A stretch of 62,934 nucleotides of DNA, the filler included, from Choristocarpus tenellus KU-1152 (Eukaryota; Protista; Phaeophyceae): assembly GCA_964200185.2 (NCBI GenBank). It is 10 parts of 10 records of this genome, joined end to end, with 100 filler letters (N's around TTAATTAATTAA, not from the genome) between each part and the next. Parts side by side here need not be neighbours in the genome. Positions count along the whole stretch, not along the records: positions 24,004 to 34,582 come from CAXNAD020002848.1; 9 more parts are not named here. The stretch is one strand, 5' to 3'. Positions 1 through 62,934 of this stretch are shown piece after piece. Position 1 is the stretch's first letter, and each line of letters starts with the position of its first letter. Under the pieces are notes generated by a model that saw nothing but the letters and a program-made list of their open reading frames with translations, was not told the DNA's origin and did no database searches. The translations under genes and the position numbers were made by a program.

Positions 1-3000
1 CCCCCCCTCTCCTCTCCTCGTCCCTTGAATTTTGTCTTCCATCCTTCTCCCACAAAACCCCCCCTTTCCCTCGCCTCGATAGCAGACCTTAGAACTGTCA
101 AGACCTTGGTAGGAATATTTTTGCCGTTCCCAACAAGTTTGTCGAATATCGAAACAATACCCGCCACGGGTTCCCAGCTTACGTTTTTAACTCGCTCCGG
201 TTTCCCAGTTTGCACGGATCTATCACCAGCGTGTATGTAGCCTTCAACAAAAGTACTTTTTCCATACTTTTCAAGGGTCAAAAACGCGGGGTTGTCACGT
301 GTGTGGTCACTGGTCGACCGAAGCCAGTGAAGATCCACCCCACGCTCCCTGTCGTTGCCGACGCGCTCCGCTAGGATCTTGCCGACCAAGAGCGGCACCT
401 CCGTTGCCACAAAAAAGGCAAACCTGCCTTCCTGCACGGTGACGAGGTTTCCATCGTTCGTCGATCTCAAGGTAGCATGAGGCCAACCCTGTCGACGGAA
501 GCCAGCTTCTTCCGTGTCACTGTCCGATGAGAAAGAGTCTGTTTCCTCGAGCCCGCCAAGATCATTGTCACCGTTGACGTGATTACCTCCTCCACCCGAG
601 CGTTCGCCCTCGTCGGTGTCTTCAACGTCGCTGGTACCAGTTCCAGCGCCATCGTCATGGGTGGGAAACCAATGGACTGGGAGATCGAACTCTTGTTTCC
701 CTGTCTTCTTGAGAAGCCGCACAGACTCGCTTTGCTCGTGTTTTGCTCTCTGAACAGCTTCATCGTCTGCGAAGGTGGATGGCAGGAGCATGAGAACATC
801 AATGGTATGGAAACATGAATGTGACTTTGTAACCAGCCGTAAGGTTCCACGAAGGTGCTTGGGGAGCATGTAGTGAGAGGGAGGGTGTAGATTTCGTCGG
901 ATTCGTCTCTGTTGAGTACAAGACCAGTACCCTCAAAACAAGTATCGCCGGTAATCTATGGTACTTGTTTATTGTGACACGTGACGATCACTTCGCATGA
1001 GAATGGAATATTTTTCTAGGTTGTTTTGTCAAGGCTGTAAAGGCTGCCTCGCACAGAAGTTGCACCATATTTTTTTGGCTGCCACCGAATACTAAAATTG
1101 ACCATCAACACCCCTCACGAAATGTTCGACTTACCCAGTGGGTACGCAGCAGCGAGGCACTCGTGCGATGCCTGGTACCGCTGCTCCACCTTCAGGGTGA
1201 CGTCTTCGGGAACGCTCTTGAGCTGGTAGGGGGGTGCATCTTAGAGACGAGGCGGGTGACCGATGAAGAGGTCATGCGGAGGGGCGTTGGGGTCGATAGC
1301 AACATTGGTGCCTATCCCATTCCATGCGGTGCTGTGCATGTATTGCTTTACCCTAACCTTAACTCGCCCATCACCGCCTTTTTCAACGAGAAAAGCCCTG
1401 TAGCTCGAGATGTTGGGAACACGGTTGATGCGACCGTGAAGGAGTCCCTTGAAGTTACCCTCGTTCCGTAGGGTCTTGCAGTAGACTGGAACCTCCTTGT
1501 AAGAGGCCTGCAGCTCTTCACCCAGCTGTGTTCTTGTGAAGATGTTCTTCCCTTTGATACCACGTGAGAACCTGAAGGTGAAATGCAAGCAAGTTTATTT
1601 TGAGGCGGGCGCGAAAGAAATGAAGTGGAGAAGCAAGACATATATGCAGGTACATGCTCTGATGCATGTATATGGAAGTATAAATATAAAAAGGGGAGGT
1701 ACGTACATTTTTTTTGTTTTTGTTTCAAGGCTAGGTTACAATGCAGTTTTGCCAGCTGCTCTTCTCGTGCTATTTTTTTGTGGGGAAATCAAAAGTCAAT
1801 CAATCAATTGCAGTGTATGACCTAAAACCTTCCAGAGTGGCAACAAGCGTGAACTGCAAGCCTCAAGGCAATATCTGTCAATGTAAAAACACCATGTCGC
1901 TATCGCATTCACGGTGCGTGCCTAATTACCTGGAGAAGATTTGATCGATCTTGATGTGCGTGTGTCCCACTATCATAAAATGTATCTCGACCACACGAAT
2001 GACACTCGCCGCGACCAACAGCCCCGCATATCCGAGAAAGAAATTGTTCTTGTTCTCTGAGACGCGGTTGACGACCTGGGTAGTTTGGGGAGTTGGGAGC
2101 GAGGGAGGGATAGGCGTGAAGCCGATATGTCAGCCCGTTTCACCACGTTTCGTGGAGAAACAGGGCGTGTTTCCAGTAGTGCTAGGGCGCAAGCTCTACA
2201 TCACCGCCATCATACATGCAAGTTGCAACCCACAAACCAAAACTAAATACCACGCAGTTAGTTACTTGGTGGTCGCTATTCGACGAGTAGATCGCAAGTA
2301 GATCGTCTCAAGATGAAACTTTCTTACCTTCCAATGCGTGTGCTGGATGATGTAACCCCCCTCGTGATCGAGGCTGTTGTGGTACTTGTCGATAAGCCTT
2401 GCGAGGGCAAGGTGGGTGGGTGTGCAGACAAGGTTACAACCTGCGCAAACTATGATGTCTGTCGTTAGTTGGCAAATAGTACTCTGCTTACTTACGCATT
2501 GTTTACTTGGAGCTAAAAAGAGGGGTAATGCAATGAGCTTTGCAATGTAGAGCACATACACCCGACTGGCTGATATAGATGTCTGTCGGTTTCCCTCCTC
2601 CTTGATTAGCTCTTACGCCCCTCTCACCCTTCCGAAGCTGAGGCGTACGAGGGCAGGGGAGCACAGCGCATCATCAGTTAATCGACTGGTCACCAGGCCT
2701 GCGGTATCGTAGGCAAACCGTGCAAGGATGTACTCGTCCTCGGGTATCTAACCTGCGGCGGGTCCCCTCACCATGACGGTAAATCAAGTGGTGCGTGCGC
2801 AACCAGCATCTATTCGGCCGTGTGATTGTTGTGCCACAACCCACAATACGTACCTCCTCCAAGATTTTGAGGAGTGAAGAACACCTCCACGAACTGGCCT
2901 TCGACATGTGCGGCCATGATCTTCTGGCGCTCGGAGTAGCACCTGATAACAAGGACATGAACCAAAGAAACGTGTAAAGAAAGGTGTTACGGTGCGTCAT

Positions 3001-5087
3001 CATCATGATGAACGGATAGGTAGTGGAATTATGTGCGTCTGTTTTGGCGGTTATTTCTTGGGACGTTACACTCACTCGTCCAATAAAACAGGGTGGTCTA
3101 TTCTCTTCTGCGTGCGGCTGGAAACCTGTTGACAAATGGACTATGGGTGCGTGTGGTTACCTGTCACTGTCGTGGGTAGGTGGGTAAAGTGCTGGGAGGG
3201 TGTGGGATGTCTGGTTCGCCGCGTCTACAGATATGAACACGAAGCCGAGAGGTTTGCCGTCGGCTTTGGCCCGCATGGTGCTGCTGGTGTTGTTGGCGAT
3301 GACCAGCCGATCCACTTAGATAATCTGGCGAATGGAGGAGAGCAACATCACGTCTATATATCAAATAAATCTGCTTAGAGGTGTAAAAAAATGGCCACTT
3401 GTTAACACATACCAGGTACGTGACAAAAATCGAGTATAGGTAACAATAAATGTTTGTCTTTGCTCCTATTTTTTACTGCTGCATTCAAGGCAAAGAGAGT
3501 ATTATCGGCACGGGAGCACGTACGTACGTACGGGGCCGGAAGACCGCAACATGGCATGTCCCTCCCACAGCCCGTTGTAGACGACCAGGAGAGTGAAAGT
3601 ATCTTAGAGGGTACGAGTTTTGGCCTGTTTGTCCATTTGGGGCTTGGCTTCCCTTGAGGTTCTTACGACATTTTTCTACTCCAAAATATTTCGGATTAGG
3701 TAAAATGTGTATGTTATGAAAAGCTGTGTCCTGAACAAGGATATTGACACTTCCTAACAAACACGATAGTCAAAATTATATCGAAATCGCACCATTGGAT
3801 TTTGGCCCCCAAATGGACGCGGCTTTACCCTCTAAGATACTTTGGCTCAGGAAACAGTCCCTCACACAAGGTGTTTGGGCAACTAATAACAACAGTTTTG
3901 CGCTGAGTGAGGCTGCTGCTGCCATAAGCACCTGCATCGGAGTCTTCATTCGCAAAAGGCAACAGATGTTGTTCCCAATGGAGGGCAATGACGGTGACAT
4001 GTTGCTACTGTACGGTTGTCACAAAATTAACGCTCGACACCTACCTTTCGATGGTCTGACAGCTCCTTATCGATGGACTCGAGGACGGTGGAGTCGTTCG
4101 TGGGTTTTACACCAGGCGCACCCTGCCGCTTCTCTTTTAAAGTGGCACATATGTCACATTTCATAAATTCGCCTCCTACCCTCACCCTGATGTTGGGCCT
4201 GTCCTCTCTGAGCAATCGGAGGAAGTGCACCCGGCTTACCCGCTTGGAAGTGTCGTCAGGATACACCCATATTGCCTCTTTGCAAAAATCCTTGTATAGC
4301 TCCTAATTAATTATGTTGTTTGTGTGGACAAGTGAGGAATTATTGAGAAGGAACACTCGAAGAACACCGCTGCACGATCTCTCGAAGGCGGACTGACCAA
4401 TAACTTAACTGACAACACGGAAGACAGGATCAAGCAAGCTTACATCATGCGTAATGAAAGAGAAAATAGAATGATCTTCGTAAATCTGCCGCGAGCGCCA
4501 TTCTCTTCGGGTCTCGCCGCCGTTTGTAGAAACGTAAAGGAGGTGAATCTGCCATCATCATCATCATCATCATCGCGAAGTTCTTGAGACATATGAAGTT
4601 AACACTTTTACTACCAAGGTCAGACTGGGCCCGGGGCCGCAGAGTAGGTGTACCCAGCGGTGAAATAACAGTTACTGTGCCTTCCTCCGTAAAAGCGACG
4701 AAGAGTACCATCATCATCATTGTAGTCTCGTCATTACAAAGAAAAAAAATAGTACTTCGCACGAAGCTTCACATTTTTTTTAACCATAATCTCAGACCAG
4801 TCAAAGTAATAACCACCCACCACTTGAAATATTCCTTCGATCCACTTCTTCTACATACCGCAGGGTCACACAGTTTGCAACTAACTCCAACGCAGGGTGT
4901 GGCCAACCTCTCCACAACCAAGGGCAAAACCTACGTCTTTGTTCGCGGCGTAGATCACAATTGCGGTCTTGTGAGGCATGAACTGCCCGTACTTATCCGC
5001 CCAGTAGTCTATCCAGGACATCACCAGGTCTCGCTTTGGAGCCATGTCTTTCTCTTTGTTCGTGCCGTTCCTGTTGTGGTAGCGCAC
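1..5087 (-). pseudogene. Intron-containing DUF7869/Sola1-like DDD transposase pseudogene (autonomous-type DNA transposon relic)
   Basis: Spliceable minus-strand exons: ~5087-4935 (WIDYWADKYGQFMPHK); 4302-4045 (FLRLLREDRPNIRVR..FMKCDIC); ~3320-3160 (FVFISVDAANQ, first catalytic D); ~2960-2850 (IMAAHVEGQFVEVFFTPQNLGGG); ~2440-2295 (GCNLVCT..LETIYL); 2075-1930 (VVNRVSENKNNFFLGY..FMIVGHTHIKIDQIFSR); 1571-1241 (FSRG..NFKGLLHG..RVKQYM). An open C-terminal segment runs to the window start. The expected DNC motif reads VNR and in-frame stops occur. Confidence 0.8.
3591..3848 (+). mobile_element. MITE family A (Sola2-like termini), complete 258-bp copy
   Basis: TIRs GAGTGAAAGTATCTTAGAGGGTA / TACCCTCTAAGATACTTTGGCTC. 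Perfect 4-bp TSD AGGA (3587-3590, 3849-3852). Sits in an intron of the DUF7869 element. Confidence 0.95.
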
Positions 5088-5337
5088 GTATGTATATATG
5101 GATGGGAGGTGTGTTGGAGGTGGATATAAGGGACGGGGGATGGAATCGTAGAGAGTGCGTAGGCCGGAAGTGGATCTCTAATTCTGTATGTATTTACGCA
5201 TGGTAACTGCAGCAGCAGCGCAAGGACGGCCACATGAGATGATATTGTTGAAGTATAAATAAACATATCACACATATACATACACATATATATGTAAGAC
5301 ATAACTCCAAGCTGGAGGGATCTCTAACTTTGTACAT

Positions 5338-5437
5338 NNNNNNNNNNNNNNNNNNNNNNNNNNNNNNNNNNNNNNNNNNNNTTAATTAATTAANNNNNNN
5401 NNNNNNNNNNNNNNNNNNNNNNNNNNNNNNNNNNNNN
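5338..5437. other. Artificial contig-joining linker N44-TTAATTAATTAA-N44
   Basis: Identical 100-bp spacer with stops in all six frames. Also at 11297-11396, 17881-17980, 21067-21166, 23904-24003, 34583-34682, 40835-40934, 52764-52863 and 58798-58897. Confidence 0.98.
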
Positions 5438-5592
5438 GGGGAACCACACCAGAGTGCCCATTTGGACAAAACCAGGAAAAGCACACTTTCATTATCCATC
5501 CAACGTATGGAACCATATCACCCAAAAATCGCGACATGAAAAAATTGGCCCCAAATGGACAGCCGCCCTCCCCCCCCCAGATACTTTGAGCC
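5438..5592 (-). mobile_element. MITE family B (G-tract termini), partial copy
   Basis: Reverse-complement homologue of 32624-32903. Ends CCCCCCCAGATACTTTGAGCC. Truncated by the contig start. Confidence 0.85.
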
Positions 5593-7689
5593 TCTCCATC
5601 ATAATATGTCTGTCGAGGCATGTGTCGGACTGGCGAAGAAGGGGGTGACTCACAAACAGAATTTGGCCTTTGTTGTTCCTCAAAGTCGTGTCTGTCGTCA
5701 GTATGGTGGCAGTGTAGGACTTGTCCAGAACCAGGCCCGTGTAGAGGAACGTCTTGATCAATACTGTAGTGTTGGACAAGAAGCTGCATATTTCACTAGT
5801 CGTCATTCTCCCATTTGACCTCGTAGGGGTAGCTTACTCGCTCCTCTCAAACTTTCACCATGTAGTGGGGCTGGTAGTTGGTCACGGTCCCTTGCATCCG
5901 CTGATCGTCTCATCTGAAGTATAGTTCCCTGCCCTTGTCTCTGGCAATGAGTGTTTCACCCTCATCTAAATCCGGCACATAACTCTGTGTCGGTTCAAGG
6001 GTATATATTTCTATGTATCCTTGTCCATATCCCTACGCTTCCGCCAGTGGTCAACAATGGACCGACTGCGTTGTTTGACACAGAGGGCTGCAGCCTCATC
6101 ACTGTCCCTCCTGTTCTTCTCTCGAAGTTGGTTGAAACCCTCCTCAATCTCGTCCTCTGTCATGTACAACCCCAGTTGAGGGGGTGAAGATTTTTCGCCA
6201 TCGTCCATGAGGTAGGACTCTGAGTAAACGTACGCCTCTGAACCATCTACGTGAACATTGCTGACCTTCCTCTGTATGATGGCCCCCCCACTCGCGCGTA
6301 GGATGAAGCTGGTTCCTCGACCGAACCTGGCATCGGATGTGTCCCCAAGTCTGAGTTGCCTAGAGAAGCAAGCAGGCATCCCACTGAGAGAATGCCGGTT
6401 GGATTCCGAGGTGACCCTTTGGTATTGACCAGGCAGGATCGTGAATGTGTTGTCCAGGTGGTTGTGGTCGATGTCTGTGAAGTCTGGGATGATGATAGCC
6501 TAAAGGGGCACGACATGGGGACCCGGTTGTGCGTCCTGCATCACCACAAACATGTTCGTTGAGGGGACTGTGTTGGTGTGTAGGACTATTGGAATGTGTT
6601 TGCGTGTTATGGTCTGGTTTGGTTGTATAGGGGTGTTATTGGTTGATTTATTTTTAGAAACGGATAGTTTTATGTAAGATAGAGGACACACTTAGGCAGC
6701 GGAATGAATGAATGGGATGCGCTTATTTGCCCTATGTAAGTTTTGAAATATTATTCGTAAGGTGTCAGTGGCGGTTGCGGATTGGGAGAACAAAATGAGA
6801 CTGATTTGGATGTCAGGATTGGACGTTATGGGGGAGGAATCTATCTTGGTTAGAGGGGACATAAGGGGATATGTGACACCTGTATATGGACAGGTGGAAT
6901 AATTCATGTGGGGCATTGTTCCCTTAGAAGCTATAAGAAGCGTTACTCACCTTGTCCGTCCATTAAATGTGAATAGTTGGCACTCCATCGACGAAGCTAG
7001 TACTCAGCGCCTCGAAGTCTTCAGTGACAAAGACGGCCTCATTTCCAGCACTGAACATCCTTGCGTAGCTGGAGTGGTGTCTGGCGTTCCATTGAATCGT
7101 GTCCTTGCGGTGGACAGTGAACGGTAAGAACTCTCAACCATTGTACTCCAATGGCTGCGTCCGCACAATGCATATGTTCCCCTCGGCGAGCTGTCTCTTC
7201 TTTCTCGACAGATGACTTCTCAGATACATATAATCCATTACCGCTTCCATGGAAAATCCGAGGTCTATCTCCTTAAGCGGGGGCATGTGGGTTAGTTGCC
7301 ACCTGCATTGGGCCAGGTTGCCGATGGAACAGTTCATGAAGTAGCACGACAGTTCTGTGCATATCAATGTACGGGAGTCTCCGGTGGTGAGCTGACCAGG
7401 GAAGAATCTGTGCATGGACTTGATTCCACCGAGGTTTGGGACGCGTGGGTCATGTCGGCCCGCACGGTCAATCTTGTAAGACGGAAGGTGGACTATCTCC
7501 TGCGTGCGGAACGTGTCGATGTATAGAAATTTCGTAGACGTGTTACTGTGCTGTCTGCCGTCCCTGTCTTTCCAATCCTAAGGTTTGTGGTGATTGTGCG
7601 TATAAGGAGAGGGGTGGTGTGTGTTGGAGTCAGTGTCAGCACAGAAGCAGTGTGCTGTGACCGATTTGATGTGATGGCATTTTATTTGG

Positions 7690-8735
7690 AGTGATATGTG
7701 CTACCTATTGCTGTAACGAGTGTTTGGTAATGACGGATGGCAGTATGTGATGAAGCCCAAAACTTTGAGTTTTGTGTTAGTTTGCCGATTGGCAGACTTC
7801 TGAAGAATAGAGAGCGATGTTTCCAAGTGTGCATGGACTTCGTGCGGTCGATTAAGAAGTGCGTATGAGCGATCATCATATGATACGTGGTGTCGTCATG
7901 AAGGGAAGGCACGGATGTGACATAATGGGTCGACGAAATATATTGCCTTGGTGGTATATATGAGTTAGTGAGGGGCAGGAGGGTGCAGAGTGTCGCGAGT
8001 TGCAAACAGGGATTAATTGTTGTGGGTGGGGATAATCATAGAGTTAAAGTGTCTTAGAGGGTACGAGTTTTGCCCTGTTTATCCATTTGGGGCTTGTCTC
8101 CCCACGCGGCTCTACCCTTAAGATACTTTGACTCATACACGTAGTACATGTGGTATCTATTCCTGCGGCAAGCGATGGATATATGGCCGACGTTGTTACG
8201 TGAAAGGAAACAATAACTTGGAGTTTGGGGTTAGTTTACCAATTGGCAGAATCATTGTAAATCGAGGGCGACGGTTGCAAGTGTGCACGAACGGTGTGCA
8301 ATCGATTAATAAATGCGTATGTGTAATTATCATGTGCTTTGTGGTGTTGACATGAGGGAAGGCGCGGATATGATAGAATGGGTCAACAATATCTATTGCG
8401 TGTTTAGTGTATGGGTTATCAAGGGTCGGGGGGTGCAGACTGATGCGAGTGGCAAGGAGGGATCAGGTCCAGGGGGGAGGGAGAATGATGCATGTAGTAT
8501 ATGTGGTATATATTCCTGCAACAAGCGATGGGTATATGGTCGACGTCGATACTGGAAAGAAAAGAGGAACTTGGAATTTTGCGCGAGTTTACCAATTGGC
8601 AGACTTATACAAAATAGGCGGCGATAGTTGTAAGTGTGTATAGACTATCTGTGCAGTAATTTCATAAGTGTGTATGTGTGATCTTGATGCTGTGCGTTGT
8701 GTCAGCGTGAAGGGAGCGACGGACGGGACATAAGT
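7690..8735. repeat. Diverged tandem repeat, ~354-bp unit, ~2.7 copies, inside the intron of the Sola2-like element
   Basis: Anchor ATGTG(C/G)TA..TATT at 7696, 8148, 8501. Period is 353, and ~355 once the inserted MITE is removed. Conserved near-palindrome AGTTT(G/A)CC(G/A)ATTGGCAGA(C/A)T at 7779, 8233, 8586. Confidence 0.85.
8041..8134 (+). mobile_element. MITE family A, internally deleted 94-bp copy
   Basis: Both termini present (GAGTTAAAGTGTCTTAGAGGGTAC ... TAAGATACTTTGACTC) with the middle deleted. Flanked by an ATA/(C)ATA duplication. The equivalent site in the next tandem unit is empty. Confidence 0.9.
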
Positions 8736-10773
8736 TCGAATGGTACGTGTTGAGTGTTTGTTGCATATGTGGGCAAGGGGTGTACGTGTTGGGGCTATTG
8801 CCAGTGGCAAATAGAGGCCGAACTTTGTGAGTGGGGGTGGGGTCATCGTGTGGAGTGTGCCTACCTTTGTGACGATTGTCTGGCCCGGATGAACCTTTTG
8901 ACCTTTGCGGTAGCGCCACCCTTCCTCTGGTGTCGGATCCCTCAAGGTATACTGAGTTTTGATCGCCTTGATTGTATCCACTAGGGATGAGGTTCCTGGC
9001 ATGCACACCCCGCGTAGTTCCAGTCTCCTGGCAGCAGACTTCACCACAGCCCCGACTCCATTAGACAATGACTTGCCGTGTCAGGGGGCAAAGAAGTTGT
9101 GTACTACGGAAATTCCCATCCGTGCTAAAGACTGAGAAACCCACCACATCGGCCACCTGTTCTTGAACTGACTCCCGCAGCCATCGGACCAGATATGGAG
9201 GACCTCCAGGGTCTCTCCATATTCAATGGCTAGAGGTACTAGGTGGTCTTTCACAAACATCTCCACGGCATTCTGCACTAACTCGTTGTCTTGGCTTCAG
9301 TCTTCACTGCACACGGTCATGCTGTACGCCCAAACCCTTCCCTTCCCAAGATTTCCCTCTTCCCTGAGACCCCTCAACCACCAGACAATGGTCAGAAGCG
9401 CTGTAAGGAATAGATTGAAGAACTCTTATTATGTCAAGTCTTGGTTGTGTTGCAGGTGGGCGCTGAAGTCCACGAACATGGCAGCATGTCCTTTGGGTAG
9501 GCGGTATTTGCAGTGTTTGTATTGTTGCGCCTGCCAAATGGTGATGTCGTGATGAAGGAAGAAGCTCTTGTCAAGTTTGAAGATATAACTTTTAGGAGTG
9601 TAGGGAATCCCTTCGTCCTTTGGAACAGCACCTGCATCGAATGGGCCAGGTGTTCGCATATCGAGCGTTGTTGCTGGTGATAGGTCGTGGTAATTGAGGC
9701 TTTGCTGTCTTGTAATCGATTTGTTCTGTGCTGTGGGAGGGATATGAGATCGCGATTGAGTTTTGTGGAAAGTCGAGGATGATGGTTTGGAGGCGTGCGA
9801 CTGCAAAGAGGTTAGTATGTGGACAGCCGCAACTTTTGCCAGACTTTGTCGTAGGACAACGTACGGCAAAAATGACATGATGCATGTGGCTTGAAGTAAG
9901 CTGGTATGTGGACAGCCGCAATTTTTGCCATAGTTTGTCGAACGGTAAAGTATGGCAAAAATGACATGAGGCGAGCAGATGAAGGAAGCGCGAAACACGA
10001 CTTGGTATAATTTCATTATTGCGTAAGGGTGAGAGACGGTGTCAGGATAGGGCACAGGGTTAGGGTTGGGATAGGTGCTAGGGTTGGGATAGGAAACAGA
10101 AACTGGAAGGAACATCGTTTGGTTCTGATACATATCGGAACAAAGATATCGGAGAACATGAACTTCGTCGATAGGTTTTGATCTGCTCTTGATGGGAGGA
10201 CATGTGTGTCACCGGTTTGGAACTACGGTGGAACTAGTGAACACCACGTCTCTCTGATTTCGCTGCAAATGTGCGATTTCGGAAGGATATGGTGACCATA
10301 TGCTTCGCTATGCCTAGTCTTCAAGCGCTAATCCCTCCTTCAGGAAATTACAGAACGCACAGGCTACATTAGAGTGTGTCCCGCTGCGATGGAGGCCTGG
10401 TCTTGCCTTTGGGATGTCCTGGGGTCTACCCCTCCGGAGTCCACGAGTTCATTCCCGTTGTTAGCGAGGTCCCCTAGTGGCTGGCGGGTCGTCATCGTAC
10501 ATCTGTGGTGCGATGGATGTGGTCCACTTGAAGAACTGCGACAATGATTCCTCTATATTGTCCAGACCCGTTGGTTTGTTGTCAACAGAGTGAGGGAGTG
10601 TGGGGTTTGTCGCATATGTGGTTTGGCGAAAGTGTTTTTGTTATGCACTATAATATTATTATACAAAACTGCAAATATATATAAAAAAGAAGATGCCAAC
10701 TCAAAGTTTGACCCTCTCGCACTAATGAACAATTAGCGCATGGAGAGTTACATACATATATATACACTTTTAT

Positions 10774-11030
10774 GAGTCAAAGTATCTTAGAGGGTAGAGC
10801 CGCGTCCATTTGGGGGCCAAGACCCAAGGTTGCGATTTTGATGTAATTTTTGCTGTTGTGCTTGTTAGGAAGTGTCAATATCCTTGTTCGGACACACCTT
10901 TCCATAACTTACACGTTTTACCTATTCCAAAATGTTTCGGAGTAGGTAAACTGTCAAAAATAATCTGTGGGAAGTCAAGCCCAAACGGACAAACAGGGCA
11001 AAAATCTTACCCTCTATGATACTTGCAGCC
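10774..11030 (-). mobile_element. MITE family A, complete copy
   Basis: Reverse orientation relative to 3591-3848. TSD TTAT at 10770-10773 and 11031-11034. Confidence 0.93.
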
Positions 11031-11257
11031 TTATGTCTGTATTTGTTCTACTTCAATGGCATCGTATACATGCATAGAAATTTCAAGACATGTGAAGAGA
11101 GAAAAATTCCCTTTATTGAATATCCTTTTTTATTCCCGAGGAAAAGGTACACCCCAACTGGCCTGTTCATAACCACAAAATATATGCTATTATTTAATAG
11201 GGGTACAATATTTCATGGAGGTTGTTGTTCTTGTATGGACTACTGTGAAGTTGTTAT

Positions 11258-11296
11258 GAGCCAAAGTATCTTAGAGGGTAGAGCCGCGTCCATTTG
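11258..11296 (-). mobile_element. MITE family A terminus (contig break)
   Basis: GAGCCAAAGTATCTTAGAGGGTAGAGCCGCGTCCATTTG runs into the linker. Confidence 0.9.
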
Positions 11297-11628
11297 NNNN
11301 NNNNNNNNNNNNNNNNNNNNNNNNNNNNNNNNNNNNNNNNTTAATTAATTAANNNNNNNNNNNNNNNNNNNNNNNNNNNNNNNNNNNNNNNNNNNNGACA
11401 CGCTCTTCCTGCTGCAGTCCCGCGACGCGGGCCTGCTCAACCTATCCAGGCATCGCTCCGTGTCCGCCCCCCCCCCCCCCCCCCCCTCCCCTCCCGAATA
11501 TTTAGTACCTACTCCCTAGAAAAAGATTTTAAGTCCCTGTTGGCTCTCTGGACCAAACACATTTTATCTCAGACCCCAACACTCCAACAGTAGAGGTTTT
11601 TTAGTGTGTTGCATCCCTGCTTGAGTTC

Positions 11629-11631
<3 letters not shown>

Positions 11632-11673
<42 letters not shown>
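11632..11673. repeat. (TA)n microsatellite
   Basis: About 20 TA units, read directly. Confidence 0.95.
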
Positions 11674-11678
<5 letters not shown>

Positions 11679-12945
11679 TTGGCTTGATTGAGAAGGCGGG
11701 GGACTGGGAAAAGATGTGTTTGTTATGTTTCCCACTAACAGGTTGCCTGCAATGTTTTGAACCCATGCCGTCAGGACTTCAATTTGTCTCTGGCCACAAT
11801 CGGGACAACGTTCCTCACCACTGCCATCCTGGAGGCAGGTCGCCTGAGCCTTGATCACAAGGGGTGCCCGTTCAACATCCTCTACGATGGCGAGGACCAG
11901 CACATCCCTACCGATATAGTACCTGTTAAGTTCTGAGGTGTCTTGCTTGGTAGTGTTCATCGCCTCCCCCCTGCTTCGAGGCAGCTTCTCCTTGTCTATA
12001 CCCTCCCCATTGATCATTTGGGTTGTGAAAGCATAGCGATCCAACTGCTCGAGTTCATTCAATACAACGATCGGTATCATGATGAAGAGCTTTTGATTTG
12101 TTGGTTATTTTTTTGTTGCTAAATGTGCTGTGCGTTTGTTATTTTTTCTCATGGCACCTCCCACGGGTCAGCACTTTGATTCAATCAAGCACAAGTCAAT
12201 TGTTTTTGATCCCGTCTAGTCCATACTCACAATCCATATCGGTTTATGAACCTAATGATCAATGTATGTTATTTTGGAGACAAGCCTTCATGATAATTGT
12301 ATAGGTTGTGCATACCAAGGGTATAGGAGTCTCCCCTAGTGTTGAGCAGGTTAGCAAGTATTCGTTCAAAACAGCTAACATGTTATCACTCCCTGTAGTA
12401 GTTGCTTGCTTTGGGTGGATGGAGTTACATGAAGCAGTTGAAGGCATTTTGTTTGTTTGTGATTTATGTATGCTGGCAGTTACTGTTGTTTTCTGAAGGA
12501 GCATTACTGCTCCGTGTCTGTAGGACACTTGAAGTCCAAGGCCCTGTCATTTGTATGAGCATTGTTCCCGACACCATGCACGTTGGTATTAACGGAGAAG
12601 ATTCCGATTGATTGGTTGCTTTGCACACACCAGATCTTCTTCAACCCCTATCTTTATTACAAGAAAAGAGCAAAATGGAAGAAATGCAAGAGAGATTCCA
12701 ACACAGTAAGAAACGGTTGGATCCGCAGGTGTACATATCAGTACTAGAAAAATACGGCACCAGTGCCAAGGTCCGAAGCACGGAGTTGCTAGGTGTAATC
12801 AGTAACTAATACAGATACACTTTTGAGTTATTGCAAGCACCCTGAAGTCTGTAACGTCTAGGCATACAATTCAAATGCACACAATCACAAACACACAAAA
12901 TTTCAACAATAGCATTCCATTTCGAAGCATCAGGGAGCAGGAAGA

Positions 12946-13719
12946 TTAAGTGCTTCTATCATAGTTTTCAAGCAAACCATGACCATTTGTTACGTTAGGT
13001 CCTTCTCCCGACTTGATGTCCTCCACTTGGTCTAACTCGACAGACTCCACCCCATCGAATTGTTTGCTTGACCCGTGAGAAAGGGTGTCGGTGTGTGCAG
13101 TCCCCTGGTCATCCTGGCCGCGCCGAAAAAGTGACCACACGGCATCTCCTACAAGAAAAACTCCGGTCAAGAGGATTTGCCAAATAACGAGAAGAGTAAA
13201 AAGACGAGCACACCATAAGAGGTCTTCCTTTCCCCTGCTTTCAAGAATGTGGAAGATCCATTGTGTGGCAACAAAATCACGCAGTCCAGAGGACTGCAGC
13301 ACCTTCCAGAAACACCATATTCCACCGACTCCCACCATCCCTCGCTTAACAATCCTGAATTTGGAGCTCTCCTCCCCTCTTGTACGAAGGAAGGTTGCAA
13401 GAACAATGCAGGCTATACGCGCGGCGAAGTACGCTGAGACTGCGTAGCCAAATACAATAACAAATCCTCGTTCCAGGCTTTGATCAGGATATACAGGGTG
13501 GAATCCATAGTGGTAGTAGAGACCTCCTGTGGCCAGCAATACCAAGGACAAAAACAGGAACTCCGTACCCCATTGTTCCACCTGGAAATGTATTCGGGGA
13601 GTTGTTGGGTAAGTTGGGGAGCCAGTAATCGGTGTTCGTTCTTCAACTGTCAGTCCGGGGTAGGAATTGATACACGATGAAGAGAAAGCATCGAATCCAT
13701 GACCCCTACCAATCATCAA
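12946..13719 (-). CDS. Hypothetical multi-pass membrane protein (possibly a terminal exon)
   Basis: 257-codon ORF with about 4 hydrophobic segments and an acidic C-tail. No family recognised; true start uncertain. Confidence 0.5.
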   Translation of the reverse strand: MMIGRGHGFDAFSSSCINSYPGLTVEERTPITGSPTYPTTPRIHFQVEQWGTEFLFLSLVLLATGGLYYHYGFHPVYPDQSLERGFVIVFGYAVSAYFAARIACIVLATFLRTRGEESSKFRIVKRGMVGVGGIWCFWKVLQSSGLRDFVATQWIFHILESRGKEDLLWCARLFTLLVIWQILLTGVFLVGDAVWSLFRRGQDDQGTAHTDTLSHGSSKQFDGVESVELDQVEDIKSGEGPNVTNGHGLLENYDRST

Positions 13720-14197
13720 GCAGGAGTAACGGATGGGCGTGGTTTGATCCTATGATAAGCGCATTCAATAAAATGTCTGAGGACATGAACATCGACTTGC
13801 AAGGTATGCATGCAGTCCTTAGTATGATTAGATGGTTACCAACGTATTCTAACTAGAAGTATCTCCCCAAGGTCTGGCACCGTACATCCACCACAAGGAA
13901 TTTAGAGTCATTGTACAGGTCGTTACGCAATCCAAGCAACAGTAACGAGTTATCGAATCTGGAAGGGATTTTATCCCTTCTACCACCCCTTCACCTTTGA
14001 GCGCAACATAGCAAGGGACAACTGGGAAGAAAATCACCCAAAGTTGTCTTTACATTACATCCAGAGTACTGAAGAAATAGTAGTGGGAGAGGATATGTGT
14101 TGTGAAAGATGTAAACGTAAGCCGTTAACGGCATTTTGGGGAGAGCCAGCTTCTTCTGGCATGGTATAGTTAGAGTCGACGAAGGTAGTTTGAGTAG

Positions 14198-16396
14198 ATG
14201 CAGTTGATAGTACGGAGATTGCAACCCAATCCAAGATGGGCCTTCAAAAGAAAGCGAGGTGACCTGGCATCCGCACTCTCGTCTCTCAGTGCAAATTATA
14301 CATTCGGCGCGGTTCGAGACAGCGATGTAGACTTCTTCAGGACGGTCCTTGGGTCGAGTGGTGTTGTCACTGATGTAGAGGACTTGCGTCCCTACAATGT
14401 CGACTGGATGGGAAAGTATCGTGGGAAATCGCCTATAGCACTGCTGCCAAAGACGACGGGGCAGGTATCTCGCATATTGAGACATTGTAATGAGGAAAAG
14501 CTGGCGGTTGTGCCCCAAGGTGGGAACACTGGACTAGTTGGCGGAAGTGTTCCATTGGGTGGCGAGGTGGTGTTGTCAACATCTCGGATTAATAGCATCA
14601 TCTCCTTCGAACCTCTCTCGGGGGTGTTAGTCTGTGAGGTGAGAACAACATGTAGCGACATGTAAGTTGAAACACAGTAGTGTGGCGAGATGTGCAGGCT
14701 TGCCAGGTTGTGTCAACTGTGAAGTTGCATCTGGTAGGTCAGGGTATATTGCCCCTTTCCTGCCAAGAGGTAATCTTGGGTTCTGGGTGAAATTCTTAGT
14801 TAATATATCAAAGGATAACTTGGAGATTCGCGACTGGAGCGCCATGGTGCTTTTAGTTTGGTATTTGAAATGTACAGAGAGTTGAGTTGTGGTTTACTTT
14901 AAGCAACATAGTCATTTTATGCTGCTTTTCTCCTGTGGGGTGTTGCGAGTGCAATGAAGTTTGGCAGAGCAAAAAAAATGGTCGAATCGCAAGATGAAAC
15001 ATTGTTGCTAATTCAAATGGACGTTGACCCTTCTCAAAAATATGACGCGTAGGCAGGATGCATATTAGAAAATCTTGACGCCTATCTTGCGGAACAAGGC
15101 TACGCTATGCCCCTGGACCTCGGAGCCAAGGGCTCCTGCCAGATTGGCGGCAATATCTCGACAAATGCGGGTGGCCTTCGACTCATCCGCTACGGATCCT
15201 TGCACGGGTCTATCCTTGGGCTTGAGGCAGTACTTGCCAACGGGACTGTGCTTGATCTTCTCTCAACAGCTCGCAAGAATAACACGGGATATGACTTGAA
15301 GCAGCTGTTTATTGGGGCGGAAGGAACACTGGGGATTGTGACGCGATGTGCTATCAGTGTGCCCCAACGATCTCCAGCTGTAAATGTAGCTCTGCTTGCT
15401 TGTTGTTCATTCGACGAAGTTGGTGAATTGCTTGTCCAGGCCAGGATGCGACTTGGAGAGATACTATCTGCGGTGGAGGTTATGGATGCACACACTGTGC
15501 AGCTTACTCTAACCAAGTGCAAAGAAGTGCGATCCCCATTGGCTGCCACTCATGCATTTTACGTCCTGGTGGAGACTTCAGGCAGCAACATGGCCCACGA
15601 TACAGAAAAGCTTGATGCATTCCTAGAAGATGCGATGGAAAAGGTTCGTGTTTTGTGGACAGTGTGCTGTGGTCGTTGACTCTAAGCGTGTATGTATTGC
15701 GGCAGCTCAAGTTCAAGTAAAACATTTCACAAGGTGTTTCTTCTGTTCAATTCAGACTTTTTGGTTACCGAATGTGCTTGATCTGAAGCTAGAATTTGAT
15801 ACATTTTTTGTTCTCAAATCATACCTGGAAGCAAAGCACAAATAGGTAGAAGCTCACGGATTGACAAAACTTGACTGTTTATATGCTATGCCCTCTTCCC
15901 TCTTCCTGTTCTGTAGGGTACAGTTGTGGATGGGGTGGTGGCGCAGGACCTTGCCCAGGCCCAGTCCATGTGGAGCCTCAGAGAGCATGCTCCTGTTGCT
16001 GTGAACCTCCATGGTCATACTTACAAGTATGACGTCTCAGTGCCTATTGCTGAATTTTATACCCTTGCTGAAGAAACTCGCCAACGTGTCAAGGACTTTC
16101 CCCAAGCTGAGGTTGTGGCGTATGGACATTTGGGTGATGGAAATCTGCATCTGAATATAATGACACCTACACGAAATGATCAGGTTTTGGCGGCCCTAGA
16201 GCCCTTTGTGTTTGAATGGGTAGTTGCAAGGGGGGGCAGCATAAGTGCAGAGCATGGAGTGGGGCAACACAAACGAGAATTCCTTGGGCTGCAGCAGACT
16301 GTGCCTGTACTTGCTGCTATGGGGGCTATTAAGAATGTTCTTGATCCAAATGGTATTATGAATCCATTCAAGGTTCTTCCAGATAGTAAAGTATAG
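14198..16396 (+). CDS. D2HGDH: D-2-hydroxyglutarate dehydrogenase, FAD-linked oxidase (likely mitochondrial), ~503 aa
   Basis: Exons 14198-14638, 15053-15643, 15917-16396 join in frame at GT-AG sites. Motifs YNVDWMGKYRG, VVPQGGNTGLVGGSVP, PLDLGAKGSCQIGGNISTNAGG, RKNNTGYDLKQLFIGAEGTLG, YGHLGDGNLHLN, GSISAEHGVG, DPNGIMNPFK. Basic N-terminal presequence. Confidence 0.96.
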
Positions 16397-17980
16397 GATT
16401 AACGGTATGGTCAAAGAGGTCATGGTGGAGGATAGCATACATATATGACGTGATGTTTTTCTCTTTTTTTAAAGGAAAATTTGTGAAAAATTTATGCTTG
16501 TACTGCAGTGTTTGATCAGATGGGGTCACTGGTTGGAGGGAGGGGATGGCAGTATATTATGTGGTTGTTGTAGCAATGGACGGAGTTACTGAAGTAGGAG
16601 TTACTGTCATCCATTTCCTATCGCCCTTCAACCACCACTATTTTACCTCATCAGGAAAAAGTCGATTTCCCTTGTTAGTTTGGAGAGTCCTCAGGTATAA
16701 ATCTGGCATCGTTCAAGTGCTGTTGCGTTGCTTATCTACACTGTACCTTAGCCCTCAGTTATCCATCGAGTGAAAGGTGTGTGTGACAGTTTGCAAGGTG
16801 TCACAGATCATTTATTGTTACGCAAGTAGTCCTGGTCAAGCCAAGATAGTCATACCATGGCCTCTATGTGAGGTACTCAACTTACAATCACAAAGGCTTG
16901 AGCTCTTCCAAGATGCACCTGCCATATTTGTTTGATGAATGATCAGCTGATGCCTGGGGGTACTGACAGGGATGTTCTTGGAGTGGGCACAACAAATGGA
17001 ACGGTAGTGAAAGGGACCTCTCACATCTACACTGAGCAAAGTAGGTGTTTCCCGCTACTTGAACTGCTGTTGTCTCACAGTATACGGGTGTATTATGCTG
17101 AACAGGTGCATGCTACAACAAGACAAGGAATGTATAGAGCAGTCGTTGTAATGAATAGACATACAGTCTGTGCCTGAGCAGGTTAAATTCACTCAACACG
17201 GATACGACGATAGTTGGCAAAATCACTACCCTGGAGTAGATTAGTTTCTGAGTGTATAGTGAAGCATCTTCATGAAAGGCCCATTCCTGATGGAGTGTTG
17301 AACGGTGGACTCTCCTTGGATTTTGAAGAGAGGTGTTGAGATTTCAATGTTGGAGAGTGTTCATCAACAACTTTACAAAAGTCCTCTACTAAGGAATCGA
17401 GACTCGTGTGTGAAATGGTTGCCGAATCTGGGTCACAGTGATAAAAAATTGAAATCTTTTGTGGAGAATTGATTTTTCAAAGGTAGTGTTGACCAGTGCT
17501 TCAGAATACAAACACAAGATACTTCTGTGATCAACAATTTGATAGCTTCCAACAAACTCCGCATGTTCATTGTGTAAGAATGTTAGGACATGGGTACCCA
17601 ATAGGTCACCAACTTCTTCAACGTTGGCAGGACTATACCTAAGATGGTAGCCTGGTTGCTTTAGTTCTTTTGAAGATTGTCCCAGACTGTAGAGGTTTTG
17701 TGAGCATTCCAGTCCGTACTGTGGCCTCCATGGACAAGCAATCATGAATGTTCATTGTCGATGTAACAACCAATGCATTAGGATCAGTAGCCGTAGAAAA
17801 AATGATCATACGTACAGCTTGATGAATCCAATGTTGCAAAAAAACCCTCGACTATCCACCAAGAATAGGGATGCCCCCCCNNNNNNNNNNNNNNNNNNNN
17901 NNNNNNNNNNNNNNNNNNNNNNNNTTAATTAATTAANNNNNNNNNNNNNNNNNNNNNNNNNNNNNNNNNNNNNNNNNNNN

Positions 17981-18024
17981 GGACAAACAGGGAAAAACTC
18001 GTACCCTCTAAGATACTTTCACTC
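17981..18024 (-). mobile_element. MITE family A terminus (contig start)
   Basis: GGACAAACAGGGAAAAACTCGTACCCTCTAAGATACTTTCACTC. Confidence 0.9.
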
Positions 18025-18039
18025 ACCCCCCCCCCCTAC

Positions 18040-18800
18040 CATGTGAGTAGCCAGCTCATCCAGGAAGCATTCCGCTTGCTTGCCGAGACCCCAAAACTTT
18101 CCACTGCGAAGGTGTTGAGGTTATAACTACGAGGATGAAAAGAGCCCTCGTAGCGGGTGCGCTTTCGCACCTTGGCTGCTGCGTCAGCTACACCATTGGT
18201 GGTGAATGAGTGGGTTAGGTGGGAGGTTGCCTGTTACCTCTGCAAAGGTGACGTCTAGCAGAAGGACTTTGTCCCTGTAGGGGGCTGTTCCAGCGTCCGC
18301 AGTCAGTGCCCCTGCATGGAACACGTGATCCACCCGGAGATTCCTGTCAACTGTGAAAGGGCTGCCGTCCTCCATAGTGTAAGGGACACCCATCCCCTTG
18401 CATTGTTGGTGCAGGCGTTTCACCATTGGAGTGTGCTGTCGTACCTGTCCCCCTGCCCTGGGGCCAGGTACAGGCATGTCTGGTATCAACATTTTGCCTC
18501 CTGCACCCTGCCACTAGACACCTGTTGGAGAACCTCCTCCCTCCCTAGGCATCTGCTGACTGTGAGCTTAAATTCCAGAGGGGGGATCTGGCATGCTGGT
18601 TCCAGAGTTTGAGTCGAGACCCACATGTTTGCCCCTTGTCCACACTGGTTCTGGTGGTGCGCTAGGGTGAATGAGGAGCTTTCCCTCCTTTCCTTGGTGT
18701 GCCTCGCTTGGAAGGCCGGCCAGTTGTGTCCTGAAGGATTCAAACTGGATCTTGTTCAAGAAGCGTGTGATCTCATGTTGAGTCCTCCTTGTGATCCTGG
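18040..18800 (-). mobile_element. CRE/NeSL-type non-LTR retrotransposon remnant (C-terminal restriction-like endonuclease region)
   Basis: Frameshifted peptides IPPLEFKLTVSRCLG, GGQVRQH..GVPYTMEDGSPFT, LLLDVTFAE, FAVESFG, FLDELATH. Nucleotide match to 45587-45610, the upstream part of the (AAT)n-tailed repeat. Confidence 0.7.
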
Positions 18801-19029
18801 CGTCGTGAGTAGCTAGGATATGTCAAACCAAATATTTGAAATAGTTGAAAAAAAGGAAAATGATCAACCACCCTCCCTTCACCAAACTCGAGGTATACCT
18901 GGTATTGGCATGATGTTGATAATCCAGACTGTACACTTGTATATGGTTCATCTAACTGCTCAAGCGACGCTGCACGCTACATCTCTTCCATAGGAACTTA
19001 TTTATCTGACATAAGGGCTTAAACACTTT

Positions 19030-20869
19030 ATGGCGCCTGTGCCCTCAACCGCACTCTCCAATGGTGGAGCTTTACTAGAGGAAGTTGAGGGAAGTTTGTT
19101 GACGGAAGAGGAGGTGAGCCTCGATAACGCGAAGTCAATGTTTGGTGAGGCCGAAGTCCTCAAAGAGAGGGGCAACAAGGAATTTTTGAAGGGCAAGGCC
19201 TTGGTCAAGCACACGGCGGGAAAGAATTTTTTGTCAGATGCGTGCCTATGCTACGCAGAGGGACTCCAAAAAGTCGCAAGGGGCAAGGAGTGTTTGGATC
19301 GCTTGCAAAGATGCAGTGACGACGAATTTGACCAATCCCTGCATAACCAAGGATCGACTATAGAAATCGCCTTGTACCTAAATCTCGCTGCCTGCAACCT
19401 TCTCCTAAGTGAGTGGGATCCTGCCCTCGCCTGCTGCACGCAAGTATTGGGGTTGGTTGTGGAAGCTACCCCCGATTCGACTTCTGTGGAGGCATTAGAA
19501 GAGACTGGGGTCCCAGAAACGGGAAAGGTGACACCTGACAAGGTACTGAACGACATGGTAATTGATGATCAGCAAAAATTCGTAGCGGCAAAGGCACTCT
19601 ACCGAAGATCACAGGCATATGTTGGCAAGGGGAATGTGTTCGAAGCCAGGTCAGATCTCCTACACGCGCAGAAGCTAAAGTCGGGTGACGCCAACATCTG
19701 TGGCGAACTTCAGAAGGTGAACAATATCATCAAGAATGCTGAGGCTGCAGAGAACCTTAAACGGTCAGTGTACAGTACGCTTGTGGGGATTTTTTCAGGG
19801 TCTTGCAACCATTGAGGACCTGTGTACTTTGAAGAGTGTTTTGCCACTGATTGCATTTACGAGGTATGACCCCCCGTGTGCTGTTCCTCTCTAATAAACA
19901 GGGAGACGCTTGCAGGAAAAGAAAGGGCTAAAATTAGGATGCGGGAAAAATCGAAAAGTCAACTTGCCAAAGAAGTAGGGGAGGGCAATCCAGGTCCGGC
20001 AGATGGTATAGTGGCATGTGCTAGCCATGATTCCGTGGGGATCGAGAGGAGTGCGAACCGCCTTGAAGACTCCAAGGCATGGGAACTTGAAAGGTTGGGG
20101 AAAGACCGCCGAGAATTCAGTGAGAGCGAGGATGCCTTCTCAACAAAGAACGGTGGAATATGTCGAAATGGTCTCTACAAGTGGAACCAGTCAATCAGTG
20201 AGGTGTGCCCCTGGCTGGTTCCTGTGAACTTGAGAACGTGAAAAGGGCGGTCAGATGCCCTAACTAAGCCGTCCAGCATCAAATCACCTGTCTTGCGTAT
20301 AGTTGGGAAAACTGTATGGACATTTTCCTGTTTGCAAGAACTTACGTTTGATGTGTGTTTTTTTTGTACAAGTGCTGACTCCACTTCGCTGGATTCTCTC
20401 TTTTTCTTCTTTGACATCTGCTATCTGCACTACGTTGTGCGCTATCCAGGTTCAACTTGGCATTAAAATTCCGAAGGAAACTAATGCCAGGGATGTTGAT
20501 GTGACCTTTCGACGATTACACCTATCAGTGACTTTTGCTTGCGTTGCTGAGGGCGGGAAGGGCAGCTCGGCGAAGGTGACGGTTCTCTGTGGGGCTCTCA
20601 GCCGCCCTGTTCGGGCAGACGAGTGCCTATGGACAATGGAGTGCCCGGGCCAGTTGCATCTGTATCTATACAAGGAGCTTGGAGCCAATGTCACGACTGG
20701 ACAAGAGTGGTGGGAATGTGTGATGGACGGTGATCTGGCGATAGATGTGCAGAGCTGTGATGCAGAGGTTTGTGAGTATCCGGAACATATACGGAGGGGT
20801 GGGGCCAAGGCCCTTTGGGAGCATCATCAGAAGGCACCTGAGGAGCTCCAGGCAGAGCAGGATGCACAG
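19030..20869 (+). CDS. TPR-repeat + CS (p23/NudC-like) domain co-chaperone-like protein, 3'-incomplete
   Basis: Exons 19030-19763, 19902-20202, 20450-20869 with matching phases. TPR motifs AEVLKERGNKEFLKG, LYLNLAACNL, KALYRRSQAY. CS motifs YKWNQSISEV, GALSRPVRADECLWTME, WWECVMDGD. Contig ends in the next intron. Confidence 0.85.
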
Positions 20870-21011
20870 GTGGGTGCAGTCATGATGACTTGGTGTCAAT
20901 CAACCTCGCGCCTTTTCCCTCTGCCATAGTGGTTAATCTTGTCTGCTTGTTGAGCTGGGGTGGTGGCTGCATGTCTTTCCCCCTGAAATAACAACAACAT
21001 GGGTGTCACCC

Positions 21012-21048
<37 letters not shown>

Positions 21049-21660
21049 CCCCCCCCCCCCCCCCCCNNNNNNNNNNNNNNNNNNNNNNNNNNNNNNNNNN
21101 NNNNNNNNNNTTAATTAATTAANNNNNNNNNNNNNNNNNNNNNNNNNNNNNNNNNNNNNNNNNNNNCGTCTTGCCCGGTGATTCTCTTCGCCACCCTTGC
21201 CTGAGTGAACCACGCCGCCACAGAATCACACGATTCACATATGTAGTGATTTATATGGAGCGGTTGTCCACCCTCAACTTGTGACGAAGAAAGGTCTCAT
21301 AGTTCATATCTAATACATCGAAATCATGTTCTATGTACCCAGACATGTTTTATTATCTCACCCCTGATAAGGTGAAGCAGCACTGATTTGGTGGCAACCA
21401 AATCAATCTTAGTTATAAGCACTAAGTTGTGAGGCCTCGCGAAAAGGTTTTTTACTCTGCATTTTGCAAACATGGAGATATTTTGTTGACACAACTGTCT
21501 TGCAAGACAGTATTACCTTGCTGAGAGACTTCCTTTTTCTTTCAATGGTCAAGTCATCTTTTTTTTCTGTGCACACACTTCATTTCCGAATGACATATGT
21601 GTTGTCTTGATACACATATCAAATCACATAGGGGGGGGGAGGGCGATGTGAGAGACATCT

Positions 21661-21921
21661 GAGTGAAAGTATCTTAGAGGCTACAAGTTTTGCCTGTTTG
21701 TTCATTTGGGGTTTGACTTCCCTTAAGGTTTTTATGACATTTTCTCACTCCAAGATATTGTGTAGTAGGTAAAATGTATACGTTATTAAAATGTGCGTCC
21801 GGAACAAGGATATTGACACCTCCTAACTAACACGATAGCCAAAATTACATCAAAATCGCAACATTGGATGGATTTTGGCCCCCAAATGGACGCGGCTCTA
21901 CCCTGTAAGATATTTGGACCC
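21661..21921 (+). mobile_element. MITE family A, older full-length copy
   Basis: Homologous along its length to 3591-3848. Degenerate right TIR and TSD (ATCT/ATTC). Confidence 0.9.
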
Positions 21922-22289
21922 ATTCTTCCAACTAAGTATATACCTTTAAGGCGACCTATTTTCCAGATCTGTTGTTCATATGACATCTGTTTTTGCGTGT
22001 TGAAGTTAACATCTGCTTGAAGTAAATAGCGGGTGGTTTGAGGGGACCTTGCAACCCCCGCTCATTCACTTTTCACTTGTTCACTCTTTCTTGAGTAATC
22101 TTCTGAGGGATTGCTCTCCCTCTTGCCATGTCTCTCTCCATGTTCTTGCCTCCTGTGGGTCTTTGCGTTCCCTTTCGATCTGAAGAACCTGCTGTCCTGT
22201 TTCCATTTGTTTCGCAAAAATCTCCTTTTAAATAGGTTCTGCGATGATATGATATATTTGCCTAAGGCAAATAGTCTCTGCTACAATGC

Positions 22290-22593
22290 AGGTGGCCCTG
22301 TCTAGACGTGTCATGCGTTTTGAGCTGGAGACAACAAGGAGACGGGCAAGGAGAGACTTGTTAGATTCTTGAGACGCTTCCCTAGCTACTCACCCTGGGG
22401 TGCAGGAATAAGGTAGGTTGGAGGCACAGGAAGGCAGTGGTACAGCATAGCTGGTAGTAAATTTGCAAACAGATTGGTGTTTTTCACATTTATGATAACT
22501 GATACTTTTTAAAGGATTTTTCTGACATGTGAATAATTTTCATTGATTTTTCCCCTGACACATCTGCAAAATGTCAAAGAGCATAATAATAAT
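22290..22593 (+). mobile_element. 5'-truncated 3' end of a CRE-like LINE with (AAT)n tail
   Basis: Aligns with 45710-46013. Ends CCCCTGACACATCTGCAAAATGTCA..GCATAATAATAAT. Confidence 0.75.
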
Positions 22594-23848
22594 ATAGGAG
22601 GTGATGGAGGAAGGCGATGACGGTGAACGAGACAGGCGGGGGGGCAAGGAACTAGTGTAAGTGGAGCGTATAACTCTGCTTCGGGAATAGAAAAACAGGT
22701 TCCGACTTCGTAGAATGGAGAAGGATGGACGGAGAACGGAATGGGCTCACACGAGGATGAGCTTGTGGAGGTGATCGAGGATGGGGATGGCGGCCCACGA
22801 GATAGACACGAACGGGCTAGGGATGAATATAAGCAGAGCGCACTACTCTTCTTCGGGAATAGGTGGACAGGTCTCGTTTTTGCAGGATAGCGAAGGTTGG
22901 ACGGAAAACTGAATGGGCACACAGGGGGATGGGGCTGGAGAGGTGGTAGAGGATTACGACAATGGGTCGCAGGGAGAGGGGGCCGCTGCTCCATAACAAC
23001 GACAAGGAGGAAACAGGAGAGACGGTAATAAGAGGTATTGCTGGGATACAACGGCCAGCCTCCCCCGCTGATGGCCCCAACTCACGACTACCTCAGTAAC
23101 CACGTCAGCTCACACCGAAACACTGTGCGATCTGCTTTTCCCAGATACAACGGCCAGTACTCCCTTTCTCCTGCACACACTCACTTGATCTAGACTGTGC
23201 CTCGGCTCTATACCTCCGCGCCCGGCCCCTGCATCCCATCCCATGCCCCACCTGGCACCCCCGCCAGCCCAGAACACTACTACACTGCCATGGAGAGGAA
23301 TGCCGTGCTGGAATCCATCCGCTCACAATCTTCCTCCATCCTTTTTGCTGTCCCACCATTCCGCCTACTCTCCATCCCCCCCCCTCACCCCCCAGCCCCT
23401 CCCCCTTCGTTACTTCCCTACCCAAGCTGCTTAGAGCCTCTTCCCCCAGACCACCAGGGCACCCTCCCTCGTGGGTGTTTGCTCCACCTCAGCCGCATGG
23501 TTAGCCTCTGCGAAGACGCCAACCACCCTCGCACATGCCCCCACTGTGGAACACACACCTACCCATTCCCAAGCTTTTCAATCGCACTTACACCACCCTC
23601 ACCAGCCAAAGACACCCTCGTGGTGGGCTAATAGCCCGTCTCAATAACGCCACTGCAGCCCAAATCCACCTCTTTTCACCACACAACATCCCAGGCCAAA
23701 GCCCACACCCCACCTACCCCACTCCACAGGTCGGAGCCCTCCCTACCCCCACACCCCAACCCACCTCACCCTCTCCTCCACTTCAACTCATCTCACTACC
23801 CCTTCCACCTCAGTCACCACCACCACAACAACAACCCACCCCACCCCG

Positions 23849-23903
<55 letters not shown>

Positions 23904-24024
23904 NNNNNNNNNNNNNNNNNNNNNNNNNNNNNNNNNNNNNNNNNNNNTTAATTAATTAANNNNNNNNNNNNNNNNNNNNNNNNNNNNNNNNNNNNNNNNN
24001 NNNCCGGTGTTCGTTTTTGACCCC

Positions 24025-24075
24025 GACTCAAAGTATCTAGGGGGGGTGGCGGCTGTTCATTTGGGGTCAATTTTT
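24025..24075 (+). mobile_element. MITE family B terminus
   Basis: GACTCAAAGTATCTAGGGGGGGTGGCGGCTGTTCATTTGGGG. Other termini at 52745-52763, 58898-58916 and 62863-62934. Confidence 0.8.
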
Positions 24076-24172
24076 CCTTTTTAGCTTTACAGGTTATTGC
24101 TGTATGCCATACACTGTTACACTGATTGAGGATATTTTTCAGGAATGCAGGATTCCAGTGGAGTTTTTTTTT

Positions 24173-24480
24173 TTAGATTGGACTGTGGAATCTCTTCATC
24201 AGACCAATCCCACAAATAGTGGATATCTCTTCATCATTCAGAGATGTCAAACACCACAGATTCTCTTCAATATCACATGTTGACATTCTGAGGATCTCTT
24301 TCTCACGAGATTCTCCCCACTCTGGAATACTCTGCAGTTCTCTCCATTTCTTGCACTTGTCAAACCTTAACCTTGCCCTCTCAGTTACGGTTCGTCTTGG
24401 CCTGTCTTGCCTGGTGATCCTCTTCACCACCCTTGCCTGAGGGAACCATTCCGCCACAGAATAATATGATTTACAATCTA
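24173..24480 (-). pseudogene. Repeated-element fragment encoding a degenerate CW-type zinc finger
   Basis: RLRFDKCKKWREL..STCDIEENLWC; two single-base reversions restore WLRCDKCKKWR. 24400-24480 is homologous to 21167-21240 on another contig. Confidence 0.45.
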
Positions 24481-25472
24481 CAATCTTAAATCCCAACACC
24501 TGCCTTAAAGTGGACATGCTGGCCCATGCTGAATAAGCCCAACTTTAAAGTAAAGGCATGACATGTTGGCTTCACACAGCCTAGCCTTAAAGTGGGCCAC
24601 CAGCTGTTGTACGGTCAACAGAGATTAAGGGATCAGGCTCAATGAGAAACCGAAAAGATTGAGATGAATAGGAATTTGAGGGTTGTGCAGAACTAGTTGT
24701 GAGATTACCCACAGAATACGTTGAGCAGTGCCCCGGTCTCTGATCAAGTCAAGATATTGAGATACCACTGCACCACTTGGGCAATCAGGTGGACAGATGA
24801 ATGCTCCACGGGTACAGTGGTATCTCAACATCTCGATAACTCCCACAACACAGACTTAGACCAAGGGTATGTTGTCTCACATAAGATTGACTGTAACAAT
24901 AACCTAGCAGCACAGAAAATAAAAATTGGAATAGATCAGTTCATCTTTGCAGAACGTACGGGAGGGCGAAGCACCTCAGAAAACAAAGAAAATAGTATGA
25001 CTGGTGTCCCCCCCTCCACCTCCACACCATTTGAGATATCTCACTAAAATGAACTAAACAACATGACAGCCATTTACAAGGTTACGTTTGGTATTCTGCA
25101 CTTGGTTCCCACCACACCCAATACTTTAAATACACACAGACACGTTTTGGAAAACAGACTTGATCCTGACAACATATGTAGGAATGACACTAGAGGAAAA
25201 AAACACAGCACAGTTATGGCATTATGTATGTAGACTTCAGGTAGGCATTCCGCATGCAGCTCCAGTATATGCAAGAGAGTAAGAGAGATTAGGGGGATAT
25301 AGTACAATTAATTACAATATGCAGAATCTGTCTCGTGAGTCAGATCAAAGCTCATCAGTCAAGGTCCAAGTACCCCTGTACACACACCTGCCAGAACTTG
25401 AAACCTTTAGACATGTGTGCAAGCCGCATATTGGCCACACCCCTTTTTCCTAGAGGGAGAAAGAATAGAGCA

Positions 25473-27344
25473 CTAGAAACCACCTTGTTCTCCATTTGAG
25501 TCCAACAACCCGTATGATGCTAAATCTATATCCTGGGACTCACACAGTTCCTTGAATCGCATAAAATCTTCACGAGAATACTCAGCAGAATTTTTACCTT
25601 TGAAGTCAGTTCGACTCCCTTTTGATACCACATCCGGATCCCGGGACTGCTCTAATGCCTTCAAATGCCTGAACCTCTCAAAGGATTTGAACTCATTCAA
25701 CACCTTCTCTGCAGTAGTAATATCATTGAAATAACCAAGGTGAATTTGCTTTCCCCCTTTCATCCCAAAAGCACTCCAAGCTTTCTGCGATGAAGCCCAA
25801 TTCACTGAAGATACCCCAGATTTATTCCGTGGGTTGAGCTTCTGCTCTGGTTTTGGTATCCTGTAAGTCTCCTGGATGTTGATGAGGGGTACAATAAAGT
25901 TTCCATTATCACAAGTGTGTTATAGTAATCACATTCAGGCACAACATTCCACAAATGATGTACCGTAAGGAATCAGGGTATAGGGGAGTGTTCAGTGACC
26001 ATACCCCTCGGTACGTACCTCACAGCTTACCACCTCCAGGTTGACCAGATGATTGTCCATTTTATTGCCATTGATGTGCCTCACCCTCCAATAGCTGGAT
26101 GCGTACTCAGGGACCCACCTCCCCCAGGTTCTGTATACTACCTTGTGCATCATTATTGACTTATTTTTTCCACTGGTTGGGTCCACCCACTGAGCTTGCG
26201 CAAAACCTTTATTAGTCATTGCAGGAATCAGGTACTTCTTCCTTTCACCTCCATTTCGGTCTGAGTATCGTATTGCCCCCTCCATTGCAACCTGGCGATA
26301 TCAAGTAACAGTACATGGCAATGAGCAGGTGGAAACCACTTCGCCATGGAGTTTGAACAGAGAACAGGTGAGTCAGAAGATTACACCGCATCTTGGCTCA
26401 TGCGAATCACGTGCGATTTTTTTCTGGTACCTCGCGACTTTCCTCATTGTATGTCAGAAAAGTACCACCAACCTCTATCTCCGGGTGGTCTGGGTGCACC
26501 CTCCAACTGAAGCTATCAACGACATCTGTGAGATCGGGACCAGCGCGACGTGTCCGACGCGGCGTACCCCTTGAACTACGGCGCGCTGTTTTGGTGTAGC
26601 TGAGGTTGCTGAGTCTATTATCTGACAAATCTCCATTGTTGTTCACAATTTGCCACGTCCATTTCCCCTGTTGAGAGTAAGACCAAGAAAAGGTTCAACT
26701 AGGGTTATTTATAGTAGCAGGTTCTCAAAAGACAGATACAGTAGGGATTTGAATTCTTCTTCTCAACCACGGGTACGGGCACAGGACCACATCACCTTGC
26801 CGTCTTCGTTTGGGAGTTGGCCATCTGGGTACGGCACCTCGAACGTAGCCATCATAATTCTTTGTGTGCTCACACGGGTGTGCCTACCCTTGAAGGACAA
26901 TATATACCGGGCGCTGTCACCAGGCTGGCAACTATGCGGTTTGAGCTTCCTCCGAATAACTAAATCGTCTTTCTTGCGGGTCCTAACCGAATACACATTG
27001 CCCCTATTGTCCGCCCGGTATAAGCCCAATGGAGCATCATCAGGCATCACCCACACAGGAACGTCACGCTCTTTTAGGCCAACCACATCCGGAGCCTCTA
27101 TTGGTATGTCTTCTGCATCATTGTGGGTATGACCTAAGGTGGCATCAACAGCCTCGACAGAATCGTGCTTCTCTCCGGTCTCTTCCCCATTCGCAAGACA
27201 CAATCTTGTTCGTGGGCTTGATGTCCGTGGACTATTATTGACTTCAATTACACCTCCTGACTTGATGCAAGCGGGGATGTATGCCACACAGGGCGCTAGT
27301 GGGCACCCCAGGAAAGAAAGGACGGCAACCAGGTCGCGCCTCAT
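25473..27344 (-). CDS. Signal/transit-peptide-bearing NUMOD4-HNH-NUMOD4-HNH-AP2 protein (~467 aa), homing-endonuclease derived
   Basis: Exons 27344-26796, 26667-26473, 26291-26031, 25871-25473, all phase-0 GT-AG, joining with no stops. NUMOD4-like WVMPDDAPLGLYRADNRGNVYS and WRVHPDHPEIEVAMEGAIRY. HNH_3-like IVNNNGDLSDNRLSNL and VRHINGNKMDNHLVNLE. AP2-like RNKSGVSSVNW..KAWSA..GKQIHLGYFNDITTAEK. Confidence 0.88.
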
Positions 27345-27639
27345 CCCCAGGGCCCAGGGTTATTCTCTTTTTGAGCTCACACTTTCTTGCCAAAGGAAAT
27401 CAAGTAAGTCCAAAAATATGACGACAGTGGTATTGTTGCTGTTATAGTTGTGTAATCGAAATTTTTGTAAAGATCAAATCGACCCAAACATTTTCGATAG
27501 TCTAGTCTCGATACTTTTGAACTACTTCTGAACTCAAGTGAAAATTATGTGAAGGGAACAAACATACAATAGTAGTAGTTGTGCACTACTGGAAAGAATG
27601 ATCCGGTTCGATTCGAATTTCCGCTTACAACGAAATCAG

Positions 27640-28360
27640 TGAAGAAATTGATGTGTTTTAACAATAATGTGTTATTCCATCATGGGTGACCTCAAACAGT
27701 GTGTGTGGAGAATTCGAAGGAAGGTCACTACTCAAATCTTGGAGGACGACTAACTGTGGCTTAGCAAAGCGGTAAGGTCTGGGAGGTCCACGAAACTCCC
27801 TGAGGCCAAGGAAGTGGTCATCAAATTCGTCACCAATCTTTACTCGATCACAGTGCAAAAAAAGGTAATGCAAACATAAAATAAAAACGGTGGTGCGAAG
27901 AGTTCTCATATCTTTAGATAGCTGAACAAGATGGAAGCCGAGAAGAAGCATCCGTGGATCAAACCGAGGATTAGAGACTGCCACAAGGCCATATTTACTT
28001 AGGGTTGGATTTGCGTTCGGTCACATCGACAGTTCGTACCTAACTTTCAATACTCAAAATAATTGTTTGTTAGGAAGGTTTGGACCCTTTTAAATTCCAA
28101 GTCATCTTTCTTACTACCCTACACAATGACTTTTATTTTATTATGTGCACAATAATATATGGAATATTGGTATCTCCCCTTTACACACACAAAGTGACAC
28201 CAAAATTAAGCAAAGAAGGCTCTTCCTGTATTGTACAAAATGACATCTTTTTGCACCTTCTTGGGATCCTTAATATACAACCCTGCCGACTTCTCAATTG
28301 TGTTTGACTCAAAGGGCATGTTCAACGTGGTTCACATCGATGAAACCTGGTACTACCTGA
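27640..28360 (+). mobile_element. Mariner (plant-type DD39D-like) transposase remnant
   Basis: Degraded peptides RSGRSTKL, HPWIKPRIRDCHK and MFNVVHIDETWYYL (VHIDEKWF-type first-D motif). Truncated immediately after that motif. Confidence 0.55.
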
Positions 28361-28398
28361 TTGGTGGCGGATTTGTCAAAAAAGTTTTTATGTTCTGC

Positions 28399-29905
28399 GT
28401 GTACTTACATAAGAGAGGTCAATATAAGAGAAAAGGGGATATAGGGTAAATTACCTTGTCACAACTTTTCAGGCTATAAGAGAGGTTTCGGCGTCTTCGT
28501 TCCAATTCTTTCTTATATCGAGCAAACTTCCATTTTTTTTCACTAAGATGATACCAGTAGCTTTGCCCTCTTTAGCAGTTCCGTTTTTTTTCACTGGATG
28601 GCCGCAAAAGATATACAATATATATATCAAATTAAAGCTTATGACAAAACCTTTTGAAGGTTTGTATGGAGGAATGTAGAAACGTCGGTGAAGCGGATGT
28701 CCTGATAAAGTAATGGAAAAAATGCGGGGGAATATTTCGGGCGCAATTTTGAAGGTCAGGACTTCAAAACTTGCAAAAATGAAGTGGTTGGCTGAACTCC
28801 TTGCAGAAAACTGGTTTGGAGGGCACGGGCATCACGAATATGCTTTTATGTTTTTAATCCGATGTCCACATCAAAAGTTATGACGGGACAACCCCAGAGG
28901 TCGAAGCTACTGGTACCACTAGATGAAGGGGTTTCACAAACAGCCATGTCTAAAGTTAAACAAAATTCAACAAAATAAGCCAGAAAGCAGTCACACCATG
29001 TTGTCTCTCAGTATTGCACACTGCACATCAAGTTTAGATAACTACCTTGTACAGATATAAAGATACCCTACGCAGCGGGACCCAACTGCAACATACAGGG
29101 GTATTATTTCTGGTCCACCACACTATACATGCCGTAAGTGTCGCGTTTGTAGCGGCTATCTTCATGTCATTTGCGGCGTTGTGGATCCTTTTAGCGCCAG
29201 CGAAATGAAATTTGTGTGCAAATTGTGCATGAGCCTCACCAAGCGCAAGGCTTCGAGTCCTCCAGCGGGTGACAACACCGCGTCGAAGCGCCACAATAAC
29301 AAGAAAGGTCAACATCCTCCCTGCCCCCGCGTCCAAGCGGAGCTGACCTCAAAGTTTGGCAATACTACTTGCACCTCGGACAAGTTCACCTCTGACACTG
29401 ACAACTCTGTTGAGGACACCGATGAGCTGATGCACCTCATGCAGCTTGAGTGTCGGCACGAGGAGTGGCAATATTGATAAGGATCTCTCCGATGCTCTTG
29501 ACGCTCTACACCTCAAAACTCGCCGGAAAAACGTCTCGGGCTTCCATCGGCGCAGCGAGAGCGCGGATCAGTGCGGAAGACAACGATGAAGTGGCCAATG
29601 TAATACTAGAGGACATGGAAGACCAGCTTTTCGACGAATCCTTGTACCAGTCAGACAATGAAGCTCCGGTGACGAGGTTGACGATGAGTTTATGGGAGGA
29701 GGCAGTGCATTGGGGACCGTGAGGAAAGGAGCAGCCTCTTCAGTGTTGTCGATTCCTCCACCTTCGCACTCTCAAGTGGCTGACGAGTTTGCAAGCTTAG
29801 AAACAACTGCCGAAGAGTGCAGGATGAAGGATGTTTCGTAATATCTCCAGAAAGTAGAGCTGGCTTGGCTCAGCGCAATTGGGGCAAAGACAGGTTGTGA
29901 AACCT
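28399..29905 (+). mobile_element. pogo-like deletion derivative (copy 1) with N-terminal PHD-like finger
   Basis: 5' end with repeated TATAAGAG motifs. Peptide PPHYTCRKCRVCSGYLHVICG..KFVCKLC and acidic tail EDNDEVANVILEDMEDQL. Homologous to 58917-59845 on the minus strand. Confidence 0.7.
28548..28919. mobile_element. Nested non-autonomous TIR element (~372 bp) inside pogo copy 1
   Basis: 24-bp imperfect TIRs, ATGATACCAGTAGCTTTGCCCTCT vs GTGGTACCAGTAGCTTCGACCTCT (20/24). Absent at the equivalent site of copy 2 (~59700). Confidence 0.7.
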
Positions 29906-32623
29906 AGGTGGTATGTTTTGATTTTGGTGATGTGGTAAGAGAGGCATTCATCCATATACTATAAGAAAATAAATAAATATATATATGGTACAATAGTCGG
30001 TAGTTGTAGAAACATTCGTTACCTTCCAATATGATTTGAGTGGTAGTGAAGGCAATCCTGCTCCTGATTGGGTTCAGTGCTTTGGGATATCTTGTGAGGA
30101 TTAGCCCTCCTCTTGTGGTAACATATTCCACACACTCATACACATCATTTGAAGAGCAGTGTTATTTTCTCATTTATTTCCTGCCTTGTTATTGTACACT
30201 GGCAAGAATCGGAGGACTAACGGTGGAACGATGCTGAGTATCTACCACTAAAACACTTTACCTGCTACTTGGTGTAGCCCTGTTCCCCTCACTGGCACAC
30301 AGTTTGTTGTCACTACTGAGGATTTGAGGCCTCAGTAGATCAAAGGAGAAGATACTCTGTTCTTACCACTTGTTTAGAATGACTTCCAACTTACATGTAT
30401 GTACAGAAAGTTAGCAGGGAGGTGAAAGTGTGTGGGGCGCTCTTAAAGTGTCAATGCTGGGGAGAAGTTCTTAGGGTAACAAGAGTCATGCTACTACTAA
30501 CACAAGTTTGTGGTGCAGCGTCTGCAGCGACTGGGACAGCCCCTGAAAACGTATCTGTTCATATCATGACATCACAAAATGTATTCTCCTGAGGGCTTAT
30601 TAGTCACTACAATAGAGAGCATTACAGGCCCCGACACAAACCATCCTGGGGGATGACATACCAATCAAAGTACTACTATTGTACTACAGTGTACCTTGTG
30701 TAGTAGTACTTCTTTTGGTTGTAAGTATTCATTTGGTGGTCTCACGCATATTCGAGAAAACCATCCTCTCCTCTAAGTGTAGTGAGAATCCCTGCCATAT
30801 TGATCAGTGTCCCTTGATGAACTGTACTCCAAAACACTGAACTTGCTCCAGAAACAAAATAGCCACTCCATCGTTTTAAGAACATTTCGCAACTTAGTTT
30901 GCACGAAGCACATTTTTTTCAAATGCACACAACAAAATCAAGACAATAACCAAGAAAGCATTGTTCGCTTCTTATGTTGCATCTCTTCGATTGCAATAAA
31001 TATGAAAGCGTCTGATTCCTGACTCAGCTAGTATCTCTGCATACATAGAAGAAATTGGGACACTACAGCACTCCAGGACAACACAAGTCTAAATAAACAA
31101 AAGGAATGCCACTTCTAATATTTTGCTACTTTAATAATAGTCTGCCAGGCACTGAAGGCTTGGTTTGATATGAAGGGCTACAAAAAACTCAGAATACAAT
31201 AGATGTTGGTGTAACCAAGCCTGGAGCAAAAGAGCTTGTGCTTGTAGGAGGTGCACCACTCCCCCTACCAGAGGGAGTTGCAGGCATTGATGGATTAAAT
31301 TGCCTTGTTGGTGGATTCAGGTTGAAGAAAGGAGGGGCAAGAGGATGGAGCCGGGCCGTAACAAGTCGTGGAGGTGACCCTGGCTGTAGAACAGGAAAGG
31401 GCAGCAAAGTAATCAAGATGGGTATTAGGGCGGTGAGAATGTGTTGATAGGCTGCAGGTAGGTACATGATAAACATTACATTCGGCATAAAGTGGGGAAA
31501 AGATGTGGGATCAGGAAAATAATGAGATCAGTATCTCATTACTTCAACAGTGGTAATTCCCAACAGTAGTCAGGTTTAATTATGCCTCATTCAAACAGGT
31601 ACCCAATGGATGACTGCTGCTTGGATGACAACCTCTCTCATGATGTTCTAATGTAGCTGAGGAATTGGATACTGCAGGTCACCTCCCCTGAGGAAAATTG
31701 TCCTGGTACATGGAAACCAACTAGGTACGCGCTCTCATCTCATCTTTTCCCTCAGATTCCTGTCAATGCATTGTCAAGAAGTGATTGGAGAGGAACATAC
31801 AAGATGTCCCGTACGCAGAGTTGATGGTAGAGGGGTAAGCAACATAATTGAGACATGCGAGACATACAGAGTGAAGGCACACTGGCTTACCACAGAATCA
31901 AATACAGCAGAAGATTGTGCCTCCAGTGCACATTTCACTTCTGCTGCTGATGGATCTTTCATTCGCACAAATCGGAGGGTCCTTTTCCAGTCAATGAAGG
32001 CCATGGCACAAGCACGCGTGGAAGGGAAAGAGCGGAGATATGAATAACAATAGAGGTATGCCATTCAGGGTCTTACATCCTTTGCTCCAATATAGGCGGG
32101 TTTTTCCTATTGGTGAGGGAGGCGATATACAATGAGGACATTTGCCTTCCCTCAAGGATCACTGCATATACCTGAAAGGAGTGCAATAGAGGTGAAGGAG
32201 CCTTCAAATGCCTACATCAAATATGTGTTGGGGAGGGAATGAACTGGAAACATGTCAGTGAGAAGCATATAATTTACATCTCACATGAAACAAATCTACG
32301 CCTTCTAAAGGCTGGAAATAGATCAGTAGCAGTTCATTTTACAAAGTACAATGTAGCATTCTTCTGCTCGTCTACGCACAAGTTGTGACTAAATTTTCAG
32401 GGGACACAACACCTAGTTGTGCTGGTTAGAGAAAAAAACTCATTCATGGATCAAGTGCTTTCAACACGCACCTGGGGGGTGAGGCGTTGCTGCAACAGGC
32501 AATGGCTGAATCAAAACTGAAATTGTTGCCGCACAAAGCCATGCCGTTGACAGACAACAGGAGATCCCCTGGCTGGACTGCAACCTTGTAATTAAGACAA
32601 ACAGAAATGAGAGAGGGTGAAAA

Positions 32624-32903
32624 GGGTCAAAGTACCTGGGGGTGGTGGTGGTGGCTGTCCATTTGGAGCTAATTTTTTTATGTCGCGATTTTGGGTGATT
32701 TGGTTCCATACGTTGGATGGATAATGAAAGTGCACTTTTCCTGGTATTGGTCCAAATGGACACTTTGATGAAGACCCCCCCCCCCCCCCCCGGGGCTTTG
32801 GGAGAAAATTTTTTAGAAAACAAAGAAGAAGGGGCAAAAAAANNNNNNNNNNAAAATAGTACATTTTTTGAAGACCCCCCCCCCCCCCCAGGTACTTTGT
32901 GTC
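32624..32903 (+). mobile_element. MITE family B, full-length copy (right end duplicated around a 10-N gap)
   Basis: GGGTCAAAGTACCTGGGGG ... CCCCCAGGTACTTTGTGTC. TSD AAAA at 32620-32623 and 32904-32907. Confidence 0.8.
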
Positions 32904-34682
32904 AAAATTTTATCAGAGATCAAGATGAATGGGCAAAAAAAATGGAGGGAGCAAAGCATCAAGGCACAACCAAGATAACGTTTGGACAAAGAAAAGTGCG
33001 ATGTTGTTAAGATTTGCGATCCTTTTCTCCGAAGACCAACTCACTACAATTCTGAAGCCAATATCCTGTCAATACAGGTCGAACTATCAGGTCGAACTAT
33101 CAGAAAGAGTCTGTCCCATCGGACACGCAATCAAGCCTAACCCTAACCCTAAACCTATTAACCTCACATTACACATTCTTGCACATTACACAACAATATC
33201 CATCACTGGCCAGCCACTCCCAAAGTGCAGGACGATTACAAGTGAAGTGAGGCACTAAAGTGAACGATAGACTCAAGGCTATGGAGAAGAAAAAACGACA
33301 GAAAGTCACAAAGAGAACAGGTAAGAAAATGCTGCAGACTCCAGATCAAACACAAGTTTAAGACCTTCAAGAAAAATATTGGCAATGGACTTTTACCTGT
33401 AAGTACTGGTGCTGGGCCTCGAGAACCTCAAGGCATCCAAATGCTGGTTGGCCTGGCGGGGCTCCCGCTGGTGATTGCGTGTACAGTGAGCGGAGGTTGA
33501 GCCCAAGGGCCCCGACCCTGGGAAATATCACCTTCCAGTCAAGGGATACTAGTGAAGTAAGAACTACATTTATTCCAAGGTTTCAAGAGGGTGAGGGACC
33601 TTGCAGGTTGAATGTTTCCTACTGGGTAATATTGATGTGTACAATATTTCATTGGTGTACATATTGCCTTCCATAGTACGTCCTCTGTAGCTCTAGCCTT
33701 AATGTTATTTATGAATAGGAATAAGATCACTCCCATTGCATCAATCAAAATAACAATTAAAAACAGTGCAACAGACTGTGATGGGAAAAGCCAGCCCATC
33801 CAACAAAACGTAATATTATGTCTTGATCATCGAGGCCAGCACTTCTTGTTATAACATACCATATGGAAGGCTTTAGTCACAAAAAAAAGGTACTGCTTTG
33901 AAGGACTATGTAGAGCACCACTATTAGAGTACATCAAGAAGTATGGGACACTTATTGAGTTCAAAACATACCCAACCAATTCTATCATTCAGCCTCTACT
34001 ACACTGCAGCGATTCAATCTCTTCAATTCAATTAAATATCTTATCTATCTCATTTTTTAATTTTGTAGTGATAGCAGCATTTCCTATAAATTCCGTTTTA
34101 TCAATGACTTTAGAACTTAGATCAATGTTCTCCCTTTTAAATTTAGTTACCTCACAAGCTCTTTTTAGGATTATCACTAATTTATCATGGGTAAATGTTT
34201 TTTCTAAATAGTCATAAGCGAATCATAATCAACCAAAACAGAAAACTGAGGGGTAATTCTTGATTATTTATTTTTCACAAGAAACACTCGCTGCTGTGCG
34301 CTCTGCTTGTGCACCTTGGCATTTTGTGTGCCTCTACATGTGTGCTGCATGCAAGTTTCAATTGTAATCAACCGCCTTGAAAATTTTCAAGTCGAGTTAA
34401 TTTGTGCCCCAAAATGCCCTCGGTTCGCAACACTGCATATTGTAGTAGAGTGTGTGTTTATGTGCTGCAATGAGCAGACAACACACAACTTGCAAACCTT
34501 CTCAACCAAGTGAGGGATATTCATTGGTTCTAGCATTACAAAAGAGCAGGGCATCAAATACCCCCCCCCCCTGCCCCACACCNNNNNNNNNNNNNNNNNN
34601 NNNNNNNNNNNNNNNNNNNNNNNNNNTTAATTAATTAANNNNNNNNNNNNNNNNNNNNNNNNNNNNNNNNNNNNNNNNNNNN

Positions 34683-35232
34683 CTGACACATCTGCAAAAT
34701 GTCAGAGGGCATAATAATATAATACATATATATATTTCTATTACAGTTCGGTTTGCGACCCTCATTATCACCCTACAGGTTTGTGTGGATTGGAGATGCA
34801 TAGGTCACTAAGGCAAGTTTTTCATATTGGTTTGTAACATAAATTGTTCACTTTCATCATATGGTAGAGTAGTATTCTGTTTGTTCTGGTCTTGATTAAA
34901 ATAAATATATTTCTCTCACATCCCTACTCCTACTCTTAATTTTTAGAAATACTATTGTAGTATAGAGTTGGATATTTGACACTAACATTGTTTTATAGTG
35001 TTCTTACATTTAGGATATGTTTTTCTCTTATAATAACATACATGTATATATTTTTTGATTGGTTCCCCCTCTGCAAAATGTCAGAAGGCATAATAATATT
35101 TGGAAGTTGTTTACTCTCACCTACCAATCCATCCATATATTTATTTTTATGCCTTCTGACATTTTGTAGATGTGTCAGGGGAGAAACAAATGGAAACTAT
35201 ACATATGTCAGTATAAGCCCTAAAGAAATATA
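34683..35232. mobile_element. Cluster of three CRE-like LINE 3'-end fragments
   Basis: 3'-terminal motif (…CTGCAAAATGTCAG..GCATAATAAT) at 34683(+), 35063(+) and 35141-35232(-). Confidence 0.75.
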
Positions 35233-35793
35233 ATACCATAGGGTTATAAATGTGCGTCCATATCGTTTGAGATCGAAGGTCTAAGTGACCCTGATTCGAT
35301 TCGATATATGATGTATCGAGAAGTGATATGGGTCTTAGGAACAAACAATCCAGACCTTTTCAAGTTTGATCAATGGTATAACCTAAGCGGAATAACCCCC
35401 TTCACAAACCAGCAACAAGACAAATGCTTCCTACCTGTTGAAGGTCATCCCTAACATCTTACTTCCCTTGGATATTGTACACTTTTGTCAAGTTCTTGCC
35501 ACACCTGTCGATATGAATCCTACAGAAGCAGGGCATGCTCCAACCCAACGTACATCCGATACCAATCCTATGAAGGTTGCAAACTTGGTGGGGCGAATTA
35601 CCTCGTGGATAGATAATACATTTTGCTGTCCTACAAACAGAAGGTGATACAAATTTGTACAGAGCAATTGAGGCAGTTCTAGTTTTGCTACCTCTAACAT
35701 TGTTAAGAAGATGCCGATCAAACTTGAAACGACATGATTTTTTATTTGGATATCACACTGAAACCTCTCATACATCGAAAGCCTGGATGACAG

Positions 35794-39234
<3,441 letters not shown>

Positions 39235-39482
39235 TAAACCGACCTGCATTTTTTTTGTAAACATTTTTTTAACCTTAATTAAACAGATGTGTGTTTGTGT
39301 GCGTTCTGCCCACCACGTTTACTTTGAGCTGAGGACAAAGCTCGGTATGCTTCTATTGGCGTGAAGAAATGTTTCTTGTGGATATTTGTGGCGAATACTG
39401 ATTGCTTTTGGACTAAGGTGTCGGGATTACCGATAGAATCGACTGCCAATAAACTGGCTGAAAGGGCAGTGAGGAGTTGGGT

Positions 39483-39510
39483 TTGATTTGATTTGATTTG
39501 ATTTGATTTG
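39483..39510. repeat. (GATTT)n microsatellite
   Basis: About five units, read directly. Confidence 0.9.
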
Positions 39511-41451
39511 TTAGTTTTAATCGATTCAAGTGATACAAATGAAAATGTAGAGGAAGGGCTTGTGACCCTCATGTCGAGGTGACTTGAAGAGGGAATGAGA
39601 AAAAGTAGCAAAATGCAGTTTACAGAGTGCAACTGTGTGGAGTTGACATGGATATGATTATGTGCGTTTGTTTGTGTGTATGTTTTTATTTTCTGGTGCA
39701 TTGCATCCTTGTAGTCTCAGCTGTAATAATGATGGTGGTACAGGCCAAGTTCACATATTTTTTTGTTTTCTACTCTTGATGAACAGTCATCATTTGTAGT
39801 TTTGTAGGTGGTGTAGTACTGCTCAAGAGAGGTGCCAAGTTGCATCACATCCCTGAAGATGCCATAGACCTGTCATGAAACTTGCTGCCTCTAGAGTACC
39901 ATTAGGGTTGGCTTCGTGTTCCCAGCCATGGGATTGTGCTGCAAGTCTTCACCATTAGGGTGAAGGGGTGTTAATACCAACGCTCCTGATGAGAAAAGTT
40001 TTGTGCAAGTCTCTGCAGTGTAGTATAGGAAGATGTAAGAAGGGCATAACTTCTGTGGCTTGCATCTTTCATCAGCAGCATCTTTATGTTGTAAATTCTG
40101 TCCACTCCCTCTCCTCCCCACCTATATGCTTGCCTGTGCCATCACTCTTGCACTGGTGTAACTTTATCCCATACCTTGCTCTTATAACCCACAGGAAAAT
40201 TTCTCATACGTTTTGGTGTAGAAAACCAATGAACTTTTGGTATTGTGGATATTCGTTGAATCACTACAATTCTACAATTTTATTTTTATATATGAAGAAT
40301 TGATATAAAAAACAAGAGAGTGTGATTTGATAAGAGTTTGGTTGCTTGTGAGTGAGCTCTCTCACTGTTGAACAAATCACCTGTATCACTTTGTGTGCTC
40401 CACCCATTTCGGTTCTCATTTTGGTACTAATTGAACGCTCAGGACTATGTGATGCTCACATAACACAGCCCTTAGCATTTTGGTGTTCGTACAGAAGATG
40501 GCTCTGCATGATGACTCCGTCAACCACAGTTACAGATCAATTGACCTCAAGCATTTGTCGAAAATATACATTAGTCAACTGACCCCTTAATGTTATCCTG
40601 GATAGCAGGAGATATTATGGGTCAAATGCAATGCAATATTTGAGGGTATCACAAACATTTACCTATGTGTTTTGCTGAAGTTGATTTTGTTCTTTTTGAT
40701 CAAACCTGTCCGTTTGCAACACGTACAAAAAGTTGCACCCGTGAATGTTTCTTCTTTTTCACTCATGGGACCTGTAGCCCTTGTTTGACATGCATGTTGG
40801 GGTCTGCTTGTTTTTTGGTGGGGGGGGGGGTGTTNNNNNNNNNNNNNNNNNNNNNNNNNNNNNNNNNNNNNNNNNNNNTTAATTAATTAANNNNNNNNNN
40901 NNNNNNNNNNNNNNNNNNNNNNNNNNNNNNNNNNCCCCCCCCCAACACAGCCTATCGACCTAAGTTAACCTACCAACCCAACGTTTTCATTATCCCACTC
41001 ATGGATTCCATAGATATGTAACACAGAACATGAAAAACCAACACTAGGTATTCAATAGTACAACATTCTCCAATCTTTACTCATCCCTGCTTTTCTTGAT
41101 CATACAATGGAGAGAAGTAACTCTCTCCCCAGACCATGCTCTAGGGGTACACAGAGGGGAAAAGGCAAGTAAGCCAAAAGTTACTTCACGTTGAGGTGAA
41201 TACAGACAATAGCCTTGATAATGCCTATTGCCTCACCAACACAAAATAACTACCCACCCACACAGTGCGACATGCTTGCCAGCATGGTCGCCATCGCCTC
41301 CACCCCCTCCCCAGTCCCAACGAGTGTGAACAGTCTCTTGCTTCACCGACACATTTCTTGAGTCACATTGACCCAGTTTTGAACACCAAAGGGATAAACC
41401 ATCACAAGTGACTTGCGTTAGGGTAAGGCATCCTCTACTGCATCCCCATCT

Positions 41452-44215
41452 CTACCTTGAGGGTGCAGAACCACTATTGTGAATGATCCCCCCAGACCCA
41501 TGAGTTGCAAAATCCCTTGAATATGTGTCAGATTCATACTGCGAGAGTGACGCACGGTCCTCCTCACTTCCCTCCATGATCATTTCCAAATCTGGTTGGG
41601 ACTGCCTGTAGTCAACCTCACCAACGCCTCCCCCACTCACTGGGAGATCCCCGAGGCTCTCAGGGTCACTCTGGGTCTCTGACTTCACCTCAAATTCACT
41701 ACCGTCAGTTGAGCTGGCAGCAGATCCCACAGGAGCACTCCCAGCAATCTCCTGAGGCTGCTTTGCAGCCTTGGCTGACTTGGGAAGGGGGTAAGGGCGG
41801 ATCATGGTTGCTGTGCCCTCATACAATGGGTTTTCAGAGTCATAATCTGGGTCACCGTCTGTGGCCAACGCCTTACCAACCACCATTTCCACCTGAGAAC
41901 GTTTGAGGCAGGAGACCAGGTGGGTAGGGCAAATTAGTGTACCATCTATTTGACCCATTCATGAGTTTGAAGTGTTTTTCTATTTTTTGGGGGGGGGGAA
42001 GAAATAGGTGAGAATAATTTTCATCACATTTTTTTGTTCATTTTTTCAGAGTGACTTTGTAGATTCCATCGGCTGTTCAAATATTAAAAATTTCTATTTA
42101 AGCCAACACAAGCACCTCAAGAAGAGGGGACAAGGCGCCTACGAATGGAACAGAGGCACTCTTTTCGTTGGAAAAAGATCACTTACATGAGTACACAACC
42201 TGTACAACCACACAACAATTACACTACCCACACTTATCGAACTTCCATTCAGTCACTACAAAAAAAAAAAATCCACGTCCACTTGAGCAAAGGGGAAGAA
42301 AACATTTCCCATATTAAACCATCAAAATCAGATATATCTACGGTCAATCCTCTACACTTACACTTCCCACTCCCAGTCCTCTTACCCTTCGTCGGAGCAA
42401 TGTGAACTAACTTACCCTTCACCAAGCCGATCTATCCCCACAGATAGCAAAAATGGATTGTATCTCTCATGCCACCAAAACAAATGCACAAGAAAGAAAC
42501 TGCTCCTTTGAACATGTGACTCAATCCATTTATCTCTTCACCAACTCTAAAATATCTGTGCATTGCCCGGATTTCTAAGGGGCTCATTTTTTAGACAGTA
42601 GCTTTGTTTGCTGCGGGCTTTACAAAGAATTAATTCACAGCGCTTTGGCCATCATTGTGCCCAATTTCTTTTCTTCCCTCTGAATAACGTCCTCATACAC
42701 CTCTTACGCTTGTCCCAACCCTCAAACTCCAAATCAGAGACTACATCAGCTGTCAAATTCAGCAACAACGTAAACCATTCGTTCTATATACTGAAGACAC
42801 CCCCATAGGTCTTCACGTAGTCAAACTCAAACTCACATCAACATAACTATCAAAATGTCAAGCCCTCTACTGAACAAAGAAGATTTCCCTGGTTCAGAAG
42901 AGTGCAATTCTCTCTCTCTTAATCTCAAGAAAAACATTACCTCCACAGTCCGAGGCTTAAGCGCAGCCCCAGTGTTGTCCAAGGACCCATCTAGAATACC
43001 CTCAACAGTGTACGCCCTACAGAGCATGTACAGGGTCGAGAGGCAAAAGAGACCAGCGCCGGCGAGAGCTGCTATGCATGCCCAACCAGGTCCATCAAAG
43101 GTCCACGGCCGAATCGGACAGTCAAGAATATCTGTCGTCTCTGACCAGCACTCGTCAAAGGCGAGCTGAGACATAGTACAGAAACAGTGACAGTGGGGAT
43201 GGCAAGAAAAAGGCAGTCATGTACTGTCTCGATCATGTGTATGTATCATATCCTATGTGTCATTTAGAAGCAAAGGAGGAAGTGCCATCAATCTTGACTG
43301 CTCATCAACTAAAAACGATCCAACGGTTCAGGAATACTTCACAATTGAAGCAAGATCACTATGAATCAATCCCCTTGGTCGATCAGAAGCAGATAGGAAA
43401 GAAAATTGAGTGAACAGAGATTTGTTTGTAGACGTTGGATGTGTACACCACTCACTACACCACGTCACAAACCAAGTCAAGGAGTCACACCTTGTCTGTG
43501 AAGGTTATGACAAAGGCTCACCCGCAAGAGGGGAACGTTTCAACTTGGAGGGGAGGGGGCTTACATCTCTCAGCTTGGCAGAAAGTGACTCATCCTCATC
43601 ACCAAAGCGTCCCTCTATCAGCCACCAGAAAGACAGAAGTGATGCAATTAGCCCAAAGCCCATCAACATGTCAATCTTTGTCATTAATGTCAAACCGATA
43701 CTGCAGTGGGAACCCGCCGCGACGTATGAAGCCTTCAGCATCTTGTAGGTAAACAAACCCAGGAATGCACACACTGCCTGCAATGCTACAACCCCACCTC
43801 CAGCCTCAGCACCTCCGTTGTTCTCATCAGCTTGTGTGGGGTTGTCCGTCCTTTGGAAAACACCGCTGATGCTGTATACCTCACCCAATCCGCTGAAACT
43901 TTTGAGCTTATCAAGGTTGTCTAATTCACCATTCGTCGCTTTCCATTCTAGCAGCGCAAGGGGGCACCCCACACTGTGATCCTTGTCTGTTAACTGAAAC
44001 TTCTGCCACCCGATATTGGCCCTGAGGTAGTCGGCACCTACAGTGCAAGGGGTACCCTCAGGAACGCATGAACACCTGTCCATCTCCCAGGTGAAATAGT
44101 CCGATGAGATACCAAGGACAATGGCAGTCAGCGATGCTATGGCCGACAGAACAAACCCTGTCATCGTCAACCGAAAGTACCCCCGACCCACCCTCTCAAC
44201 GGCCCCATTTACCAT
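41452..44215 (-). CDS. Four-TM claudin/amastin-like membrane protein with a long acidic C-tail (~438 aa)
   Basis: Exons 44215-43565, 43165-42941, 41892-41452 (phase 0, GT-AG). TM1 near the N-terminus, then a Cys/Trp-containing loop (W..C.C..C..IGW), TM2, TM3, and TM4 preceded by GPGW. Confidence 0.75.
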
Positions 44216-45225
44216 GCTTGCGTCCTGGGCGTCCCCTCTGGTCCCTTACAGAGGATTAAAGGAGACCGCCCCCTCTACAGATTATTTTCGCCTCTGACGG
44301 CACCTGCTCAAAATACGGAAGCGATCGAAAGACTGTGGGAAAAGAATGTTAGATAAGAGCAGAGGAAAAGAAGGTGAAAAGAAAAGGGGTATAAGAGTCA
44401 CAACAATCTGTTGGGTGGGAAATCACCCCCAATAACCTTTTCACAAACTATCCAACAAGGAAAAGAGATGAACCAGATCGCGCAGTCATGGGTTCAGTTC
44501 ACACAGAGGGAGTAGGAGGTGGGGAAGGGTGAGCAAGTGTTGATTTCGGGGGTGGCATTTTAAAGAACAGATTGATCGCATGACCTATTTATTCTAAACC
44601 CAATGCCAAAACCTTGAACACCCTCAACTCTCACCGCACAAGTCACTGAGTGCGCGTAAGGGTAGGTGAGACAGGGGTGTTGACGAAACCTGAACTCGGA
44701 CGAAGCCCAAGGTTAAGCAATCCCAACCTCACCACTATCTCTCTCACTTCTGATAAGAGAAATAGAAAAAATTGAGGTCCAAATTCTTAGAACGCATATT
44801 AAATTATTTTCTTTCGCACTACATTATTCCGATTTCCAGCATTACTACTTTATAATTGTTTAGATTTCTTGATTTTTGTTTATATATTTGTTAATAACAG
44901 AGGAGAAAGTATATTCCCACTAAATAAAACTTACAAGGAACCATATATTTTGTATTTTGCGAATTGGTTCTTGTAGAGACCCTAAATCTATACGGTAGGA
45001 TAGATACAGCAGATTTGTTGGGGCTTTCAAGTGAACCTGTTCTGGGATTGGAAAATATATGGGGACGGATGAATTTTAATGAGGGCGTAAGGTATCCAAT
45101 AGTTTGGAGAGGAAATGACAACTGGGGACATGAAAATTGCGAGGATGGTTATGTATAGGGATGAATATGTTGGAGTATACCGCACAAATTGGATATACCT
45201 TGAAGTGGGAGAGCAATTATTATAT

Positions 45226-46205
45226 TTTATTATTATGCCCTCTGACATAAAACAACGAAAAGTCGAAACTAAAAGGAATTCAAGAAATGTAACTAGAGAA
45301 AAAAGTGTATATAACGACATAGGATAGTAGTAGAAGACGTGAATAATTTTCATTAGTTTCCATTAGTTTTCATTAGTTTAGTTTTCCCTTTGACACATTT
45401 GAAAAATGTTAGAGGGATAATAATAAAATAGTAGTACTTCAAATTTTAGTACGCACTACCTTTATTCATACGATCATCTGTTGAGTGTTTATGCGGTAAG
45501 TTTAGGAATTGTTTTTTACTGTTTGCTGGTCCATTGTTTTTCCTATACAATATTGTCTTTCATGTTTAACGTATGTTGCCAAGGAAACGGAAAGTTTTCT
45601 GGATGAGCTTAGTTAGCTATGCACGCCATACGAGGGAGAAAGACAGGAAGTTATGGCAGGAAGGGGCTGTCAAATCCTCTGTACGACAGGTAGTTTCTGT
45701 CGCAACACACATAGCCCTATCTAGACAGGTCATTCTTTTTACGCGGGAGGCACCAGGGAGTATGGGCAAGTAGGGGCTTGTTAGATTCGTGGAATGCCTC
45801 CCTAGCCCCTCACCCTGGAGGAGTACAGGACTAGCTAGGTTAGAGGCACAGGAAGGGAACGTGTAGCATGTGTGGTAGTAAAATAGCTAATAGATTAATT
45901 TTTTTCAAATTTATGACACCTGTTACTTTTTTAGGGTTTATACTGACATGTGAATAGTTTTCAGTGGTTTTTCCCCTGACACATCTGCAAAATGTCAGAA
46001 GGCATAATAATAAAATGTATTCAATGTAGTACTAAAGGGTTGAAACCGTAATCACAGATCTTTTGAATCTCATCGTTTTATCCTGAACACCTTGATTTTA
46101 TTATTATTCCCTCTGATATTTTGCAGATGTTTCAGGAGGAAAACAAATGAAAACTATACATCTCAGTATAAGCCCTAAAGAAATAGAATGTCATAAATGC
46201 GAAAA
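45226..46205. mobile_element. CRE-like LINE 3'-end cluster (four fragments, both orientations)
   Basis: Fragments at ~45226(-), ~45385(+), 45575-46013(+; encodes VRQVVSVATHIALSRQV, then 3'UTR and tail) and ~46098-46205(-). Confidence 0.75.
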
Positions 46206-48798
46206 CACTGTAAGTGTGAAAACCACCACACCTTGATCATAGAAGGGTTCAGACGTAATCACACACTAACACACAGTGGTAGTTAGTACTGGATGGGGTA
46301 GCAACTTATGTTTTAGGAGGTAGGGGACCGGAGGGATTAGCAGGAAGGGAGGTATAAAATCATGTTTAAGACTAATTATTTCAGCCACCGCTCAAGCGGT
46401 CATCTCCAGAAGAGTTTTGTGTGTAAAATTAGATATTCCTGGTTGATGGGATCCGAGAGGCTTGGCAATTTCATGGGATTCTTCCCCTAATTTTTGCCCA
46501 CCTTCATAGAGTAAGTTAAGAGTTCTCTTTTTCTTTTTTATTCCTTGTCCATATATATTATAATGCCTTCTAACATTCCTTATCCATTGTTTCATATATT
46601 ATACCTTCTCTGGTTAGTGTATCTAATGAAGTAGTCCCTTCTCTAGTTATGTTATTTGTTATATTTATATTGCCTTTCCTGTTCTCCAGTGCTCGCCGTG
46701 TTATGTTGGCTTCGTCCCTTTCTCATTTCTTGTTTTTCCTACATGGCAATTCCTGCAATATGTCAGCTGGTATAATGAAACATGATGTGGTCTTTTCCTG
46801 TGGTATGCCTGTCGTATTTATTACATGGTATTTCCACTTCCCTAGTTGCCAATGTGTTAATACGTTTGTTGCCTTGTCCACATTATATTTCTTATTATTG
46901 CTTCTACATATTTCTTGTTTTTCCAGCTTGATGATCCTTAAGTGCTTGACCCCTATCCAGGAAACGGGCAAAGTGTTTTTCTATTTAGGTGGACTGGGTT
47001 TTTCAGATTTGCAAGGGGTTGCCTTGGCCCTATACAGGGTAAGGGTTTCAGGATTGGTCAGAAATAATATGGTGTTGTGTTGATGGGGTTCGATCTCACG
47101 GTGTTACGAAAGATTGTGAAGTTTATTTTTTGGGATATTGTCGAAATTGTGAAGGGTGGTACGAATATATCGAGAAAACAGGTCTCCAAGATCTGCTTCA
47201 GGCCACTGCACTTCTCCACACGGTTCTCGGTGACCCGAGCACCCCCAGGCAATTTTATAGGCTTGATCGAAACCTACAGACCCACAGAGAAGGTCTTCAC
47301 TCCTCGTTTTGCGAAGGGATGCAAAATATCTCAACAAAAGTCTATCTCTTGGCTATTTGCCACGCAGACTCAACAAAATCGATTGCCTTCGTACACCTTT
47401 CTCGACCTAAAGCACTCCAAAATATACCCATTATGGCTTGCATTTCGTCTACCTTCCTCGGCTACGCATCGTATCAGGTTTCAAACCTTCGCTCCCAGGA
47501 TATCGAAAGTTATCGCACGAAGCTTACCCCTCGAAATATGCTAATCTGCTTCGAAGGAATGCAGAAAAGGGCTCTTACAACACCACAATCCAAGAAAATC
47601 TTGTTTCAAAATATGAAACAAAGTGTCCATAGCAAGGTCTACGCATGAATACTGCGCACTTATTATGCTTAACTGACACATCACACTATCCAGTTGGACG
47701 GAGTTCGGTACATTTTTCAGCTTAAAGCTGATCATCATCTGTGATCTTCTGCTTCAGACATTAAACAGGGACACCAAGCTGATTCAGGAATAGATTGACA
47801 CAAATGCGGGAAATGCTTTCACTACTACCACCCTGCTTGAAGTCGAAAATGATTTTTCTCGTGTGGTGCAGACTATACGGAGACAGGAATGGCAGGATGC
47901 AATCAGATTCTTGAGGACACACCTCCTTGGCACTGGTGCTGGTGTCTCTGTCGTCTGCCATGCTGTCATAGACGATCGTGGCTCAGTGGTTATGGAGGCT
48001 ACTCCCCAAAAGAATTTTGCGAGGCTCACGCCCAGCACCTTTTCGTAGAATCCTGTTTTGATTTCCAGAGTCCATGCCGCAAGCAACTAGGCGTTCCTAC
48101 AGCGAACAAAGAAGAAGGGGGCAACGTTCATTGCTGAGTGACGCCAATGCGAGTCTGGCATAAAAGACCATGAGATTCAAGGGAAGAGACGGACAGACCA
48201 GAAGTGGAGGGAAGAGCAGTGGGGTGGATGATCCCAACTGGTGAGAAGCAAGGAACAAAATGGAGGAAGTATCATTATATTCCTAACGCAACTGTCAGTT
48301 CCGGTAGTAGGAAAGATTTTTGTTTGACAAGTATCAGTGCTTCAGATATCATCACGGGTTGAAATTTTCCTCAAACATCGAAAGAAATGAGAATGATAAG
48401 GTATTTTGACGGTAATTTACAGTGCCATGGGGTAATGATCCTGGCAGCATCTCATTCTGGTAAGGCTATATCTTAGCCAAATGTTTTCGGTAAAACCTTG
48501 AAAATATTTCAGAGTGAATTTTCACGACCAAAACTATTTTTGCGGATGAACTCCTTTGTGTAAATCGATAGCTTAGATCAAGAGCTTTCATACGATATGC
48601 TGGTCGTCGATTAAATCCTTGGGCAACCTTTCAAAAAAATCAAGATTGGTAACCGCCAAAACGGTACGTGGGTGGACCTCGACTTAATACTGTTTACGCC
48701 ACTCACAGGACACTGTGACGTACAATGAGCTCCGAGCTGTCACCTGATGACGTTGGCGTTGTGGTGCGGTCACTCCCTGATGGATTTGAGTTCGTCCG

Positions 48799-49350
48799 AT
48801 GCCGCTAGGAGGCCAGGGGCAAGGGATATCGGCTGAGGATTTCCGCTTGTCCACAAGGCGAGAAGGGGGAGTATATTCGACAGGTGAAGGAGATGAGACA
48901 GATTTTGCAAGAGAGAGGTTGTTTTTCCCAGGGATGACCAAAGACGGGGGCAAGGACAGGAATAAGAGCATGAGCATGGCGTACGTTCTTGGGGAGCACC
49001 CGGACTTCAAGGTGGTAGAGCCGAGTCTTAAGATTCTGGTTGAGCGTCTTGAAGGGTAGTGCTTGATGCTTCCGAAGTAACACTGTGAATTGAACCAGAT
49101 AGAGATGGTCTGGGGGCGGGCGAAGCACTATGTACGAGGCCATTGTGACTACACGTTGCCTGGAATGAGAGCCAATATTCCGGTCAGTCTTAAGGAGGAA
49201 AGGAGGCTGTCCAGAGTAATTGTGGAGTGGTTGTTCAGGATGAGTATTGCTTACCACCTAATATATTCCAACGAGGAAGGCTTGGAGTGCACCAAATTGG
49301 ACAGGGTGTACAAGGCATTTAAGTCTCACAGGAGGCCTGCACCTTCATAA
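48799..49350 (+). mobile_element. IS630/Tc1-like transposase pseudogene, C-terminal part
   Basis: [49 protein letters not shown] matches the LPKFHCELNPIE..W..AK motif. Two stops. Confidence 0.8.
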
Positions 49351-50449
49351 TACCTCATCTGACTTGGCATGGATTGTCTGGTTCAGAGGCCTGGGCCCCT
49401 ATGAGTGAGCGCTAGCCAGAAGGTGACAACATCGCATCAAAATGGGAAATAATGGAAAGGGAATGTAGAGACGACAACGCCCGTGTTCTCCAGGTGAAGA
49501 TGGCCTCTTTTGGAGTTATAATCACCCTTAAATAAGCGGTTCGCGCGCGCGGACTACTTGATTTAAGTATGGTCCTATATTTCTCACGATTACTGCAAGT
49601 TGACGAACCGAGACACATCAAATAAGGTTAAGCATGCTAATGCGATTACAACAAACGGATTTTCTTGGAAAAAAATGTAGATTAAAAGTTATGGCACGAC
49701 AAAGTTGATGCAGGGGGCCGACTGCCATCACTGTACCGTGGAAATCCCAAGATAATCACACCACTCCTGTACAAAAAAAAAATCGAAAAATTCAAACGTT
49801 AATCGCTACCGTACCATACCAAGAAATATGTAACAAGAACCGCACCGTACCATCTAAAAGCATCAGAGGTTTTGAGTGGACCGCCAATTTTAAAAGTCCG
49901 ATCGACGGGTCTGACTGGTCCCACAATGATTTAACAAGTCCCCACTCAATGTCCACTAGGTATTGAACAGGTCAATCTCCTCTAGCTGGACCAGGTCAAA
50001 CATTCTCTGACACTTCCAGACCATGTCCACAGGATATTGTACCGATCCATGTCCCCACCCCATCAGCCTAACTTTTTTCCTTGCATGTCCGGACCATGGC
50101 CACCAACCAGTTCAATTTTTCCAGGCATATACTTGCTTTACAAATTCATTGATCAATTTAGTTTGGCCTTTCCATGCGAACAATAAAAATGTGAGCAACA
50201 TATTCAGGTGGGAGTTGGCACACAGACCACAAATCATCTTAGCGACCTAAAAATATATTTGTATTCAGGAGTATTAAATCTATAACTTTAATAGTTCAAA
50301 TTTTGTGTTTAGGGTACTTACGGTAGTACTATAGGATACAAGAATTAAGTAGAGTGAATTAGGGAGGCACCATGGCCATGACGTTGCCGACCTGAGTATA
50401 AAATAAGTATTACCTGCCAGCCATAGATAAAATGTTCTAACCTGGTCGC

Positions 50450-50630
50450 GTCCATGACCATGGCTTACTCAACATGAATAGGGCCACTGACCGGTCTTGT
50501 ACAACAAAGTTGGAACATGACCGAGTCTATGGCCATCACTTACTCAACGTAACTAGCGCGGTCAGCCGACCATGTACAACCAAGTTCCAACATAACCGAG
50601 TCCATGACCATCGACCGTTTCAGCATGGAC
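50450..50630. repeat. 75-bp tandem repeat, ~2.4 copies
   Basis: GTC(C/T)ATG(A/G)CCAT at 50450, 50525, 50600. CTTACTCAAC and TGTACAAC.AAGTT recur at the same period. Confidence 0.8.
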
Positions 50631-52451
50631 GAGCTGCCGACTGGCTTGTGGCCATATGGCCGAAAGTGGACATGCTATCTGCCTTGGTGGCAAAAAGCCC
50701 TGAAAAACAGGATTTACCCATACAATACCGCACACGTAAAGTTCAAATCTGTAACCGTATCGTACAGACGGATGTAAATGGTGCAAAAATCGTTCTTATT
50801 TTGCTTCGCATTTGTCTGAGGTGCTCAAGGTCTCTGACCATGTTATGTGCTTGTAGATGATCATACACCCATCATAATGTGTGACAACAAAGTCAGTTGT
50901 CCACCCATCTACCTAGTGTGGCCAATTATTTATACACTCAAAGATACTACAAGTTGTCTCCCATCGCGTGTCAAAAAAGAGTGTGCAGAATGCATACGGC
51001 ATTGCATCCATCCCAAAAGGTATTCCTTGAGCAATACAAATGTATGCCAAACTCAATACAACTTTGTATATATGAGTACTTAGATGGCATGATAAGACCG
51101 AGTGCTTCAGTGTGCGGTTGAGTATTGCTCAAGCATTCTCTTGCACTCACGGTACCAGCGTATTTGGAGAAGACGACCTTGAACGACAGGAAATGGGTTT
51201 CTAGCACCTTGGCAGGCATTGCAAGTACGGATCGTACGTAATAAAATTTCCTACAAGGTTCTACCTCAAAGTGGTGTCAGACAAAAACATATGTGTCTAA
51301 GCCAATATATTGCTGTTGTCTACCGCATTACATGATTCTCCCAGCGAATTCAGATAGGATTCTCTCTCGGTTTTCTCGCTCACTCCACTCATGGAGTTCA
51401 CAATCAAGCATTCTGGTCAAATTTTGTGTCTCCCACTCAATTAGAAACGAAAAAAGAAAGTTAGTTTACGTGTACCGAAAACTGTTGCCTTCACAAAAGG
51501 TGTGATCACCTTTGCTGAATCTGTGTGTCAGATATTAAACAGAGCATCGACAAATAAATCCAAAATATTTTGTAATTCTATGTACTGAAAAGTAATAGGA
51601 ATAAAAAACATGAGGTTTTTAAACTTGATGTGTGCGGAATAGGACGAAGAGGGTGGTCGGACGGTTGCGGTTGCAAGATTTCGCCAAGGCTACAATAGCA
51701 TCAAGACTTTATGACTCGGTAAGGGGCGCCATTCACCTGCAGAGAGAAGGAGAGATCAAACGTGTACAACAACAACTCAAAGACAACCTTTAGGTCACCC
51801 ATCATATGGAAAGTTTGCTTACATAAATGGGTGTCGTTCTTTTTCCTTGTTGGGCATAAGCAATAAAGACGGAAAGTGATGTTTCAAGGGTTAAGGAAAA
51901 GGGATTGTCAATGAAGTTGTAGGGGGCAGAGTCTTCTGAGTTTGGCAGTGCAGGAGAAGCGCTAAAGAGGACTACTATTTAACCTCTCTTAAACTTACTT
52001 GGAGGGGCAACACGGCAACAGTGATTGCCGATGAGCCCACCGTGTTATAGAAGTATACTTCGAGATCACTGGTGTGAAGGTTCATAAGCTTATCCCCCTC
52101 AAAGGAACCACAAAAAACTCGAGGTGAGGTGTGCTGTCTTGGTCGTCAAGAATAGTGAATGGAGTACAGGCATCTCTTCGATTTCAGTCCCAAGGGCATG
52201 CCTCTCTGTGTGACGAGAGACTTTTGTTCGTAGATAATGCTGCTGATACACAATAGACACCATCGGTGGAGTAGATTAGGAGAGGTAGACATCACCAGTG
52301 GAGTAGTGGAGGATAGGTAGAGCCAGATATATGGAAACATGTTTTAGTTGAGCTCTACCCAACGTTCTTGTATTGTAGGGACCTGATATTAGATTATCCG
52401 TTGATATATCATATATGGTACATACGATACATAGATACTATTATTTTCTGA

Positions 52452-52484
52452 GGTTAGGGTTAGGGTTAGCCTAACCCTAACCCT
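52452..52484. repeat. Head-to-head interstitial TTAGGG/CCCTAA palindrome
   Basis: AGGGTTAGGGTTAG-C-CTAACCCTAACCCT with perfect 14-bp arms (52456-52484). Confidence 0.9.
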
Positions 52485-52863
52485 GATCGTTGGAACTCCC
52501 ACTTGGTAGTCTTCACTTGTCTCACCCCCACCAATTCAGTCAGCTGAATTGAGACCACAAGCCCCTTGTAACATTAATAATATATATCTACATCAAGCTA
52601 TTTATTGTCCTCTACCAAAGCACACAGCCGCAGGTTCAGAGTGGAATACTTAAACAGCTTTTGCTGGATAGACGTTGGTGTTCACACTTTCAAGCTTCTT
52701 CCAGCTAACAACACACACAACCAAGAGTCCTGTTGCCCCAATCTGGGTCAAAGTATCTGGGGGNNNNNNNNNNNNNNNNNNNNNNNNNNNNNNNNNNNNN
52801 NNNNNNNTTAATTAATTAANNNNNNNNNNNNNNNNNNNNNNNNNNNNNNNNNNNNNNNNNNNN

Positions 52864-53094
52864 GTCCATTTGGGGGTCAAAATCCAATGATGCGATTTCG
52901 ATGTAATCTTGGCTACCGTGTTTGTTAGGAAGTGCCAACATCCTTGTTCAGGACACAGCTTTTCATAACGTACACATTTTACCTACTCCAAAATATTTTG
53001 GAGTAGGAAAATGTCTTAAAACCCCCGAGGGAAGCCAAGCCCCAAATAATGGGTAAACAGGGCAAAACTCGTACCCTCTTAGATACTTTCACTC
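52864..53094 (-). mobile_element. MITE family A, near-complete copy cut by the contig start
   Basis: Ends GTACCCTCTTAGATACTTTCACTC; body homologous to the other copies. Confidence 0.92.
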
Positions 53095-56000
53095 AAATCA
53101 TACTATTCATGCATCTCGTTGGTGTATCCGACGTACTCTCTTTCTGTAAGCAATACATAATCTATTGTTGTGTCGTTTGTTGTACATCGTTCCCATAATG
53201 CTCCTTCTTGTTCCCTCCATAACATCTTGAAAATATTTGTCGTCATACTGTACATTATATTCCATATATATGTCATTCAAGTATGTACACTATTTTTTAT
53301 TATTATGCACAATAACTTTTGGAAATTGATCGTGTTGTGTATGGGAAAAGAAACTCGAAGTAGACAATACCAACACAATAACGATAGACTTAGAGTGTGT
53401 AAAATGAGGAACTATTCAAAAAACGGATTGGTGAGTATTGCTGAAATTGCTCCTAAATCGGTGCTGTGGAGAAGGGGGTCTAGAAACAAGCAGAAGGTCC
53501 ACAAGTCTAATAAGGCTTGTCTTTGCCACTAACACAGTGTCTCCAACTTGAACTACTGTATGATTATAATAGTGCCCACTGACAATTTGCAGTTGCTGTC
53601 ATCTTAGAGGGAGCAAGGAGAAGCAGGTGTAAGGCAAATAATATATTGCCAATAGGGTGGAGTTGAAATGTATAATGCATCACAACAGTAGTATTGCAAG
53701 TGGCTTCCTCCTCAATGATTCCCTAAGACCTCCTGCGCCCGCCGCATTTAGCAGCCACTCCTCCCATGTGGCCTCTCTTTTTATCGTAGCATACAGCTGA
53801 TGATTTGGATTGTGAAGCCACCTCCGCTTCCACTTGCAGCATCTTTGGCTCCATTGGAGGTACCACAAGGATATGAAACACAAAAGGCAGGTGTGAGGAA
53901 CTTGAACCACGGATAGGAAGCATACTATCAACTGAGATCTTACACACAGCTGGATGCATTGTAAGGATTCCTAGAAATTACCAAAACATGCGTTTTTATT
54001 GTTAAATTGATGTTTCAAATAGGATGATGACACTGACAAGACGAATGGCATACGAATAGAAAGGACATGGCTCCTGCTACCCCAATGGATGTTGAACCTG
54101 GGAACACAACACTGAAAAAATGATGTTGTATCATATGAACTGACCAAGCACCATAAAAAAATAATAACAGCACTAAAGGATCTGGGCGACCATCGAAGCT
54201 CACTCCATTGAAGGCTGCAACAATTTGGAATGAAATGGCTGAGCACTCACATGACTTCGGGTTTAGAGTTTAGAGTTCAACATCTGGGTTTAAGCATTTG
54301 CGTGATAAAGAGAGTGGTACAAGTGGACGTCAAAGAAGCATGGGAGGTCAGCCAAGAATACCCTTCGTTACACACTATTGACCACCTGTCGTACCAGGAG
54401 TAGTGTTTCAAAAGCGCTTGTTGCCCCAAATCCCTAAATATTGTTTTGTCTGTACGGCAAGCCTGTATGTAGTCGTCCAGGTGTGCGGTGCGACCCTACG
54501 TTAATGTTTGACCAAGAAGAACTTAGGAAGTGAAATGCAGCTAACACGAGAGTTAGATGTGCTCAGAGTCCCAATAGGGACTATAAAAACTTCATTGTGG
54601 ACACTGTTGAATTGGTAAGGGACACTTTTCAGGAGGAGGATCATGCTCTTGTTTATGATCTCGTGACCATGTCAGCATTCTACTTGCTATCCATAAAACA
54701 TGCCCCCATCCTATTTTTGAGATACTTTTGAAAAAATCATAAACATGCCATCACACATGTTTTTATTTGTCATAGGTTACAGTTAATACTCTTTGAAAGA
54801 AATAAAAATGTTTCTCGAGTGGACTCCATTCTTGTATCACAAACTGCAATGCCTCAATTCGCGACACCTCTCACATGAATCAGGTACTACTCCAGAGTAC
54901 ACAACCCTATATTTTCAATTGGTGTTGCAGCGAGCTCCAGAAGCTTACCTCCACAGCAAAGATGATCCATTGCGAGCTTTGAACCTTAGACTAAACATGC
55001 ACAAAAAGCAAGTGAATTTAACAGATAGATATCGATTTCTTGGTTGTTCAGTTGTACATGCTACAACGCGAAGATAGTTGTTATATTCTATTCTGAATGC
55101 AGCCATCACAATTTCATCCAAAATGCTGGATATGTTCATATTAGTGTGAACACGTTCGACAAAACAAGTGATCAATTGTATTATAAGGTTGTAAGTACAC
55201 TATTCTATCATTTATGACGTACTGATTCAATACTTAATATAAATTGCATGTATTTGATGCCATCCTTGTGGCAGATTTAATGTGATGCCAAGATGACGAT
55301 CATCACTACTTCTCAATTGTGGCAAAGACGAGCCGACAATCTGCAACTACTACTCTACTGTCTAGAGCTATAGGTATGGTCCAAGGTCTCCTAGTGGGGG
55401 AGGCAGGTGTCCATTCGGGGCCTGTGAGAACCTGTGGTGGTTTTCATTTCATCTGAGTGAATTTGAATGTAAGGACCATTTCCTTCATCTGAACGCACCT
55501 TCTTTTTCCATCCCCCTGCCTGAAACAAATCCGAAGGAAACCACTCGCAACACAGGCATGAAACTGGAGTATCTTACAGCACCCCATCAACCCCTGAATT
55601 GACAACCTCGGCTAAACACCCCCCCCTCTTAGATACGATCGGTCATATTAGCTGGATACGAACCCACAAGAAGAACAGGCTATTATGGCTTTCGAGCCCT
55701 AAACATCCAGTATTAAATCTTTGTTTTGTTGTTGACGCTTTGTGTACCATTATTGACTGGTACGCAAAATTTGGTCCACTGTTGATCATTTGAGGTATGC
55801 CACCACGGTTTAAGTCCTTAGGGTTACGATAGTAAAGCTCCAGATACTTCATAGAAAGCCCCTTAAATGGACGTTATTGGTGGTTACCTGTAACAATGGA
55901 GGTACGCACTCATATTTCATATATACATCAACGCTGTGAAGAATGGGAAACATCATCATAACATGAACTTATACGATTGGAATGCATTGATTGGACAAGA

Positions 56001-58916
56001 AAAATTCGATACGTGTATCATTAGTGTATATATAGTGATTGCGTAAAAAACCGAAACAGTATAATTTTGAAGGATTTTCGATTGTGGCATTCGGGGGAAC
56101 ATGTGGCATGAGTTCAGAGCAAGGACACATATGAAAGCATCAAAGACGCCAGAGCCTTTGGGGACGACAATCAAGCAAAAGGTCAACAAGATCTATGATA
56201 TACAGGCACATATTACGGTGCTTACCGTACCCTAACTAAGCAGGTTCACATTACCAAACTTCGTTGATATTACTTTGTAACTACGGCAATAGCACAATCT
56301 ACGGATTGTAGAGGGTGCCACAATTTTCACAAGAACGGGCGCGAAACGACATCCCTTCGCGATTATCCCACGATACAAAGTCCTCTGCGATACATGGTGT
56401 TAGTAAGGATGTCCAGGAAGACTGAAGGAAAGCTGAACAATATGAAGATGTGTAGATAGCGTGGATGAGATCACTATCGTGAGCAAGCCTTTTGGGGGGG
56501 CGGCAATGGGAGTGCAATGCTATGCTCCTATAGCCTCATCTTCTCCATAATAAATGAGTAGTTCCATGTATCTCACAACATACCATACAAAATTAAGGGT
56601 AATTTTTGTCTACGATTCTTTAATTTTCAAAAACCATCCAAACCTGATGCTGAACTATGAAACAATATTTAGCATTTTTTATTATTCCAAAATGATTTTG
56701 AACTACTTAACTTACGTAAAACATTACTGAACAAAATATTTATATCGACGGTTAGAAATCCCTTAAGATTTGGACGACTACCTTTTATCCACACTGCTGA
56801 AGTAAACCAATTGTTTGAAAAATTACCTTTTCATTTTCCCACTCTATTATATTATTTGACTTACTTCAAGGAATAAAAGCATTACAAGAAAGAGGATAGG
56901 TATGGAATGGTAGTTCTCAAGTTATTAAGGAGGTGGCGTTATTGGATGGGGTCCTGGTGAGCAACGAGATGCATGCCATAAAAGGCTGGCTACAGAGCAG
57001 AACCTTGTTCTCAGAGCAGAAAATATCACCACCATTGCCTCAATTTTTCAACAGAATTAAGGAAAGAACATTCTTTCGAAACACATCCTACCAAAAAATA
57101 TGATACAATAGGTGAGAGGCACTGTGTACAATAATGCCAGGGCCTCAACACCCCAGCGCTCAAAAATGGATGGGCGCAAACCAACCAGAGGGTAGTATTC
57201 AGCACCTACTCTGGGGTCTGGCGTACTACTATCAATACAAGTGCATATAGGGTACGCATGCAGCACATCATAATAGCTACCACAGTCCACACACTCACAA
57301 TAAAAAAAATGGCACGCCATTGCAACCACAACCAAAACCAAGCCATAACCGCAAGCAAGTATACAAAGAGCTAAAGCAAGTGGAAATATAGTAAATATGG
57401 TACAAAATAAAATCAAAGCTAGGTACCACCCTGCAAGGGTGAGTGCAGCCAGTCTTGCTTCCTTCAGTCAAGGGCGAGAGCTGTACCATCTGTGTAACCA
57501 CCATAAAACTACAATCTTAACCTGCATTCCAAGAAACACACACATCATCTTGGAACAAAAAAAAAAACGTACTCTGTGCTATAAAATCTGTGCCTGCATA
57601 GGAGCAATAGGGAGTATTGGCCAATAGAGCAACACCAGGATGATCATGAACAATCTACCAATCAAATGCACACACTAGTGCTTGACCTTTGGCATGACAT
57701 CTCACTTGCCATTTTGCTCCATTCAGTCCATATGTACACATACACAAGATCCAGTATCAAAGGAAAAAACATGCCAACATTCTTTGTTAAATTCCCTACA
57801 ACTCCTGCCCTAGAGGGGCCTCACACACCAACCTCAATGACACACCCAAGACATGGATTGATCGATAATAGTGGAAGCACAACAAACACAAAAAATGGTG
57901 AACACAAACCATTCCAAGACACTCGAGTCATGATGAGTACCCTAACAGGGAGCATTTCCTTTCTTATAATGCAACCCTCACATTATCATAAGATGCATCT
58001 CCAACACATAACCATGCAATATCTACTGGCACCAAAATCTGCCCTTCATCTCTACACCTTCAAATAGCCCCAACACATACAAAAAAAGACCATTTAGAGA
58101 CAACAACAGGAACATACTTCTAAACTCAGCTGCTGGTACAATAATGTAGTGGCAGTTACAACAGCTTCAAGATTAACGGCTGTACCATTATCTGCCCCCC
58201 ACATAAAATACTTAGTGCTCAAGAAACAAGAACCTGTTCCTCGTCAGTTACAAAAATACAAAACCAGGTACAAAACGAAAGGCTTTTTTCCCCTTCTCCC
58301 CATATAAGGGTAGAGAACCCAATCATGATAGGTAGTGAGTGCTCCATACATGCTGTACAACCAAGTAAGAGTTGTCAGTTCACTAAAAACCAACCCACCA
58401 AAGATTGAAAAAAGAAACTCACAGCCTGCTCTCCATAACAACAACAGATTACTCAGCTCTAGAAGGGGGGCTGTTCAGTAAGAAAGGCTCACCACATGTC
58501 AAGTATTCAAACAGCACTAAGATACATGCATAACAGAGAAGAGAGAGGGGCCACAAAAAGGGCCTCACCATACAAAGTACTCTGGAGCATAGACAGTACT
58601 CTGAAGCACTTGGTAACACTTGCGCACTCCAACCATAACAATCTCCCCATACTACCAAATATTATCCATGTGCAAAAAATCCCCCCCAGAACATCTGACA
58701 TCCAATCCCCCCCCAAGGTAATGGTTAGAGGCCATAAAACAACGAATTCCGTAACTCATTCTTTTTGACCTTTTCCCCAACCAAAATACTCCCCCCCNNN
58801 NNNNNNNNNNNNNNNNNNNNNNNNNNNNNNNNNNNNNNNNNTTAATTAATTAANNNNNNNNNNNNNNNNNNNNNNNNNNNNNNNNNNNNNNNNNNNNCCC
58901 CCAAATACTTTGAGTC

Positions 58917-59845
58917 TCCTCACAGCCCCCGATGTGCTGCCCCCTCCCATAAATAAACCCATCGTCATCATCGTCACCCGAGCTTTCATTGCCTGACTGG
59001 TACAAGGATTCCTTGAGCAGCTGGTCTTCCATGTCCTCCAGTATCACATTGGCCATTTCGTCGTTGTCTTCCAAGCGGATCCATGCTTTCACTGTGTCGA
59101 TGGAAGCCTGAGACCGTGACCGATTCCAAACTTTTGAGCAACCACAGTTCCCATCATGGTCTTCAGGAGTGTCAACGCTTCCACCTTCTCTGCAAAGCTC
59201 AAGTGTTTACGATTGTCGGCACCGCAAGGCTTGTAGGATGTGTCCTTCTCTGTAGATTTATTTGGCAGCACCTTTCCCTTGCCCTTGTTCTTTTTATTGT
59301 GGTGCTTCGACGCCTTGTTGTTACTGGCTGGAGAACTCGAAGTCTTGCGCTTGGTGGGACTCACACACATTTTTGCACACGCGTTTCATTTTACTGACGC
59401 CAAAATGATCCACAGCGCCGCAAATGCCATGAAGATAGCCGCTACAACCGTGACACTTACGGAATGTATAGTGTGGTGGACCAGGAGTATTACCCAGTAT
59501 TTTGCAGCTGGATCCTGCTGCGCAGGGCATCGTTGTATCTGTACAATGCAGTCGTCTAAACTTAATGTGATATACTGTATGTACTGTACAGTACTGAAAG
59601 ACAAAAGACTGCTATGCTGTGTACGCTGGTCTTGAGCAGCTTTTACCCTTTGTTATATATCTACTTAACTTTTGGTATAGCGTTTTGGGAAATCCGTCCG
59701 TCTACTAGTGAAAAAAATGTAAGTTTGCTCGATATAAGAGAGAATTGGCAGGAAAACACCGAAACCTCCCTTATAGTCTGAAAAGTCGTGACAACGTAAT
59801 TTACCCTCTCTTATATCCCGTTTTCTCTTATATAGGTACACCCCC
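58917..59845 (-). mobile_element. pogo-like deletion derivative (copy 2): PHD-like finger + CENP-B/psq HTH start + acidic tail
   Basis: MPCAAGSSC..PPHYTFRKCHGCSGYLHGICG..KRVCK, then RKHLSFAEKVEALTLLK..VAQKFGIG (CENP-B N-terminal HTH), fused directly to WIRLEDNDEMANVILEDMEDQL. DDE core absent. Confidence 0.75.
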
Positions 59846-61471
59846 TCTACACAAATACATTCATTGTTTACTCTTATATTAAAGATGCCAAGAGTTTATA
59901 AACTGTTCGAAAAATGCTTGGTCACTAATCTCATACCTAGTATTTTTTTTCCTTCCAGACTTCCTCATAGACATAATTGAGAAGTACACCACATCAGGTG
60001 TCGGAGGTGAATACTGTCCCGATGGATAGGGAGGACGTGTGGACAGTGGTTCGTCGGTGCCATGTTTGACCTAATAATGACACATTATGGTTGTGTGTTT
60101 GTCCATGATATCCAATGTGAACTTTGAGGGAGTGAGATATTGTGCTGAATATTAAAAGAGTTTTTAAGAAGTGTAACAGTTCTTTTCGTTATTGAATGGT
60201 GATATTTTCGGAAAGATGATAATTGTGTTGATTTTTATAGCATTTGGTTCATTTTGGAGTAGAAATACAAATATGTCGTTGACCACTTAGCATTTAGAAC
60301 TTTTTTCACGCAAAACCCTACAGTTCTTCATTTGTCAAGCACTTTTCCAATGGAACTTGATTCATAAACCATACACATCTGTCCACCTTCAGTCCGATCC
60401 ACCCTCCTCATTCTTACATCAAATCACTTGTGTAACACAAGTCACTACAACAACAGCGAGGAACCATTGCATAGGGAAGTGTGGAATATAGTCACCCAGC
60501 CTTCCCAAATGTGTCTATCTTTGACCTAAGGAGGCCTTATGGTGGTGTGATTTTCAATTATATATATGGGTAAGTCTGAGGGAGTGAAAAATACTAAATA
60601 TTGTGTCTAAAAAATGTCACCTTGGGTTCAATGAGCGACTCTAAATCCAAGATATTTGTGTTTTGAATCGAATTGAACTGTTGTGTAGGAGACAAAAACT
60701 CCAAAGAAAGCCTCTGTAGGTCTCAGCAGACAGATCTGAAGCCATGAACAGTGAAATATTTAGTGAGTTGTGGTTAGTGACACCTTGTGACAAATACCTG
60801 GCTCTTGCGTGACCTCGGACACGTTGAGTAGACACACTTCTGTTTACATGGTGATAACCCCCCCCTCCTAAATGTAAGACCCATCGCATTTCACCTTTTC
60901 ATCCTTTTCAAGTATTCAGNNNNNNNNNNCCTCGGCAACGTTGAGTAGACACACTTCTGTTTACATGGTGATAACCCCCCCCCCCCCAAATATATGAACT
61001 ATTTCATTTCAGTTATTTAGTTTTTTCAGTTAATCCGATTAATCAAAATTTAAGCTGTTTGATTCTCGTGATTCACAACACCAATCACCGATATCAAAAT
61101 TCCCACCATTTTTTATGGACCAATAATGCTCCCATCCCAACAGTACTAGCATCAACAAGTATGAGAACGCTCATTGAAAATCAGGAAAGTGGAGGAGTGG
61201 TAGAATGTTAATAGTCGTCTCTATTTTTAAGAACAGAGTCTGTTGTGACCAATTCCACGTGAGATGCAGTATCACTTTTACCTTTTTCGGAGTTAGTACT
61301 TGTGAGGTGATCTTTCTTGATACTTTCTTTTTGTGAATGTCAAATCAATTCCGCTGACAGTTCTGAAACATTTTCTACAATCAATAACAAGAGAAATGTT
61401 CACGGATTTGAAGGTTACACAATACCTTGTTTTCCTATTTTGTTTACACACTTTTGGATAGTGTTGGGTAT

Positions 61472-61727
61472 AACCCGAAGCATTTAAGAAGGTAGGAAGT
61501 TTGACCTGTTTCTCCCTTCGGGGCTTGGCTTCCCATTAGGTTTTTTATGTCCTTTTTCGAGTTTCTGTGTGAAAGTTTACCTAACATGTATACGGCTATG
61601 AAAGGTGTGTCTGGAGCAGGGATATTGACACTTGCTAACAAACACGTTAGCAAAAATTAATCAAAATTGCAACATTGGATTGTGACTCCGAACGGACGCA
61701 GCTGTACCCTCTTAAATGCTTTGGGTC
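61472..61727 (+). mobile_element. MITE family A, divergent subfamily copy
   Basis: 256 bp. TIRs AACCCGAAGCATTTAAGAAGGTA / TACCCTCTTAAATGCTTTGGGTC. TSD GTAT at 61468-61471 and 61728-61731. Confidence 0.88.
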
Positions 61728-62573
61728 GTATTTTTGGTGTTGCATGATACGGAGGCCTACTAGATGGTTTAGTCCTTGGTTATATGGGAAAATCGAGAGT
61801 TGTGGTACAACAGTCTATTCATCCTCTGATAACAAAAAGGTCGGTTTGAATTTAGCTACAAGATCTAGAAACGCTTTCTTCAGGGTTGAAGGGTATTGCT
61901 ACAACCACATTGGTGTTGGTATCTGACATGGTCTGAGTGGTATGTGATATGGGGGAGATATGACCTACTACAATATTTCCAGGTAGCTTCACGCATCTCA
62001 TAAATTGAAAATATTGACCAAATATCCTCCATCTTCTCCCCAAACAGTTAGGGTATAATTGACTGACAATAATATATTGCCATTGGGGATGTATGTCTTC
62101 ATCTTGTTGAAGACCCATGTCATTCTTTATGATGGGTTCCACAACACCATAATCAGTTATTGTCCCTTGAATGACCGGGGAACATACCGGAACAGTGTCT
62201 GTGCCATAGGGTAGGTATATCCCTTGTTACTGTATGTAATGTAGGTGTGTTAAACTCAGTTGCGACCACTGAAATTGAGACTTGAGATGATATAATGGGC
62301 TCCGATGGAATATCAGTCTGACAATCATGTGCTGGGGGGGAAGACATGGGAATTGGTACATTTTGTGAAATGGATACATCCATCACTGTCTTCAAATGAT
62401 ATTTCTTTTTCCTAATTTAGCACTGTCCCAAATGCTGACATGATCCTGTTATACATCAAGAGGATACGCACTCAGCCAAAGATGGGTATGGCTACTCCTT
62501 GGACAGGCATTGATAGATCTCCAAAGCTGTAGTTTAAGTTGGATAAAACCTTGAACAAGTTCTACCGCCTGCT

Positions 62574-62831
62574 GAGTCAAAGTATCTTAGAGGGTAGAGC
62601 TGCGTCCATTTGGGGTCAAAATCCAATGTTGCAATTTTGATGTTATTTTGGCTATCATGTTTGTTAGGAGATGCCAATATCCTTGTTCTGGACATACCCT
62701 TTCATAACATACACATTTTACCTACTCCGAAACATTTCAGAGTAGGTAAAATGTCTTAAAAAAAACTGTGTCAAGCCAAGCCCCAAATGGACAAACAGGG
62801 AAAACTCGTACTCTCTGGGATACTTTCACTC
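62574..62831 (-). mobile_element. MITE family A, complete copy
   Basis: GAGTCAAAGTATCTTAGAGGGTAG ... GATACTTTCACTC. TSD TGCT at 62570-62573 and 62832-62835. Confidence 0.95.
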
Positions 62832-62934
62832 TGCTCCGTCAAATTGAGAGCCCCTAAGTAAACGCCCGAAGTACCTGGGGGGGGAGGGGGGGTCTACACC
62901 AGGGTTTCCATTTTGGACCATAACAGGAAAAGTG

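Follow-up and report, generated by a model that had tools for sequence, protein, structure and literature searches.

The gene at 25473..27344 on the minus strand of the window, by which we mean the whole 62,934-nucleotide stretch of DNA under analysis, belongs, in the brown alga Choristocarpus tenellus, to what is well supported as a domesticated HNH-AP2 family of DNA-binding proteins, probably non-catalytic. Taken whole, our best explanation, which we put forward tentatively, is that its product is an old, dead HNH-AP2 paralogue that enters the ER by way of a leader and binds DNA in the plastid. At least three old nuclear paralogues in C. tenellus would derive from a NUMOD4/HNH_3/AP2 homing endonuclease of phage or giant-virus type (I-HmuI-like), with tandem duplication of the nuclease module, gain of spliceosomal introns and decay of both catalytic centres. 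The product would be a non-cutting, sequence-specific DNA binder, its long site read by two dead HNH modules together with AP2. A conserved leader ending in C-x-A and followed by Y would carry the protein into the ER, and an aromatic first mature residue, with a hydroxylated and basic stretch after it, points to the complex plastid as the most likely destination; there the protein would bind the AT-rich plastid genome.

The source record, CAXNAD020002848.1, is an entire 10.6-kb contig of this stramenopile and spans positions 24,004-34,582. The public assembly annotates its sole gene as CAM9401994.1 (P0001 below), an "unnamed protein product" of 471 aa. The gene runs from start codon to stop codon (25473-25475) in four exons, separated by three GT..AG introns that are all phase 0 and all have in-frame stops on read-through. 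All features given below are on the same minus strand. Exon 1 (26796..27344, aa 1-183) carries the leader, a Ser/Arg stretch, an acidic linker and the N-terminal sheet of module 1, which intron 1 (26668..26795, 128 nt) interrupts directly upstream of the HNH motif. Exon 2 (26473..26667, aa 184-248) has the degenerate HNH motif of module 1, a basic linker and the start of module 2, and is followed by intron 2 (26292..26472, 181 nt, with the donor as annotated). The body of module 2, including its HNH_3 motif, is in exon 3 (26019..26291, aa 249-339), and beyond intron 3 (25872..26018, 147 nt) exon 4 (25476..25871, aa 340-471) supplies the end of module 2, the AP2-like domain and a C-terminal tail.

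The predicted splice junctions rest on evidence-driven annotation, the pipeline of the source assembly having built its models solely from aligned evidence, and on colinearity with the paralogues. Intron 1 has the same position and phase in the paralogue P0003 (locus L002), P0003 and the L003 copy share the intron 2 junction (...PEIE, then V...) exactly, and intron 3 is at the same site in the L003 copy and two codons off in P0003. The preliminary description had the number and phase of the introns right, with no stops in the joined frame, but two of its donor sites were slightly off. Exon 2 ends after ...PEIE (donor 26472), 14 codons (42 nt) before the end claimed for it, and exon 3 ends after ...VVSCE (donor 26018), 4 codons past the end claimed. 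Since the paralogues back the annotated junctions, the 471-aa annotation is preferred here to its model of about 467 aa and also to one of 481 aa in which exon 2 runs to 26431 and exon 3 to 26031.

In the spliced protein the leader ends C-V-A before Y-I-P and is followed by the Ser/Pro/Arg stretch and the acidic linker, in the order first described, and then by two I-HmuI-like HNH_3 modules and an AP2-like domain. The HNH assignment is confirmed by Pfam, as HNH_3 (PF13392) matches P0001 at 31.1 bits against a cut-off of 24.8, in two stretches. PHROG HNH-endonuclease profiles match all four exons and are colinear across the junctions. In exon 1 the matches cover aa 107-176, with positions 16-75 of phrog_959 aligned there and positions 78-102 resuming in exon 2, and in exon 3 the same profile gives the lowest E value among the PHROG HNH families (3.9e-10), in a region where the AF2 model has pLDDT 70-88. 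The model as a whole is only moderately confident, with mean pLDDT 57.7 and residues 1-106 unstructured. Its top Foldseek match is I-HmuI (1u3e; E 3.2e-5, prob 1.00, 116 columns, rmsd 3.0). Of the tandem NUMOD4 plus HNH_3 modules proposed earlier, the HNH_3 part stands, and the NUMOD4 part is seen only through the I-HmuI-like fold: Pfam reported no NUMOD4 at E<=5 in P0001, P0002 or P0003, and the region is covered by a W-x-x-h-P...E-V-x-x-x-G-x-h-R/Y-S pattern, by the PHROG alignments and by the structural alignment to I-HmuI.

The AP2-like domain (aa 356-415; 25644..25823) has three strands and a helix, at residues 362-365, 370-377, 380-387 and 390-414 of the AF2 model with pLDDT about 80. 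Foldseek matches it to the AP2 domains of TEM1 (7et4) and PfAP2 (3igm) with prob 0.80-0.96 and E about 0.1, and when the family profile was run against PDB sequences the sole match was PfAP2, with E about 1. Exon 4 is matched by PHROG families of the small HNH_3-AP2 endonuclease type, and the 46% identity of P0001 to the HNH_3+AP2 protein P0019 over 72 aa includes the AP2 region. With the Pfam AP2 profile (PF00847, cut-off 33.3 bits) the scores are 9.1 for P0001, 12 for P0002 and 36.7 for P0003. The C-terminal AP2 domain of the original claim is supported by the fold, by P0003 and by the alignment to P0019, but P0001 itself falls below the Pfam cut-off.

The catalytic centres were compared with that of I-HmuI, in which we take D74 and N96 to be the metal ligands; the equivalent positions were set by alignment in this analysis. 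Module 1 has lost the general-base His (I-HmuI H75), the residue being N192 in P0001 (codon 26641..26643), Y in P0003 and N in the L003 copy, and has R213 at the N96 position. Module 2 retains its general-base His (H320, codon 26076..26078), as do both paralogues, and has lost both metal-ligand positions, with R319 in P0001 at the D74 position (R, R and V across the family) and T341 (codon 25866..25868) at the N96 position, which is A in P0003 and I in P0002. An N is kept at this last position in seven of eight aligned relatives from outside Choristocarpus. Both modules retain the structural Asn of their N-L motif (N204 and N332), and there is a conserved Glu one residue ahead of the lost Asn in module 2. 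Both HNH centres are thus degenerate and, to judge from these residues, the cutting sites look dead, which fits a role in binding rather than cutting. The members of the P0001 family are probably DNA-binding, non-cleaving proteins, though module 2, which keeps the His and the conserved Glu, may retain some nicking activity.

Only two close relatives of P0001, both same-species paralogues, were found among 1.84 billion representative proteins. The three copies are 30-55% identical to one another, with P0003 about 30% identical to P0001, and DNA similarity between them is limited to the exons, the flanks being unrelated. Between copies pS is 0.54-0.93 and pN 0.24-0.52, with synonymous sites saturated. 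That pN is well below pS among these C. tenellus paralogues supports the view that the family is held under purifying selection. The search gave no orthologue in any other species, only the C. tenellus paralogues. A word-based search with the exon-1 ORF gave no match. The three paralogue contigs have a dispersed repeat family in common.

The family is confined to contigs of only 3-10 kb, and the orthologue search saw none outside this one fragmentary C. tenellus assembly. These facts would suit an artefact, either a contig from a contaminant eukaryote, the short-read assembly being fragmentary, or a silent relic with a wrong gene model. We think this very unlikely, as intact, selected copies are present on three separate contigs that share repeats, one of them adjoins a normal eukaryotic LSM gene, the annotation draws only on aligned evidence, and a leader with Y at +1 fits an ochrophyte host.

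We have also considered that the gene is still part of a selfish element, as an active homing or nicking endonuclease or as a gene brought in by a giant virus (phaeovirus-like) or a transposon. The nearest non-self relatives are indeed viral HNH/NUMOD4 proteins, including multi-module ones on a probable giant-virus contig; the structural look-alikes in the Atlas are viral too, the top one being a Nucleocytoviricota cluster, and the general-base His of module 2 is kept. However, the metal ligands are gone in every copy, three spliceosomal introns are common to diverged paralogues, and there are only three copies, with no terminal repeats, so that the many dispersed copies with element ends expected of a mobile element were not seen. 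As first reported, there are no inverted or direct repeats flanking the gene, and hence no sign of TIRs or TSDs. Pfam found no domain in ten flanking ORFs of the contig, and Rfam and tRNA scans of it were empty. Neither the P0001 contig nor the LSM-adjoining paralogue has viral neighbours, and no viral region was reported for Discosporangiales genomes in the source study. No match to exon 3 was found by tblastn in 50,697 phage records, a first scan of IMG/VR gave one trivial 18-residue match to the HNH motif (L001) and a further scan none, and a JGI metagenome scan gave no relatives. An integrated giant-virus (phaeovirus) insert was rejected on the three introns, the lack of viral genes nearby and the lack of IMG/VR relatives. 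The setting is not one of homing, the contig being nuclear, the introns spliceosomal and element ends absent. We regard a still-selfish element as largely refuted and the least probable of the explanations discussed here. The introns, the paralogues, pN below pS and the lack of element or viral context all support the original description of a nuclear-encoded, intron-acquired descendant of a NUMOD4/HNH_3/AP2-type homing endonuclease, here in low copy number.

The leader is the basis for predicting where the product acts. It comprises aa 1-21 (27282..27344), which by hydropathy resemble a signal peptide, with M-R-R-D, a 17-residue hydrophobic core and C-V-A at -3 to -1, and is followed by Y22 and a transit-peptide-like stretch at about aa 22-50 (27195..27281), beginning Y-I-P, rich in Ser, Pro, Arg and Thr and net positive. 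P0001 and P0003 have 10 of 22 residues in common here (M1, R2, V6, V8, L12, C14, L16, C19, A21 and Y22) against a protein average of about 30%, and apart from the leader the N-terminal 100-180 residues of the two cannot be aligned. These features underlie the ER entry predicted in our best explanation. They bear also on the suggestion that the product is a nuclear AP2-type transcription factor or chromatin binder, with the N-terminus skipped by starting at M100, upstream of module 1, or non-functional as a signal. To our knowledge all characterised eukaryotic AP2 descendants (plant AP2/ERF and ApiAP2) are nuclear, and a basic patch, R-R-x-x-R...R-R-T-R-R, lies between the two modules of P0001. 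However, P0003 lacks this patch and the L003 copy has it only weakly, so there is no conserved nuclear localisation signal, and conservation of the leader above the average for the protein indicates that it is translated and constrained. We consider a nuclear role distinctly unlikely.

For entry to the plastid ASAFind 2.0 allows four residues at the first transit-peptide position (+1), namely F, W, Y and L, and Y22 is at this position in both P0001 and P0003, followed in both by a basic, Ser-rich stretch. P0001 has P at +3, in agreement with the strongest position of the matrix other than F. The 20-residue transit scores are about 1.54 for P0001 and 1.25 for P0003, both below the cut-off of 2 for the high-confidence class; these are hand sums over the published ASAFind matrix, in which small arithmetic errors are possible, and the matrix is diatom, not brown-algal. 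By rough estimate a random sequence without F would score about 0.7. The best possible call is therefore plastid with low confidence, conditional on a positive signal peptide prediction. The plastid targeting of the preliminary description holds up in the allowed Y at +1 and in the conservation of the leader in P0003, but not in the transit scores, and we regard plastid localisation of the family as plausible.

The low transit scores, and the rarity of Y at +1 (about 2% of the diatom reference set, from the column-6 weights of the matrix), would fit a dead HNH-AP2 protein taken by the same conserved hydrophobic N-terminus to another endomembrane site, by ER or periplastidial retention, by secretion or as an uncleaved signal anchor. 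Yet a protein built to bind DNA would have no evident substrate outside the cell, in the ER lumen or in the ochrophyte periplastidial compartment, proteins of that compartment are typically without an aromatic +1 residue, and both P0001 and P0003 have Y there ahead of the basic Ser-rich stretch. Such a destination is in our view unlikely. In its most far-reaching form, which we consider rather doubtful, the plastid reading would have an early-diverging brown alga recruit a dead tandem HNH-AP2 endonuclease to bind or organise a plastid genome that is intron-less and of 26.5% GC.

The idea that homing endonucleases gave rise to AP2 factors has so far rested on comparison of end states, phage enzymes on the one hand and the nuclease-free factors of plants and apicomplexans on the other. 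The P0001 family would be an intermediate state in a eukaryotic nucleus, with nuclease modules present but inactivated, introns gained and paralogues under selection, so that the order of domestication events becomes testable. Should the leader deliver the protein to the plastid, the family would add a new class to the nuclear-encoded factors that bind plastid DNA in complex-plastid algae; otherwise it would remain a DNA-binding family specific to this lineage and unnamed in public annotation. That it is both the first AP2-type DNA binder to be imported by a plastid and a living intermediate between homing endonuclease and AP2 regulator is a joint claim that we consider rather doubtful. To speak of an undescribed system, as was done at the outset, is to overstate the case, and we prefer to see a fresh variant on a known theme of domestication.

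With regard to known systems, the nearest in structure is I-HmuI, the intron-encoded HNH nicking homing endonuclease of phage SPO1 (PDB 1U3E). P0001 is like it, and like HNH_3-NUMOD4 proteins in general, in having an N-terminal sheet followed by a beta-beta-alpha-metal motif. It differs in that the module is duplicated in tandem, in that the gene lies outside any intron or phage and has spliceosomal introns and a leader, in having AP2 as the C-terminal DNA-binding part where I-HmuI has a helix-turn-helix, and in loss of the general base in module 1 and of the ligands equivalent to D74 and N96 in module 2.

Eukaryotic AP2 domains are proposed to have their source in the small HNH_3-AP2 endonucleases found in phages and in bacteria, cyanobacteria among them. 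P0001 resembles two of these enzymes, P0019 and P0018, and has the AP2 sheet directly after the HNH motif as they do. However, the small enzymes are single-module proteins of 170-230 aa, intronless and with an intact H...N...N centre, whereas P0001 is a two-module protein of 471 aa, catalytically degenerate and leader-bearing, from a eukaryotic nuclear gene. The multi-module NUMOD4/HNH_3 endonucleases of giant viruses share with it tandem NUMOD4-HNH_3 units in one polypeptide, an example being P0004, encoded on a contig with intronless helicase, SNF2 and glutamine-synthetase genes. These keep their catalytic residues, have NUMOD1 and not AP2 tails and lack introns and leader, and their sequence similarity to P0001 is weak (E 3e-6 at best).

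The plant nMAT maturases and the LAGLIDADG protein OTP51 are nuclear-encoded, organelle-targeted descendants of organellar intron proteins. They offer a parallel in that a protein of selfish nuclease type loses cutting, is moved to the nucleus or kept there, gains a leader and serves the organelle. They differ in being of another fold family and in acting in RNA splicing, a role that is unlikely for P0001 since both the plastid and the mitochondrial genomes of C. tenellus are without introns; a maturase or splicing-factor role was rejected on this ground.

The domain of plant AP2/ERF and ApiAP2 factors is thought to stem from endonuclease- or integrase-associated AP2 of mobile elements. Like the P0001 family these factors are encoded by eukaryotic nuclear genes, and they bind DNA and do not cut it. 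However, no HNH part is left in them, they are nuclear with no signal peptide and they form large families, whereas the P0001 family, with three members known from a single species, has kept its dead HNH modules and has a secretory or plastid-type leader. If our interpretation is correct, plants and apicomplexans completed a path of which the P0001 family is a living intermediate.

The stretch 24004-34582 of the window is the reverse of a complete 10,579-bp contig, CAXNAD020002848.1 (GCA_964200185.2; Choristocarpus tenellus, Phaeophyceae, Discosporangiales), and its single annotated gene is the one flagged in the preliminary description, with a 471-aa "unnamed protein product", CAM9401994.1. 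Reading of the minus strand and mapping of the protein back to the DNA place its four exons, all on that strand, at 27344-26796, 26667-26473, 26291-26019 and 25871-25476, with the stop codon at 25475-25473. The introns are of 128, 181 and 147 nt, and all three are GT..AG, in phase 0 and with in-frame stops, so that the four exons and three phase-0 introns first proposed are borne out by the annotated model. Two of the proposed donors were misplaced, as exon 2 ends in ...PEIE and exon 3 in ...VVSCE. Both junctions are settled by paralogue sequences, and the annotated donors are therefore accepted: CAM9500909.1, a paralogue on contig L002, reads ...PEIE|VSREGAVRFS across the exon 2/3 junction, the copy on contig L003 has a stop nine codons into read-through past PEIE, and CAN0006782.1, the annotated product of the L003 copy, reads ...RSVE|EIYR at the exon 3/4 junction. 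The 42 nt past the annotated exon-2 donor (26431-26472) remain in frame as far as a second GT, which is the donor of the preliminary description; it is possible that this is an alternative 5' splice site that adds 14 residues in a NUMOD4-like strand in this gene and not in the L003 copy.

Pfam gives only weak matches on single exons. PHROG HNH-endonuclease profiles match every exon and continue over the splice sites, with phrog_959 split between exon 1 (profile positions 16-75) and exon 2 (78-102), and phrog_99 between exon 3 (148-194) and exon 4 (206-256), so that introns 1 and 3 are independently supported. A rival explanation, which we hold unlikely, is that the gene is an artefact; gene models in the source study were built solely from aligned proteins and transcripts (Gmove).

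Elsewhere on the contig there is a GC-richer island at 29000-29800 (0.48-0.50, with about 0.42 around it) with two overlapping plus-strand ORFs, 29181-29477 and 29450-29722, which are acidic and Ser-rich and have no Pfam match or annotation; they may be two exons that the annotation missed, or mere noise. A 39-nt inverted repeat (24749-24836; 79% complementary, 10-nt loop), about 640 bp downstream of the stop codon, gives mirrored ORFs on both strands and may represent a hairpin or what is left of a MITE-like element.

Exon 3, searched with HMMER against 1.84 billion representative proteins, had no more than 14 matches at E<=1e-3. Beyond the protein itself the only strong ones were CAN0006782.1 (55% identity, a 204-aa fragment) and CAM9500909.1 (30% identity, 545 aa), both from C. 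tenellus, and the searched public proteomes are thus without a recognisable orthologue; none was found in Ectocarpus, diatoms or others, in libraries that may not hold every Phaeoexplorer proteome. The other matches, none of them better than E 3e-6, are NUMOD4/HNH_3 proteins of metagenomic or bacterial origin, and word-based searches with the protein and with a family profile brought up no more than three others: two small HNH_3(-AP2) proteins and a Tara protein. One of the weak matches has four NUMOD4/HNH_3 modules and is on a contig that looks giant-viral, which brings in the rival view, in our judgement very unlikely, that our gene is still selfish or viral; searches of IMG/VR, phage records and JGI metagenomes gave no relatives, and the source study found no viral regions in Discosporangiales.

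The paralogues also bear on this. CAM9500909.1 (L002:2095-5492, six exons) has all three introns in common with our gene in position and phase, intron 3 being two codons off, and has two further introns, a longer acidic N-terminal spacer and a second AP2 domain, at the C-terminus, which scores above the Pfam cut-off; an LSM gene in divergent orientation lies 300 bp away. In the L003 copy exons 2-4 are intact. Its true exon 2 (L003:155-349) is AG/GT-bounded and 60% identical to residues 177-249 of CAM9401994.1. The annotated start (stretch L003:540-605) is inside intron 2 and the contig breaks off before exon 1, which makes the 204-aa record a truncated model. Synonymous sites are saturated between copies (pS 0.54-0.93; pN 0.24-0.52), and DNA alignment is confined to exon segments, introns and flanks being unalignable except for a dispersed poly-C repeat. 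Taken together, the shared introns, the pS and pN values, the exon-only similarity, the evidence-based models and the lack of viral regions indicate an old, selected, low-copy family of host genes and not an element. Only three copies were found, and no direct or inverted repeats flank the gene, in agreement with the earlier remark that no TIRs or TSDs are evident around it.

The poly-C repeat has tracts of 15-16 nt and includes two tandem units of about 100 bp split by N gaps at 32624-32941. Copies (76-92% identity) are also at 24024-24076 and 34557-34577 and at L003:41-94 and 2831-2998. It recurs at the ends of both contigs, where it probably breaks the assembly, and it does not form terminal repeats around the gene.

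The AlphaFold model (mean pLDDT 57.7) is unstructured over residues 1-106, with values of about 65-77 for module 1 (107-211), 70-88 for module 2 (236-344) and about 80 for the AP2 region (356-415). Its closest PDB match is I-HmuI (1u3e; E 3.2e-5, prob 1.00), followed by the AP2 domains of TEM1 and PfAP2 (prob 0.8-0.96). Of the two NUMOD4+HNH_3 modules first described, the HNH_3 part stands, with 31.1 bits in two stretches on the whole protein against a Pfam cut-off of 24.8, but Pfam calls no NUMOD4 in any of the three C. tenellus proteins. The C-terminal AP2 domain fails Pfam at 9.1 bits, but is supported by the fold matches, by the 36.7 bits with which CAM9500909.1 passes, and by alignment of the module 2 and AP2 stretch to P0019 (46% identity over 72 residues), which is 175 aa long and for which HNH_3 and AP2 domains are precomputed.

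Alignment of a bona fide relative (P0012) to I-HmuI places D74, H75, N87 and N96, and the family alignment transfers these positions to our protein. We take D74 and N96 of I-HmuI to be metal ligands and H75 the general base. In module 1 the His is replaced by N192 (by Y in CAM9500909.1 and again by N in the L003 copy), and R213 stands where I-HmuI has N96. Module 2 retains H320, but across the copies D74 is replaced by R/R/V and N96 by T341/A/I; at the N96 position seven of eight aligned relatives from outside Choristocarpus, including phage-type and metagenomic proteins, have N. Judged from these residues both catalytic centres are degenerate, from which we infer that the protein binds DNA without cutting it; remaining nicking by module 2 is possible.

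The gene is nuclear, and its product joins tandem dead HNH modules to AP2 behind a hydrophobic leader that is conserved. The leader, Ser/Pro/Arg stretch and acidic linker are as originally described. M1, R2, V6, V8, L12, C14, L16, C19, A21 and Y22 are shared with CAM9500909.1, the next 80-160 residues being unalignable, and by inspection the leader is shaped like a signal peptide, with a charged start, a hydrophobic core of 17 residues, C at -3 and A at -1. Beyond Y22 the sequence is basic and rich in Ser, and this is clearest in CAM9500909.1. ASAFind 2.0 needs F, W, Y or L at +1, and gives high confidence only when the 20-residue score is above 2. By hand sums with the published diatom matrix, A21|Y22 scores about 1.54, raised by P at +3, and about 1.25 in the paralogue; without F a random sequence would score roughly 0.7 and the maximum is about 3.3. 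To judge by the column weights, about 2% of the diatom reference proteins have Y at +1. As Y is allowed but the scores are below 2, the expected call is at best "plastid, low confidence", conditional on a positive SignalP result.

The protein would then enter the ER co-translationally, be cut before Y22 and pass into the complex plastid, where its three DNA-contacting units may bind one long DNA site without cleavage. A less likely rival is that the leader sends the protein elsewhere in the endomembrane system, and a further one is a nuclear AP2 factor translated from M100, to be weighed against the leader residues shared by the two paralogues. A role in splicing, as in other domesticated organellar nucleases, is unlikely, as the C. 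tenellus plastome (120,428 bp, 26.5% GC) and mitogenome are both without introns.

Our literature search found no paper tying HNH-AP2 proteins to brown algae or diatoms, and the main text of the Phaeoexplorer paper mentions neither HNH nor AP2. Outside plants and Apicomplexa, AP2 domains joined to a homing endonuclease or an integrase are familiar, and AP2 proteins are known in stramenopiles. The suggestion of an undescribed system goes too far: the family is a variation on the known HNH-AP2 theme and no new kind of system. CAM9401994.1 differs from I-HmuI, its best structural match, in lacking the D74 and N96 equivalents in module 2, and from P0019 in having 471 aa to the 175 of that protein.
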